A DNA stretch of 64,000 nt from Macrostomum lignano (GCA_002269645.1 NIVC01000886.1:1-64000), one strand, 5' to 3'. Counted from the first letter of the stretch, positions 1 through 64,000 are shown. Made by a program: numbers and translations. Notes: a model not told the origin generated them from the sequence alone.

Positions 1-201
1 TACTCAACTCCGCTCCAGCCTACTTATCTCCGCTCCAGCCTACTTATCTTTGCTCCAGCCTACTCAACTCCGCTCCAGCCTACTCAACTCCGCTCCAGCC
101 TACTCATCTCCGCTCCAGCCTACTCAACTCCGCTCCAGCCTACTCATCTCCGCTCCAGCCTACTCAACTCCGCTCCAGCCTACTCATTTTCGCTCCAGCC
201 T
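1..201. repeat. 20-bp minisatellite (TACTCAACTCCGCTCCAGCC), truncated by window start
   Basis: About 10 near-identical tandem units read directly. Confidence 0.95.
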
Positions 202-937
202 AAAGTTGGGTTTATAAGAAAAACGCTAATTTAATGTTACTAGAGATTGACACAGATATAGATTATGTATTATTATTATATTTATATAAAGTTAACCGTT
301 CACAACATTTTAGCATTTAACAACATGCACCCTATAAACAACATTCACAGGAGTCCAGGACTATGACTGTGATAGAAAAGTTTAGTCAGCAAAGCAAACA
401 AAATTAACAAAAATAAATTTGTAAGTTAATTCAATTTAATGAATGAATGAACTAATACATTATACTAGTAAACTAGTTCATTCTAGTTATTTCTAGTGAC
501 ATTCAACTAGTAAATAAAGCTTTAATAACTGTGCGCTCGATAAATAATTGAATCGTGAGGGTGGTGTTTTGTTTTGTTTTTAACGGGGTGTTTAACGCTA
601 AACATACTATTATCAGAAAGCCGTTAACAACATTTTATACATTCATTCCTTTGGCAGGTAGATTCCTGGTTGGCAAGCGTTTTAGCTTTTCACTGTATGC
701 AATAAAAACAATGCAAAAATGCATACAAAACGCAAAATATGCAAAATACTGAATACAAAATTTATGCATTTCACAAAATGCTGCAGTGTCAATATAAAAG
801 ATTAAGCTTACTGCAATCAAGATGGCAAACAGCCATGGAAAAGTGCAAGTTGAGCACAGATCAGAACAAAATTACCCGATTTATAAAAGTGCAAAATCAG
901 CAGCATTGGCGGATTTGAATTGAAATGCAATTGGATA

Positions 938-1110
938 TTGGGCGATTCCCACAGCTATTAGGGGCGATTCTCACAGCTATTAGGGGCGATTCTCACAGCT
1001 ATTAGGGGCGATTCTCACAGCTATTAGGGGCGATTCTCACAGCTATTAGGGGCGATTCTCACAGCTATTAGGGTCGATTTCCAAAGCTATTAGGGGCGAT
1101 TCTCACAGCT
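938..1110. repeat. 22-bp minisatellite (GGGGCGATTCTCACAGCTATTA)
   Basis: Unit starts at 961, 983, 1005 and onward. Confidence 0.95.
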
Positions 1111-1365
1111 ATTTATCATTATATTTTTACATTCAAAATACAGTCAAAGTGGCAGTCAAAGTCAGAAATTCTCCAGCTAAGTCGCCAGGCTCCGCAGCTC
1201 TTCATCAGGATCTGTTCGGGTGCCGCAAGAACCTGTGAGAGCTCCGCAAGCTGCACATGTCGGTCAGATTTTGATTTCTGCGGCATGCTAAAAGTAAAGC
1301 CAAATTGCGTAAATTTTGAATTTTCAAGCTTAATAAAAACCAATATTCAGATTCTTGATGGAGCA

Positions 1366-1900
1366 CTCTACCCCTCTCCTCACTCTACCCCACTCCTCAC
1401 TCTACCCTCTCCTCACTCTACCCCTCTCCTCACTCTACCCCTCTCCTCACTCTACCCCTCTCCTCACTCTACCCCTCTCCTCACTCTACCCCTCTCCTCA
1501 CTCTACCCCACTCCTCACTCTACCCTCTCCCACTCTAGCCTCCCTCACTCTACCCCTCTTCATCAGTCTACCCTCCCCTCACTCTACCCCTCTCCTCAGT
1601 CTACCCCTCTCCTCACTCTACCCCACTCCTCACTCTACCCTCTCCTCACTCTACCCTCTCCCCACTCTACCCTCTCCTCACTCTACCCCTCTCCTCACTC
1701 TACCCTCTCCTCACTCTACCCTCTCCTCACTCTACCCCTCTCCTCACTCTACCCCTCTCCTCAGTCTACCCTCTCCTCAGTCTACCCCTCTCCTCACTCT
1801 ACCCTCTCCCCACTCTACCCTCTCCTCACTCTACCCTCTCCCACTCTACCCTCTCCTCACTCTACCCCTCTCCTTCTCACTCTACCCCTCTCCACTGTAC
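1366..1900. repeat. 16-17-bp pyrimidine-rich minisatellite (CTCTACCCCTCTCCTCA)
   Basis: Tandem units; explains the P/S/T/L-rich ORFs at 1285-1933. Confidence 0.95.
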
Positions 1901-2306
1901 CCCACCTCTCCATCTAAACGCTCTAATTGCTAAACTCATTCTCTCATTAGTTTTTCTACCATCCCCATTTAAGCTTTTAAATCGCCCTCTTGCTCTCCTA
2001 AATAAAAAGTCAAAGGCAAAATTTCATCAGGATCTTATTGAAGTATTGTGTACTTTAGTGTCAGTGAGAAAACATGCCGCAAGCAAAACTGGATAGACTT
2101 TAAAGGTGACGAATACTTGAAAAATAGGTTAGCTCTGAACACCAGAGCGCGACTGAATATCCAGGTAGATCTTACTCTGAAGCTCTGTCTGATCGTACTG
2201 ATAGAGGTGTACATTGTACACGTAACAGCCAAATTTCGCGATATTCCAAGTTTATTTTTCAGTCTGAACTTTTTTTGGTCTCGCTTAAATGAATGAATTT
2301 TAATGA

Positions 2307-5132
<2,826 letters not shown>

Positions 5133-5143
5133 GCATAATACTA

Positions 5144-5698
5144 TTCCTTTTTACGTTCTGCAATTTGATAAAAACTGCAACCAATTTGGCCACGGCTCAG
5201 CCTGACGCAGCCGCAGAAATTTTCCATAGACAGCCACCGCTAGCGGCAACCAATTTGGTAAAAACTGCGAGCTGTTTTGCCGGCTTGAAGATAGCAGCTC
5301 AATAGCATAACAATAACGATAAAGAATGTTAACAATACATGCACGAAGTCAGAACATTATGTCCTCAGCATTCAAGCACCGATTGAAGTACGTCTGGGAA
5401 TGGTTGATCCAGCGCAGGCACTTGAGAGGCGTGATGCCAAGCTGCCAAGCTCTCCCCAGTCGTCGCCACTCCTGTACGCTCTCACGATTCGCTCTCGATC
5501 CAGCTGACTTATCTTTTGGTACGGCCCACGATTCGCAATCAGAGCAGCTGCTATCTTCAAGCTGGCGGAATGGCTCGCAGTTTTTACCAGATTGGTTGCC
5601 GCTGGCGGTGGCTGTCTATGGAAAATTCTATGTCTATGGTCAGGCTGAGCCGTGGCCAAATTGGTTGCAGTTTTTATCAAATAGAACGTAAAAAGGTA
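5144..5698 (-). mobile_element. Non-autonomous Tc1/IS630-like DNA transposon, about 150-bp TIRs, transposase HTH remnant
   Basis: 5146-5300 is the imperfect reverse complement of 5545-5696; TA at 5142-5143 and 5699-5700; internal minus-strand YQKISQLDRERIVRAYRSGDDWGEL then, after a frameshift, QLGITPLKCLRWI (HTH-like). Confidence 0.75.
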
Positions 5699-5835
5699 TA
5701 TTTCAATCCACATATACTAAATACAAAATACCACCCCAGAAATAATGCACAAATTTAGCCAGCGCTGACCAATCCAAACATAATACATAAATGCAGCCAG
5801 CGCTGGCCACCCCAAATATAACATTGACAAATGTC

Positions 5836-6595
5836 AAGAGCCACCATATCGAACATGAAAGAGCTATCATGTCAAACATTAAAGAGCCACCATGTCAAAC
5901 ATTAAAGAGCCACCATGTCAAACATTAAAGAGCCACTTTGTCGAACATTAAAGAGCCACCATTTCGAACATTAAAGAGCCACCATTTCGAACATTAAAGA
6001 GCCACCATTTCGAACATTAAAGAGCCACCATGTCAAACCTAAAATTGCCACCATGTCTAACATAAAAGAGTCACCATGTAAAACATAAAAGACCAACCAT
6101 GTAAAACATAAAAGAGCCACCATGTAAAACATTTAAGAGCCACCATGTCAAACATATAGGTGACTTTATGTCAAACATTAAAGAGCCAACATGTCAAACA
6201 TTCAAGAGCCACCATGTCAAACATTAAAGAGCCACTTTGTCTAACAATAAAGAGCCACCATTTCGAACATTAAAGAGCCACCATGTCGAACATTGAAAAG
6301 CCACCATGTGAAACATTAAAGAGCTACCACGTCAAACCTAAAAGAGCCACCATGTCGAACATAAAAGAGCTACCATGTCAAACATTAAAGAGCCACCACT
6401 TCGAACATTAAAGAGCCACCATGTCAAACATAAAAGTGCCACCATGTCAAACATAAAAGTGCCACCATGTCAAACATAGAAGAGCCACCATGTCAGACAT
6501 TGAAAAGCCACCGTATCAAACATAAAAGAGTTACCATGTAGAACATAAAAGAGCCACCATGTCAACATAAAGAGCCACCATGTCAAACATAAAAG
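5836..6595. repeat. 23-bp minisatellite (AAACATTAAAGAGCCACCATGTC)
   Basis: About 33 diverged units; period from 5881 and 5904. Confidence 0.95.
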
Positions 6596-6671
6596 ATACA
6601 CAATTTTAAACGTAAAAGTAACCGAATTTTAAAGGAGCCGCTAAGGAAATTGTCGCACTAGCTACTTATTG

Positions 6672-6742
6672 TCTGGTGGATGCTTGCTATCCGGGGGATG
6701 CTTGCAATCTGGGGGATGCTTGCTATCTGGGGGATGCTTGCT
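6672..6742. repeat. 18-bp short tandem repeat (GGGGGATGCTTGCTATCT), 4 copies
   Basis: Read directly. Confidence 0.85.
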
Positions 6743-6856
6743 GTTTGGGATGATTTCTTTTAGCATTGCACTTCATTTTAGTTTTTTGTCTGTTTTCTTT
6801 GTGAAGGCTTTATTTCGCTATCTTTTTGTTACTTGTAGAGAACAGAGATTCAGATG

Positions 6857-9800
6857 GCCGGGGCTGTTGCCCCAGGACCCCGGGTCCTGCACGTAATGGC
6901 GTGGTGAACTATCTGTGCAGTATGAGACTGGTGTGGCCTTTATCCCAGCCAGCGATGCTCACACCTGCCTCCCCTGGCAGGCCGATAGCTCAAGAGACTC
7001 TGTCTCCTGATTTTCACCTTGCAAGGCGCACTTCGAAGGGTACTCGTCCCGTGGGTGTTAAGGCAGGCCCCCTTGGGCCCTGCCGAGCTGATTCGTTGGC
7101 GCCGGGTCCTGGTGTGACCATAAACGCACCCTCTAATGTCCCAGTGTAACTCCGTGCTGATGGACGCTTGGCCAGGGAGTAGTCTGGTCGCTAACGGTTC
7201 CCCTTGCGCTTTTGGGTCCCCCGCAGGGTGGTATTTTGCTTTTTGGGGGCCTGCCGCTTGGTTTGGGGTTGCGGCCTTGCGGCTCTTTGCCTGTGTTCTG
7301 CAGGAAGTCCCACCTTTTTACTTCCAGCCAATGGCTTCTAACCGAAGTAACAAACCGGCTGTGGATGACACAGTGCCTCCGGCCTCGGCTGGGGCCGTGG
7401 ACTCCTCGGCCATACCACCTGCTACCATCGGGGACGCCTCGGCGAGACCCGTGGAGCCAACTCTAAGCGGTGCCTCCGAGAAGACACCTGCTACTCCAGC
7501 TGCTAAGCAACGCAGCACCACCTCTGGAGCTGCCCGCCGTCGACTTAACAAGGCGAGGCGGACCAAGGAGGGCGGAAGCCAAACCGGTGCCAGGGGCCAA
7601 CGGCCCGCGGCAGCGGAAGCTTCCCAGTCTGGGGCGGTGGCGGAAGAGGGCCTCGAGCCCACGGAAGCCCCTGCCCAGGATAGAGAGGCCGATGCAGCCG
7701 GGAGGGTGGACAGCCCACCTGAAGAAAGCTCCACTGACCCCCGGGCCTCCTACGCTGATGCGGCAAAGAGGCAACCGGCGGTTGTCATCCTGGGAAAGGA
7801 CGCGCGCCTGTCTCCCGATCAGCTGAAGCAGGTGAGAAGTGCCGTTGATGGCCTCCTGTGGAAGCTTACTCTGAAGGGCACGCCTCTGAGCATTCATTCG
7901 AATGCGACGAGGGACTCGTGCCTTCTCATTTGGCCCAGTGATGCTGACTCGGGTCGGCGGCTCCTTGAGCTGCTGCCCGAGCAGAGCTGGGACCTCAACC
8001 TAGCCTTCTGCAGAGAAGACGAGCGCCCCCGGACCAAGAGGCATCGAATCTGGGTCCCTGCCAGGAGCGTTGTTACCTCTGCTGACGAGCTCCGGAAAGG
8101 ACTGCTAGCAGTCAACCGAGAGCTTCCCGCCGCGGGCCTTGTGGTGCATGACACCCTTAAGCGCACCGACGGCACTGGCTTCACAGCCATCCTGGGGCTG
8201 TCGGACGCCTGGATGAGGCGTTATCCACACGGCAGCTTCATCAACGTCGGCCTTTGGAAGCTGCGCATCCGCTCCTACGAGGCCGACCCTCCCCGTGGCA
8301 GTGAGCAGGGCGGGCCGACCAAGCAAAAGCCTAAGGTCACTTGGAGTCGGAACGTCAGGAACACCGATTGGGCCGCCTTTGGCTCGAAGCTGAGCCGCGG
8401 CCTTCGGGATCTTGACCCCCCCCCAGTGACCTCTCTGACTGCCAGGTGGTGGATGATCTCGCCTCCTCCCTGAGTGGGGCGATCACCACTGCCTTTGAAG
8501 CAGCCTGCCCTCTAAAAGCCTATAAAGGCAAGAAATCTGCTCCCTGGTGGAACCCAGAGCTCGGGGCCCTTCGGCGCCGAGCCAGGACCCTCCAAAGGCG
8601 AGCGCTCAAAACCAAAGACCCATCTGACAGAGAGGCCTATACCCGTGCGATCCACGAGTTTAAGGGCCAAGTCAGAAGGGCCAAGACGGCCAAGTGGCGC
8701 CAATACTGCGAAGGGCTTGAGGGCTCTCGCCCCGTAGCCCGCGTGGTTAAGGCACTCACGAATGACCGTTTTTCTAAACTCTCTGATGTAAAGAGACCTG
8801 ACGGCTCGGTCACAGGGAGCTCTGAAGAGACTCTGGAGCTAATGCTCAACAGTTTCTTCCCTAAATCTCCGACCCAGCAGGGCCCGCCTGACCACACAGT
8901 GGGAGGACAAGGCCTAGCAAAGTCTATAATCACCAAAGACCGCATTATTAGAGCGGCAAGGTCCTTTAACCCGTTCAAGGCGCCTGGGCCCGACGGCATC
9001 TACCCAGCGTTCTTGCACGAGGCGGCGAAAAACCACCGCTTTCTGGACCTCCTCTGTCGTCTCCTCCGAGCTTGTGTGGAACTGGGCTATGTACCAGTTG
9101 CGTGGAGAGAGGCCCGGGCGGTCTTTATCCCCAAGCCTGGAAAGAGCGATTACCAATCGGTGAAGGCCTTCAGGCCTATCAGCCTCACTTCTTTCTGCCT
9201 CAAGCTCCTCGAGAGACTGGTGCTCTGGCGCCTACTTTCAGTCGAGCTGAAGCGCTTCCCACTCTCGCAGAACCAGCACGCCTTCCGCGCGGGCAGGTCT
9301 ACCGAGAGTGCCCTCCATGTCATTGTTGACTTCCTAGAGAGGGCCGTTCTTGGCAGCGGCTTTGCCCTCTCGCTTTTTCTGGACATTGAGGGGGCCTTCG
9401 ACAACGTCATCTTCGAGGCCTTTTGCAGAGCCCTGGAATCCAGGGCCATGCACCCTCACCTTGTCCGGTGGATCATGTTCATGATCCGGAACCGCACTGT
9501 TGTGGCCCACCTGAACGGCAGCTCTCTTTCGGCGCCTGTCCAAAAAGGGGGCCCCCAGGGCGGAGTTCTCACCCCGTTCTCTGGAACATGGTCATGGATG
9601 AGCTGCTTTGCAGTGATCTCCACGACCCCATTCTCAAGGTGGGCTATGCCGATGACGTGACCGCGATCTGCGCGGGCCCCTCGGTTGACACCATCAGAGA
9701 CCTTCTGCAGGGCTTTCTGGGACGAGCGGAGCGTTGGGCAAACCAATGTGGCCTTAGACTCTCAGAGTCGAAAACCACAGCAGTCATGTTTACCAACAAA

Positions 9801-11461
9801 CTGCTCTGGACCATTAAGCCCCTCACCCTCTATGGAAAGAACATTTCCATGGAGAAGCAGGTCCGCTGCCTGGGCCTCACTCTGGACCACAGGCTCAACT
9901 GGACTCCGCACATTTAAACTAAAGCCAAAAAAGCCCTGGCTGTCCTGGCTCAGATCAGGCGCGCCGTGGGCACCACCTGGGGGCTCACCCCCAGGAAGCT
10001 GTGGTGGATTTACACTGCAATCATCCGCCCCTCGATCAATTACGCCAGCCTCGTGTGGGCTAGCGGTCTGGGCGTCAAGAGTAACCTCGACGCTCTCTAC
10101 AAAATCCAGGGCAGAGCCTGCCGCATGACTATGGGCGCTCCACCCTCTACTCCTTTTGAAGGCATGAATGCCTTCCTCTGCACCCCTCCTCTGGATATTT
10201 ATATCAAAGGAGAGGCGGCGAAGAGCACCCGGCGTCTTCTGGATGCTGGGGTGGCCTTCAAGAAAGTGCGGGCCTTTAAGAAGCGGTCGCTTATCCCGCA
10301 CTCTGACCTCTGCCTCAAGGCTCTAGAAGAATGTGGCGGGCTCAACATCCTCTCGGACTCGATCCCAGCCACCCTTCTCCTGAGCCAAAGGTATAAGGTC
10401 ACTATTCAGCCTCGACATGAGGCGAGTGACAGCTGGAGCGATTCTGAAGTCCACTGTTACACTGACGGCTCTATGAAGCATGGTCTTTCAGGCTTCGGAG
10501 CGTGCGTCTTCTTCAAGGGAGAAGTGGCGTGGAGCTACTCCCAGCACACTGGGCTCAACTCCAGTGTTTTTCAGAGCGAGGTGCTTGCCATCAGCTCCTG
10601 CGCGGCAGAACTGCGCCGAAGGCAGCTTAGCGGTCGGAAGCTTATTTTTCACTCTGACAGCCAAGCAGCCCTTCGGGCCCTCTGCCGCTGCACCACCAGC
10701 TCCAGGTCCGTCCTGGACTGCAACACCCAGCTCAACGGGCTTGCGCTAGGCAACCAGGTAGAGCTCAGATGGATCCCGGGCCACGCCGGTTTCCTCGGCA
10801 ACGAGCGCGCCGACCTGCTGGCCAAGGCTGGCTCCGCCGGCGCGCTGCTGGGGCCGGGCCCGGGGCCCCCATCCCCGCCTCGGTGATCAACTCCCGCGTT
10901 AAGCGCTGGGCTGACTCCGAGCATCTCCGCAGGTGGCACGACACCCGGAATTGTAGGCAATCCCGGGCGGCCGTCCCCTGCCCCTCCCCTCTCCTGCGTA
11001 GAGCCCTCCTCAGGCTCAACCGCAGAGACCTCAGAGCAGTTAGCATGGCCCTCTCCGGGCATGGCTGCTTCTCTCGCCACCGCTTTCTTCAGGGCCAGGT
11101 ACCCGAGGAGCGGTGCCCCTTCTGCCGCTCAGGCAGTGAAAACGCCGAGCATTTTATCTGCCACTGCCCGGTTTTCACCAGGGCCAGGCTCACTCACCTC
11201 GGGCCAAACCCGGTTCTCTCCGACGTTTGCAGGCCCGAGAGCATCCCGCTGCTCGCCCGGTACCTCAGGGACACGGGACGAGCCGATTTCTTCCCCACTG
11301 TCGGTGAGGAGGATCGCGCTGCAGGCGAGACCGACGGGTCCCCCTGAGCGACTTCACTTCAACGGAAGTCATTGGTCGCCAGGGGCTAGCGGAATGGGCG
11401 GTCTCCTCCGCCTCCCCGCTGCATCCGCCGGACGCCCCCTGCAGCTAAGTCAAGTAAGTCA
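6857..11461 (+). mobile_element. Full-length LOA/R1-group non-LTR retrotransposon: ORF1-like domain, RT, RNase H and C-terminal Cys/His motif, with no endonuclease domain
   Basis: 13-bp TSD AGAGATTCAGATG at 6844-6856 and 11462-11474; 3' tail (TAAGTCAAG)x2 at 11446-11463; coding from ATG 7331 to stop 11347 with three single-base shifts (about 8420, 9575, 10865); RT GYADD, RNase H YTDGS, FQSEVLAI, FHSDSQAAL, WIPGHAG, GNERADLLAK; CPFC-ENAEHFICHCP. Confidence 0.92.
7331..11347 (+). CDS. Retroelement polyprotein: ORF1-like region (SGAARRR basic motif, DUF4780-like domain) joined to RT-RNase H; reconstructed across 3 frameshifts
   Basis: ORFs 7136-8473, 8446-9660, 9423-9917/9966-10886 and 10769-11347 join with one-base corrections in C or G runs. 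The DUF4780 resemblance is recalled, not searched. Confidence 0.75.
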
Positions 11462-12318
11462 AGAGATTCAGATGTAGAGAACAGAGAAGAGATGTCCCCT
11501 AACGGGGGGCGAAGATTGCTAGTATGCTCCTCATAATTGCAGTCTCGCAGACCGGTCGTATGCTACGAGCGTACTGTAGAAGCAAAATATAAAACGCCCT
11601 GCTGCATACTGATTTGCGCAGCAGTCGATTCCAGCGCATGTGTGCGTACACGTGTGCACTACCCCTACAAAAATTGCGCTATGCGACGACAAGTGTAAAC
11701 GTGAAGCTTTGAAAGTCAGAAATTAATTCGGATGGACACTACATGTATTGATGCAATGGGTAGGTGGTGACTGTGAAATGATATAAATGATACATATTTC
11801 GAAACGATAAAAAGCTGCGCCGGCAATTCCGAGAGGGAGAGAGAGTTATAAACTAAGAAATTTTGCTGCATAAATATGCGAAATAAACGCACATTCCTTC
11901 TTCAACACAGCTGCTACGTAGTGAAGGTGCACAAATCTATAGCTGTGTAAATTATCATAGCATCTAGAAACCTTTTTGTTACTTTTTTCTAGCAAATTAG
12001 CTTCATGCACGCGATCGTAGGCTTTATAAGTGTATTTCACAGCTTTTTAATAATTTACATGTACTTCCAAATGCCATTATTTTCATCGCGCAGGTTCTGC
12101 GCACAACTGGATCATTCCGAGCCAATCAAGTCAAAGCTCACTCAGCCAAGGTGTACATTCCCCCGCGACCCCACCAACCCCCATGATCAGATTTGATAGT
12201 AAAGCGGGAGTCACACCCACTCACTCTCGGCCGCAAACCACAATCAGCGCTAACCTCATGCAGAAAACCTACCAAACTGACAACCAGCAATAGCCCCTGA
12301 CATTGTGCCGCAATCAAA

Positions 12319-13943
12319 ATGTCGACATTCAACCAGAAACTGGACAGCATGAAGGAGTCGCTCGCTTCGCTATTCAAAAGCCGTCGGACAAGCAAGTCGA
12401 GTCAGCGCACTACCAGCACCAGCAGCACTAGCTCTAACAATGCAACCGTCTGTCCGACTGAGGAAAGCGGCTCCGCCACCACGGCGAACACCATCTCGAC
12501 GCCGCAGAACGTCCGTCGTGTTCTGCATATCACTTTCGACGCTGGGCGACAGTCGTTCAGTGGCATTCCGGAGCACTGGAGGTCCTACTTTGGTCCCGCT
12601 GATAGCCACTCCTTTGCAGAGACTCTCACCGAAGCTGTCGAGGCGGAGACCCCACCTGGCGCTGTTAGAACAGACGATTCCGGCGTTTCCATGGCAACCA
12701 GTCCGAAGACGCCAACTTCAGCGGATCAGTCGGCCAACGAGAAGCCGCTAACGCCGCCCAAGGAGCTGCTGAGCCTGACCTACGACCGAAACAGCGGAAA
12801 GTTCGTCGACTTGCCGCCGCACTGGCAGGACCGACTGGAGCGCAACAACCTTCTGGAGCCCGAGTTCCAGAAGAATCCCGAGCTTCTCGTATCCGTGTTC
12901 GCCATGATGGACGAAGAGCTGAAGGCGATGAGTCTGGAAGGCATCAGTCTGGACAAGGGCATGTACTCGAGCTCGCCAGCTTCATCCAAAAATAACGACG
13001 GACTTAAGTAAGTGCTTTGCCTTGTTGAAACTAGTTTTACACTTTGCGTATGACACTGTACAGTAATAGAGTTCAATCTTTTTTTTGACGAGCTTGCATG
13101 CTACGACTGAGCTATTTTAGTATATCAAAAAATAGTTTAGGCATCGCTCATGATGTCAATTACAGCATCTTTCTGTTAGAAATCCTGCTGATCAATCTGG
13201 TGCCCTTCTAATGTCAATCTTATTCCCTTTTTATGTCACTCTGGTGTCACTCTGATGTCAAACTAGTGTCAATATATTGTCACTCTCTGTTGGGTCCTGC
13301 TGGTGTCAACCTCGTATTAATCTAGTGGGTTACTCTTATCACTCTGATGTACTGTATTTACTCACTTTACTGAACTTCAGGTAGGGTCCTTCCGTTGTCA
13401 CTCTGAAGTCACTCTGGTGTTACTTTAATGCCTCTCTGTTGTCACTCTGGTAGCTGGTTGTGATCTTGTGTAGTGGAGTCACTCTAGTGTCACTCTTTTT
13501 GTATAAGCAATCTTCCACAGTCGCCTTTTGTCCCTTCCCTTTAATTAAAGTTCCTCTTTTCTCTAATTAAAGCTGATGATACTCAAGTGCTACTCTTTCG
13601 TCATTCCGATGTTACTCGTTTCACTCTTTTATCACTTTAATGTTACTCTAGTGTCAAACTGGTGTCACTCTGGGTTCACTCTGGCCTGAATCTGACAGCA
13701 TCAAATGCGTAACGCCACCATCTACCACACTCCACTCGCATTTAACACACACGAAATCCACCAACATGTAGCTACGTGTACGAAATCGCTGCGGATAGTT
13801 CGAACTCCTCTAGCGAGCAGGACTTGCAACAGCAGCAGCAGCCCGAGCAGCCGACTAACCAGCAGCCGTCCAACTCGAGCTGGAATCGTCGTAGACCCTC
13901 GCTGGTTCGAATGCGAGCGGTAGCCGCTCCATCACTGAAGTGA
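12319..13943 (+). CDS. PAK-related CRIB/PBD protein with two PBD-like segments and no kinase domain (286 aa predicted)
   Basis: Exons 12319-13007 (donor GTAAGT, phase 2) and 13772-13943 (phase matches, stop TGA). Segments ISTPQNVRRVLHITFDAGRQSFSGIPEHW and TYDRNSGKFVDLPPHWQDRL-EFQKNPELLVSVF resemble the PAK1 PBD/inhibitory switch. Confidence 0.72.
13200..13690. repeat. Degenerate GTCACTCT-based intronic repeat
   Basis: Motif recurs irregularly inside the predicted intron 13008-13771. Confidence 0.6.
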
Positions 13944-15794
13944 CAGACTGACGAACTGACGTCATGGTCAATTCTGATCATCTGATCTTCTATTTAGCAA
14001 CTCAATCTTGCCTATAGTTCTGGTTGATTTTGGTGCAACATGGTCTCTAAAGTACAGGAACGACTTTTGTATGTGTTTTTAGTCAGGTTTGTTCGCAGAC
14101 CGAGTCCAACCATAGACAGTGGAGATGTGGCCTCGTGCAGAAAGTATAGTAGTATACATGTATAATAGAATCTGAAATCTCCGTCAGGTAGAATTTCAAG
14201 AAAAATAGCTTTGACAAGCTTGTGAGTAGCAACCCTCGGACGAAACTGCACGCACGTGACGCACTTTATAGCTCCATTTTTAATTTGAAAGTCCAGAAGG
14301 TGAGAGAACTTAAAGCCGAAGAAAGCAACAAAAAACCAAACTGAAACGCCGATTGTAAAAGCGCTAATCTACTTTATTTGTCCATGAAGTGTGCATTCAC
14401 ATCGTGTAGCTAACAGTACTCAAAACACCTGAACGCAGCACCTGCTACACTCAAACATTATTCTACTTAAACTTTAATTCTGATTGTCAATGACATGAAT
14501 AACCTATTTTTCGCATTTTTTCATCGGTCTGACATGATGTTCTCGTAAAAGCCAGTGACAAAAATGCTTTGATAATAAGCGACATGATCGAATCTAAATT
14601 ATTTGTAATGAATCTCGAATTTTTTCGACACAAATTTTTAAGGTTCTGTCGATTTTGTAAACAAAAATAGTTCTTTCCCTTTGAAAGTCAGTACTACTTA
14701 TTCACTAAGTAGTGCGATGAGGTTATAAAAATTCATTTTGAAATTTGTTTTCGCGGAAACTCTTTCAAACCACTCTTAGTCTTGTGTTCGATGTTGCTTC
14801 TTAATTTTATTTTCTGGCTCTGAGTCCAGCTGTTGAGTGCATCTCAGACTGTGCGCAAATCTTTATCACCTGTCTGTTCTTATTGCCATCTTTGTTGTTT
14901 TTCGTTTGCAATTCACCACGATCCGCGAAATCCCAAGTGGACTGCTAATGTTTTTAATAACCTCGAAATGTCAGTTTACAATTTACGTGCTCAAAACTGA
15001 TTTTGAAATCGCGCGAAGTTTAGTGAAGAACTTTAACAAAAAAATAATCGAATTGTTTATCTATCGCTTTGATATTTTTATTATTAGTCAGACACCAAAC
15101 GAAGCGTTAGTTCTGTGACTGCCTTCATTTCCTGTGAACAGTTTGCTTGGGAGCAACATTTGCTTTTAATGACAGGTGTTGTGGCAGCGTAAATCACTAA
15201 ACTAAATTTATAAATTGAACGAGCAAAGAAAATCTCAAGTAATAACGTTACTTTTGTCGATTATCGATAAAACAATGAAAATATAAACAATAAAATAAAT
15301 ACCTAGAATTTTCTCTATGCTCTACTTACAGTAGAAATAGTAGAATATTGCAGATATTAAACTACTTCCATTGAAAATTTATTAACTACTCTACGTAAAG
15401 TCACTTTTCTGATTTTATTTCCAAACTATGATCAGTTGATTTCTGTCGGATACAGAAACTATGAGGTGTAGAGTGCTGGACGAGATTCATAATACAGTTA
15501 GTGACACTACAAAGAAAGTCTAAAAGTACAGACATTTATCACTAAGCTTTGTGATTACGAGCGTATCATAGGAATTCTTCGTAATGCTACATAGATGAAA
15601 ATTTAAAACAACAACACAGCTAAATATAGAAGAAAACGATTAAAGTGTAGTATATCTAATTGTGCTACAAGCTAGAACAATGAAGGCAAGTACAAGTACT
15701 ATAGTTTTCCAAAAAATTAGTCATGCATTTAATTGCTATATTCAACCGCGATCAGTGGGTTCTTCATTATCTGTTCCGTGCTCGGGTACTGGGT

Positions 15795-16150
15795 CCCTCC
15801 ACTCACAACCCTGATAAGCCCTCAGGTAGATAATTAGGTAATGAGGTCTCTCCACTCACAACCCTGATCAGCCCTCAGGTAGATAATTAGGTAATGAGGC
15901 CTCTCCACTCAGAACCCTGATCAGTCCTCAGGTAGATAATTAGGTAATGAGGCCTCTCCACTCAGAACCCTGATCAGTCCTCAGGTAGATAATTAGGTAA
16001 TGAGGTCTCTCCACTCACAACCCTAATCAGTCCCCAGGTAGATATTTAGGTAATGAGGTCTCTCCACTCACAACCCTAATCAGTCCCCAGGTAGATATTT
16101 AGGTAATGAGGTCTCTCCACTCACAACCGGATCAGTTTTCAGGCAAATAA
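15795..16150. repeat. 53-bp minisatellite, about 6.5 copies
   Basis: CTCTCCACTC starts at 15848, 15901, 15954. Confidence 0.95.
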
Positions 16151-16354
16151 TTATGTAATGAGTTCCTGCCATCAAATCCATATTTTTCTTATCTATAATA
16201 ATAAATCATTGGTGAAGGGGAACCCAAAAACGCAAACTTTCCACAACATCGAAAAATATTAGAGAAAATCGGTTAAATGACTTAAAAGATTTGTTAATCT
16301 TCAACCTGAAATAGTTTGTTAAACTGACAATTCCAGTAACTATAGGGTCCAGGC

Positions 16355-19300
16355 TTAGTCTCCAAAAATCCCAGCAAAGGTGCGCCTAAGACTCTGGATC
16401 GCATCCGGCTCTTTCGAATCTTCGTTTGTTTTGACCGGATGCTGACCATCTGCCAGGGGCGATTTGACGACTATCGGTTGAGCTGGCAGCTGATTGTCGC
16501 AATGAGCTGAGTTGGACGATGGCGCGGCCGACATTCGAGCCAGAGTCAGCTCCGCCACGCTGCGCCTGATGCTGTCAGCCTCGTCTGGACAGAATTTGGA
16601 CGCCTCATCAAGCACCAGTTGCAGTGATTCTGAGCCGTGAGCCTTGGAGGATTGAATGAGACAGGCGTGGGAACAAAGTAAATTAGTTGGAGTGTAAATA
16701 TCCCAATTCTTGTTTTGGTGAGATTCGTTAAACGTTCTCTGCATCCTTGAAGGAAGTTTTGCAAAATTATCGAAAGAACTATTGTAGAGTCGTGTTTAAA
16801 AGCAATTTGGCAACATCCTTGAAAGCAATTTGGCGACATCCTTGAAAGCAATTTGGCAACATCCTTGAAAGCAATTTGGCAACATCCTTGAAAGCAATTT
16901 GGCGACATCCTTGAAAGCAACTTGGCAACATCCTTGAAAGCAATTTGGCAACATCCTTGAAAGCAATTTGGCAACATCCTTGAAAGCAGTTTGGCAACAT
17001 CCTTGAAAGCAATTTGGCGACATCAGCTTTAATAATATCAGAGATTCAAACAATACGCTCGTATGATCAGCTCACCATTGAAAGCGCACAACATATCGCC
17101 AAAATTAACGGCACTTACATCAACAATTTGCACGTCATCCTCGCTCCATTGCACGGCCTCCAACGAGCAAATGTCCAGTCCGCCAAAGTGGTCAGAAATC
17201 GCTTCAGTCCAGCTGCGCAGCCTGGATTTCCCGGAGAGAAAAGCAGTTTGATTCTTTGCTGGTAGTGATAAGAATGCTCAGTCACAATCACAATTCTTAC
17301 CTGTCCGTTACGGGAAGTTTCTCCACTGGACCGTCTTTTAAACCAACTTTTGATGTGCGTCGACTAAAATTAATCATAAATTTCCCAATTTGGCTAATTG
17401 CGAAAGGTTTACTAGAATGGAGAAATGAAGAAATAAGGCATACCGACAGACACACTATGACAGACTTAGTGTCTTCGTGTCTTCGTGCCTTGGTGTCTCA
17501 GTGTTTGAGACATTGAGATTTGCCGTCACGGTAACTACGTAAGACACTGATACACCAAGGAAGACACTAAAAAAGTCACTAAGACACTGCGAGACACAAA
17601 GACAATAAGACATCAAGACACCAATTACGCTCGTATAAGGTACTAAAACACTGATACATTAAGCGCTAAGCCGAGAAAGCACTAAAACAAGAAGACACTA
17701 TGACACTGAGATACTGAAACGATAAGACACTAAGTCGCGAAGACACCAGGACAAGAAGACACCACGACACCAAGACACTAAGACATTGAGACACTAAGAC
17801 GCTAAGTCGCGAAGACACCAGGACAAGAAGACACCACGACACCAAGACACTAAGACATTGAGACACTAAGACACTAAGTCGCGAAGACACCAGGACAAGA
17901 AGACACCACGACACCAAGACACTAAGACGCTGAGACACTAAGACACTAAGTCGCGAAGACACCAGGACAAGAAAACACTCAGGACAAGAAGACACCACGA
18001 CACCAAGACACTAAGACGCTGAGACACTAAGACACTAAGTCGCGAAGACACCAGGACAAGAAGACACCACGACACCAAGACACTAAGACGCTGAGACACT
18101 AAGACACTAAGTCGCGAAGACACCAGGACAAGAAGACACCACGACACCAAGACACTAAGACATTGAGACACTAAGACACTAAGTCGCGAAGACACCAGGA
18201 CAAGAAGACACCACGACACCAAGACACTAAGACATTGAGACACTAAGACACTAAGTCGCGAAGACACCAGGACAAGAAGACACCACGACACCAAGACACT
18301 AAGACGCTGAGACACTAAGACACTAAGTCGCGAAGACACCAGGACAAGAAAACACTCAGGACAAGAAGACACCACGACACCAAGACACTAAGACGCTGAG
18401 ACACTAAGACACTAAGTCGCGAAGACACCAGGACAAGAAGACACCACGACACCAAGACACTAAGACGCTGAGACACTAAGACACTAAGTCGCGAAGACAC
18501 CAGGACAAGAAAACACTCAGGACAAGAAGACACCACGACACCAAGACACTAAGACGCTGAGACACAAAGACAAGAAAACACTCAGGACAAGAAGACACCA
18601 CGACACCAAGACACTAAGACGCTGAGACACAAAGACAAGAAGATACCAGGACACAAAACCACTTAGAGAAATTTTTAGCCACATCAAAGCCATTCATTCT
18701 TCAGCTCACGCGAACGCCCAATAGTTTTTGTCAACTTTTTGCACAATAATTTCGTTGCTCGCTCCGAGAGCAGCCTCGGCTGTGCCCCACTTATGTTCAT
18801 AAGATGTTCCTCCAGCCGCAGCGAAAGCAGCAAAGTTCGACATCTCTTCCGCATTATTTGCAATGATCTGAAGTCAGTTTGATAGTTTGAATTATTTCAA
18901 AGACTGTTTCATATCTTGAAATTTAATTCCTCTTAACTGTACCTTTCCAAAGTTACCGTGACGGTTGCCAGACTTGAGCAATAACGGATAGGTGGCTTTT
19001 TGGTTGCTTAACGCCTGAAAAATTGTTTATTTTATTTTATTTTATTTTATTTTATTGAGAAAAATTTGTTTATTTTACTATTGAACAAGATGAAGAACAT
19101 ACAGGTAATTTTTTTCTTACCTGCTTGCGCCAATTTGAATAAAACGTCTGTTCAATTAACGGAAAATAGTTGTCTCCCAAACGTTTTTGAATTCGCGCCA
19201 AGTTGTTATACTGCGGAGCGGGAATTTTACTTGTATGAATTAATCAAATATAAAACAATTAGGAAACCCTTTCCTCGAAAAAAATAGCCACTTAAAAGTT

Positions 19301-21289
19301 AAGTAGAATGGAAAAGGCTACAAAAATTCGCTTACAACCCAGCCTCTGTCTGAGAAGTTGTACACGCTCAGCGATTGGTTGATGCAGGGTACATTCGCGC
19401 GGTCTAGGCCAATCAGAATAGAACGCCATTCGGGACCCAGCGGTGGCTGCAGCAGCAGGGCAAAATTCGGACGGAAAGGCCTGCGCAGGTGAGTTGTTAG
19501 TTATCTGATGATGCAGGATTGATCAGTGAGGCTGAGAGTCGGTTTGGATCACGTGATGTGAAGCAGGCATTCAACCCTACGGCACAGAGTTTTTACATGA
19601 CATACTAAATGACAGAATTGGCAACGATGCCCCTCCAAAAGGAATTGAACTTCCTTAAAAATAGTTTTGATAAACACTCGTTTCAGAGTTAAACACGCGG
19701 AAGTAACGGGGAAGTTATGAGGGGATGTAAACTTTCGTGTTCTGGATCAGCCAGAATTCCAATTAGATTTGCAGCCAAGCAACCAATTTTGTGGAACACG
19801 AAAATTGCCCTCCAATTTGCATATTTTTAATTTTCGATTCGCTGGACAGTGAGAATTTGTTGCTAGTAAGTTGGTCGAATTTAGCAGCAGACGAGTTGCA
19901 GCCAGTGTGAGGGGACAAGCGGTCCATAATTAATCACTCAAGTAGGATGCGTACACTTACGGACACACGAAGTCATTCAGAGTGTACAGCGTACACCTAC
20001 TCACTGAATCATGGAGGCAATGTCGTTCTCCGATCGCAGACTGGCAGACTGATGACGGTCCAGGATCACTTCAGCGGGACCGTTGGAGGCCACGGAAATG
20101 TTTATCTGGCTGAGTGGGGCCTGCGATTCCAGGAAATTGTGCTATATTAAGTCTTGAAAATGGGCATTGCGGGTTTGGAGACGAAGTCAGGACGTCTTTG
20201 CATAGGGCTTTAGCAGCAGCGGCTATAGCACCAGGGGCTTTAGCACCAGCGGCTTTAGCACCAAGGGCTTTAGCACCAAGGGGCTTTAGCACCAGGGGCT
20301 TTAGCATCAGGGGTACCAGCCCCCTTTGGCCCCCCTTTACCCCCTTGTCTAAGCAGACCTGTGTTCAGTCAAAGTGAAACTTCACTCACCTGTTCAACTT
20401 TGATATCCAGACCGTTGGGACACCGCTTATGGTGAAAGTATTTCGACCTGAAATTTAAAAAAGATCAGTATAAATAGAGCATTGGTATCCTCGTTAGTAG
20501 CTGATGTCCTACTGAAATGCGTGTAAATATTTTACTAGCAGAGCACAAGTTATTTACCAATTAGTTTGCGAATCGTCAATCACCAGTAGCATCTTGCACC
20601 TGTCGCCATGGTGATGCAGATTTAGATGGTGACTCCAGCTGCCGTGAAGACTGTTCTCGAGAATGTCTCTGGCGGCTGAGAGCACACTGCTGCCGCTGCC
20701 AGTGGAGAGTTTGTGTCTATGATGATGCTGCTGCAGCTGCTCTGTGCGCTGCTCGTGAGGCTGACCGCTGCAGTGACCGGCAATCCCAGCGTGGCTGCAT
20801 CGCTTCTGTGGCTGCTTCGGCTGCTGCTCCTGCTGCTGTTGCTGCTGCTGCTCTCTACTAAAAGCAGCCTCGCCTTGCAGATCTCCGTGAGACAACCGGC
20901 GTTTTAAATAGCCAAGCATTTCCACTGTTTAGTTTAAGGATCGCGAGTTTTTCTGGATGAGCAAACTTTCTGCTTTCGTGAGATGCACAAGCATTTCAAC
21001 GTTCTGACAGATTTCTGCTTTCAGGAAAGCCAAGATTTCTGCTTCTAGAAAAGCCAAGGTTTCTGTTTTTAGGGAAGTCAAGATATCCTCAGACAAGCCA
21101 AGCTTTCTGCTTTCGGGGAAGCCAAGATTTTTGCTTTCAGTCAAGTTTATTTACTTTTATAAAAGCCGAAACTTCTACTTCCTTAAGTAGCATTTTTAAA
21201 TTTCAAAAAAATGCAGACAAACAGGGAATATTCTTCTGCAATGTAAAATTCTGACAGATAAACAGCTGGTTGATATCATACTCACCCAT
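16355..21289 (-). CDS. SYN: Synapsin, divergent (487 aa predicted, 11 coding exons)
   Basis: Exons 21289-21286, 20924-20558, 20447-20390, 20120-20005, 19480-19336, 19210-19121, 19014-18943, 18867-18710, 17363-17301, 17221-17119, 16642-16355, all phases consistent (1464 nt). Domain A YLKRRLSHGDLQGE; domain C LLVIDDSQTNWSKYF, DIKVEQ, SVYNF, FPLIEQTFY, FGGLDIC; domain E QSLRRTFAGIFGD. Confidence 0.93.
16738..17025. repeat. 23-bp intronic minisatellite (AAAGCAATTTGGCAACATCCTTG)
   Basis: Period from 16801 and 16824; lies in the last synapsin intron. Confidence 0.95.
17500..18650. repeat. 72-bp higher-order minisatellite built from AAGACAC-like subunits, synapsin intron
   Basis: 24-codon periodicity in the overlapping ORFs; subunit motif visible. 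Confidence 0.92.
20204..20310. repeat. 15-bp repeat (GGCTTTAGCACCAAG-like), synapsin intron
   Basis: About 6 units. Confidence 0.85.
20965..21140. repeat. Degenerate 24-bp repeat in first synapsin intron
   Basis: TTTCTG core at 21012, 21036, 21060. Confidence 0.7.
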
Positions 21290-21807
21290 TTCTGGTTAGT
21301 CTTATGCTAGACGTATTTCCTCAGCCAGTCTGACAACAGCTGTATTGATCAATACCAAAGAAATATACAGGCATAAAGTCAGATTGAATTTCCGCGATGA
21401 AGTTCCGGAGGGTCAGTTTCTAGAATTAGTTTATATTTATGTGCCTGTGAGTCCTATGCAGGCACACAGCTTCCCTAATTCCCTGTTGGTTCCCGCAGCC
21501 TCCATCCAACAGGAAATTAGCTATGGGCAGAGCTCCCCGCAATCATGGACAGCTCAACCTAGACGTCTAGATCTAGGACAAGGATCCCGTGAATTTTTTT
21601 TAGAAATGAGCTTGAAGGTCGCAGGATCGGGGAACTTAAGCTTGCTGTATCGTTGGGGGCATGTAGTTTTGTTCTAAGATTCTAAAAGTTCTTTTTCTAT
21701 GAAATTCTTCGATCAGTAAAGAATATTCTCACCAACGTGAATCCGATTTCTTAAAAAGAAGATATGTTAGAAAAAGCGTTTTTCTGAATATCTTTAGAAA
21801 CTTAATT

Positions 21808-22204
<397 letters not shown>

Positions 22205-22527
22205 AAATGAACACTGATTATAGTGCACCCGTCACATTCTCAGCCTTGACCATCTGCATGACCCAAGCATTCATTCACAATAAAGCCGTCAGCAAACTGT
22301 CACAAACAGCACGATCCCGTCAGTTTGAGTGACAGCATGGCGTTAAATTTACAACACTTATTTGACTTTTGCCTGTCAATAACGCCTTATCGGCTTTTAT
22401 CAATTTATTGTATATATTTGAATGTCAGAGAAATAAAACAAATCATGTTTTGGACATACGAATGCATTTATTATAACACGAACGCTACGTAAACATTTCC
22501 ACCATCGCCATGATATACAGCGGATGA

Positions 22528-25377
22528 TTAATTTGCGGCGTAGCCCTGCAGGTTGTCATAGTAACTCTGACACCTGGCGATGTCCTCCGGAGACAGAGCG
22601 GTGTTGGATCCCAGCAGAGCCGCTCTGGCCGAAGTTTTCGGGATGTGCAACACGCCGTCGTGAATTCCGTCCTCCTGCGGATGCGCGCGGGTTTAAATGA
22701 GAGTTCAGTGAATCAGCAACTTCTCATTGTGAAGGTTCAGCGAATCAGCAACTTCTCATTGTGAAGGTTCAGTGATTGATCAACTTCTCATTGTGAAGGT
22801 TCAGTGAATCAGCAACTTCTCATTGTGAAGGTTCAGTGAATCACCAACTTCTCATTGTGAAGGTTCAGCGAATCACCAACTTCTCATTGTGAAGGTTCAG
22901 CGAATCACCAACTTCTCATTGTGAAGGTTCAGCGAATCACCAACTTCTCATTGTGAAGGTTCAGCGAATCACCAACTTCTCATTGTGAAGGTTCAGCGAA
23001 TCACCAACTTCTCATTGTGAGAACTCAGGATTACATTTTTTCCTTACATTTTCGGACTTACACGCATAGCAACTGAAATAATCAATCATTTTGTTTACTT
23101 AGCATGACTGTTTATTTAGATCAATATTTGCGGTTGGCAAAGCAATTACTAATATAGTACGGTATACCGGTAATGAAATGTCCGATGCAATCAGTTTAAT
23201 GATAGCAGGGGATTTGGCTGTGGTATTGGTGACAGGAAAATTATCTAGCTAAAGTACATTTACGAATTTTTTTTATCCTGAGGTGTGACAGCCGCATTAC
23301 AAATTAAGTTAGCCTTATTATGTAATTCTGTTCGATACACAAAAATTCCAGCTGCATCAAGATGGCGTACGAGCGTACCTTAAATATTAGAAACCTATTT
23401 CTTTTTAGGTATCACCTGGAGTCTATGAGCCTCTGGTTCTTTCAGGTATCACCCCAAATGCCTCTCGGGTACCTCTCACGTTATCTTCCATGGTACAGGT
23501 ATCTCTCCCATTGTCTTCCAGGTATCTCTCCTATTGTCTTCCAGGTATCTCTCCTAATGTCTTCCAGGTATCTCTCCCATTGTCTTCCAGGTATCTCTCC
23601 TATTGTCTTCCAGGTATCTCTCCTAATGTCTTCCAGGTATCTCTCCCATTGTCTTCCAGGTATCTCTCCTATTGTCTTCCAGGTATCTCTCCTATTGTCT
23701 TCCATTTATCTCTCCCATTGTCTTCCAGTTATCTCTCCCATTGTCTTCCAGGTATCTCTCCCATTGTCTTCCAGTTATCTCTCCCATTGTCTTCCAGGTA
23801 TCTCTCCCATTGTCTTCCAGGTATCTCTCCTATTGTCTTCCAGGTATCTATCTTTTATTATCTTCAAGGTATCTCTCCTATTGTCTTCCAGGTATCTCTC
23901 CCATTATCTTCCAAGTATCTTTTCCATTGTCCTTCAGGTATCTCCCCGATAGTCTTCGAGGTATCTCCCCGATAGTCTTCCAGGCATCTCCCCGATCATC
24001 TTCCAGGTATCTCCCTGATTATCTTATTCCAGGCATCTCACCTCATTATCAGCATCCTCATAGATGACGCAAAAAGCGTGCACGAACACAAATCCGGAGA
24101 TTAGAATTAGCGACAGGCCGCCACCCGTGGTCCCGACTCCAATTGGCATCATCACGCTAAAGAAAAATAAAATTCAACATTTTCTGTTATTGCTACTGTA
24201 AGTAGACAAGAAAGAACTCAGATGCACGAATTAGTTGCACCGATGACCTACTTATTGATTTTTGCCGTGTTGCTCTTGCAGTCGATTCCATCCTCAGCGT
24301 CGCAGCTAAAAAAGTAACCAAAATTAAGAATTGATTTCCAATGCGGTTATTCATGTCAGCGTAACCAGATACCGTGGTGTGAACTTACGCGTGTAAATAT
24401 TTGTTAATCTGCAAGCTGATGATGCCTACAAGGAATAGCACGACACCCATCAACGTGAGAGCACCCGATAGGAACTGCGGTATCAGCCAGCTGCGGTTTT
24501 TCAATTTGTACGTGTCTCCGAAACGGAATTTTCTTAGAAAGCGAACCTGAAAATCGTCGCAATATTACATGTAGAGGAAGACAGATAGGGTGGTTAATCG
24601 CCTCAATGACCCTTCATGACATTCACCACAGTGAACCATCTTGTCGACATCACCCCAATGACCCATCATGACAATATCACCACAATGACCCATCATGATA
24701 ATCACACCAATGACCCATCATGACAATATCACCACAATGACCCATCATGATAATCACATCAATGACCCATCATGACAATCGTCCCAATGACCCATCATGA
24801 TAATATCACCCAATGACCCCTCATGACAATTATTCGAAATGGCCCACCATGACAATCGTTTTAATTAACGAAGCATAAAAAATCCAAAAAAGAAATCATA
24901 AGATAAAATTACATGTTTTCTAAGAAATCGCATCTTTAAAAAGCCACTGAAAAAATTACTCACCTGTTCACCGCGAGACATGGCTGGAGTTTCTCGAACG
25001 CAGAATCTAATCCGCTGTCTCGTCAATGAAAATCGTTTTGGCGTCTCAGTCCTAGGTGGGGCAGTTGCAGCTGCTGCAGCTGATGAATTCGCCCCATCAA
25101 TCTGGGTCTCAGATGAGGCCAGCTGTTGCAGTTCGAACTCGTTGTTCAACTCGACAGTTGGAAATGGAGACAAACCCGCCTGACTGCTCAGAGCTTCGGG
25201 CTGAACATCTTGCGCCAAGCAGGTGCTAATGTCTTGCTCAACGTCACGGACGTGAGCTTCTTTGCTTTCTGTAGCTGCCGTCTCATCAGTGATCTTGCTG
25301 ACATTTGCACTGCTGCAAGTGACCACAAGAATAGCCGGCGGAGGCTGATGTGACTGTTCAGAGTCATCGGCCTCCAT
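22528..25377 (-). CDS. Orphan two-transmembrane protein (322 aa predicted, 6 exons)
   Basis: Exons 25377-24964, 24546-24389, 24305-24252, 24156-24042, 23248-23168, 22674-22528, phases consistent (969 nt). Hydrophobic segments LIPQFLSGALTLMGVVLFLVGIISL and VMMPIGVGTTGGGLSLILISGFVFVHAFCVIY flank a loop with CDAEDGIDC. No family recognised. Confidence 0.75.
22701..23020. repeat. 32-bp intronic minisatellite, about 10 copies
   Basis: GAATCA starts at 22710, 22742. Confidence 0.95.
23440..24035. repeat. 23-bp intronic minisatellite (CCAGGTATCTCTCCCATTGTCTT)
   Basis: Period from 23521 and 23544. Confidence 0.95.
24600..24860. repeat. 25-27-bp intronic minisatellite (CAATGACCCATCATGA core)
   Basis: About 9 variable-length units. 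Confidence 0.85.
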
Positions 25378-26217
25378 TTTAATTGAATTTCTTCCCTAGT
25401 TAAAGCTATTCCGCTTCAGTCAGTGGCCGTTTGTTAAATCCAGCCCCCATGGGGCAAGCAAGTCCTTTTACAATGTTCCGCAATTCTGTACTCGTAAATA
25501 AAACACAGGGTGATCTGTCAAACGAGCAGAGAAGCTCCGCAAACTGTGCCTGAGAAAATATACAGTTTGTTTGGCCACACACAACTACCAAAGCATGATT
25601 GGCTGAAGGAAGAATTGGGTGCCACGAAATGCCTGCGTTCCCTAGCTTTGACTCTCTGTGTATCTAGCAGAACTGCCGCATAGAAGTTTTATGGATTAAT
25701 ATGTGTAGAACGTCTGCCCAGAAGGATAGCGGAAGCGCGGGCTAGAGGCAGCTTAGAGAGAGGAGAGGGGAAGAGAGAGCGAGAGGAGGGAAGAGGGAAA
25801 AGGAAAAGGGCTTATTTGGGGAGGGGAGAGAAGCAGTTTCCCAGGCGTCATCGCCTTAGGCTCGAAACTCTTATCTGAAAGTCTCCACGATCAGTCAGAC
25901 ATCAAGCTGGATAAGGGCATGTGTGTTGGGAATAAGTTTCTTCGCTTTGGGGAGGGGGTGGCTGCTAGAGTTTAAGAGGCCGGGGTGGCTGTCTGCTGCT
26001 GCTGCTTGCTGCTACTGCGGCGCTTGCACTGTTCTGCAAAGATAAGTATCAATAACTTCGAGGGACTGCAGCCATCTGCAACTCATCTGGAACTGCAATT
26101 TGGAACAGATGCATCGGTTGGGGCTGTCCTGGGGGGAAAGGAAATTTCTACATTAGCTTAATTTGGCATGATAGAGAAATTAAAACGGAATTAACTAATT
26201 TTTTTATATCGAAGCAG

Positions 26218-29200
26218 AGTGCCGCATTGGTGACGTGTGCTCGCGCTGCATCGCCCTGCTATTCGAGCGAGTCTGTCAGGGTCCAGTAGAGTACATGCCT
26301 GAAGATGAGACAGTCAAGCCGCTGTGCACCCTGCGTCAGCATTGGTATTGCTTTTGTCAGCCTAACTGAGAATAAAGCCATCCAAAGTGAGAATCCTGCC
26401 TACGCTGACTGCGAAGGGCCTGGCTGCGTGCAGCCTTAGTCTATGGGCCATAGACAATAAAGGACAAGCAAAGTGATAAAAAGCCATCCAAAGTGAGAAT
26501 CCTGCCTACGCTGACTGCGAAGGGCCTGGCTGCGTGCAGCCTTAGTCTATGGGCCATAGACAATAAAGGACAAGCAAAGTGATAAAAAGCCATCCAATGT
26601 GAGAATCGATTGGTCTATGCGTCGTATTCTTTTATTTTTATACCTTCTGAGCTTCTGAGCCATATGACTAGCCAATCCTAGCTTATCCTTTATAGTCTAT
26701 GGCTCATAGACTAGGCTGGACGCAGCCAGGCCCTTCGTATTCAGCGTAGGCAGGATTCTCACATTGGATGGCTTTTTATCACTTTGCTTGTCCTTTATTG
26801 TCTATGGCCCATAGACTAAGGCTGCACGCAGCCAGGCCCTTCGCAGTCAGCGTAGGCAGGATTCTCACTTTGGATGGCTTTATTCTCAGTTAGGCTGACA
26901 AAACCAATAATAGTCATTCAAAAATGTCCCTCAGTTACATATAAGTGTAGTAAAGAGAGACAAAGAGTAGAGAAAGCTTCAAAGCAAAGTCACTATTACT
27001 ACAGCTTCAAATAGCACTACTCAGCCGAAAAGCATGTCCTAGAAGTTTCCAATCCAAAATCAAGGACTACTCAAGAAGAGGGAAGAGAAACTACGTTTTA
27101 GGGCAGGTTTTACCAAAAATCACATTACCGAAAGATCCTTTACGGGAATAGGACCTGCCCCGAACTAGCCAATAAGTACGCCTAAAGTAATATCATAATA
27201 TCATAAAATATAAAAGTCAGCACTCTCGGCGTGTACATATAAAAAATAACTATAATGATAATAACAGACGAGGGATAACTTCCCAAAGTAGTTCATTGCG
27301 AAGGTATGGGAGGAAAGCGGAAACACTGCAGCTTCGAAATGCCAGCTGTTAAATGTTTATCTTTCAAACCGACACAGCATGCAGTTCTCGCTAGAGAAAA
27401 AATCACAAGATAGGCCAAGGAGCGCTGGACCTCTCCAGATTTGATTGATACGATTCGAGGGCGGCATGAAAGTTTCAAAAATCTCGTCCAGATTGACTGG
27501 AAGGCTGTGGGCAGCAGCTCTCCCTGTCAGTCAGACGTGACCCGCGCGGACAGAAATTGTGATGTAGTCTGTCGTTTTGAAGAGCCGTGCAGCATGCTAG
27601 AAAGTAAAAACTAATCCTTTGCGCTTGCACTTTCAACTCTGCGATTTAAGTAAAAAAAACACTTTGCAAACGAAACCTTTTTAAGTGGTAACTGAAAAAC
27701 ATTACTGCAGAAAAGGGCTTTTGTGTGATACTTGATCTCCTGAAAAGGGCAATTGACTGCTGCTGATTGGAGAAAAGGGAGATTCTTCGATGGGAGATTC
27801 TTTTATGGGCGATTCTTCGATAGGCGATTCTTCGATGGGCGATTCTTTTATGGGCCATTCTTTGATGGGCGATTCTTCGATGGGCGATTCTTCGATGGGA
27901 GATTCTTCGATTGGCGATTCTTCGATGGGCGATTCTTCGATGGGCGATTCTTCGATGGGTAATTCTTTGATGGGTGATTCTTCGATGGGCGATTTTTTTA
28001 TGGGCCATTCTTTGATGAGCGATTCTTCGATGGGCGATTCTTTTATGGGCCATTCTTTGATGGGCGATTCTTCGATGGGCGATTCTTCGATGGGCGATTC
28101 TTCGATGGGCGATTCTTCGATGGGCGATTCTTCGATGGGCGATTCTTCGATGGGCGATTCTTCGATGGGTAATTCTTTGATGGGTGATTCTTCGATGGGC
28201 GATTTTTTATGGGCCATTCTTTGATGAGCGATTCTTCGATGGGCGATTCTTTTATGGGTCATTCCTTGATGGGCGATTCTTTGATGGGCGATTCTTTTAT
28301 AGGCGATTCTTTAATGGGCGATTCTTCGATGGGAGATTCTTCGATGGGCGATTCTTCGATGGGCGATTCTTTGATGGGCGATTGTTCGTTGGGCGATTCT
28401 TCGATGGGCGATTCATTGATGGGCGATTCATTGATGGGCAATTCTTCGATGGGTGATTCTTCGATGGGCGATTCTTCGATGGGCGATTTTTTTATGGGCC
28501 ATTCTTTGATGGGCGATTCATTGATGGGCAATTCTTCGATGGGCGATTCTTCGATGGGCGATTCTTCGATGGGAGATTCTTCGATTGGCGATTCTTCGAT
28601 GGGCGATTCTTTGATGGGCAATTCTTCGATGGGTAATTCTTTGATGGGTGATTCTTCGATGGGCGATTTTTTTATGGGCCATTCTTTGATGAGCGATTCT
28701 TCGATGGGCGATTCTTTTATGGGTCATTCCTTGATGGGCGATTCTTCGATGGGCGATTCTTCGATGGGCGATTCTTCGATGGGCGATTCTTTGATGGGCG
28801 ATTGTTCGTTGGGCGATTCTTCGATGGGCGATTCATTGATGGGCAATTCTTCGATGGGCGATTCTTCGATGGGCGATTCTTCGATGGGCGATTTTTTATG
28901 GGCCATTCTTTGATGGGCGATTCATTGATGGGCAATTCTTCGATGGGCGATTCTTCGATGGGCGATTCTTCGATGGGCGATTCTTCGATGGGCGATTCTT
29001 CGATGGGCGATTCTTCGATGGGCGATTCTTCGATGGGCGATTCTTCGATGGGCGATTCTTCGATGGGCGATTCTTCGATGGGTAATTCATTGATGGGTGA
29101 TTCTTCGATGGGCGATTTTTTTATGGGCCATTCTTTGATGGGCGATTTTTTTATGGGCCATTCTTTGATGGGCGATGCTTCGATGGGCGATTCTTTTATG

Positions 29201-31319
29201 GGTCATTCCTTGATGGGCGATTCTTCGATGGGCGATTCTTTTATAGGCGATTCTTTGATGGGCGATTCTTCGATGGGCGATTCTTCGATGGGCGATTCTT
29301 TGATGGGCGATTCTTCGATGGGCGATTCTTTTACGGGCGATTCTTTTATGGGTCATTCTTTTATGGGCGATTCTTCGATGGGCGATTCTTGGACGGGCGA
29401 TTATTCGATGGGCGATTCTTTTATGGGTCATTCCTTGATGGGCGATTCTTCGATGGGCGATTCTTTTATAGGCGATTCTTTGATGGGCGATTCTTCGATG
29501 GGCGATTCTTCGATGGGCGATTCTTCGATGGGCGATTCATTGATGGGCGATTCTTCGATGGGCGATTCTTCGATGGGCGATTCTTCGATGGGTAATTCTT
29601 TGATGGGTGATTCTTCGATGGGCGATTTTTTTATGGGCCATTCTTTGATGGGCGATTTTCTTATGGGCCATTCTTTGATGGGCGATGCTTCGATGGGCGA
29701 TTCTTTTATGGGTCATTCCTTGATGGGCGATTCTTCGATGGGCGATTCTTTTATAGGCGATTCTTTGATGGGCGATTCTTCGATGGGCGATTCTTCGATG
29801 GGCGATTCTTTGATGGGCGATTCTTCGATGGGCGATTCTTTTACGGGCGATTCTTTTATGGGTCATTCTTTTATGGGCGATTCTTCGATGGGCGATTCTT
29901 GGACGGGCGATTATTCGATGGGCGATTCTTTTATGGGTCGTTCCTTGATGGGCGATTCTTCGATGGGCGATTCTTCGATGGGAGATTCTTCGATGGGCGA
30001 TTCTTCGATGGGCGATTCTTCGATGGGTAATTCTTTGATGGGTGATTCTTCGATGGGCGATTCTTCGATGGGCGATTCTTGGACGGGCGATTATTCGATG
30101 GGTGATTCTTTTATGGGTCATTCCTTGATGGGCGATTCTTCGATGGGCGATTCTTTTATAGGCGATTCTTTGATGGGCGATTCTTCGATGGGCGATTCTT
30201 CGATGGGCGATTCTTTGATGGGCGATTCTTCGATGGGCGATTCTTTTACGGGCGATTCTTTTATGGGTCATTCTTTTATGGGCGATTCTTCGATGAGTGA
30301 TTCTTTGATGGGCGATTCTTCGATGGCCGATTTTTTATGGGCGATACTTGTAACTACATCTCATTAGGCGGTACACAATATAAGCGTAAATCTAGCAACA
30401 CAGATTGACCCAATTAGAGAAAAAACTTAGCAGCCTGCCAGCATTTGAATCTGTGAGGAAACTCTATTTCACTCAGTGCCACCTGCGCTAAAATCCTCTT
30501 GTTTATGGCCGAGAAACACAAGTTCCTATCATCACACGGAAAGCTGTTTGATCATACTGATTTTTTATGGCTGGCAAGACTCAGAAGTTCTGCTCAATCC
30601 ATGGCAACACTGGAAAGTTGCATGGAGTTCGACATGCCAGATTTAGTGTTGAGTCCTTATTGCGTGCCGCGTGAGTAACGACATAAATGAGCCGGAACTC
30701 CTGTGTGCTCAAGGGGCAGAAGTATAGCTCAATGGTCAATTGACTGACTCTCGCGCCAGGAGTAACCGGGATCGATTCCAGGGCTTGCTAATCTCCTCTG
30801 CAACCTCTATGGGTTACTCGGTGGTGCGAGCAATAGCATGACGACTTGCCTCCTGGATTGTCCTCTGGATCTGCGGCAGTGTCCCAAAGCCCCTTTGAAG
30901 CTTACTAATCAACAGTCGAAAACGATATACTCGTGTTTTGTGTCAATCTACGGGTCTTTCAGTTTCACCATGCCGTTAATTTAGGATTGACCAAGCTCAG
31001 GATTAATAAATCTGCATATTTTATCAATTTCACTCTGCCAAGATAGAAGTTGTAATCGATCCCGGAGTAGGAAAACATAGCGCATTTCCGTTTCTCGGTT
31101 TCACATTTCTAATTCTATACGGAACTGTTGCGCCGTCGGTGACTCCTGCAGCTGGCAGCCCTCATCATCCGAGCCGAGTCCTACTGCCCGCAGCCGGTGC
31201 AGGAGGTGCCGCAGCTGACCCTGCAGGCACCCTACAGGCGGGGACAGCCGTGCACTCGGCGTTTCGTCGACTGTCGGCTGACGCCCAGTTTGCGCCGGGC
31301 TCGGAAACGCGCCCTCTGA
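26218..31319 (+). CDS. Tentative orphan multi-exon gene; start not located
   Basis: Phase-compatible exons 26218-26344, 27025-27106, 27414-27529, 30477-30670 (donor GTGAGT), 31159-31319. The last exon is strongly G/C-ending at third codon positions. Two donors (GTTTTA, GTCAGA) are weak. Confidence 0.45.
26346..26909. mobile_element. Foldback/MITE element: long inverted arms built from 106-bp units, TA-flanked
   Basis: Left arm 26346-26606 (GCCATCC at 26377, 26483, 26589) is the reverse complement of the right arm, about 26690-26909; TA at 26346-26347 and 26908-26909. Confidence 0.85.
27780..30345. repeat. 15-bp minisatellite (GGGCGATTCTTCGAT), about 170 units, with higher-order duplications
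   Basis: The variant GGGCGATGCTT recurs at about 29171 and 29681, 510 bp apart; explains all GDSSM/EESPI/HRRIA ORFs. Confidence 0.97.
30717..30790 (+). mobile_element. tRNA-derived SINE head or tRNA pseudogene
   Basis: A-box-like TAGCTCAATGG (30725) and B-box-like GGGATCGATTCC (about 30768) at tRNA spacing; the acceptor and anticodon stems pair poorly. Confidence 0.45.
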
Positions 31320-31584
31320 CGTTGTCTTTGCATCTCTTTGACTCGCTTGACAACGTATTTTGCTGTTGTTGTCGTTGTTGGGTGACTCTTCTGCAGATTT
31401 TTCCACGAATCGAACCCTTCTGGCAAAACTGACTATGCTCATGTGTCTGAGTGCCCATGACTCGGATAATCATGCAGAAGATGAGTGGGTTGTTCTTTAC
31501 CAATTAATGACCCGCTAGGGGCATGAGGGCCGAACACTTCAGATGTTTGGAAACTTCAAGCCATAACTAGGGGTGCCTCCTGGA

Positions 31585-31831
31585 CAGGGGCGTAGCCAGG
31601 AATTTTGATTGGGGGGGGGGCGTGAGTTAGGGGGCGCCAGCTTCATATAGGGGAGCGCCAGTTTCTTTTAGGGGGGGGGCGCCAGTTTCTTATAGGGGGG
31701 GGGGGCGCCAGTTTCTTTTAGGAGGGGCCGGGGGCACCAGTTTCTTTTAGGGGGGGGGGGGGCCAAGGCCAGAGTTGGTGATTGGGGGGGGGGCCACGGC
31801 CCCCTTGCCCCCCCCTCTGGCTACGCCCCTG
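31585..31831. mobile_element. hAT-type MITE
   Basis: 15-bp TIR CAGGGGCGTAGCCAG / CTGGCTACGCCCCTG; perfect 8-bp TSD CTCCTGGA at 31577-31584 and 31832-31839; internal GGCGCCAGTTTC subrepeats. Confidence 0.92.
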
Positions 31832-32132
31832 CTCCTGGATGTGGTGAAAGGGGAATGAACTCCCGTTGTTTCCTTGGTTGGAAACCCGGCGAAACTCTGC
31901 GGACTGAAGTACTGAACTACAATATAATTTTGCAATAAAGCCATAGCTACGAATCAGTTTATAGGATCGAATAAAACAGAACTAAAGTTTGCAGCTCCGA
32001 CTTGACTAATTCCGAATCTAGTGGTATATTAGTCGCCTATTAGTGGTATTTTCCTATTATATATTTTATAATAGTGGAACAGTTCAAAGTTCGCAAGAAT
32101 TTAAGTTTGCAATGTTTTATTTTGTAAATCCG

Positions 32133-32879
32133 TTAAACCAAGCCGAACTTGACCCAATCAGAGCTAGTCTCAATCGACTGTTCCACCTGAGCGTCTGTGA
32201 ACTGCAGCAAACGGCAGGTTCTGAGCTTGCTGTTGTACAGCACCTGCTTGCTGATGCCGGACCTCACAGCTGCAGCAGTGCACTGCAGTGGAATTGCCAC
32301 GTCATTCAAATCCTGGTAGCAGTAAATATTTTGAAGATTGTAGTTGGTCTGCTTGAACGGAGTCACCTTCCAGGTGGCACTGCCGACGAACTCAGTCGGG
32401 GCGTACAGCTCGCAAGCGAATCCTTGGAATAATGAGCAGCTCGAGTCGATCAGTAGAGCGTCGCTTGTGGCTGAAGTTATCAGGCAGTCCTGATTTCCGG
32501 AACTATTGGGCATTCCGGGGTACCAGAGCGAGTCATTTAGTGGCAAAAAGCCGCGTCCATGGACCCTGTGCCAGCCGTAGCGACTGGTCTGCCTCTCGTC
32601 CGGCAGGTCGGTGATGCCGAGCCACAGCTTGCAGAGGCAAACCACGCTTGGCATGTTTCTGACCAGCTTCAAGGAGTCATAAGAGTTTATGAGCTCACCT
32701 CCCAGAGCGGCGCAGTGCCTGTTGGCGTCGCACCAGGTGAAATTCTGCGACGTGTTCACGAAGATGCACCTGCCGGCCTCGAGCTGGAATGGAGGAGGGC
32801 AGGCGGTGGCACAGACTTGTAGCAGCAAGAGATGAAGCTGTACGTACAGAAGCAGCTGCATCAGTCGGTGAGTTCTCAT
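32133..32879 (-). CDS. Secreted intronless C-type lectin-domain protein with a C-terminal Cys-containing (PAN/apple-like) extension, 248 aa
   Basis: ATG 32879; signal-like MRTHRLMQLLLYVQLHLLLLQVCATA; CTLD pattern CPPPF-GRCIF-WCDANRHC-LGGEL-LWLGI-WYPGMPN-QDC-DSSC-FACE. Confidence 0.88.
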   Translation of the reverse strand: MRTHRLMQLLLYVQLHLLLLQVCATACPPPFQLEAGRCIFVNTSQNFTWCDANRHCAALGGELINSYDSLKLVRNMPSVVCLCKLWLGITDLPDERQTSRYGWHRVHGRGFLPLNDSLWYPGMPNSSGNQDCLITSATSDALLIDSSCSLFQGFACELYAPTEFVGSATWKVTPFKQTNYNLQNIYCYQDLNDVAIPLQCTAAAVRSGISKQVLYNSKLRTCRLLQFTDAQVEQSIETSSDWVKFGLV

Positions 32880-34082
32880 GCTTGTCTGCAACAATAGTGG
32901 TTTCCGGAGGCATATATTTATGCACCAGCTAGGGCAGTTTCTAAAACTGAAAGACTTTTTTGCAGCCAATTGTTTTTTCACAAAAGATTTGATTTGTTAG
33001 TGAAGCTTAAAAGCAATCTATTTTTGAGTAGTTCGAGTCTCTTTTGTCTCTTTTCAAGACTCCCAGATATTCAATCGCTATGACTTCAAAGCAGTTTCGA
33101 TTGCTGACTTTAAAGGCGGCGTTTTACTTTGATGTACTATAAAAACACCAGCACTCTTTACTTCTCATTGCCTGTTTGTAAATATGTACAGTACCCATGG
33201 CAGTCGAAACAATGAAGTATTGTTCAAATCTATATTTAGAGGTAAAAAAGGCAATGAACAGAGCAAAGCAAGCAGTTTTTTATTTATGAGGATTTTCTGC
33301 TTTCTGCTCTTTTTATGTCAACCAAGTCCTATTTTCACAATGAAAGAGAACAGATTCAATCATTTCCCGCTTGCAATTTTCCACTATTCTATAAATAAGC
33401 ATCACAAGAGTTAGTGATTGCTTTTCTGATGGTGTACGAGATAGCGCTTTCGTATGCGGTACGTAATCCAAACAGACGTCATTTAAGTCCATTTTCACCC
33501 AGGTTTCATAGAAAATTGTCCTAATTTCCGGGCTGGAAACTTTAATATGTCACTAACTGTTAGATTCAGAGAGTTTTTTTTAAATAAAAATGCGTGCAAC
33601 ATGTGTGTGAATACCGTTATTTTTAAACAGAGAGTGGATTTAAACAAAATCTAGTGCTTGGTAAATAACTTCATAAATTTCATTGAAATGACCCTAATAT
33701 CTGTCAATTAGTTTATGTTTTTGCATTACAGATACTCTTTCTGGTGCACAGTATTCATTTAGTTCCAAAAATAGAAACAAGAGTTCAAATTGCACTCACT
33801 GGGTAATATAGCAGATTTCGCCAACCAATCATAAGCGAGAACCAGAGGTTAAAGTGGGGGTGGGGTCGGTGGGTTAGGGGTGGGGTTGGTGGTGACTGAC
33901 TCATTTTAGATGCGCCTTATCTTCTTACCCTGTGCCCCTTTTTCTAACTCAAAATGTACGATATAGGCACGTGACTGGACAAGAGTGTACAAAACTCACG
34001 CCTTAGCAGCCTTCAAGTCAAAGCCTCCGTGGAATTAGAGGGCACAATAGAAAGAGCGAGAGAAACAAATGAAAAAATACGA

Positions 34083-34090
34083 GTATATAA
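34083..34090 (+). promoter_or_regulatory. Candidate TATA box for EF-hand gene 1
   Basis: TATATAAG about 125 bp upstream of ATG 34212; motif match only. Confidence 0.35.
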
Positions 34091-34211
34091 GTTAGTTTAA
34101 TTTGCCTGCAACCAGTCAGACATCACAAGCGCCAATTGAAACACGTTACAAGTGTTGTTACTTCTGCAAGTCCCTATTTTCATCCGCCAAGACAAACAAA
34201 CAGAGCTCATC

Positions 34212-34433
34212 ATGTCCGATAACAAGTACCGCGAAGCCTTCCAGCAGTTCGACGAGGATGGCAACGGCGCCATCAGCTCCGACGAGCTGCGGACAGCTCT
34301 GCGCAGCGCCTTCGGCGAGATGGACGACTCCGAGATGGAGAATCTGCTGGCGATGAAAGGCGACAAGGAGTGCCTGGATATGGACGAGTTCGTGGCCTTC
34401 ATGCAATCTGTCGAGGCATCCCGCAGCGAGTAG
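34212..34433 (+). CDS. EF-hand gene 1: intronless 73-aa two-EF-hand (8-kDa type) calcium-binding protein
   Basis: Canonical loop DEDGNGAISSDE; second loop degenerate (KGDKECLDMDE). Confidence 0.9.
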   Translation: MSDNKYREAFQQFDEDGNGAISSDELRTALRSAFGEMDDSEMENLLAMKGDKECLDMDEFVAFMQSVEASRSE

Positions 34434-35064
34434 AGACCTCTGGCCCTGGAGAGCCGCTAGTCTTCTGTTGAACAACTTTTGTCTTGCCGTCAGATCCTTC
34501 AAATCAGTGTTTTTATACCCCTAAATATTAATTTCTTGCGCTTGAACTGTTAAATCGTAGTAGCTGAAATAAAAGTTGGCATTTCGAATTAGTCGACTCA
34601 AATCTCTTTTTAAACTGCGTCGGTTGTATTTGGGACTTTATTATTTTCAGTTCCATGAAAAATGTATCTCTCACAAATTGATTCAAAATGAAGCAATTAA
34701 GTCGTCGAAATTTGCAAAACTACGCTAAACAAGCTTTATAAAAGTTAAATATTATTCCATCGTAATTTTCAAAGATGTAGCTGACGTAAGGTATTGTATG
34801 TTTGTACGAGCTAAATTTAAATATAGAAACGTTTTGTATTTCTGCAACAGCTAACAAAACTGGGATCACGCGACAGAAACTATGTATCGAAAGTATCAGT
34901 ATCTATATCATTATCTGTTTCAGTATCAGGTGTAGGAACCGCAACAGTTCAGCCATTCTGCTGGGCAATTGATACTTGCGATGCTGGGGTTCATGTCTGG
35001 AGCGACTTTAACGGCAAGCTCAATGTAGACATTCTGAAAGTGTCTGCAGTCGAAATGTTTCGAA

Positions 35065-36270
35065 AAGGCGCCAAGGCTATACTATAAGGGGCGCCAAGGC
35101 TATACTATAAGGGGCGCCAAGGCTATACTATAAGAGGCGCCAAGGCTATACTATAAGGGGCGCCAAGGCTATACTATAAGGGGCGCCAAGGCTATACTAT
35201 AAGAGGCGCCAAGGCTATACTATAAGGGGCGCCAAGGCTATACTATAAGGGGCGCCAAGGCTATACTATAAGGGGCGCCAAGGCTATACTATAAGAGGCG
35301 CCAAGGCTATACTATAAGGGGCGCCAAGGCTATACTATAAGGGGCGCCAAGGCTATACTATAAGGGGCGCCAAGGCTATACTATAAGGGGCGCCAAGGCT
35401 ATACTATAAGGGGCGCCAAGGCTATACTATAAGAGGCGCCAAGGCTATACTATAAGGGGCGCCAAGGCTATACTATAAGGGGCGCCAAGGCTACACTATA
35501 AGGGGCGCCAAGGCTACACTATAAGAGGCGCCAAGGCTACACTATAAGGGGCGCCAAGGCTATACTATAAGGGGCGCCAAGGCTATACTATAAGGGGCGC
35601 CGCCAAGGCTGTACTATAAGGGGCGCCAAGGCTATACTATAAGGGGCGCCAAGGCTATACTATAAGGGGCGCCAAGGCTATACTATAAGGGGCGCCAAGG
35701 CTATACTATAAGGGGCGCCAAGGCTATACTATAAGGGGCGCCAAGGCTACACTATAAGGGGCGCCAAGACTATACTATAAGGGGTGCCAAGATACTATAA
35801 GGGGCGCGAAGATACTATAAGGGGCGCCAAGGCTACACTATAAGGGGCGCCAAGGCTATACTATAAGGGGCGCCAAGGCTGTACTATAAGAGGCGCCAAG
35901 ACACTATAAGGGGCGCCAAGGCTGTACTATAAGAGGCGCCAAGACACTATAAGGGGCGCCAAGGCTGTACTATAAGAGGCGCCAAGACACTATAAGGGGC
36001 GCCAAGGCTACACTATAAGAGGCGCCAAGACACTATAAGGGGAGCCAAGGCTATACTATAAGCGGCACCAGGGCTATACTATAGGCGGCGCCAAGGCTAT
36101 ACTATAAGCGGCACCAGGGCTATACTATAGGTGGCGCCAAGGCTATACTATAAGGGGCGCCAGGCTATACTATAAGGGGCGCCAGGCTATACTATAAGGG
36201 GCGCCAGGCTATACTATAAGGGGCGCCAAGGCTATACTATAAGGGGCGCCAGGCTATACTATAAGGGGTG
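35065..36270. repeat. 23-bp minisatellite (GGGGCGCCAAGGCTATACTATAA), about 52 units
   Basis: Period from 35101 and 35124. Confidence 0.97.
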
Positions 36271-36887
36271 CCATATTTTTTAAAACCAAGGACAGAGCGC
36301 CCCAGGCTGCGCCCTACGAGTCATCCTGATCGCCAACCAATTGATGGAAGTCCTTTGGCAGCCGAGTCACAAATGACATAGCATCATATAATGCATGAAG
36401 CTTGAACAATACAAACACCTGAATGATAAATAAAGTAAAATTATAATAAGTGTTACAATAACTTTTGTTGACAAAGTTCAGCTAGCAGGTTAATACACTG
36501 AAACGTGATGAGCGGAGATAAAAATTCCCCCGCGTCTGTAATTTTTTTAGCCCCACCCCTAAGTCTCAGCCATACACTGGAATAGTCAAGTCTCACTTGT
36601 GCTTTGACTTTGGTTGCATTTTGTAAAGTCAACTTCTATATAAGGCTGTCTGTGACGGCACCCAAAACTTCTGGCCACCCAATTAGAAAACTTCGTCGGA
36701 GTGGCTTAAGGGGGGGGGGTGAAAATCAAATCCATCTGACCGTCTCTGTGAGTAGTAGCCATTGATATTTTTGCTCTATAAATAGTGGCACCCCTACTCA
36801 AGACTGCAAGCCACTCAAGTGCCAACAAGCCATTCTGATCAACTTTTCAACTGTCTCGTAGTCAACCAAGTGTCTCGTCACTGCATC

Positions 36888-38267
36888 ATGTCCGACGACA
36901 AGTATATCGAAGTTTTCCAGAAGCTTGACGAAGACCGCGACGGATCCATCAGTCCGGACGAGATGGCCTCGGCTCTGCGAACAAGTTTTCCAGACATGGG
37001 CGACTCTGAGTTTGAGGTAAGAGTTTGAGTTAGTCTATTTTTTAATCCTTTTTTAGCGCCAGACTAGCTATCAACGCTCCCATAAGCCCTTGCGTCTCGG
37101 CAATACCTTACTCTCGCCGTGACATCTTAGCAACCCATCCGTAAGCCGTGACATCTTAGCAACCCATCCGTAAGCCGTGACATCTTAGTCAGCAACCCAT
37201 CCGTAAGCCGTGACATCTTAGCAACCCATCCGTAAGCCGTGACATCTTAGCAACCCCTCCGTAAGCCGTGACATCTTAGCAACCCCTCCGTAAGCCGTGA
37301 CATCTTAGCAACCCATCCGTAAGCCGTGACATCTTAGCAACCCCTCCGTAAGCCGTGACATCTTAGCAACCCCTCCGTTAGCCGTGACATCTTAGCAACC
37401 CATCCGTAAGCCGTGACATCTTAGTTAGCAACCCATCCGTAAGCCGTGACATCTTAGCAACCCATCCGTAAGCCGTGACATCTTAGCAACCCCTCCGTAA
37501 GCCGTGACATCTTAGCAACCCCTCCGTAAGTCGTGACATCTTAGTTAGCAACCCATCCGTAAGCCGTGACATCTTAGCAACCCATCCGTAAGCCGTGACA
37601 TCTTAGCAACCCATCCGTAAGCCGTGACATCTTAGCAACCCATCCGTAAGCCTTGACATCTTAGCAACCCCTCCGTAAGCCGTGACATCTTAGCAACCCC
37701 TCCGTAAGCCGTGACATCTTAGCAACCCCTCCATAAGCCGTGACATCTTAGCAACCCCTCCATAAGCCGTGACATCTTAGCAACCCCTCCGTAAGCCGTG
37801 ACATCTTAGCAACCCCTCCGTTAGCCGTGACATCTTAGCAACCCCTCCGTTAGCCGTGAAATCTCTGCAATTCCCCGCAAGCCTTATAACCCTGCAATTC
37901 ACATTTGCTCCCGACTCTCACTCTAAATTCGCAGAACATGCACAAGCTCGCCACCATGGGAGGAAGTCGCAGTCTGGGCCAGAACGATTTCGTCTCGTTC
38001 ATGAAAATCATGGAGATCAACGCCACCACGGACAAGGACCTCCTGCCAACCAGAGCGGTCCAGCTGTTCTATCTGGTTCACGACGAGTCCGAGGCTGTTG
38101 GCTGCGAGGAGCTTGCCAAGCTCAACCCGGCAGAGCACAACCTGACACCCGAGGAGGTTAACATTCTGGCGGTCATTTCCAAGCGTCTGCAGGATCGCGG
38201 TCTAGAAATGATCGGCTTTGCCAAACTCTGGCGTGACGTTCAGGCTGAGCTGCAGAAGAAGGAGTGA
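36888..38267 (+). CDS. EF-hand gene 2: calmodulin-like protein with one canonical loop (153 aa)
   Basis: Exons 36888-37016 and 37935-38267, phase 0; loop DEDRDGSISPDE; TATAAATA near 36776. Confidence 0.85.
37118..37860. repeat. 29-bp intronic minisatellite (GTAAGCCGTGACATCTTAGCAACCCMTCC)
   Basis: Period from 37141 and 37170. Confidence 0.96.
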
Positions 38268-38961
38268 TAAATAATCTGTGTAGCTGGGACGGTGTGCGCG
38301 CGCCCTCTAAGAAAAAATAAGCTTTTTTATAATTCCAATTGTTGATTTCAATAGTCAAGTTAATTAAATAAATCGGCATTTTTTCGGTTCGATTAAAAGC
38401 TTTACTATTATATCTGGCTTTCTTTTTCTTTGTTTTTCTCCTGAGAATGTACATGACTACATAGCTGAAGCCATTAACGCTCTAATAGGGCAGGTAATAC
38501 ATAAGAACTTTCTTATTTTTATTCTAGTCTAGTTGCAAGCGTTACAATACACAATACTTAATTATACATCTCTAATAAACCCCTCTGGCTTGTCTCTACA
38601 TTCTACTTGCTTCCGCAAGACTTTGAGCCTTTGTGAGTACACTCTCTATAGCTCTCTCTCTCTGATATTATATTCACCGTGCAGCTTAGCTAGGGTGAGA
38701 ACTGGCCATATTGTACCCCTCTTCTGCTGTCTCTTATTGAGCTCGATCTGGTCCAGAAACAACCGCGTACACACTTCGTAGGGTTATGAAAACTGAAACT
38801 AAACTATTTACTGATATTATTTCTACCCCGCCCCCTACCTAGCTAGACTTTCGTGTATATATCCGTGGACCAGGTGTGCTTTCTAGTGAGCTTGCGACTT
38901 CAAGTTTCCTCTGTCGTTTTCAGCGGTTGCAAAAACAAAAAACAAACAAAAGCCAATTGAC

Positions 38962-40471
38962 ATGGACGACAACAGGAAGTACAGAGATGTGTTTAAGCAG
39001 TTCGACCTAAACGGTGACGGTCACATCACCATCAATGAGCTGACAGTGGCTGTACAAGCTGCGGGAGTGAATATCAGCAAGGAGAGCCTACAGGTGAACA
39101 ACACTTGAATTTAAGCACTGGTATGGGCTGGGCGACTGTGCAAGGAGACTTCAGTGACTTCTTTTAGGCAAAATCACCCCGACTGAATAGCACTTGATCA
39201 CAGAATGACAGAATGACAGAATCACAGAATCACAGAATCACAGAATCACAGAATCACAAAATCACAGAGCTAGAGTCACAGAATCACAGAGCTAGAGTCA
39301 CAGAATCACAGAGCTAGAGTCACAGAATCACAGAATCACAGAGCTAAAGTCACAGAATCACAGAATCACGAATTCACAAGTTTTGCTAAAATCGATCACA
39401 TACCGACATAGACACAGACAAACCATTTTTAGCATATGGAAAAATCACAAAATCACAAAATCACAGAATCATAGAACCATATAGGAATCACAGTATCGCA
39501 AAATCATAGAATCACAGAATCAAATAAGAATCACAGAATTACAGAATCACAGAGCCAGAGTCACAGAATCACAGAATCACAGAATCACAGAATCACAGAA
39601 TCACAGAATCACAGAGTCACATAATCACAGAATCACAGAATCACAGAATCACAGAGCCAGAGTCACAGAATCACAGAATCACAGAATCACAGAATCACAG
39701 AGCCAGAGTCACAGAATCACAGAATCACAGAGCCAGAGTCACAGAATCACAGAATCACAGAATCACAGAGCCAGAGTCACAGAATCACAGAATCACAGAA
39801 TCACAGAATCACAGAGTCCCATAATCACAGAATCACAGAATCACAGAGTCAAATAAGAATCACAGAATCACAGAATCACAGAATCACAGAGTCAAATAAG
39901 AATCACAGAATCACAGAATCACAAAATCACAAAATCACAGAATCATAGAACCATATAGGAATCACAGTATCACATAATTATAGAATCACAGAATCAAATA
40001 AGAATCACAGAATCACAGAATCATAGAATCACGAGTTAGTCAAAAAGTCACATTATTAAATGATCACAGAATTCACGAGTTAGTCACAGAATCTCAGAAA
40101 CACAGAACCTGAAAACATTGAACATCCATCCTTATCGTAATTGTCTTCAGTCGATTCTCAAAAGCGCAGACATTGACTGCAGCGGCGGCTTGGACTATGA
40201 AGAATTCGTTGCATTCCTGAAACTGGCCTCAAAGACAGCAGCCCAGGACAGCGCTGAGACATCACCGCGACTTCAGCAGCTCTTCGATGTCGCATCTGAT
40301 GGATTCGATCTGGTGGGCCCTGACGAACTCAAAGCTCTCTCACCTGACGATCACGGACTGACCAGTCAGGAGTCCAAAGTCCTGACTGCTGTGATTGAGC
40401 TGCTCCAGGGTCGCAGCGTGGATCTCGCAGAGTTCGCTGACCTGTGGCGCAAAGCCGAGGCAGCCAGTTAG
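38962..40471 (+). CDS. EF-hand gene 3: calmodulin-like protein with two canonical N-lobe loops (150 aa)
   Basis: Exons 38962-39093 and 40151-40471, phase 0; loops DLNGDGHITINE and DIDCSGGLDYEE. Confidence 0.87.
39200..40110. repeat. 8-bp intronic repeat (CACAGAAT)n
   Basis: Read directly. Confidence 0.95.
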
Positions 40472-41747
40472 TGACTACAGGCGCCAAAATGATTCATCTG
40501 AACCACCTGGATAAATCTGATTTAATCAATAATTTAATCAATAATTTTAGCAGCTGAAAACTTCATGATAGATTCATAATCTTCGGTTCGTTTCTATAAA
40601 TTTAAAAATTTTTAAAAGTGCATTCGTGTGCAGCGAAAAAAAATAATTTTTTAAGCCAAGTAAGAACTTTTCCACTATTTCACTCATTATTTTGCTTTGT
40701 TTTTCATTAAATTTTAACGTTTTTACCATGCTCAGCAGCATGAAAACGATACTTATTCAATTTGTTTAAATTCGTGCTTCAGTATACTCTCGGCCTACTC
40801 GGAAATGTCGATTTTTTGTTTAACTGGCTAGCAAATGGTATTTAAATTTTCTATAGTGAAACTATAAACTATAAATATAAAAAGACGGCATCAAGATTTT
40901 GAGTTTTTGAGTCGACAGTCCTATACTTAAGCCCAAAAACAACTTACAGTGGACCCCACATATAGCCATGTACGTCGGGTGAACATCACAGAGAAAAAAG
41001 GCAAGCAAAGGAACGAAGGTAAATTAAGCTTCGAGGTCGAGTGGGGGTTAGGTCTTTTGAGAGTCTAACTTTTTTTAATGCGTTGCTTTGCCAAAAACCA
41101 AAAAAATAATAGAACCTGCGGAGATGTGCAATGGTTTTTAGCCTGAAATGAATCTAATAAATATACACTGCCGTACAGGCAGAGATGTTTGTAGAGACAG
41201 TTGAAAAATGACAATAGAAACTCTCTCTTAGCTGAGACACTCTTGAGCAGACACTGCCCAGTTACAGTAATAACTATAGGCGACAGAGAAATATGAACCT
41301 ATACGAAGGAATTTGATCGATGATAGGGGAGAGATGGTATAAAGACATTAGAGATATCGGCAGTTGAAGAGGCTCACTTAGAAAAAAATGTGAATAAGGC
41401 GTTAAACAGCGCATAAAAAATTTCATTCGTTGGGTAAGAGAGCCATTGCAGTTTAGCAGTATTAACAATTTCACCCACCCATCTTTTTGTGAGTTTACAA
41501 AGATGAAAGCAAACTTTTCTTTTGCTGGCTGTACTCAGAGAAACTTATAAAAAACAGCCGTACTCTCTAGCTGTGGCACACAATGAAAAGCACGCGGGGG
41601 TGGCTGTTGGACTGAGTGCCGTGCTCAAATATGCGCGCCCAAATTGATATTCAGAGCATATTTAAATAGTTTCGAAAATTTGATGCAGACAGAGTAGAGT
41701 AAATATTTATCTGGGCAAGCAGAGAAAAAAGCCTGATAAAAAGGCAC

Positions 41748-43188
41748 ATGGCAAAAATGTTTAAGCCGTCTACTTCTCACGACAGCATGTCGTCGCTGGA
41801 TGCGGCTCTGCTCGCGCAATACCGCGAGGCCTTCGACTCGTTCGACTCGAATCGGGACGGCCGGATCAGCATCAGGGAGCTGTCAGCGGTGATGGAGAAT
41901 CTGGGCGAGTCACCGAGCAAAAAAGAGCTCAAGGTAGGTGAGGTGTTTCACTTGAGTAAGGCGCCGTTTTTATGTGAGGATTGGCGCCATTTCAATTCAG
42001 GAGGCGCCATTTCATTTTATAGGGGCGCCATTTCATTTGATTGTGGGCGCCATTTCATTTGATTGTGGGCGCCATTTCATTTGATTGGGGTGCCATTTCA
42101 TTTGATTGTGGGCGCCATTTCATTTGATTGTGGCACCATTTCATTAGATTGGGGCGCCATTTCATTAAATTTGCTACTTCATTTAAGAGGTTGCCATTTT
42201 ATTTGAGGGGCGCCACTTTACTTGCGGTGGCGCCATTTCATTTGAAGGGCGCCGTTTCACTTTGAGGGGCGCCATTTTATTTGAGGTGGCGCCATTTTAA
42301 TTGAGGTGGCGCCATTTTATTTGAGGTGGCGCCATTTTATTTGATGTGGCGCCATTTTATTTGATGTGGCGCCATTTTATTTGAGGTGGTGCCATTTTAA
42401 TTGAGGTGGTGCCATTTTAATTGAAGTGGTGCCATTTTATTTAAGGTGTTGCCATTTTATTTGAGGTGGCGCCATTTTATTTGAGGTGGTGCCATTTTAA
42501 TTGAGGTGGTGCTATTTTAATTGAGGTGGTGCTATTTTAATTGAGGTAACGCCATTTTATTTGAGGTGGTGCCATTTTAATTGAGGTGGCGCCATTTTAA
42601 TTGAGGTGGTGCCATTTTATTTGAGGTGGTGCCATTTTAATTGAGGTGGCGCCATTTTAATTGAGGTGGTGCCATTTTATTTGAGGTGGCGCCATTTTAA
42701 TTAAGGTGGCGCCATTTTATTTGAGGTGGTGCCATTTTAATTGAGGTGGCGCCATTTTATTTGAGGGGCCTTAATAAATGAAGCCTTGCCTCCACTGTCG
42801 TCCCACTCCCCTCGGCGTATGTTTTATTAACTCAGTAAACCAGGGTAACAAAATAATAAATTTTGAAATATCTTCATTTCCAGGAAATGATCAAATCGGT
42901 CGACGGCGACGGCAGCGGCAAGATCGACTTCGACGAATTCATTCGCATGATGGAGGCCCGCACCGCCCAACGGATGAGTGACGCCGAGATGGCGGCAATT
43001 TTCGCGTCATGGACAAAAACAAAGACGGCATCATCACGCTGGACGAGCTTCGGATCGCCATGGACAACCTGGGCGAGGACATCACCGAGTCTGAGCTGCG
43101 CAAGATGCTGCGCCTGGCTGACAGCAACCGCGACGGCTGCATCGACTTTGCCGAGTTCAAAAAGTTGATGCAGTCGCTCGGAATGTGA
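41748..43188 (+). CDS. EF-hand gene 4: calmodulin-like protein with four canonical loops and an N-terminal extension; apparent 1-nt frameshift near 43000
   Basis: Exons 41748-41933 and 42884-43188; loops DSNRDGRISIRE, DGDGSGKIDFDE, DKNKDGIITLDE, DSNRDGCIDFAE; adding one base at ATTTTCGC restores AIFRVMD. Confidence 0.85.
41990..42770. repeat. About 20-bp intronic minisatellite (GGCGCCATTTTATTTGAGGT)
   Basis: Tandem units inside intron 41934-42883. Confidence 0.93.
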
Positions 43189-44101
43189 ACTCCGCGGCCT
43201 GCTGCAGATCTCGTGTAATCGTATTTAATGCGCCCTTTCTGTAAATTTATTACGAATACAAATACAGCTTCGGAAATGTATTAGACTTAACGATATATTG
43301 TCTTAAATCTATAGTTTGCTCTAGAATATTCCAAGGGACAATTATGTTTTGCGTTGCGATGCCTGCATATGCCCAACAAATTTAATCAGAACTATAAGCC
43401 TTACTACACCGGCGGCTATGTACTGCAGCTCAGGGTTTGTTGCATGCATACACGCACGTCTTTCCTCAGCTCTTCTCCCGATCTCCTTGCGAGCTATAGC
43501 TATGTATTTACATGCATCGATCATCACATATATATCCTCTCCATCTCCTCAATCCCTTCTGATCTCCACTCTCTCACGATCTCTTCTCATCCCATCATGT
43601 CTCATCACATCGATCTTAATTGTGTTATCGCATAGTTGTCGCTTCTAAAACGCTCGCAGCAAAAGCCTCCAAGTATTTCTTTGTGTCTGCGCGTTTTTCT
43701 TGTTGAATCCGGATCCCTTTCCCTTTAATCCCCGATTCCCATTTATTTAACTCCCCAACCTATTTTTTTAATCCTCAATCCGATTTTCATAATCCTCAAG
43801 CCAATTTCTTTAATTCCCCATATTTTTTAATAATCCCCAATACCCATTTTAATAACTTAATTCCCACTTTGCTATTCCTATAGAAACTCGTTTGCGGACA
43901 TGTCTACTACAGCTAAATCTTATAAAAGCCCCAAAATTCCCATTATTTTTTAACTTAACACAGCAGCCTCGCAAAGATCACAGAGTGAGAGAATCGTCAC
44001 ATTTGCGCTACAAACACAGCATTTTTAAATTTAACAGTATCGTTCTGATTGAAGTTCGATCGACTGAATACATTACATGTATAGTATGCACTGACTGTTG
44101 A

Positions 44102-44482
44102 CAAGGGCGTCGCCATGGATTTTATGGTGGGGGGGACAAAAGCCAAGAATTCTACATGTACATGTACATATGTACACTACGCACGTGCATATTATTTTTA
44201 GAATCGGTGTTGTCAGCGCTCATTGCTCATTTTGGCGCCACACGTACATATGTTGGCGCCGCAGGCACTCGACATTATAGCGCCTACTCATTTTAGCGCC
44301 TAGGCACGATCATTTAGCGCCGCAGGCACTTATATATATATTGTCACCCTGAAGTAAAATTTAATAATTTTAATAACGGGTCATGAGGTTGGGTGGGGGG
44401 ACAAAGCATTGGCAGTCACCCTACAACTTTTACTGGGGGGGGGGGACATGACCCCCTTCCATCCGCGGTGGCGACGCCCCTG
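44102..44482. mobile_element. hAT-like MITE, older copy
   Basis: TIR CAAGGGCGTCGCCA / TGGCGACGCCCCTG, G-run subtermini and GGCGCC subrepeats similar to the 31585 MITE; no matching TSD. Confidence 0.65.
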
Positions 44483-45790
44483 TGCTAATTGAATCGAATC
44501 TATACTGTAAACATGCGAGCCGCAGTTATATGAATTTGTATTAATTTAATGCACCTCTGATTCGTACATTTGCCACTAGCTTTGACCTAAAGCGGCTAAA
44601 GCCTCTAGATAGCCCTGTCATGCCTGCTGTAAGACTTGCACTTTGTCGAGACGTAATTCAAACTCGATTCTGATTTTATATTTCGAGGTGCCGCGTCACT
44701 ACTCCACCAAAAGTACCAACATGGTCTGATGCGAGAGCGCTTTTTAAATTGGGGCGCACTTTCGGAAGTTACAACAAAATACATTATCGATAATATACAC
44801 TAACAATCCTAACCCCCAACTAAACCAAAATGCATCCATTGAAATTCAATGATGAGATTTGCTACATTATCCCCCCCAACGGAAATTGACAATGTCCTCA
44901 TTGGCAAAAAAAAACTGCATTACACAAGGAGAAAGTTACATGTAGTTTACCTCAATTTTACAGTCACAAAGTGCACGATATATGCATATAAGTAGTGAGC
45001 ACATCAGTACTCGGCTTAATGCTACAGATCGGCGAAAGAGGCGAAGCACCGCACTGTGAGCAGCCAAGACGCATCGCAGAAAAAAACGGGCAACCAATGC
45101 TTCCATAACATTTCGGATGCTTGATTCCCCACAGAAATGCACAATACAGGGTTATAAACACATGAAAACAGCCCAAAGGGGACTTGCGACATGCCAACTT
45201 GACAGTTGAATACATTGAATTGTTCGATTTCAATGGGACCAGGAACAGCAATCGGCGATTTAAGGGTACAATTGCGATTAAATGAACGAATAGTTGGATC
45301 GATAGGTTATGCCTTAATAAGAAGCAATAAAAGAATTTTTTTTAAAATTATGCGATTATTTTGATATTGAAATATTGAGCGATAAAAGCGAAAGAAATAT
45401 TCGCACAGAAGGCATGAAAATAATAAGTAACCCTAAAGTATTTCGCGAATGCATTAAAACAGCTGAAATAGAGCAGCACAATTAGATTAATAATAAAAAC
45501 ACGACCGTAAATTCCAACAGAATTCTAAAGGGTATGCAGTACAGCGGCACGGCTGCGCCCAACTAGGGCCAAACTGAACAATTACTAATCCCCACAGTCC
45601 ACAACCCGCCAAGCATCGACCACCGCCACGCAAAAGAGGACTCAAGACAGATGGGGCAGCCAAAACGCGAACAAAATTGCGATTAAAACTTAAAACATTG
45701 TACATGCTGAACTTCAATTAGAGAAAAATTTTACACTCTGCATTTTTTAAGTCCAAGGAACCTCAGCACAGTCCATATCCTCACACTTTA

Positions 45791-48700
45791 TCAAATGACG
45801 ACCCAATCAGCGTCAAGCACTTCACTGCTGTCGTCACTGGCCGCTCCGCTCCGAGGCTGATCCGGGGGCCGTGGCTGATGCGCTCGCTTTAGTTTGTTGA
45901 CGTGGACCACCCGGCCAGCATCGCCGTCCTTGTACTCAACGGGGCGGACCAGGTAATTGACAGGCGATGTACGCCGCAGAACTCGAAACGGTCCGGTCCA
46001 CGGTGCCTGATGCTTCGGTGGCAGGCCACTCGTCCGCGACAGGGCCGACGGCGGCACAAAGAGCCACACCAGGTCGCCTGCTCGAAAACGGCGCCGCGCC
46101 GCCTTCTGGTCGTAATAGCGCCGCTGCCGTCTTTGTGCCGCTGCTGTCGCCAGCCTCACGGATTCGAAGGCGCTGAGCAGTCGATCTCGGTTGTCCGCGG
46201 CGAATTGTCCTGTAGTTCTCGGTGGCTCCGGCAGTCGGTAGACAATGTCCAGCGGCAAGGTCACCTCTCGGCCTGTCATCAGAAAGTGCGGCGTGAAACC
46301 GGAGGTTGCGTTGACACTACTGCGGTAAGCAAGGAGACAGTGTGGCAACACCTCCTCCCACTCGTCGAACTGGACGGTCTGAAGGTGGCAGCGGAGCATC
46401 TGGTGGAGTGTGCGATGGAACCGTTCTACCAGACCGTCACACTGCGGATGGTAACCAGACGTCCGCGTCTTCTGTACGTCGAGCAGTCTGCACAGGCTCC
46501 GGATTATTTTCCCGTCAACGGCCTTGCCACGGTCGGAGTGGAGGATGTGCGGTGCGCCCCACCGTGACACCCAATTGTCAAACAGCGCCCTGGCAATTGT
46601 TGCTGCTTTCTCATCCGGCATAGGCACCAGCTCCACCCACTTCGTGAAGTAGTCCATGATCGTCAACAGACGATCATTTCCATGCCGAGACACGCCGATC
46701 TTAACCACATCGATGCCTATGCGCTGCATCGGGAAACTGCTCACTATCGATCGAAGTGGTGCCCGCTGATGGCCGCTGGTTTTGGCGCGCTGGCACACCT
46801 GGCATGCTCTGACTGCAACTCTGATGCTCTCGGACATTTTCGGCCAGTAACACCTCGACTTGAGGCCTGCCAGTGTCTTCGCTTCGCCCAGATGACCAAC
46901 TTCGTGAATCTCATCGATCAGCTGCTGTTGCTGGCAACGCGGGATTACAGGCACGGGCTTCGACTCCACCAGTCTGTGCAGGGCTCCATCAACGAAACAT
47001 AGTTCTTTGATCTTCTGCGCCAGGATCAGGCTCCCTGGTGGTAGTCGGGCTCGTTGCTGGTCGCTGAGTCTTGTCTTGCCTTTGGCGAGAAGACGAAATA
47101 CTGGTCCGATGTCAGCGTCTTTGAGCTGCCGCTCACGCAGCGTCAGAGACTCGTTCGACTGCATTGCTCTCGCCTGGCCGGTCTCATCGTCGCCATCATC
47201 ATCCTGGTCATCACTATCGTTGAACTCCTCGCTTTCGCTTGGCCTCGGCTGCAGCTGCTGCTTCCGTCTAGATGGAGCGCGGCCAGCAGTCCTAGGGTCG
47301 TTCTGAGGGTCGGCTGCTGAAGGCGCAGGGTTTGTCGTCGCCACGTTGACCAGCGCGAGTTTAGTACCACCAGCTTCCACTTGACAGGGTTTTGATGCCG
47401 TTTGCACTGGTGTTTCAGCGAATTTTTCTGCTTGGCAAGCTACGTTCGCAGCCGGCCTCGCTGTCTCCGCAATTGGCTCCGTTTGACAAGCTACCGTAGC
47501 TGACGGCTTCCGTACTTCAGCTGCCGATTCTGGCCGACAAACCCGGCACTGGCTCGTACATTTCGATGTCCGGCGTGAAAGTGCATCGGCATTCGAGTGC
47601 TGACGTCCAGGACGGAACACTATCTCGAAGTCAAACTCGTCGAGGATTTGCAACCATCTCGCTAATTGACCCTCCGGTTCCTTGAAGTTCAGCAGGTACG
47701 TCAGGGCTTGATGATCGACTCTGATCGTGAATGGCCGTGCCAGCAGATAACTTCGAAATTTCTTTACAAATTCGACAACTGCCAGTAGCTCGCGCCGTGT
47801 CACGCAGTAATTGCGTTCAGCCCGAGACAGCGTGCGACTTGCATACGCCACGACTCGCTCTTCACCAGCCTGAATTTGCGACAAAACAGCACCAACTGCG
47901 CAATCACTGGCGTCGGTGTCCAAGATGTACGCACCGCCAGTGTCGCTGGTGTCCGGAAAGGCCAGGATCGGCGCGGATGTAAGCACTTGCTTCAACTGGT
48001 TGAAGGCCACTTCGGCGGCTGGTGTCCATTCAAAGCCGGTTGTCAGAGTCAGTCGCCTTAGCGGTTCTGCAATCTTGGCGTAGTCGCGAACAAATCTCCT
48101 GTAGTACGATGTCATGCCCAGGAAACTTTTGACGTCCTTTGGCGAGTGCGGTGTTGGCCAGTCGCGCACTGCTGCTGTCTTCGACTCGTCGACTGCAATG
48201 CCAGTCCTGGAGACTCGGTGACCCAGAACGATGATGCTGGAATTGGCGAAACGACATTTGGACGGCTTAAGACGCAAGTTGGCTTCGCGAAGACGCTCTA
48301 GCACCGCTCTTAGCCGATTGTTATGTTCGGCCATCGTCCGGCCCATGACGATAACATCATCTATGAAGACAAGGCACGCTTGCCACGTGAGTCCCCGGAG
48401 CACTAATTGCATCAAGCGCTGGAATGTAGCCGGTGCATTGCGGAGGCCGAATGGCATTACGTTGAACTCAAAAATGCCTTCGTGGCAGACGAATGCCGTT
48501 TTTTCTTTGTCTTTCTCATTCATTTCAACTTGCCAATATCCGCTTTCAGTGCGGAGAAAAAACTGTTGCCCTCCAGCGCATCCAGCGTGTCGTCAACGCG
48601 AGGCATTGGAAATGCATCGGGCTTGGTTACCGAGTTGAGCTGCCGGTAGTCGAGACAAAAACGTGCCGACCCGTCTTTTTTTCGAACCAGGACAATCGGC

Positions 48701-49780
48701 GACGCCCACGGTGAAGATGATGGCTGAATGACACCTCTGCTCAGCATGTCTTCGACCAGCTCTCTTTGCTGCGCAATTGCCGTAGGAGCTGCACGGCGTA
48801 GACTTTGCCGGATCGGTCTCGCATCACCGGTGTCGATGGTATGGCTCAGCAGACGGGTGCAGCCCTGGTTGCCAGGTGATGCGAACACGTCGTTGAATTC
48901 CAAAAGGAGGTCTCTGATCTGCTGCTGTTCACTCGCTGAAATTTCGTCGGCAATGTGCACTTCTCGAAGCCATGGTGCATTGCCATCTATTGAGGTTGTC
49001 GCTGTTGCCATGCTGGTAGACTGGAGCTGCGTCCCGCCTTGGCTGCTGAGTGGCGTGAACCATCCGATGGTGTCGCCTTCTCTGACAGCCACCGGTGCAT
49101 CGCTAGCGTTGATGATTGCGACGCCCATGCCATTGTTCGATATTTTGGCTACACAGCGAGCAATCAAGACCTTCGATGACCTGCTACCGTTGACGATGCC
49201 GGGTGCCTCCGAACTTGTCCATGCGGTCGCGTGTAACGGTCGGACTGGAACGGTCCAACCTTCACCAGGCTGTAACTGAACTGCTGCTGCGCCTGCCGCC
49301 ACCAGTTTGCTTGACTGCGCTGCCTGCTTCGACTTCCGCAGCGGCACTGTTGCTCCAAGGCCATTGAAAACGAGACATCCCGAACCGAGATGAATTGAGC
49401 AGTCTTGCTTGTCAAGAAAGTCGCATCCCAGAATTATAGGTACATTTAAGTCTGTCACCACCAGAAAGGTGTGTTGAAACTGGACGGATCCGAGAGAGAA
49501 GTACAAATGAATCTCACCCAGCACGCTCGCCGGATTGCCACTCACGCCATAGATGGTAGTTTTGCTGGGTTTGAACTGCCGCCTGATTGATCGCGCGATG
49601 TTGAGACTGATACAGGAAACTTCGGCACCTGTGTCGATCAAGCAGGGCCGACGACGTCTGCAGATGCGCGCGGTGACGAAACGCGCTTGACCGGGCTGGC
49701 AGCTGGGGCGTGAGGGCGGGGCCGATTTGCTCAGTGCCGAGAGGGCCGGTACTGGCCCTGTGGACCAGCCCCCCTGGCGT
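45791..49780 (-). pseudogene. Gypsy pol (PR-RT-RH-IN) disrupted by a small deletion and frameshift in RT
   Basis: ORF 48520-49641 ends FFSAL and ORF 45791-48523 resumes at (KSGYWQVE)MNEKDK; the usual LDL residues are missing near 48545. Confidence 0.85.
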
Positions 49781-51133
49781 TTGGGCAGTTCCTTCGAATG
49801 TGACCTGGCAGATTACAGCTGTAACACACTGGCATTGGTCGTTGCGACGGATGATGGCCAGCTTGAGCTTGGGCCTGTTGCTGAAGTGGTCTTGGGGTCG
49901 CATGCGGCTGTCGATTCAGTGGCTTCCACGATGTCGTTGGGTCACTCTGGTGCTCACCCCAGGTCGTTGTCCATGCATTGGCAGAGCTGCTGATCCCACC
50001 ACGGGTGCCGACGTCGCCGTGCCGCGTTGATGCTGCTGATTTTGTCCTTGGCCTTCTAGGAATTGCTGAGTCTCGCGGATCTGCTGAGCCCATCGGAGCG
50101 CTTGCTCTGTTGTTGTCACTGGCATTGGCATATTAAGAAGACGCTCTGTCACATAGCTGTTGTTTAGGCCCTGGATAAACTGGTCCAAGACAGCTTGTTG
50201 AAGGAACTCGTGAGCACCTGCATCAGGAAATGCTTTGACAGCCAGGCGTTGCAATGCAGTGAGAAACTGTTCGAAGGTCTCATCTTTTCCTCGGCATCGA
50301 CTTCGAAGCTCAAGCCGAAGCAAGGCTGTACTCTTTGCTCCTCCGTGCCGCGCTCGCAGAAACTGTAGCAGTGAGTCATACCGTGCTCCAGGAAGGTGCT
50401 CCAGGTTTGAACCAACTGGCAACCCATGCAGGACGCACTGCTGGTCGAACCAAGCCGCGTACGTGGCAAACGCGGGCCCTAGATAAGCAATTAAAGTTGC
50501 AATTTTGCCGTGCTCACCCAATCCTGGGAACCGACTCATGAATGCTGACATGCGGCTTAGGAAGTCGTCAAAATTCTCTCGGCTATTGAATGGTGCAGGC
50601 TTGGGCACTGGTGGTAAGGGAGGCTGACTGAATTGATGCTGCACTGGGGCATGCACTGCCTCTGCATAGGTTGGTGTCAGTCGAGCCCCTGGTGTTGGTG
50701 CTGCCTGTTGTCCATGGTACAGGTGAGGCATACCTGTGCACGGCCTGGTGTTATTGCTGTTGGTTGCTCCTCCTTGCATCGGGAATGCTGTCGTAGGTTG
50801 AGGTTGCCTCTCTGACTGTAGTGGATCTGGCGAGCTTGCAGCTTCACACTGTTGTTGCACTTGCACTCGGTGCTCGGCATAATCAGCAGAAGCTAAATAA
50901 TCATGGCACCTGTGTCTGTGTCTCCTTACTGGGCATGTCTCAGCACTGTTGATCGCATCGTCGAGCGTTTCAATTGTGTCAGATTCATGGAGATCGTGGT
51001 AACTCTGTTTTCCTCGGTCCTGCTCTGGATGACTGGCTGCTGCAGCTGCCGCTGCGGCACCGTGTATGGCTGTAGTAGGTATAGGCCTTAGTACATCTCG
51101 GCCACGAAGTTGCAGAAAGTCTTGCCTCCACAT
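49731..51133 (-). CDS. Gypsy gag with CCHC zinc knuckle; one frame change between 49916 and 50093
   Basis: ATG 51133; capsid-like region PFNSRENFDDF to LRLELRSRC to VLDQFIQGL; the knuckle lies in a different frame (ORF 49731-50093). Confidence 0.75.
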
Positions 51134-51158
51134 GCTCAATCTCGCTCCAAGGACTTCG

Positions 51159-51176
51159 GTCCTGGCGTGGTCGCCA
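51159..51176 (-). other. Primer-binding site, probably for tRNA-Arg(UCG)
   Basis: Minus strand TGGCGACCACGCCAGGAC lies 2 nt from the 5' LTR and is complementary to a tRNA 3' end CGTGGTCG-CCA; the isoacceptor is assigned from recalled animal tRNA-Arg ends. Confidence 0.75.
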
Positions 51177-52178
51177 AATGTAAGACTTGCACTTTGTCGA
51201 GACGTAATTCAAACTCGATTCTGATTTTATATTTCGAGGTGCCGCGTCACTACTCCACCAAAAGTACCAACATGGTCTGATGCGAGAGCGCTTTTTAAAT
51301 TGGGGCGCACTTTCGGAAGTACAACAAAATACATTATCGATAATATACACTAACAATCCTAACCCCCAACTAAACCAAAATGCATCCATTGAAATTCAAT
51401 GATGAGATTTGCTACACCGCCATAAGCTCAAATTTCTCAATTTTTTTTATTTTTAGTGTGTTAAAACAAAGTTCGGCATATCTACTCCCACTTTGTTGTG
51501 TAACCTGCTAAAATTATAGCAAATAGCTGCTTGGTTTAATATTTTATACGTATTTTTAAAATTAAGAAAATTAAGTAAAATTGAATCATCAAAAGAGACC
51601 AATTTCAAGCTGCAACTTTTTAAGAAATTTGCAGGGCCACGATGACATGACAGGCGTTCGGCGTTCAACGGGCGTTGCCGCGTTGCGGTCCAATACCAAG
51701 TGACAGACTGACAGTTTACACTGACTGACTGTTGGAGCTCTAGGCTTTAGATATAAGGCTCTAGGCCTAGTATTTAGATCTGTAACTCACCATGCATAGC
51801 CCTAGTCCCTGTTAGATACTAATAGTAATAGATAGACGCCACCCTAATCCCCATCCTTATATCAACATCTGGATGTGCATGTTCCTATTTTGTTGCCTTA
51901 ATAATTTTATACCATTGAAACTTTTAGTCATTCTTTGGTAATTTTTATTCCATATGATAGATCCCACTTGCCTAAGCAAAATTACACTTGTGAATTGTGT
52001 ATTGTGAATTTACAAGTGCAAACTGTTGAACATTACTAGGCCTACTTGTTGAATACTCATCAAAACAATAATAAATGAGTACTAAGTACCAAGTATGAAA
52101 AAAACCTAAGACAAGTATCCTAAGTACCAAGTACTTGCCTAGGCCTGGTTAGGATCTTACCTTAAGAACAAGTTGGCA

Positions 52179-53200
52179 CAGTGGCAGCGCAGTATCTATA
52201 ATTATTATGGAGGATAGTATAGTATAGCCTAGACTGTCATCACTGTCACCCCCTCCCCTAGCAAATTTTTTATAGAATTATAGCAGTGCTAGTGCATTAC
52301 ACTAAAATCTCATAAAAATGCATATTATAGGGGCTATCCTATAAAATCATTTGTTAAATTACTTTTTCGCTTGAATTAAATTCCTTTCAGTTTTATAAAA
52401 GTCAAAATCTAAAACAGGTTAATGAATTTTAAACCATTTAACATAATGTATTGCAGCAAAAATTTGGCAGCAAAAGCACCAAAATTGTTTGTTTTACTTA
52501 TAGTCTATTGCCATATCATAACTATGTTATTAGGGTACTATAGTACTTTGATGTTGAGTAATATCTAATATGCCTAGTAGGCCTATGATTAGGTAATTTT
52601 ATCCAGGACATATATCCACTAAGTCTACATTTAAATTTGTATGCTAGGCCTAATGTATCAAAAATTTTTTTTTTAAAGCAACAGTTTTATACATAGTAAG
52701 CATAAAAATATATTTATGGTCAAAAGGTTATAATAGTATGAGGGGACCTTTAAAAAGAATGTGATTGAGATTGAAAAAATTATTTGCTTACTTTTCTGAT
52801 TTTGGACTAGGGGGCCCATTACTCTCTGGATGGCTAGTCAACCAATAGCCTCAAGTTGGATTGTGCCACTTATGAAGTTATAGTTGGCTTTAGACTAGTG
52901 ATTGACTATAATATAATTTTGTTGCCAGTACATATTAAGATATTAATTTATTAACTTGTTTTATATTTTTAGACTATAAAACAAGAAAATCAAATTCAAG
53001 AGAAAAAATAATTTAGTTTACAATTATATATATATAAGATAGTTATTATAAGCTTATACTAAAAATTATGAGGGTAGATTATCTCATAGAAAGATGGGAA
53101 GATGATCACCTTGTAGGGACAAAGGATTAAGAGGGTGGTCACCTAGGGGCAACAATGTCTATTATCCCCCTGTGCCCCTGCAGTGCCACTGCAACCACTA
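52179..53200. mobile_element. Probable non-autonomous hAT-like element, about 1 kb
   Basis: 8-bp direct repeat AGTTGGCA at 52171-52178 and 53201-53208; termini CAGTGG / CCACTA; subterminal CTGCAGTGCCACTG matches the left end at 12 of 14 positions. Confidence 0.5.
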
Positions 53201-53978
53201 AGTTGGCAAACTACTGTATGAATAATTGGCTATTTTTTAATATGCACCTAAACTATAGTTCAATATGCCACATTGCTAGCCTCTTTCTATTGCTAGGCCT
53301 ATTAAATCTTTATTAGGCCTATGTATATGATTTAAAGCAATATAAAAAGTAGGACACTTTATTAATTTTCTTAATAATTCTTTCTTGGTCATATTAGTAT
53401 AAGATCTATAAAGGTAATGTTTTTTTTCTAACAATAAAAAGCTTATCTTTAGTTTAAATTATAATAACGATTTTAGCTTTTCCATTAAGGCTATGTCTAT
53501 TCTGTTTAATAAACCCATTCTAAAATTAGAAATTGTTTTTAAATTTTGTATATTAGGTTGTAGATCAGTCAAAATCCTAGACTTTTCCTAATCTCAATAA
53601 TTTGGCTTATTTGACTTAGCTACAGAGGGCATTGTCTAGCAGATAAAATGTGAGTAAAGTCTCGATAGTTTAGAATAAATAAAATTGTAAGCTAAATCCA
53701 AAACTTCAAGGTTTTAGCAGCAAGGAATTGACTTTCTTAGTAGGTACCTTGACTATAAACTAGATCATAAATAGCATTAGTTGTATTTACAAATTATAAT
53801 TTATATAGTATCGTGGTCATTAGTTTGGTCAATTATTATTCTTATTAACTTATTCCTTTATTTTGCATGCTTGTTCAACATCTATTTAGACCATAAGGAT
53901 AATTATTACTAAGGGCAATTTGAATAAAGCTCTTATAGTTTATTAATATCCTTGAATTCAACAACACTGCAAATCACC

Positions 53979-56900
53979 ATGCAGGAGTCTGGTAAGCAGA
54001 AATCTTTGTTTTAATTTTTAATGCTGAACATTATATGCATAATATAATAGTAGTGGCTTATTTTTTATTCCAAATTTTAGGGTTACAAAATAGAACTGGC
54101 TTGGCCTATGTCCTATCTTACATCATAAAAATGATGTTTCGTTGTACCAATTATATACAAATTAGAAGGGTCCACAACAATTGACTGCTGAAATTAACTG
54201 TAGATTTAACTTCAATGCTATCCTAAACCCCTCACATTAAACCTAACTTTAATACTATTCTAATAAACTAGCCCTAACCTCTTAAACCTTAGTCTAAAAC
54301 CTAATTTAAGCCACTGACAGTCAATTTAAATTAAAAAGTAAATAATGATTCTGTCAAATTCAAACCTATGGGAAACCCCCCCCCCTCTAAACAATTGGCA
54401 GTCAGCAGCACTTCTCTCGCAGACCCGGATGGTTCCAGTTCAGTGCACGCTACAACATCAGATGACGCCGCATCCTCAGCATCCGGAGGCTACATTGTCA
54501 AGGGCAACGTCTATCAGGGCACACCTGCTAATCAGTGGCGGCACGCCTCTCTGCAGCAGCTGATGTTGCAGCATCAACAGCTTCAGCAGCAGCAACAGCA
54601 GCAGCACTCCAGACGGACCAGTGAAGCTCTGGAAGCTGCTGACGGCGGATTCGGCCCTGAGTCGACGCCTGTCTCGGCCACTCTGCCAGTTTCTGGCCGG
54701 GTTAAACTGCTGCAGGTGAGGCTATTGTGCCTCTGATATATCTCCACTGGCTTACCTATGTGGCTATCAGTCTTCTGCTTAATGGGTCTGTTTGTAGTTT
54801 TTTTCTTTCTTGCGACCTCTGCTTGTCTCCATCTTCGGTCTACCTGTCTCCTACCCCTACTCCCCTCTCTCACCTCTACCTGTCTGCTTCTACCCCTCTA
54901 CCTGTCCCCCTCTATCCTTCTACCTGTCTCCCTCTCTCCCCTCTACCTGTCTTCCTCTCTCCCCTCTATCTGTCTCCCTCTCTCCCCTCTACCCGTCTTC
55001 CTCTACCCCTCTACCTGTCTCCCTCTCTCCCCTCTACCTGTCTCCCTCTCTCCCCTCTATACCTGTCTTCCTCTACCCCTCTACCCCTCTACCTGTCTCC
55101 CTCTACCCTCTACCCCTCCCCTCTACCTGTCTCCCTCTCTCCCCTCTACCTCCCTCTACCTGTCTCCCTCTCTCCCCTCTATACCTGTCCTCCTCTACCC
55201 CTCTACCTGTCTCCCTCTACCCCTCCCCTCTACCTGTCTCCCTCTACCCCTCCCCTCTACCTGTCTCCCTTTACCCCTCCCCTCTACCTGTCTCCCTCTC
55301 TCCCCTCTACCTGTCTCCCTCTCTCCCCTCTACCCGTCTCCCTCTCTCCCCTCTACCTGTCTTCCTCTCCCTTCATCTCACTTTACCAAATTATCTGTCT
55401 AATCCATCCGCATTATTTATGCGCACCCCTCACCAACAGGAGTCGCTTTCCCGCCTCAAACGCCGTCCCCTGCTGACTTCCCCGACCGCCTCCTCCGTTG
55501 GCACCGCCCGCGGTTTCGAATCGCTGCCCGTGCTGGGCGCAGAGTTCGCTGATTCGGAGGACAGCCCCAGCAGTCTGCCTGGCACATTTGATGAAGCTCT
55601 GCAGCGTCACGCAGGCGAAGGCTCTGGCAAATCCCTGGCCATCACCTGTATGGAGGCCGACGGTAAAACTGGTCGCACTCTGACCTACGCCAAGCTATAC
55701 AGCTCCTCTAGGAGACTGGCTTATTACCTGCTGAATAAGGTCGGGCACAAGGGTTCGAGCAGTTTGAAACCAGGCGATCGGGCTGCTCTGCTGTTGCCAG
55801 CATCTGATGTGTGCACTCTGGCCACCGCCTTTGCCGCCTGTCAGCTGGCTGGTGTGGTGCCTGTGCCTGTTGAACCGCCGCCTACTGCCACTGCTGAGAC
55901 CGGCCAGATGCTGGCTGCTCTGGAGGTTGGCTTGCTTGCTTTTATCAATTAATATCGTCTGGCGCGTCTAATGGCCTGCGTGCCTAATAGTGCTCTCCCT
56001 GAATGCCTAATAGTGCTCTCCCTGAATGCCTAATAGTGCCCTCCCTGTATGTCTAATAGTGCCCTCCCTCATGTCTAATAGTGCCCTCCCTGCATGTCTA
56101 ATAGTGCCCTCCCTGCATGTCTAATAGTGCCCTCCCTGCATGTCTAATAGTGCCCTCCCTGCATGTCTAATTGTGCCCTCCCTGCATGCCTAATAGTGCC
56201 CTCCCGGTGTGCCTAATAGTGCCCTCCCTGCATGTCTAATAGTGCCCTCCCTGCATGTCTAATAGTGCCCTCCCTGTATGTCTAATAGTGCCCTCCCTCA
56301 TGTCTAATAGTGCCCTCCCTGCATGTCTAATAGTGCCCTCCCTGTATGTCTAATAGTGCCCTCCCTGTATGTCTAATAGTGCCCTCCCTGTATGTCTAAT
56401 AGTGCCCTCCCTGCATGTCTAATAGTGCCCTCCCGGTGTGCCTAATAGTGCCTTCCCTGCGTGCCTAATAACACACCTATCTACACACCTGAAACACTTC
56501 CCGGCATGTGTAATGACTAATTAAGTTTTTATATTGCACTGGCATACAAAAAACGCAAACCACCGCCCCCACCTCACAAGGCCCGAGCCGTGCTCACTAG
56601 CGAATCATTCTATCGCCAGCTGAAGACTCAGTCCCAGCACGAGCCGCCCTCTTACCCGGGCTGGCCGAGCGGCTTGCACTGGATCCTGGCCGATGCCCAG
56701 GGCCTGACTAAACCGGCGAAGGACTGGCGACCGCCCCAGTCTGGACAGCAGAGCCAGCAGCAGCCGTTGGCCTATGCTGAATGCGGCCCAGCCAGAGACG
56801 GCAGCGCCAGAGCTGTGTGCATCTCCAGAGTCGCTCTGCTGAGCCACGGAAAAGCGCTCTGCTCAGCGCTGGGCTACGGCAAAGGCGACACGGCCGTATG

Positions 56901-59900
56901 TCTGCTGGATCCTCGCCGTGATGTCGGCCTATGGCACGGCCTGGTAGCCTCTATGCTAGCCGGTCTGCACGTGTATTTTGTACCCTACAGTCTGATGAAA
57001 TCTGATTCATTAGCTTGGCTGCGTCTGGTTGCTAAGCAACGGGTGGCCTATGCTTGGGCGAAATCGCGCGATCTCTACTGGTCTCTGCTGGCTGGAAAAG
57101 ACGAGAGCTCTACTAGCGGAATGAGTCTGGCTAGTCTGCGCTGTCTTCTAGTAGCAGACTCCATCAATCCTTGGTCGTTGACGTCGTGCGATTCTTTCTT
57201 GACTTGTTTTCGAAGCCGGGGCTTGAGCCCGAACTGTCTGGTCACGTGTGCCTACTCGCCTGAGTCTCTGACTGTCAGCCTGCGCAGACCGGGCTACTCT
57301 GTTGGTCGGGGCGTTGTCAGCATGCACGGGCTGAGCTATGGACTAGTGCAGGTAAGGAACTCCCAAGTTCTTAAATAGCTTCTTGCATTGTAATTTGGAG
57401 TTCCAGATACTCGAATAGCTTTCCATTATCTTCAATTAGCTTCCCAGATCTTCAATTAGATTTCCAGATCCTCAATTAGCTTCCCAAATCCTCAAATAGC
57501 TTCTCAAATCCTCAGATAGCTTTCCAGCTCCTTAGATAGCTTCCCAGATCCTCAATTAGCTTCCCAGATCCTTAAATAGCTTCCAGATCCTTAAATAGCT
57601 TCCCAGATCCTCAACTAGCATCCCAGATTCTCAGAAAGCTTTCCAGATTCTCAATTAGCTTCCTAGATCCTCAACTAGCTTCCCAGATCCTTAAATAGCT
57701 TTCCAGCTCCTTAGATAGCTTCCCAGATCCTCAATTAGCTTCCCAGATCCTTAAATAGCTTTCCAGCTCCTTAGATAGCTTCCCAGATCCTCAACTAGCT
57801 TCCCAGATCCTTAAATAGCTTTCCAGCTCCTTAGATAGCTTCCCAGATCCTCAACTAGCATCCCAGATTCTCAATTAGCTTTCCAGATCTTCAATTAGAT
57901 TTCCAGATCCTCAATTAGCTTGCAAGATCCTCAATTAGATTTTCAGATCCTCAAATAGCTTCCCAGATCCTCAACTAGCTTCCCAAATCCTTGAATAGCT
58001 TCCCAGATCTTTGAATAGTTTCCCAGATCCTTAAATAGCTTCCCAAATCCTTAAATAGCTTCCCAGATCCCTAAATAGCTTCCCAGATCCTTAAATAGCT
58101 TCCCAAATCCTTAAATAGCTTCCCAGATCCTCAACTAGCTTCCCAGATCCTTGAATAGCTTTCCAGATCCTTAAATAGCTTCCCAGATCCCTAAATAGCT
58201 TCCCAGATCCTCAACTAGCATCCCAGATTCTCAGAAAGCTTCCCAGATTCTCAATTAGCTTCCTAGATCCTCAACTAGCTTCCCAGATCCTTGAATAGCT
58301 TCCCAGATCCTTGAATAGCTTCCCAGATCCTTAAATAGCTTCCCAGATCCTTAAATAGCTTCCCAGATCCTTGAATAGCTTCCCAGATCCCTAAATAGCT
58401 TCCCAGATCCTTAAATAGCTTCCCAAATCCTTAAATAGCTTCCCAGATCCTTAAAAAGCTTCCTAGATCCTTAAATAGCTTCCCAGATCCTTAAATAGCT
58501 TCCCAGATCCTCAACTAGCTTCCCAGATCCTCAACTAGCATCTCAGATCCTCAACTAGCTTCTCAGATCCTTAAATAGCTTTCTAGATCCTCAAATAGCT
58601 TCCCAGATCCTTAAATAGCTTCCCAGATCCTCAACTAGCATCCCAGATCCTCAACTAGCATCTCAGATCCTCAACTAGCTTCTCAGATCCTCAACTAGCT
58701 TCTCAGATCCTTAAATAGCTTTCTAGATCCTCAAATAGCTTCCCAGATCCTTTAATAGCTTCTCAGATCCTTAAATAGCTTTCTAGATCCTCAAATAGCT
58801 TTCCAGATCCTCAAATAGCTTCCCAGATCCTTAAATAGCTTCCCAGATCCTCGAATGGCTTTCCAGATCCTTAGAAAGCTCCCCAGATCCCTAGAAAGCT
58901 CCCCAAATCCCAGAAAGCTCCCCAGATCCTCAAATAACTTCCCAGATCCTTAAATAGCTTCCCAGATCCTCGAATGGCTTTCCAGATCCTTAGAAAGCTC
59001 CCCAGATCCCTAGAAAGCTCCCCAAATCCCAGAAAGCTCCCCAGATCCTCAAATAACTTCCCAGATTCCTAGAAAGCTTCCCAGATCCCTAGAAAGCTCC
59101 CCAGATCCATAGAAAGCTCCCCAAATGCTCAATTAGCTTCCCAGATCCCTAGAGGGCCTCTAGAATATTCAAATATCTTCCAAGAGTCAAATAGAATCCT
59201 CAGTTTCTGGGCCCCCAGTCAATGAGTCAATACCCATCAGAACCCCCTACACTCTGCCGCTGCCAGGTGGACTCTGATTCGTCCTACACGTCGCTCACCC
59301 TGCAAGACTGCGGCCACCTGCTGCCCCAGTCGGCTGTCGCGGTGGTCCGTCTCGGCCGTCAGGGCGCCACGGAGTCCCGGCCGCAGCTGTGCCGCGTTGA
59401 TGAAGTTGGCGAAATCTGCGTCTGCTCTCGCTACTCAGCGGCCAGGTACGCCGGGAACGACTCGCCGAATGAACGGGTGTTCAACTGCCGGCCTGTGAGC
59501 GCTACGGGAGACGAAATTGACTCAGCGGGATCGGGCACTGATGGGGCATTCGTGCGCACCGGATTGATCGGCTTTCTGGGCCCGCCTACTTCGGTAAGAG
59601 AGTGGCTCTGGTTGTTTTGTCTGGTTTTTTTTTAACATTTAACATATATTTTCGAGTAGCGTCTCAAACTCTCAGCTAGCTTCATAGATCCTTAGATAGA
59701 TTCTATGATCCTCAGTCAACTTCCCAGATCCTCAACTCAGATCCTCAACTCGATCCTCAACTTAGATCCTCTACCAGATATATACTTAACTATTTTTCCA
59801 GATCCTCAACTGCCCAGATCCTCAACTGCCCAGATCCTCAACTACCCAGATCCTCAACTACCCAGATCCTCAACTACCCAGATCCTCAACTACCCAGATC

Positions 59901-62900
59901 CTCAACTGCCCAGATCCTCAACTGCCCAGATCCTCAACTACCCAGATCCTCAACTACCCAGATCCTCAACTGCCCAAATCCTCAACTACCCAGATCCTCA
60001 ACTACCCAGATCCTCAACTATCCAGATCCTCAACTACCCAGATCCTCAACTACCCAGATCCTCAACTACCCAGATCCTCAACTTAGATCCTCTACCCAGA
60101 TACTTAACTATTTTCCCAGATCCTCAACTACCCAGATCCTCAACTACGCTGATCCTCAACTACCCAGATCCTCAACTACCCAGATCCTCAACTACCCAGA
60201 TCCTCAACTGCCCAGATCCTCAACTACCCAGATCCTCAACTACCCAGATCCTCAACTACCCAGATCCTCAACTACCCAGATCCTCAACTACCCAGATCCT
60301 CAACTACCCAGATCCTAAACTACCCAGATCCTCAACTACCCAGATCCTCAACTACCCAGATCCTCAACTACCCAGATCCTCAACTACCCAGATCCTCAAC
60401 TACCCAGATCCTCAACTACCCAGATCCTCAACTACCCAGATCCTTAACTACCCAGATCCTCAACTACCCAGATCCTCAACTACCCGAATCCTCAACTACC
60501 CAGATCCTCAACTACCCGAATCCTCAACTACCCAGATCCTCAACTACCCAGATCCTCAACTGCCCAGATCCTCAACTACCCAGATCCTCAACTACCCAGA
60601 TCCTCAACTACCCAGATCCTCAACTACCCAGATCCTCAACTACCCAGATCCTCAACTACCCAGATCCTCAACTACCCGAATCCTTAACTACCCAGATCCT
60701 CAACTACCCAGATCCTCAACTACCCAGATCCTCAACTACCCAGATCCTTAACTACCCAGATCCTCAACTACCCAGATCCTCAACTACCCAGATCCTCAAC
60801 TACCCAGATCCTCAACTACCCAGATCCTCAACTACCCAGATCCTTAACTACCCAGATCCTCAACTACCCAGATCCTCAACTACCCAGATCCTCAACTACC
60901 CAGATCCTCAACTACCCAGATCCTCAACTACCCAGATCCTTAACTACCCAGATCCTCAACTACCCAGATCCTCTACTTAGATTCTTAACTATCTTCTCAG
61001 ATGCTCAACTAGAATCCTAGATGTTTAACTTCCGGGATCCTCAACGAGAATCCCAGATCTTCAACTAGCTGTCCAAATCCTCAACTAGCATCCCTACATA
61101 CCCCAACAGCTCTCCACTTTCCAACAAGCAATGAATCCCCATTGCGTCACCACAGGGAGGCCTGCTATTCGTTTGCGGCACAATTGCCACCCAACTATGC
61201 GTTGCTAAGCGACGCCACAGCGCCGAAGACATCATAGCAACCGTGCTGGCTGTTGAGCCTTTAAAATTCGTCTATCGCGGTCGCATAGCCGTGTTCGCCC
61301 AACCGTTGCTAGGCGACGATCGAATCGTTGTGGTTGCCGAGCAACGCCCTGACGCCAGCGACTCGCGCTGTCACACCTGGGCCTGTCACGTGCTGCAGGC
61401 GATGGAGAGCATTCACCAGGTGTGCTGGTTTGCTGGATGAATAAGATACCCTCTGGGGATACCTGTCTCAATAAGATACCCTCTGGGGATACCTGTCTTA
61501 ATAAGATACCCCCTGGGGATACCTGTCTTAATAAGATACCCCCTGGGGATACCTGTCTCAATAGGATACCCTCTAGGGATACCTGTCTCAATAAGATACC
61601 CTCTGGGGATACCTGTCTCAATAAGATACCCTCTGGGGATACCTGTCTCAATAAGATACCCCCTGCGGATACCTGTCTCAATAAGATACCCTCTGGGGAT
61701 ACCTGTCTCAATAAGATACCCTCTGGGGATACCTGTCTCAATAAGATACAGGAGGCACATATGGTACCTGCCTTCCTCAGCTGATGTATTCGAATGTCAA
61801 ACCCCCCCCCCCCAAATCAGCTGTCAGTTTACTGCCTGGCCCTCGTCCCGGCCAACTCGCTGCCCCGCGGTCCGCACGGCTCGGTGGAAACCGTCACTGT
61901 TCGAGACCTGTACTCGGCCGGCCGACTCCGACCCTGTCGCGTGCTCATGTGCCCCCAGGCCGCCGTTGCCGACCAGCTGCAGTTACTAATCGACGACGCC
62001 AACAATCCGACCTCCGACATCGACAACAATAGCGACGATTCGAAGTCGGTCGAATCTATCGAGCCGTCGGTGTCGGACCGGAGTTCGACAAGTTCCAGCA
62101 GCGCCGGGCCGACGCTGCCCTGCCTGACGCTGACCGACGCCCTTCGATGGCGAGCCAGCAGAGAGCCGGACACTCGACTGTTGTCGGTTTGCACCGACGC
62201 TTCGTCCGCATCCGACACCGACGGAGACTCATCCGCCGACACCGTAGACATTGTTGCCAGCTGCTCAGTTGGCGAGCCGCTCACAGCTCAGGGCCTGCTC
62301 AAACGAGCCGATCGGGTTGCCAGCCTGATTCGAACTGGACTGCAGCTCACTGCTCAACAACAGGCGCTGGTGTCTCCCATTGTGGCTGTGGCAGCGGCTC
62401 CAGGCCCGGACCTTCTTGCCGGACTGTTCGGCGCTATGCTGGCCGGCTGCGTGCCCGCCGTGATGCGGCCGCCTGCACCCGCTCCCAGCAGCTTGTCGGC
62501 TTTCGCTAGGCTGGTCCGCGCTGCAGACTGCGTGGGCGTAGTTTCTAGCCAGCCCGTGGCCAAGCTGCTGAAGGTGGGGCGCTGGGTTTTTTTAATTCAT
62601 GCTTCTCTTGTTGATTTTATGGATCCTATGCCTAAGATTCCTATCCGATGAATTCCAAGATACCCACTTCTTAAGTCCCAGATCCCCATTCTCCAAGTCC
62701 TAAATTCCTATCTCATTACCAAAGTTCTCATTCCCTAAGTCCCAGATCCCCATTCCCCAAGTCCTAGATCCCCATTCCTTAAGTCCCAGATCCCCATTCC
62801 CCAAGTCCCAGATCCCCATTCCCCAAGTCCCAGATCCCCATTCCTTAAGTCCCAGAAACCCAATCCTTAAGTCCCAGATCCCCATTCCCCAAGTCCCAGA

Positions 62901-64000
62901 TCCCCATTCCTTAAGTCCCAGATCCCCATTCCCCAAGTCCTAGATCCCCATTCCCCAAGTCTCAGATCCCCATTCCCCATTCCCCAAGCCCAGATCCCCA
63001 TTCCCCAAGTCCCAGATCCCCATTCCTTAAGTCCCAGATCCCCATTCCTTAGTCCCAGATCCCCATTCCCCAAGTCCCAGATCCCCATTCCTTAGTCCCA
63101 GATCACCATTCCCCAAGTCCCAGATCCCCATTCCCCAAGTCCCCCCAGATCCCCATTCCTTAAGTCCCAGATCCCCATTCCCCAAGTCCCAGATCCCCAT
63201 TCCTCAAGTCCCAGATCCCCATTCCTCAAGTCCCAGATCCCCATTCCCCAAGTCCCAGATCCCCATTCCCCAAGTCTCAGATCCCCATTCCCCATTCCCC
63301 AAGCCCAGATCCCCATTCCCCAAGTCCCAGATCCCCATTTCCCAAGTCCCAGATCCCCATTTCCCAAGTCCCAAATCCCGATCCAATTTCCGAAATCCCA
63401 GATCGATCCCATTCCTATGTCCCTATTCTCAAATCCCCAACATGCCAAATCTCACTAGAAATCCCATTCCAACAAATTGAAATTCACCCAACCGCCCGCT
63501 CAGGCCAAGTCCAGCCAGCCGAACCTCCGGCCGCCGCTGCCTCCCCTACTCGAGTTGGACAAAGCAAAAAAAGTGGCCGAGAAAGCCGCCGCCTCGGACA
63601 GCGGCGACCCCAACTCAAAGCTGGCCTCGCAAACTGACCCGGAGTCTGCCGCTTATCTGGACCTGTGCGGTGCCGGCAGTCCGCAGGACGATTCCCTGCA
63701 GACTCCCGGCAGCTCAGCGCCCATCGGCGTTCGCGTCACCCACCGAGCCGCCATGGCCGCCTGTCAGTGCCTGCAGACTCGCTGCGACCTGCAGCTTGGC
63801 CGAGACCTGCCCGCCTGTGTGGACCTGTACAGCGGCGGGATGGCCTTCATTGTTGCCTGTCTGGCTAGCGTAGCCTGCGGGCATCACACCCTGCTCATGC
63901 CAGCCGGCGCCTTGTCATTGGAGCCCAGCGCTTCTGGCGCTGCCGGATTCTTGCAGATGCTGGCGCAGCGGTCTGTGCGTGACGCCCTGTGCGGCTATGA
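53979..64000 (+). CDS. DIP2: Disco-interacting protein 2 homolog (tandem ANL/FAAL-like domains), 3'-incomplete
   Basis: Exons 53979-53991 (tentative), 54402-54715, 55440-55925, 56581-57351, 59267-59593, 61156-61419, 61821-62573, 63504 to past 64000, phases consistent. DIP2 motifs LTYAKL-AY-LL-K, KPGDRAALL, AGVVPVPVE, RRHSAEDIIATVLAVEPLKFVYRGRIAVF, RIVVVAEQRPD, VYCLALVPANSLP, AYLD, RDALCGY. Confidence 0.93.
54835..55372. repeat. 23-bp pyrimidine minisatellite (CCCTCTACCTGTCTCCCTCTCTC), DIP2 intron
   Basis: Period from 54921, 54944, 54967. Confidence 0.93.
55980..56470. repeat. 23-bp minisatellite (GTCTAATAGTGCCCTCCCTGCAT), DIP2 intron
   Basis: Period from 56101 and 56124. Confidence 0.95.
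57370..59150. repeat. 20-bp minisatellite (AGCTTCCCAGATCCTTAAAT), DIP2 intron
   Basis: About 88 diverged units. Confidence 0.95.
59660..61100. repeat. 17-bp minisatellite (CCCAGATCCTCAACTAC), DIP2 intron
   Basis: Highly homogeneous core 59800-60970. Confidence 0.95.
61438..61750. repeat. 30-bp minisatellite (AATAAGATACCCTCTGGGGATACCTGTCTC), DIP2 intron
   Basis: About 10 units. Confidence 0.95.
62660..63420. repeat. 22-bp minisatellite (GTCCCAGATCCCCATTCCCCAA), DIP2 intron
   Basis: Period from 62761, 62783, 62805. Confidence 0.95.

Follow-up and report, generated by a model that had tools for sequence, protein, structure and literature searches.

The gene analysed here lies on scaffold NIVC01000886.1 of the flatworm Macrostomum lignano (assembly GCA_002269645.1), and by "the window" we mean the first 64,000 nucleotides of that scaffold, the whole stretch of DNA that was analysed; bases 2319-23943 of the record are identical to 2319-23943 of the window. 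The reading frame 12319-13011 begins at the earliest possible start codon downstream of an in-frame stop. Splicing from 13007 to 13772 removes an intron of phase 2, whose donor GTAAGT starts at 13008 (GT at 13008-9) and whose acceptor AG occupies 13770-1, the intron ending at 13771. The junction reads ...NDGL-N-YVYE..., and the product is a protein of 286 aa with the C-terminus RRRPSLVRMRAVAAPSLK directly before the stop. Exon 1 contains an N-terminal helix, two segments related to the p21-binding domain (PBD) of PAK kinases and the linker between them. A retrotransposon is located 0.9 kb upstream of the gene. The features are listed below in window coordinates.

12319-13007, plus strand: exon 1, from the start codon to the splice donor; aa 1-229 and two bases of codon 230
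12325-12384, plus strand: N-terminal helix, aa 3-22, ...KLDSMKESLASLFKSRR; predicted as a helix by AF2 with a pLDDT of about 66
12493-12591, plus strand: segment 1, aa 59-91, CRIB-type PBD half ISTPQNVRRVLHITFDAGRQSFSGIPEHWRSYF, matching positions 2-34 of the 59 in the Pfam PBD profile
12598-12753, plus strand: linker, aa 94-145, low-complexity and predicted to be disordered (pLDDT below 50)
12754-12954, plus strand: segment 2, aa 146-212, inhibitory-switch-type PBD half without CRIB, with a predicted hairpin and three helices (...LSLTYDRNSGKFVDLPPHWQDRLERNNLLEPEFQKNPELLVSVFAMMDEEL...)
12964-12972, plus strand: (Y/H)-S-S motif, aa 216-218, after the last helix; S217 and S218 are unchanged in all four members
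13008-13771, plus strand: intron of 764 nt, GT...AG, with 11-nt TGTCACTCTGG-type repeats inside
13772-13943, plus strand: exon 2, encoding the tail (aa 230-286), with the stop TGA at 13941-13943
13794-13823, plus strand: acidic Ser cluster DSSNSSSEQD, aa 238-247
13887-13907, plus strand: basophilic Ser site RRRPSLV, aa 269-275

The 286-aa product matches the GenBank hypothetical protein BOX15_Mlig019290g2 with 100% identity over 100% of its length. UniRef names this entry "CRIB domain-containing protein", and the gene is already in GenBank/UniProt as an uncharacterised CRIB-domain protein. For the GenBank annotation of the assembly, a genome-guided transcriptome from RNA-seq was used, and its boundaries had been defined experimentally (PMC5730564). 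Because the model is derived from RNA-seq, its splice junction and 3' end rest on transcript evidence, and the case for expression of the gene rests on the same origin of the model. A sequence-only reading of this DNA had proposed the 13007/13772 junction together with a phase-compatible last exon that carries the stop, and the GT/AG boundaries, the phase and the GenBank model all agree with it; the peptides quoted in that reading were likewise all found in the translation of 12319-13008 and 13770-13943. Without splicing, translation would end at the TAA at 13009-13011, and the product would therefore be kinase-free as well. The gene ID was found neither in the main texts nor in the supplements of the M. 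lignano literature searched, and no paper there mentions the gene.

The same reading had seen no kinase motifs before a convergent synapsin gene and had named transcripts spliced on to kinase exons further on as one finding that would speak against it. In a tblastn search of the 64-kb window with three PAK kinase domains, nothing scored better than E 1.2. The window yields 2541 ORF fragments of at least 15 aa, and a kinase HMM built from the same three domains found nothing among them with an E below 4.6; partial kinases used as positive controls scored 63-100 bits. The two methods thus agree that no kinase and no downstream kinase exons exist in the window, and none of these searches placed a kinase within 50 kb of the gene. 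By tblastn and HMM, no kinase-like sequence was detected within ±10 kb of two other copies of the gene or of a paralogue either. Hidden kinase exons are excluded by these searches, which covered every ORF fragment of the window and the other loci. As for the neighbourhood, the synapsin gene said to converge on this one was not recovered, as the minus-strand ORFs between 14 and 33 kb are without a significant Pfam match, and the records list no further gene within 10 kb. A DIP2-like gene at 56-63 kb, considered on the basis of synteny with the DIP2 neighbour of the paralogue, was unsupported by Pfam or tblastn.

Three loci code for this same protein, and NIVC01000102.1 carries two of these. A comparison of the three copies revealed only 3 variable sites among the 861 of the exons (2/689 in exon 1 and 1/172 in exon 2), all at the third codon position and each synonymous. 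The intron, on the other hand, has 17 variable columns out of 787, and the flanks have 14/868 and 23/818, which gives a non-coding total of 54 variable positions in about 2275 ungapped columns (about 2.4%). At the non-coding rate roughly 20 exon changes would be expected, and the Poisson estimate for observing three or fewer is about 2e-6. Because the exon differences are few and all synonymous when compared with a non-coding divergence of about 2.4%, the copies bear the mark of purifying selection: the gene is real and selectively maintained. Past the stop, no island of low divergence shows up over 2.4 kb (to 16.4 kb), and the divergence bins of the three-copy comparison leave no room for a hidden conserved exon before 16.4 kb.

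Four members with the full kinase-free architecture were found: three represent paralogue groups of M. lignano, and the fourth comes from a transcript contig of another sample. The protein studied here is P0001. P0002 (BOX15_Mlig032438g3, 351 aa) is 46-48% identical to it and contains the N-terminal helix, ISTPQNVKRVMHITFN..., LPPHWEERLKRNNL...NPQLLSSVF, YSS, DKSNSSSESD and QRRSLVTVRAV. Its gene has one intron only, in the linker and of phase 0, and therefore segment 2 and the tail form one contiguous exon that ends in the stop, an arrangement that independently supports both the P0001 junction and the tail as the true C-terminus. P0024 (UniRef A0A1I8JHG2) represents the third paralogue group. 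P0003 has 259 aa and is 48% identical to P0024, with conservation again limited to the same blocks. Its ORF runs without interruption to a stop, with AATAAA further downstream, on a contig of 990 nt assembled from run SRR28338165, and this contig is most simply explained as a transcript of a related species; the literature searched contains no mention of this run.

Across the family, the ordered blocks and the C-terminal R-x-S-[LF]-V site are conserved and the linkers drift; the linker between segments 1 and 2 varies in length and is poorly conserved between paralogues. The paralogues are 33-48% identical and keep both the architecture and the position of the stop. A profile search run exhaustively over 1.84 billion representative proteins returned no further relative with the full architecture, and word-indexed searches of 5.8 billion proteins returned no relative outside Macrostomum and no ortholog from another flatworm or animal. 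The remaining search matches come through the CRIB motif alone. The family therefore appears to be restricted to Macrostomum, and with only four known members its conservation statistics are thin. Orthologs that all carry a kinase domain had been named as evidence against a kinase-free protein; the relatives P0002, P0003 and P0024 are kinase-free.

These data bear on the possibility that the gene is an artefact or a relic without function, be it a truncated model, the pseudogene remnant of a duplicated PAK or a product of assembly redundancy. The M. lignano DV1 genome is massively duplicated and contains many repeats (PMC5730564), and such a background, together with the retrotransposon upstream of the gene, would make an origin of this kind conceivable. 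However, the conservation is specific to the exons and the three copies differ in them by synonymous changes only, the paralogues retain architecture and stop position in spite of their divergence, the ortholog contig P0003 is intron-free and transcript-like with its stop and AATAAA, the GenBank model is derived from RNA-seq, and a kinase is absent within 50 kb. We therefore consider an artefact very improbable, and we reject the pseudogene or relic reading in particular because of the synonymous-only pattern and the conservation of the paralogues.

The whole 286-aa protein scores 45.6 bits (E 9e-12) against the Pfam PBD family (PF00786), for which the curated gathering cutoff is 21.3 bits, and the match is distributed over two stretches. 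By score, the protein is a member of this family. Segment 1 comprises the CRIB motif, a hairpin and P-x-x-W. In comparison to the CRIB consensus I-S-x-P-x2-4-F-x-H-x2-H-V-G, with its eight consensus residues, the segment reads I-S-T-P-QN-V-R-R-VL-H-I-T: the residues I, S, P and the second H are identical, F to V and V to I are conservative exchanges, the first H is replaced by R and the G by T. In this region the family profile matches the CRIB chains of PAK1/2/4/6 in solved structures with E-values from 4e-6 to 1e-2, and GTPase-bound CRIB peptides similar to segment 1 are found in 1ees, 1e0a, 2ov2, 2odb and 5upk. AF2 predicts a β-hairpin and a short helix (strands 72-74 and 79-81, helix 85-91) at a pLDDT of 76-79. 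Most family members carry basic residues N-terminal of the segment. The histidines of the PAK1 CRIB matter for GTPase binding. Because the CRIB Phe and the first His are absent from segment 1, such binding is not assured; nevertheless, given its similarity in extent to the CRIB peptides crystallised on Cdc42/Rac, segment 1 is likely to be a GTPase-docking element. It had been described as CRIB-like and devoid of an inhibitory-switch tail, which fits a match to profile positions 2-34 only, without the switch helices.

Segment 2 is the complement. On its own it scores 23.6 bits against Pfam PBD, covering profile positions 16-55 with aa 155-194, and three of the four family members match the Pfam profile through segment 2 alone. 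None of the CRIB signature is present, so the description of this segment as having lost the CRIB histidines and kept the switch half holds. The proposed split of a PAK module is also borne out by the Pfam comparison: the segments are complementary, overlapping halves of one PBD, and with these Pfam scores the similarity is more than chance. Over the hairpin, the two segments are 29% identical (24 aa). Against the PDB (1.8e5 sequences), the highest-ranking match to the segment-2 profile is the autoinhibitory fragment of PAK1 (1f3m_A, E 5.8e-4), and PAK2 chains come next. The alignment to PAK1 pairs W169 with W103, L173 with L107, E182 with E116 and N186-P187 with N120-P121, and L173 is invariant across all family members. 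Altogether 25 residues of the segment are invariant in the four members, and the domain-only AF2 model contains the hairpin and the helices at a pLDDT of 72-76.

Segment 2 corresponds to PAK1 residues from about 85 to 133, and the HMMER alignments end at the equivalent of residue 133. The kinase-inhibitor segment of PAK1 (residues 136-149, with K141) has no recognisable counterpart in these alignments, and only the alignment to PAK2 reaches further, at low confidence. A Lys occurs in P0001 (DKGMYSS) and is missing from P0002, P0003 and P0024; the position of PAK1 D126 is occupied by Ser or Ala in the family. The (Y/H)-S-S motif lies roughly where PAKs have their kinase-inhibitor segment, and no significant alignment was obtained there. 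Judged from the profile matches, the homology of segment 2 to the autoinhibitory domain of PAK1/2 is modest.

Among the other parts of the protein, A16 and S17 of the N-terminal helix are invariant in all four members, and the stretch downstream of this helix is basic and rich in Ser/Thr. The acidic Ser cluster is kept as DKSNSSSESD in P0002 and as D(N/D)DSDSEE in P0003/P0024. In the C-terminal site S273 and V275 are invariant in the four members, and the family motif is R-x(0,1)-S-[LF]-V; the earlier assignment of an RRxS site of PKA type stands, as this conserved motif fits the PKA-type consensus. The site also fits the preference of PAK, with Arg at -2/-3 and hydrophobic residues at +1/+2. 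Confidence is low in both AF2 models: the one of the full protein, calculated from the four-sequence alignment, has a mean pLDDT of 51 and that of the segment-2 domain alone a mean of 62. The ordered islands are the N-terminal helix (3-22), the hairpin and short helix of segment 1, and the hairpin and three helices of segment 2. In Foldseek searches with both models, the PAK4 CRIB, PAK1 1F3M and full-length PAK2 rank at the top without significance (E 0.1-0.7); the structure models are consistent with the homology and add no independent proof.

What could such a protein do? Since it has no catalytic domain, it must act by binding. Judging from its sequence, we consider it on balance probable that this largely disordered 286-aa protein, a member of a small Macrostomum family, is a non-catalytic regulator in the Cdc42/Rac (Rho-GTPase) pathway that is built from PAK regulatory parts. 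Segment 1 would dock on a GTP-bound GTPase of the Cdc42/Rac type, and its Arg, which takes the place of the first CRIB His, might still form a pair with the Asp of the effector loop. Segment 2 would fold as an inhibitory-switch-like bundle and engage a partner; a group I PAK kinase domain is the most obvious candidate for it, as with the PAK1 fragment 83-149 ("PID") in trans. With the CRIB and the switch placed on different modules, a bound GTPase would leave the switch folded, in contrast to PAK, and the protein would therefore recruit or compete with the GTPase rather than be released by it. The conserved C-terminal Ser site may offer phospho-control. Since the family keeps the Leu equivalent to L107 invariant, PID-like action on PAK is a reasonable specific hypothesis; we rank the general reading best because the family has no recognisable K141 segment and no conserved D126 and the homology is modest.

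A regulator of this pathway could also function without any link to PAK, as a kinase-less GTPase effector or adaptor in the manner of BORG/CEP, SPEC, the plant RICs or yeast Gic. Both segments would then be devoted to binding the GTPase or to regulation within the molecule, and segment 2 might mask segment 1 or provide a second low-affinity contact to the GTPase. The small size of the protein, its extensive disorder and the basic stretch before the CRIB are common to many CRIB effectors. In PAK-Cdc42 complexes, the hairpin after the CRIB and the first helix also touch the GTPase, which counts in favour of this explanation, as does the existence elsewhere of kinase-free proteins with PBD repeats: the metagenomic proteins P0004, P0005, P0011 and P0017 consist of only 4-6 PBD repeats, including switch helices. 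However, a Pfam scan at E<=10 returned solely the PBD and one spurious Ctr match, with no BORG/CEP or other effector domain, and conservation is strongest in the switch helices, which in PAK form the kinase-facing element. On the sum of these points an effector without connection to PAK seems somewhat unlikely.

Could segment 2 instead serve as a dedicated PAK inhibitor, as the sequence-only reading had proposed? In such a scenario segment 2 would be a natural PID that clamps the kinase domain of group I PAKs, and segment 1 would direct it to active Cdc42/Rac or sequester the GTPase. PAK autoinhibition by an overlapping GTPase-binding and inhibitory module is textbook knowledge, and in the laboratory the isolated fragment serves as a standard tool. 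Segment 2 corresponds to the very part of PAK1 in question, which packs against the large lobe of the kinase, and, like PID 83-149, begins without the N-terminal half of the CRIB, which would make it insensitive to GTPases, and its L107 equivalent is invariant; furthermore, RRRPSLV, with Arg at -2/-3 and hydrophobic residues at +1/+2, fits the substrate preferences of both PKA and PAK and resembles the PAK4 pseudosubstrate RPKPLV. On the other hand, the kinase-inhibitor segment that contains K141 is undetectable, and the homology is modest (E 6e-4 against 1.8e5 PDB sequences), so we hold dedicated trans-inhibition to be quite unlikely. With similarly low expectation we put forward its full form, in which a genome-encoded "PID", kinase-free, GTPase-insensitive and tethered to a CRIB and a phosphosite, would silence or buffer group I PAK wherever the GTPase is active. 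We know of no endogenous protein that consists of just the PAK inhibitory fragment, and if this proposal were true, the protein would be the first homologue of the PAK autoinhibitory domain to act in trans as an endogenous gene product. If a conserved, kinase-free natural gene keeps GTPase binding and inhibition on uncoupled halves, it would exemplify the turning of regulatory domains into free-standing regulators. If the protein is merely a lineage-specific CRIB adaptor, the result is a modest gain in annotation for a "hypothetical protein". M. lignano is tractable for transgenics and RNAi, and the idea is therefore testable in the animal itself.

How the two halves arose is a separate matter from what they do. 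The next-best matches of the profile search, obtained via segment 1, were the protist PAK-like kinases P0013, P0016 (metagenomic) and P0020 (Pharyngomonas kirbyi EP00761_P003036), together with similar fragments. In these three kinases a short first PBD and a long second PBD precede the kinase. The layout of a short variant PBD followed by a long PBD is thus not unique to the flatworm, and an old tandem origin is therefore possible: the two segments could be the remnant of the N-terminus of a tandem-PBD PAK that has lost the kinase and the second CRIB, with no flatworm-specific duplication. The protist first PBD has the same Val/Arg variant of the CRIB (xSxPTNVQRVLHVEWD), and the flatworm segment-1 profile gives 32-45 bits to the protist first PBDs, about 30 to human PAK1/2 and 19-30 to the protist second PBDs, a margin for the protists that is inflated because these sequences were selected as the best matches of 1.8 billion proteins. 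However, the shared motif is short and may have arisen by convergence, no tandem-PBD PAK was found in animals, and the similarity of segments 1 and 2 to each other over the hairpin also speaks against an ancient pair. We regard the tandem origin as rather unlikely.

Among known systems, these protist tandem-PBD kinases share with the flatworm protein the order of their two PBD modules, the first short and of the Val/Arg variant, the second long and with the switch helices, but they have a kinase domain and a second PBD with both CRIB histidines. The regulatory region of group I PAKs (PAK1 aa 70-149, PDB 1F3M; PAK2 9M41/9LBF) likewise has a CRIB-type motif, a β-hairpin and P-x-x-W, as well as three switch helices (predicted in our case) with the N-P turn and the L107-equivalent Leu, and both flatworm segments exceed the Pfam cutoff. 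The flatworm protein, by comparison, carries the domain as two modules with about 60 residues between them and has no kinase; Val stands in place of the CRIB Phe and Arg in place of its first His, a CRIB is absent from the second module, the K141 segment is unrecognisable, and the proline motifs for PIX and Nck are missing. Because it lacks a kinase domain, the protein is not a PAK. The PAK1 PID (aa 83-149) inhibits all group I PAKs in trans, and the exchange L107F abolishes the inhibition (PMC6110733). Segment 2 resembles this fragment in that it contains the same part of the domain without the GTPase-binding CRIB half and keeps the Leu equivalent to L107; it differs from it in being a natural gene product instead of a construct, and in that the C-terminal third equivalent to 136-149 is not conserved.

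The kinase-free CRIB effectors CDC42EP/BORG, CDC42SE/SPEC, WASP/N-WASP, the plant RICs and yeast Gic1/2 are likewise small, largely disordered and non-catalytic, carry the CRIB after basic residues and act by binding. Unlike the flatworm protein, they have no switch helices of the PAK type, and the homology is confined to the CRIB; because none of their domains (BORG homology, WH1/VCA) are present, the flatworm protein is not an effector of the BORG, SPEC or WASP type. The semi-CRIB of Par6 is also incomplete and without the consensus histidines, yet it can bind Cdc42; Par6 requires its adjacent PDZ for this, whereas the flatworm protein has no PDZ. Taken together, its sequence features are best described as those of a lineage-restricted variant, a free-standing and split PAK regulatory region.

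The 286-residue, kinase-free protein encoded in the window is encoded identically by two further genomic copies of its gene, L001 and L002, which lie as an inverted pair on the single scaffold NIVC01000102.1 with approximately 100 kb between them:

NIVC01000102.1:116648-138290, reversed, gene copy L001
NIVC01000102.1:5665-27300, gene copy L002

The non-coding DNA of the three copies is ~97% identical, and the three-copy state is consistent with the large-scale duplication already known in the DV1 line. Upstream of the gene, the window carries pieces of a non-LTR retrotransposon, with endonuclease, reverse transcriptase and RNase H recognized by Pfam:

2417-3373, plus strand, retrotransposon piece
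8446-9660, plus strand, retrotransposon piece
9966-10886, plus strand, retrotransposon piece

These pieces account for the GC-rich block at 8-12 kb and stop ~0.9 kb 5' of the ATG. Because L001 and L002 can be aligned to the window copy only up to ~5.1 kb and then again from ~11.46 kb, the retrotransposon appears to be specific to the window copy.

Downstream, and outside the studied gene, the three genomic copies are free of substitutions in the 200-bp bins at 16400-16600, 17200-17400 and 18600-19000, which probably represent exons of a gene that has not been annotated. The convergent synapsin gene proposed by the sequence-only reading was not confirmed. The minus-strand ORF at 16358-16795 has no Pfam match. 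Long minisatellite arrays in the window generate spurious long ORFs in several frames, and repeats also lie within the intron of the studied gene:

13192-13684, 11-nt TGTCACTCTGG-type repeats (intron)
16.5-18.7 kb, 21.7-22.2 kb, 23.3-24.1 kb and 27.6-30.4 kb, long minisatellite arrays

Further downstream, six small EF-hand (calmodulin-like) ORFs follow one another in tandem, an assignment backed by Pfam for two of them:

34140-43165, plus strand, whole array
34140-34430, 36786-37025, 38890-39105, 40064-40468, 41703-42059 and 42860-43165, plus strand, EF-hand ORFs

The M. lignano UniRef entry P0025, labelled "HTH APSES-type", matches the family member P0024 from residue ~34/39 onward, but lacks the hairpin and first helices of segment 2 (...RWSS|ELRKMD...). 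Either P0025 is a splice isoform that lacks the switch half, or its sequence was mis-assembled.

Outside the family, the JGI metagenome proteins P0004 (with an N-terminal hydrophobic segment), P0005/P0022, P0011 and P0017 are kinase-free and consist almost entirely of tandem PBD repeats, 4-6 or more per protein, switch helices included. The protist PAK-like kinases P0013, P0016 and P0020 (Pharyngomonas kirbyi) and P0008 (Ancoracysta twista) contain two PBDs. The second is canonical; the first is short, carries the Val/Arg variant of the CRIB, lacks switch helices and is the closest relative of flatworm segment 1 outside the family.
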